The translations under genes were made by a program, and so were the position numbers. DNA of 15,064 nt from Chlamydiia bacterium (GTDB lineage Bacteria > Chlamydiota > Chlamydiia > Chlamydiales > 2-12-FULL-49-11): assembly GCA_044359535.1 (NCBI GenBank), contig JBIKLZ010000031.1, forward strand, positions 1 through 15,064, given 5' to 3'. Below, in pieces: positions 1 through 15,064 of this stretch (position 1 is the stretch's first letter; each line of letters begins with the position of its first letter). The notes under the pieces are model-generated. The model ran no database searches. It was not told the origin of the DNA and saw nothing but the letters and a program-made list of their open reading frames with translations.

Positions 1-1184
1 CCAGCTGCACTTCCAACAACTTCAATAAAGGCTTTTGTTTTTAAATCTTGAACAGGCTCATCTTTAAATTTTCTCCCTGCACAATAAAGCTGCCAATTGC
101 TTGTAATTTCATTCCAAAAATAGCCATAAAAAGTTGTAAAATCACCATCATTAGTGTATCTAAGACCAATTACATATTTTTTAGATAGGTTATCTTCAAA
201 GACATTCCATTTTTTTACTTTTGCCCCTGTCCCCTCTTTTGTGCTCCATGTTTCAAATTCTCCTTTACTTGAACCTATTCCAAGTAAGTGTGATCTAAGA
301 TTAAGTGGCAGTAGAGGTTTATTTTCTCCAGAGCTCCATATAGCCATATTAACACCTCCTGATCGACCCTCTGAGTCAAATCCTGGACCAAAGTATCCAA
401 ATTCTGTTGTACATGGAGAATAATGACCTAAAAGACTGTCGCTTGAAAGCTCCATAATCCAAGCTTGGACATCATTTGGATTTTGTGAACTACTCCAATT
501 AGAATAGGCAGCATTAGGGCGCCATCTTTCTCTGATAATATATGAATTTGCAAGAGATTCCCCACTTAATCTTAGATTATGAATGGTTAGTTGACTTTTG
601 CTCGTTGTCTTAATTACTTTTACTTTAAATGTATGAACCCCTTTTGTTACATTTAAAAAATCTAATTCAAAAATTGAATCTCCAATCATGTCTTCTGTAA
701 TTGTTAAATTAGTTGCAACTAAATTATCATCTATTTGAAACGATAAAATAGATCCTATTTCAGTTGGCGTTGCAGAAAAAAATAGATCGGCATGAATGTT
801 TCCTGAAGAGCTTGTAATAAAGCTCCACTCTAACTCTGCATTATTTTCTTGAAGCCTTTTAATAAAACTAAATTCAGTTCCCTGATTAAGCTCTAAACTC
901 TCATTTGGCACTCCCTCATCTAGTGATAATTTCCCTATAGGGTTAAAAAATACTTCATTAGGTCCTAAATAGAGGTAGGGATGATCCACATTTTTTTGAA
1001 CTTTGTAATACATTTTAAGGCCATCGGTATCTTCACCTAATTGTAGTGTAGTCACATCGGTATACAGTTGATTCTTATAATCAGATATATCATAAGGCTC
1101 AACTGCTTCAAGTTTTCCATAAGTTGAAAAACAACAGATTGAAGCCATATAAAATAGCTTGTTTAAATTTTTTTTTATTTTCAT
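1..1184 (-). CDS. Secreted protein, DUF5077/DUF3472-like; 3' end lies beyond the left window edge
   Basis: Translated by hand: 394 codons open from ATG at 1184 to the edge, SD GAGGGAG upstream. N-terminus MKIKKNLNKLFYMASICCFSTYGKLEA|VE resembles a Sec signal peptide. Motifs GYFGP, VNMAIWSS, KEGTGAK and YVIGLRY..GDFTTFYGYFW....WQLYCAGRK....AFIE follow the order I recall for DUF3472; the preceding beta-rich region resembles DUF5077. The ORF is solid; the family call is from memory. Confidence 0.75.
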   Translation of the reverse strand, partial: MKIKKNLNKLFYMASICCFSTYGKLEAVEPYDISDYKNQLYTDVTTLQLGEDTDGLKMYYKVQKNVDHPYLYLGPNEVFFNPIGKLSLDEGVPNESLELNQGTEFSFIKRLQENNAELEWSFITSSSGNIHADLFFSATPTEIGSILSFQIDDNLVATNLTITEDMIGDSIFELDFLNVTKGVHTFKVKVIKTTSKSQLTIHNLRLSGESLANSYIIRERWRPNAAYSNWSSSQNPNDVQAWIMELSSDSLLGHYSPCTTEFGYFGPGFDSEGRSGGVNMAIWSSGENKPLLPLNLRSHLLGIGSSKGEFETWSTKEGTGAKVKKWNVFEDNLSKKYVIGLRYTNDGDFTTFYGYFWNEITSNWQLYCAGRKFKDEPVQDLKTKAFIEVVGSAA

Positions 1185-1235
1185 TATAATACTCCCTCTT
1201 GGTTGTTAAATTATTTTTGGACATTTTGAAGGGAA

Positions 1236-1264
1236 AATTTAAATCATTCCTACAAATTTGTAAA
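1236..1264 (-). promoter_or_regulatory. Candidate sigma66/sigma70-type promoter for the secreted protein gene
   Basis: Minus strand TTTACA-17 nt-TAAATT about 50 nt upstream of the ATG. The region is very AT-rich, so a chance match is plausible. Confidence 0.3.
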
Positions 1265-1564
1265 GATTTTTTAAAAAAATATCATCGATAAATAATATTC
1301 AATGACTTGTACTTTGCAGATAGAGATTTTAGTTTAAATTCAAAAAAAGGTATTTTTTTATTAAGTTAAATGAAGGCAGTTTTTTCTCTAAGCCTTGTAA
1401 CAACTGACACTTATTGCCCTTTAAAGGATGAGGATCCAAAATGCATCAATGCTTATGAAAAATAGGGCCATTTTCAGGTCTTTTATAGATACAATCAACC
1501 CTTTTGGATAAGAATAATTCCACCCTTTTGAGTTGGAAGAAAAGACTAGCAAACATCTTGATGT

Positions 1565-2134
1565 TTAAGCGGGTGCTGCATTGCTTTTCTGAGAAAAAAT
1601 CCTTTTTATAAAATTTATGATCTTTCCATTTAAATTAGGCACTTTAACTTGTCGTATGATCTTTCCGTTTAAATTAGGCACTTTAACATCTTCATTATTT
1701 TTTCCAAGCGTTTTTAAAAATTCTGGATCTCCGAATTTTACACATTCAATATAATGAAAGAAGGGGACTTGACTGTAGTTTTGTTTTAATTCTTTTAGCT
1801 TCTTTAGAGATTTTTCTATCTTATCGCCTACACAACCTAGGACTATAGTTGAAATACCAAACAAACCCGCTAATGCTATCACCGAAATAAGAACAGGAAA
1901 TGAAACAAAAATTGTTATACAATAACAACTTATAGCGGTTATTAAAAATAAAGTTCCAAGGATCATCGCTCCAATGCGAAGACTATCTAGCTTATTCTCT
2001 GCTTTAATATATGCTTCGACATTATCAGAATTTTTCTTGCATACATTTTTTGCATGACTTAAGTGCTTGTCAATTTTTGCTAATTCAGGCAAATCTTCTT
2101 TATAGAAAAATGAAAGTCTTAATTCTAAAGGCAT
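1565..2134 (-). CDS. Putative inclusion membrane (Inc-like) protein, downstream paralog, 189 aa
   Basis: AGGAG SD 7 nt before ATG. Bilobed hydrophobic stretch about aa 54-102 with a central Pro, followed by a Lys-rich helical segment. Clear paralogy with 2125-2658 (AYIKA; PxFHYIECVKxGDPxFLKTLGKNN; VKVPNLNG). Confidence 0.7.
   Translation of the reverse strand: MPLELRLSFFYKEDLPELAKIDKHLSHAKNVCKKNSDNVEAYIKAENKLDSLRIGAMILGTLFLITAISCYCITIFVSFPVLISVIALAGLFGISTIVLGCVGDKIEKSLKKLKELKQNYSQVPFFHYIECVKFGDPEFLKTLGKNNEDVKVPNLNGKIIRQVKVPNLNGKIINFIKRIFSQKSNAAPA
1616..1687. repeat. Intragenic tandem repeat: 2 x 33 bp with a 39-bp period, encoding VKVPNLNGKII twice
   Basis: 1616-1648 and 1655-1687 match at 32/33 positions. 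A third related copy lies at 2158-2190 in the paralog (30/33 vs 1655-1687). Confidence 0.95.
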
Positions 2135-2271
2135 AATAGACTCCTTTTTATAAGATTTATGATCCTACCGTTTAAATTAGGTACTTTAACTTGTTTATCG
2201 ACCTTATTATTTTTTCCAAGCGTTTTTAAAAAATCTGGATCTCCCAATTTTACACATTCAATATAATGAAA
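1694..2271. repeat. Dispersed direct repeat, 66 bp: 1694-1759 and 2206-2271
   Basis: 64/66 identical by manual alignment. Encodes FHYIECVK(F/L)GDP(E/D)FLKTLGKNN in both paralogs. Confidence 0.92.
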
Positions 2272-2658
2272 CAGAGGGATATTCTTGATTTTGACTCCTT
2301 CTTGGAGCTCTAGATTTTTTTTTCGCTTATGGGCTAAACTAGTTAGGACAAAATACGTAATACAAAGCGAAATCGCTAATACTGCTACCGAAATAATAAA
2401 AGATAATGGAAGAAAAGCTGCTAGAGCAATATGCACAGCGGTCATCACAATCAACGCTAACCCAAGACCTAAAAAGAAACCCTTTTCTTGAATAATATCT
2501 TCGTGATTCTTAAACTCTGCTTCATATGCTTTAATATATGCTTGGACTTTATTGAAATTATCCTCGCATACCTTTTTTGCCTGTTTTAATTGGTCGGAAT
2601 CTTCAGCTAACTTAGGTAAACCTTTTAGATTGGCAAACGAAAGCGCACTATTACTCAT
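2125..2658 (-). CDS. Putative inclusion membrane (Inc-like) protein, upstream paralog, 177 aa
   Basis: GAGGAG SD 7 nt before ATG. Ser/Asn-rich N-terminus with no Sec signal. Bilobed hydrophobic stretch about aa 61-108 with a central Pro, followed by HKRKK. Overlaps the downstream paralog by 10 nt. Confidence 0.7.
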   Translation of the reverse strand: MSNSALSFANLKGLPKLAEDSDQLKQAKKVCEDNFNKVQAYIKAYEAEFKNHEDIIQEKGFFLGLGLALIVMTAVHIALAAFLPLSFIISVAVLAISLCITYFVLTSLAHKRKKNLELQEGVKIKNIPLFHYIECVKLGDPDFLKTLGKNNKVDKQVKVPNLNGRIINLIKRSLLCL

Positions 2659-2805
2659 AATTAACTCCTCTTTAAACTCATTTAATTATAATTAAAATTA
2701 TATTTAAATGGAATAAAATTATTTATGTAATTGTCCCTTAATGAGTTAGGTTTGATAAAATTCTTCCCTAGTAGAGGAGTCTAGTGCACCATAAATAAAA
2801 TTATG

Positions 2806-2849
2806 GAATAGAAAAGGGCACCCTTATTTAAAGGTGCCCTTTTCTATTC
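2806..2849. terminator. Intrinsic terminator after rpoC, possibly bidirectional
   Basis: Perfect 17-bp inverted repeat GAATAGAAAAGGGCACC-10 nt-GGTGCCCTTTTCTATTC, 8 nt after the rpoC stop. A U-rich tail is present on both strands. Confidence 0.88.
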
Positions 2850-2857
2850 ATCTTCAA

Positions 2858-5800
2858 TTATATTGAATGTGCATATGCTTCAAGCTCAGATTCAAAATCA
2901 AACTCGATAAATTCATCGACACCCTGATCTTTTTTATCCATCTCAAGTCTATTAACATAGGCTTTATGCCCTGTTCCTGAAGGAATCTTCTGACCTGTGA
3001 TAATATTTGATTTGAAATCAAGAAGATAATCCACTTTTCCTTCACACGAAGCATCCGTAAGAATACGGGTTGTCTCTTGGAACGATGCTGCAGAAAAATA
3101 TGATTCTGTACCTAAGGATGCCTTTGTAATTCCAAGAAGAACTGGAGCTGCTTGTGCAGGTCTTCCCCCTTCTGCAAGAACTTTCTTATTCTGTTTATGG
3201 AATAATTTCTTATCAATATCTTCTCCATATAGGAAAATTGTGTCTCCAGGTTCAGTAATTGTCACCTTCTGAAGCATCTGTCTTACAATGATTTCAATAT
3301 GTTTATCATCGACATCCACCCCTTGAAGACGGTACACTTCTTGGACCTGATTTACAAGGTATTTTTGTAATTCCCTGATACCACATATTTCTAAGATCTC
3401 CTGTGGCTGAATTTCTCCATCGGTAATTTGCTGCCCTTTTTCGACTAAATCGCCTTGTTGGACAATCAAATGTTTTGTTAATGGAATTAAATGTTCCTCT
3501 TCAACACCTGTACTTTCATCTCGAACAATGACAATACGTTTGCTCTTTTGAACACCTTTCATCTCAATAACACCATCAATTTTTGCAATTTCTGCCGCTT
3601 CTTTAGGTTTTCTTGCTTCTACAAGCTCTGCAACCCTTGGAAGACCCCCTGTAATATCCTTTGTTCTTGCTGCTCCTTTTGGAAGACGGGCAAGTTGCTC
3701 ACCGGCCTCAACTTTTCTTCCCTCTTCAGCAGATAGATGGGCTCCAGATGGAATAGCATAGGTTCCAATCAAATCAAGACACTCTTCATCAGAATAGATC
3801 ATAATTTGAGGGTGCAACTCTCCTCTATGTTGTTTAACAACGATTTCAGATTGACCGGTTTGCTTATTGATGGATTTTTGTGTAGAAATACCTTCAACTA
3901 AATCATCAAACTTCACATATCCCCCCTTTTCACAAATGACTGGGTAGTTATGTTGTTCTAAAATAGCAATCCTATCCCCTTTTTTCACAAAGGCCCCATC
4001 TTCGATAAGAATTTGAGTTCCTTGCTCCACATCAACTGTATGTAGGGGCTCAATGGTTTTTTTCAAAACAAGAGTTTTGTACTCATCAATGGTTCTACCT
4101 TCATTACGGACAACATGAATTTTACCATTTTTATTCAAAGCAAGGTTTATCCCCTCTTTGTTTTTAACAGTACGCACCCCTTGATAAATCAATATTCCAT
4201 CTTCAGCTGCATCAATTTCAGGGTTATCTCCCCCTGAAGCAATACCCCCTAATTGGAAGGTTCTCATGGTTAACTGGGTTCCTGGCTCACCAATTGATTG
4301 AGCTGCAATGGTTCCTACTGCCTCACCAAGAGCTACAGGGCGTCCATTTGCTAAGTTTACACCATAGCATTTTGCACAAACCCCTCTATTGCTTTCACAT
4401 GTTAGAGTTGATCTAATTCTAACACTTTCTATTCCAGCATCTTCAATATCCTCTGCTTGCTTTAATGAGAGAATATCCCCAGCTTTAGCAAGAAGCTTTG
4501 TCTTGTCTCCTGGCATGAAAATATCATCACAAACAGATCGACCAAAAATTCTCTCTCTAAGTGGAAGAAGTTCTTCTCCCCCTTGTTTTATTGCCGAAAC
4601 CTCTATTCCGCTTATTGTTCCACAGTCTATCTCATTGATTAAAACATCTTGAGCAACATCAACAAGACGTCTTGTTAAATATCCAGAGTCAGCGGTTTTA
4701 AGAGCTGTATCAGAAAGTCCTTTACGCGCTCCATGAGAAGAAATAAAGTACTCAAGAACACTTAACCCCTCCCTAAAGTTAGAAGTAATTGGGTTTTCAA
4801 TCGTCTCACCATTAGGTTTAGCCATCAATCCCCTCAATCCACCAAGCTGTCTTAACTGAGCTTTATTACCTCTTGCCTCTGAGTCAATCATCATAAAGAT
4901 CGGGTTTAAATCGGTTTTCACTTTAGGCTTCATAATGGTGTTCCATAAGATATCAGAAACATCTGAAGAAACACGATTCCATATCGCCTCAGTTTTAGAT
5001 TTTCTTTCTTTATCTGTAATAATACCGTCAGCATACTGTTTAATAATCACTGCAGCTTTCTTATTAGCCTCAGCAATAATTTCTTGTTTCTCAAGAGGGA
5101 TCTTAATATCTGTAATTCCCATAGATAGAGAAGATTTAGTTGCATGGAAGAACCCTAAGTCTTTCACTGCATCCAAAAATTTCACTGTCTTTTCAAGACC
5201 TACTGTCTTATAAATATTAAGGATCAAAGCCCCTAATTTCTTTCTAGGAAGGCTGTAATTTTGAAAACCAAGCTCTACAGGGACATGCTCATTAAAAAGG
5301 ACACGTCCTGGAGTTGTGGTAATTAAACTGTTGCCAATCTTCACCTGAATTTTTTGGTGTAACCGAATACCCCTTCCAAGGTCATCTTTACGTGCCCCCT
5401 CTTGAAGACCTAAGTGGTTATAGCTTCCTGATGAATACAGGGCTAATAAAACCTCCTCAGGGGATGAAAAAATAGGATTTTTTCCTCCATGGTCCTCATT
5501 ATCGTATACAGGATCATGCATTATGTAATACAACCCTAAAATCATATCTTTTGATGGAATAGCAACAGGTTTACCTGATGAAGGTAAAAAGATATTGTCA
5601 GGAGCCATCATCAACGTTTTTGCTTCAATTTGTGCTTCTACTGAAAGAGGGATGTGTACAGCCATTTGGTCACCGTCAAAGTCAGCGTTAAATGCTGAGC
5701 AAACAAGAGGGTGAACACGAATAGCTTTTCCTTCAATTAAAACAGGCTCAAACGCTTGAAGACCCAATCTATGAAGCGTTGGTGCTCGGTTTAAAAGGAC

Positions 5801-7057
5801 AGGATGGCCTTGAATAATCTCTTCTAATACATCCCATACTCTATCATCTTCTCTTGCAATCATTTTTTTAGCAGAGCGAATGGTATAGACAAAACCATAA
5901 TCCTTTAGTTTTTTGACAATAAAGGGTTCAAAAAGATCCAGTGCCATTTTTTTCGGTAATCCACACTGATTGAATTTAAGATCCGGTCCTACAACAATAA
6001 CTGATCGACCTGAGTAATCCACCCTTTTTCCAAGTAAGTTTTGTCTAAAACGTCCTTGCTTTCCTTTTAACATTTCTGATAAGGATTTTAATGGTCTATT
6101 ACCGGCTCCCATTACTGGATGGCCATGTCTACCGTTGTCAAAAAGAGCGTCAACAGACTCTTGAAGCATCCTTTTTTCGTTTCTAATGATCACATCTGGA
6201 GTTTTTAATCTAAGAATTGACTTGAGTCGATTATTTCTGTTAATAACCCTTCTGTAAAGATCGTTTAAATCAGATGTGGCAAATCTTCCCCCATCTAGAG
6301 GAACCAAAGGTCTTAAATCTGGAGGAATCACAGGGAGTGCATTCATCACCATTGAACTTGCAGAGTTATTTGAATTGGCAAAACCTTCTACAATTTTCAA
6401 TCGCTTAGCAATTTTCATCCTCGCTTGTAAGGATTTTGTTTTTCTTAACTTATCCTTTAAATCGACAACCGTAGCTAATAAATCCTCTGCATCTAAGAGT
6501 GCTTTTATAGCTTCTCCCCCCATCATCGCAGAAAAAGCTTCTTTTCCCCATTTCTCTTTTGCTTCTCTATATTCAGCATCATTTAAGAGTTGTTTTTTTT
6601 CTAAAGTGGTTCTTCCTGGATCAACAACAACATACTCTTCATAATAAATAACCCTTTCTAAATCTCCAGATGTCATCCCAAGGAAGTTTCCAATTCGTGA
6701 AGGTTGTGTCTTAAAAAACCAAATATGTACTACAGGGACAGCTAAGTCGATATGAGCCATTCTCTCTCTACGGACTTTTGATAAAGTCACCTCCACTCCA
6801 CAACGGTCGCAAACAATACCCTTATGTTTGATTTTTTTATATTTACCACAGCCACACTCCCAATCCTTCATTGGGCCAAAAATCTTTTCACAAAACAATC
6901 CACCTTTTTCAGGCTTGAATGTACGGTAGTTAATAGTTTCAGGTTTTTTAATCTCTCCACGAGACCATTTTTCTCGGATTACATCAGAAGATGCAATATT
7001 AATTGCTATATCCTTGAAATATGTTTCATCACTATCATGTTGTTCTTCATTATTCAT
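2858..7057 (-). CDS. rpoC: DNA-directed RNA polymerase subunit beta'
   Basis: NADFDGD catalytic motif, N-terminal Zn ribbon (CGCGKYK..CDRC), bridge helix DTALKTADSGYLTRRL. Start placed at ATG 7057 because GGAG lies 6 nt upstream; the track's TTG at 7069 overlaps that SD. Confidence 0.99.
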   Translation of the reverse strand: MNNEEQHDSDETYFKDIAINIASSDVIREKWSRGEIKKPETINYRTFKPEKGGLFCEKIFGPMKDWECGCGKYKKIKHKGIVCDRCGVEVTLSKVRRERMAHIDLAVPVVHIWFFKTQPSRIGNFLGMTSGDLERVIYYEEYVVVDPGRTTLEKKQLLNDAEYREAKEKWGKEAFSAMMGGEAIKALLDAEDLLATVVDLKDKLRKTKSLQARMKIAKRLKIVEGFANSNNSASSMVMNALPVIPPDLRPLVPLDGGRFATSDLNDLYRRVINRNNRLKSILRLKTPDVIIRNEKRMLQESVDALFDNGRHGHPVMGAGNRPLKSLSEMLKGKQGRFRQNLLGKRVDYSGRSVIVVGPDLKFNQCGLPKKMALDLFEPFIVKKLKDYGFVYTIRSAKKMIAREDDRVWDVLEEIIQGHPVLLNRAPTLHRLGLQAFEPVLIEGKAIRVHPLVCSAFNADFDGDQMAVHIPLSVEAQIEAKTLMMAPDNIFLPSSGKPVAIPSKDMILGLYYIMHDPVYDNEDHGGKNPIFSSPEEVLLALYSSGSYNHLGLQEGARKDDLGRGIRLHQKIQVKIGNSLITTTPGRVLFNEHVPVELGFQNYSLPRKKLGALILNIYKTVGLEKTVKFLDAVKDLGFFHATKSSLSMGITDIKIPLEKQEIIAEANKKAAVIIKQYADGIITDKERKSKTEAIWNRVSSDVSDILWNTIMKPKVKTDLNPIFMMIDSEARGNKAQLRQLGGLRGLMAKPNGETIENPITSNFREGLSVLEYFISSHGARKGLSDTALKTADSGYLTRRLVDVAQDVLINEIDCGTISGIEVSAIKQGGEELLPLRERIFGRSVCDDIFMPGDKTKLLAKAGDILSLKQAEDIEDAGIESVRIRSTLTCESNRGVCAKCYGVNLANGRPVALGEAVGTIAAQSIGEPGTQLTMRTFQLGGIASGGDNPEIDAAEDGILIYQGVRTVKNKEGINLALNKNGKIHVVRNEGRTIDEYKTLVLKKTIEPLHTVDVEQGTQILIEDGAFVKKGDRIAILEQHNYPVICEKGGYVKFDDLVEGISTQKSINKQTGQSEIVVKQHRGELHPQIMIYSDEECLDLIGTYAIPSGAHLSAEEGRKVEAGEQLARLPKGAARTKDITGGLPRVAELVEARKPKEAAEIAKIDGVIEMKGVQKSKRIVIVRDESTGVEEEHLIPLTKHLIVQQGDLVEKGQQITDGEIQPQEILEICGIRELQKYLVNQVQEVYRLQGVDVDDKHIEIIVRQMLQKVTITEPGDTIFLYGEDIDKKLFHKQNKKVLAEGGRPAQAAPVLLGITKASLGTESYFSAASFQETTRILTDASCEGKVDYLLDFKSNIITGQKIPSGTGHKAYVNRLEMDKKDQGVDEFIEFDFESELEAYAHSI

Positions 7058-7107
7058 TAAACTCTCCAAAAGAGGTAAAAATTAAATCTACTTGTTACTT
7101 TATTCTT

Positions 7108-7135
7108 AAATGTGGGTTTTTTAAGACCCACATTT
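7108..7135 (-). other. Stem-loop in the rpoB-rpoC intergenic region
   Basis: Perfect 10-bp inverted repeat AAATGTGGGT-8 nt-ACCCACATTT with only a short U run. It could be a weak terminator, pause site or mRNA-stability element. Confidence 0.55.
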
Positions 7136-7144
7136 GTTCTATCC

Positions 7145-15064: not shown

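Follow-up and report, generated by a model that had tools for sequence, protein, structure and literature searches.

Among the closest described counterparts of the RNA polymerase considered here is the engineered Escherichia coli enzyme with the β′ H936Q substitution (Mishanina et al. 2017 PNAS, as cited in PMC13198411 and PMC11343019). In the available portions of PMC13198411 (2026), β′ H936 is called universally conserved, the isosteric H936Q replacement is stated to have 'had only very minor effects', a result described as 'finally refuting' a general-acid function, and catalysis is concluded from cryo-EM to be purely positional. According to the accessible text of PMC6237748, H936Q changes backtrack stability. 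The homologous replacement in yeast Rpb1, H1085Q, gives a viable strain that shows a 'slight growth defect' and behaves as a loss of function (PMC5127505, PMC12391331 and PMC3325174, as far as their available text goes); among the other H1085 alleles described in the same part of PMC5127505, K, R, W and Y are severe, A, N, D and F lethal, and L healthy. PMC12391331, in its available portion, calls the residue ultra-conserved and its Gln version 'only moderately defective', and gives the equivalent Pol II His as the target of alpha-amanitin. A natural loss of the 'invariant' His is described in the accessible part of PMC11343019 for plant Pol IV, where Ser898 of NRPD1 occupies the His position. 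This is a specialised extra polymerase whose trigger loop makes no NTP contact and which has lost other conserved residues. No natural bacterial enzyme lacking the trigger-loop His was described in the literature that we searched, which stopped short of subscription journals and of supplements where some may be listed (e.g. Table S5 of PMC13198411).

The rpoC gene of the window (the whole analysed stretch of 15,064 nucleotides) encodes Gln at the position of E. coli β′ H936. It resembles the E. coli H936Q enzyme in the residue affected, the replacement itself, the bacterial origin and a trigger loop that is otherwise consensus. It differs in that the Gln is natural, sits in the cell's only polymerase and in a chlamydial β′, and is known from sequence alone. 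Yeast H1085Q, by comparison, is a laboratory allele of a eukaryotic enzyme, and context effects are reported to differ between polymerases in the available text of the yeast studies. Unlike Pol IV, the polymerase of the window is a housekeeping enzyme that has kept everything but the His. The features of the locus are listed in Table 1.

Table 1. Positions of the rpoC locus, its trigger-loop codon and the neighboring genes in the window.
Feature	Position	Strand	Evidence
rpoC (β′ subunit), 1399 aa from ATG at 7057	2858..7057	-	TIGR02386, 1746 bits
Trigger loop N-terminal arm, G-T-Q-L-T-M-R-T-F-Q-L-G-G	4244..4282	-	Pattern match G000:C39:4245-4282 and alignment
CAA codon, Gln at the E. coli β′ H936 position	4253..4255	-	Direct reading, ORF, PDB-sequence alignment, contigs of three runs
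rpoB (β subunit), 1253 aa, directly upstream of rpoC	7145..10906	-	TIGR02013, 1794 bits
nusG, rplK, rplA, rplJ, rplL, upstream of rpoBC	11017..13654	-	NCBIfam matches above cut-off: L7/L12, L10, L1, L11, NusG
tuf (EF-Tu), cut by the window end	14032..15063	-	TIGR00485, 617.8 bits, profile positions 50-393

The open frame of rpoC extends to a TTG at 7069 and comprises 1403 codons without stops (2858-7069). The full-length product scores 1746.1 bits against TIGR02386 (cut-off 963.5) and thus belongs to the family, membership being unaffected by the Gln at the 936 position. Its translation contains NADFDGDQMAVH, NADFDGD being the catalytic Mg-binding motif of RpoC. The ATG-started protein (P0122) occurs with an identical sequence on three contigs in public protein collections, and the names of the closest public proteins refer to Chlamydiia, Simkaniaceae, Parachlamydia and Chlamydiota MAGs. 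The gene order tuf-nusG-rplK-rplA-rplJ-rplL-rpoB-rpoC is canonical, with rpoC downstream of rpoB. Hence an intact gene in its canonical operon, as claimed in the preliminary description of this DNA, is what we find.

A profile search of the assembly (G000; 1.21 Mb, 57 contigs, 92.6% complete) yielded one rpoC match. A second canonical rpoC, which had been named beforehand as a possible objection, was sought in this 92.6%-complete genome and not found; at this completeness a second copy on an unassembled piece is strictly possible, which constitutes a small gap. In the comparison with the nearest relative, a member of the same genus (G005; 95% amino-acid identity), dN of rpoC equals 0.038 and dS equals 1.85, which gives a ratio of 0.021, i.e. 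about 0.02; the ratio for rpoB is also 0.021. Synonymous sites are saturated at this distance, and therefore even the 'close' relatives are old and rpoC is under strong purifying selection. The single match, the open frame and the purifying selection identify the window rpoC, save for the small gap left by completeness, as that of the sole housekeeping RNAP. The earlier wording 'probably the working RNAP' agrees with these observations and with the canonical operon.

Read on the minus strand from 4282 to 4244, the sequence is GGA ACC CAG TTA ACC ATG AGA ACC TTC CAA TTA GGG GGT, with the translation GTQLTMRTFQLGG. Codon 4255-4253 is CAA (Gln), so that the motif reads TMRTFQLGG in place of TMRTFHxGG; every other residue of the arm corresponds to the bacterial consensus. 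The same Gln is Gln939 in the TTG-started frame (P0001) and Gln935 in the ATG-started public protein. A 61-residue piece was aligned with PDB sequences. Its residues 2-47 match E. coli β′ 898-943 at equal lengths, and since the Gln is residue 40 of the query, it falls on residue 936; in the same manner it falls on residue 1242 of Thermus thermophilus. In the three printed PDB-sequence alignments Q stands opposite H. The minus-strand reading and the alignment together confirm the initial report of CAA, within QLTMRTFQLGG, at the H936 position. Reading of CAA as an amino acid other than Gln was considered and rejected, since CAA (4300-4298) also specifies the conserved Gln in AAQSIG, which lies 15 codons before the variant in the same gene.

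For comparison within the order, 41 related genomes were selected; 38 of them had a match, and 30 loci including the window's own were fetched. All 29 relatives have His at this position, 28 of them recovered by a regular expression (26 CAC and two CAT) and the 29th (L018) observed in the alignment. The window is thus a singleton at the species level. The preliminary description had foreseen that a singleton among relatives that all retain His would tell against the variant; this is indeed the pattern found, and the change behind it is real and either young or restricted to the lineage, not an error. A wider search of a collection of 5.8 billion proteins, scored on the 71 residues around the site, gave no Gln-bearing relative among the best 120 clusters, 119 of which have His and one Arg (P0101). 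In a phylum-wide sample of 401 genomes, 372 of which contain the strict motif, Gln was observed in two (G000 and G337), with 223 motif places beyond those listed individually being known as 'not Gln' only. G337 belongs to another family than G000, and CAC is the codon in each of the six members of its family that were listed.

Several other loci in the phylum are unusual in their own right. L018 (G022:C26, a same-order relative represented by one assembly) has TMNTFHSGG, with Asn for the trigger-loop Arg (E. coli R933 by offset) and an unusual residue following the His. Arg occupies the His position in two further Chlamydiota: as CGC in G143 (G143:C42:12807-12844) and as TFRLGG in P0101. A second rpoC-like piece, which may be a contaminant or an additional copy, is present in the assembly of one relative (G018:C51:627-2747); it shares 45% identity with the window protein, and its own trigger-loop motif is the consensus one with His.

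To cover bacteria in general, 185,579 species-representative genomes were scanned for the strict flanking motif with a purine-ending codon (NNR) at the His position. The scan returned 118 non-His loci, each from a different species: 93 Gln, 15 Arg, 9 Lys and 1 Trp. This is a lower bound, as Asn, Asp, Tyr, Ser, Cys, Phe, the Y-ending codons of Arg and Leu, and divergent motifs are missed (CGC of G143 is an example). The window's own genome is not among the 118 and may be left out by the scan. Single-linkage clustering of the non-His loci over approximately 200 residues resulted in 54 clusters at 80% identity and 66 at 85%, which give an approximate idea of how many origins there were, the clustering having contained no His-bearing sisters. 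Defluviitaleaceae (23 MAGs, all with Gln) and Pseudonocardiaceae (22) form the largest groups. The latter include two cultured genera, Actinokineospora with Gln (CAG) and Actinomycetospora with Lys (AAG). Among the complete genomes checked, Actinokineospora auranticolor DSM 44650 (Gln), Actinomycetospora sp. CA-084318 (Lys) and one alphaproteobacterial chromosome have one rpoC locus each. The bacterial alignment in PMC12391331, which comprises 1403 trigger loops according to its available text, is too small for a variant with a frequency of about 0.05% to be expected. The preliminary description had called the His essentially invariant. As a statement of frequency this stands; as a rule it does not, for the 118 exceptions include whole cultured genera.

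Two of the loci, L061 (identical with G337; 66% identity to the window protein over 968 residues) and L109 (64% over 707), are by this identity further Chlamydiota-like cases. One Pseudonocardiaceae cluster formed at 80% identity contains both Actinokineospora with Gln (L045, L046, L068, L076, L087, L104, L135) and Actinomycetospora together with Pseudonocardia sp. with Lys, AAG (L047, L051, L056, L074, L080, L091, L098, L102). The single base between CAG and AAG suggests that in these cultured, free-living actinomycetes His was replaced first by Gln and then by Lys. In a MAG of candidate division WWE3 (L055) the His position is occupied by Trp (TGG; TFWGGG).

The natural non-His proteins, namely those of Actinokineospora (Gln), Actinomycetospora (Lys), the termite-gut Defluviitaleaceae MAGs (Gln) and G337 (Gln), are similar to the window's RpoC in that the same column is affected and the strict motif is retained around it. 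The lineages are unrelated, and some of them have the change fixed throughout a genus or family, as opposed to one species here. Recent structural papers still call this His universally conserved or invariant (PMC13198411 and PMC11343019, in the available portions), and yet in the window's organism and in 118 other species cells live with Gln, and apparently also with Lys, Arg or Trp, as the only option. Such enzymes are a natural corroboration of the positional-catalyst model. It was proposed in the preliminary description that the window could serve as a natural test of positioning against general-acid catalysis. The activity of engineered His-to-Gln enzymes, on which that proposal relied, is borne out by the accessible text of PMC13198411, PMC5127505 and PMC12391331, while the minor effects of H936Q and the cryo-EM data in the first of these have largely closed the question. 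Moreover, since non-His residues occur in cultured genera, better natural systems exist than the MAG of an uncultured chlamydial organism: Actinokineospora and Actinomycetospora are organisms in which the consequences could be measured. With the engineered test already done and better systems at hand, the value of the window as a natural test is limited. It adds a natural example and not a new test, little beyond one more uncultured case. The broader pattern of at least 118 species lacking the 'universal' His, which we did not find in print, may be more useful.

We consider it probable (about 75%) that the window carries a real, inherited His-to-Gln change in the sole working RNAP, a tolerated and nearly neutral or slightly harmful alteration of a positional catalyst that has reached fixation in a single species-level lineage within a host-dependent group. 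Such a change would have arisen by one transversion, CAC to CAA, at the trigger-loop His of an uncultured freshwater member of Chlamydiia. Gln is near His in size and is still able to form a hydrogen bond. In the closed trigger loop it would, judging from the engineered mutants, still position the β-phosphate of the incoming NTP, and catalysis would proceed by positioning alone. Compared with its His ancestor, the enzyme probably works a little more slowly and probably forms a less stable 1-nt backtracked state, with transcript cleavage presumably supplied by a Gre factor, for which the GreA-like match described below is a candidate. Near-normal nucleotide addition combined with altered backtracking or cleavage would be expected from what the available portions of PMC13198411 and PMC6237748 report for E. 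coli. The mutation may then have been fixed as nearly neutral or slightly harmful in a lineage with small populations and host dependence, with no obvious compensating change. Neutrality is what we infer here; that such changes recur in about 50 lineages and are fixed in entire clades (23 Defluviitaleaceae and 15 Pseudonocardiaceae species) could equally reflect selection.

The latter view, that Gln was selected, either because altered elongation, pausing or backtracking suits the lifestyle or because a natural inhibitor acting at the trigger-loop His or the NTP site is weakened, seems unlikely for the window. It would account for the non-His residues in about 50 sequence clusters and for their fixation in whole clades, including the antibiotic-rich Pseudonocardiaceae, and it is in line with the effect of H936Q on backtrack stability (PMC6237748) and with the attack of alpha-amanitin on the equivalent Pol II residue (PMC12391331), both as given in the accessible text. 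Within the phylum, however, Gln is confined to single species (G000 and, in another family, G337), it is accompanied by no change at invariant columns of β or β′, and the organism has no known inhibitor or phenotype. Besides, many of the Gln lineages are, according to their record titles, host-associated or genome-reduced, conditions under which drift is strong. Taken for bacteria as a whole, the 'universal' His has repeatedly given way to Gln, Lys, Arg or Trp, the species concerned numbering at least 118 and the lineages about 50; selection for retuned pausing, backtracking or fidelity, or for escape from natural inhibitors, is a doubtful explanation of this recurrence. Were it true, the window would represent one fresh species-level origin caught soon after arising.

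Other changes in the two large subunits bear on whether Gln alone would be clearly harmful and is tolerated thanks to second-site changes in the lineage. In the alignment of 30 RpoC proteins, the 29 relatives agree completely at 520 columns, and the window differs at one of these, the His-to-Gln position. The other genomes have from 0 to 33 such singleton changes; therefore their number in the window is ordinary and the position alone is unusual. In RpoB the window differs at none of the 555 columns invariant in the 29 relatives (0-18 in the others). Hence no compensating change was found at the order-invariant columns of β′ (520) and β (555). Comparison with six agreeing relatives from the genus revealed seven lineage-specific substitutions in RpoC (P0122 numbering): A130S, D553E, D577S, I833L, K880R, H935Q and N995T. 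Compensation by some of the six that accompany H935Q would be in line with the trigger-loop epistasis that is widespread in Pol II (PMC12391331, available text). We regard it as improbable, given that all six occupy columns which vary elsewhere in the order and that the single H936Q replacement in E. coli is already minor in effect (PMC13198411, available portion). The preferred reading, a tolerated change without obvious compensation, fits these data.

The preliminary description had also warned of a consensus error. A 2-kb stretch of the window is present in 20 public runs, all of them lake-water or freshwater metagenomes. Logan contigs of four of the 20 (X1-X4) were aligned to the window, so that the evidence is at the level of contigs and not of reads. 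A 1517-base contig of X1 (2020, possibly the source sample) and a 4546-base contig of X2 (2023, another study) cover positions 3254-4298, and a 619-base contig of X3 (2024, another study) covers 3680-4298; each has zero differences from the window. Thus position 4253 is unchanged in three of the four runs, two of them from studies and years other than those of the possible source. X4 is silent on the site, having no contig of this organism over 4053-4279. Each supporting contig carries at least 30 bases of the organism's own flank through 4253. As contigs drop rare variants, a minor His allele is compatible with these data and fixation in the population is thus not proven; the supporting samples, all lake-water metagenomes, may share one lake system.

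The stretch 4254-4315 is common to many organisms (summed depth 383-787, compared to 4-9 elsewhere), and because of this the contigs of the organism end at 4298. Contigs of this organism break at 4254-4315 in all four runs, with the variant base lying exactly at the edge of the stretch. The remaining contigs aligning from 4254 on, which show 2-4 mismatches and flanks unlike those of the window, are from other organisms; their loose ends have ATG or GTG at 4253-4255 of the plus strand, i.e. a His codon. His-bearing sequence with the organism's own flank was not seen among the contig loose ends. The 90% protein cluster of the window's RpoC has five members, P0122 itself included. Another (P0125, from a 47-kb JGI contig) differs from P0122 by two substitutions, L194S and L998S, and has Gln as well; the three others, at 94.6-94.8% identity, all have His. 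The Gln is thus inherited in a species-level lineage that comprises two alleles or more, and samples of three different years contain it.

An error of sequencing, assembly or binning, or a rare allele promoted to consensus, would be invited by the single base between CAA and CAC, by the position of the site at the edge of a 45-base shared stretch, with broken contigs and a summed depth of up to 787, and by the His of all relatives, but it is largely refuted and very improbable in view of the unchanged own-flank contigs from three runs and three years, the identical protein on three public contigs, the second allele with Gln and the lack of a His version with the organism's flank among the loose ends, so that the early suspicion of a consensus error has not been borne out.

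Two minor observations concern other parts of the genome. Downstream of rpoC the window contains three minus-strand ORFs, at 3-1184 (394 aa, open-ended), 1565-2134 (189 aa) and 2125-2658 (177 aa), for which no NCBIfam family match was obtained. Elsewhere in the assembly a GreA-like match (L179, G000:C5:51611-52030) scores 135.3 bits at a cut-off of 139, and it is located inside an open frame of 717 codons, the model itself having 151 positions.
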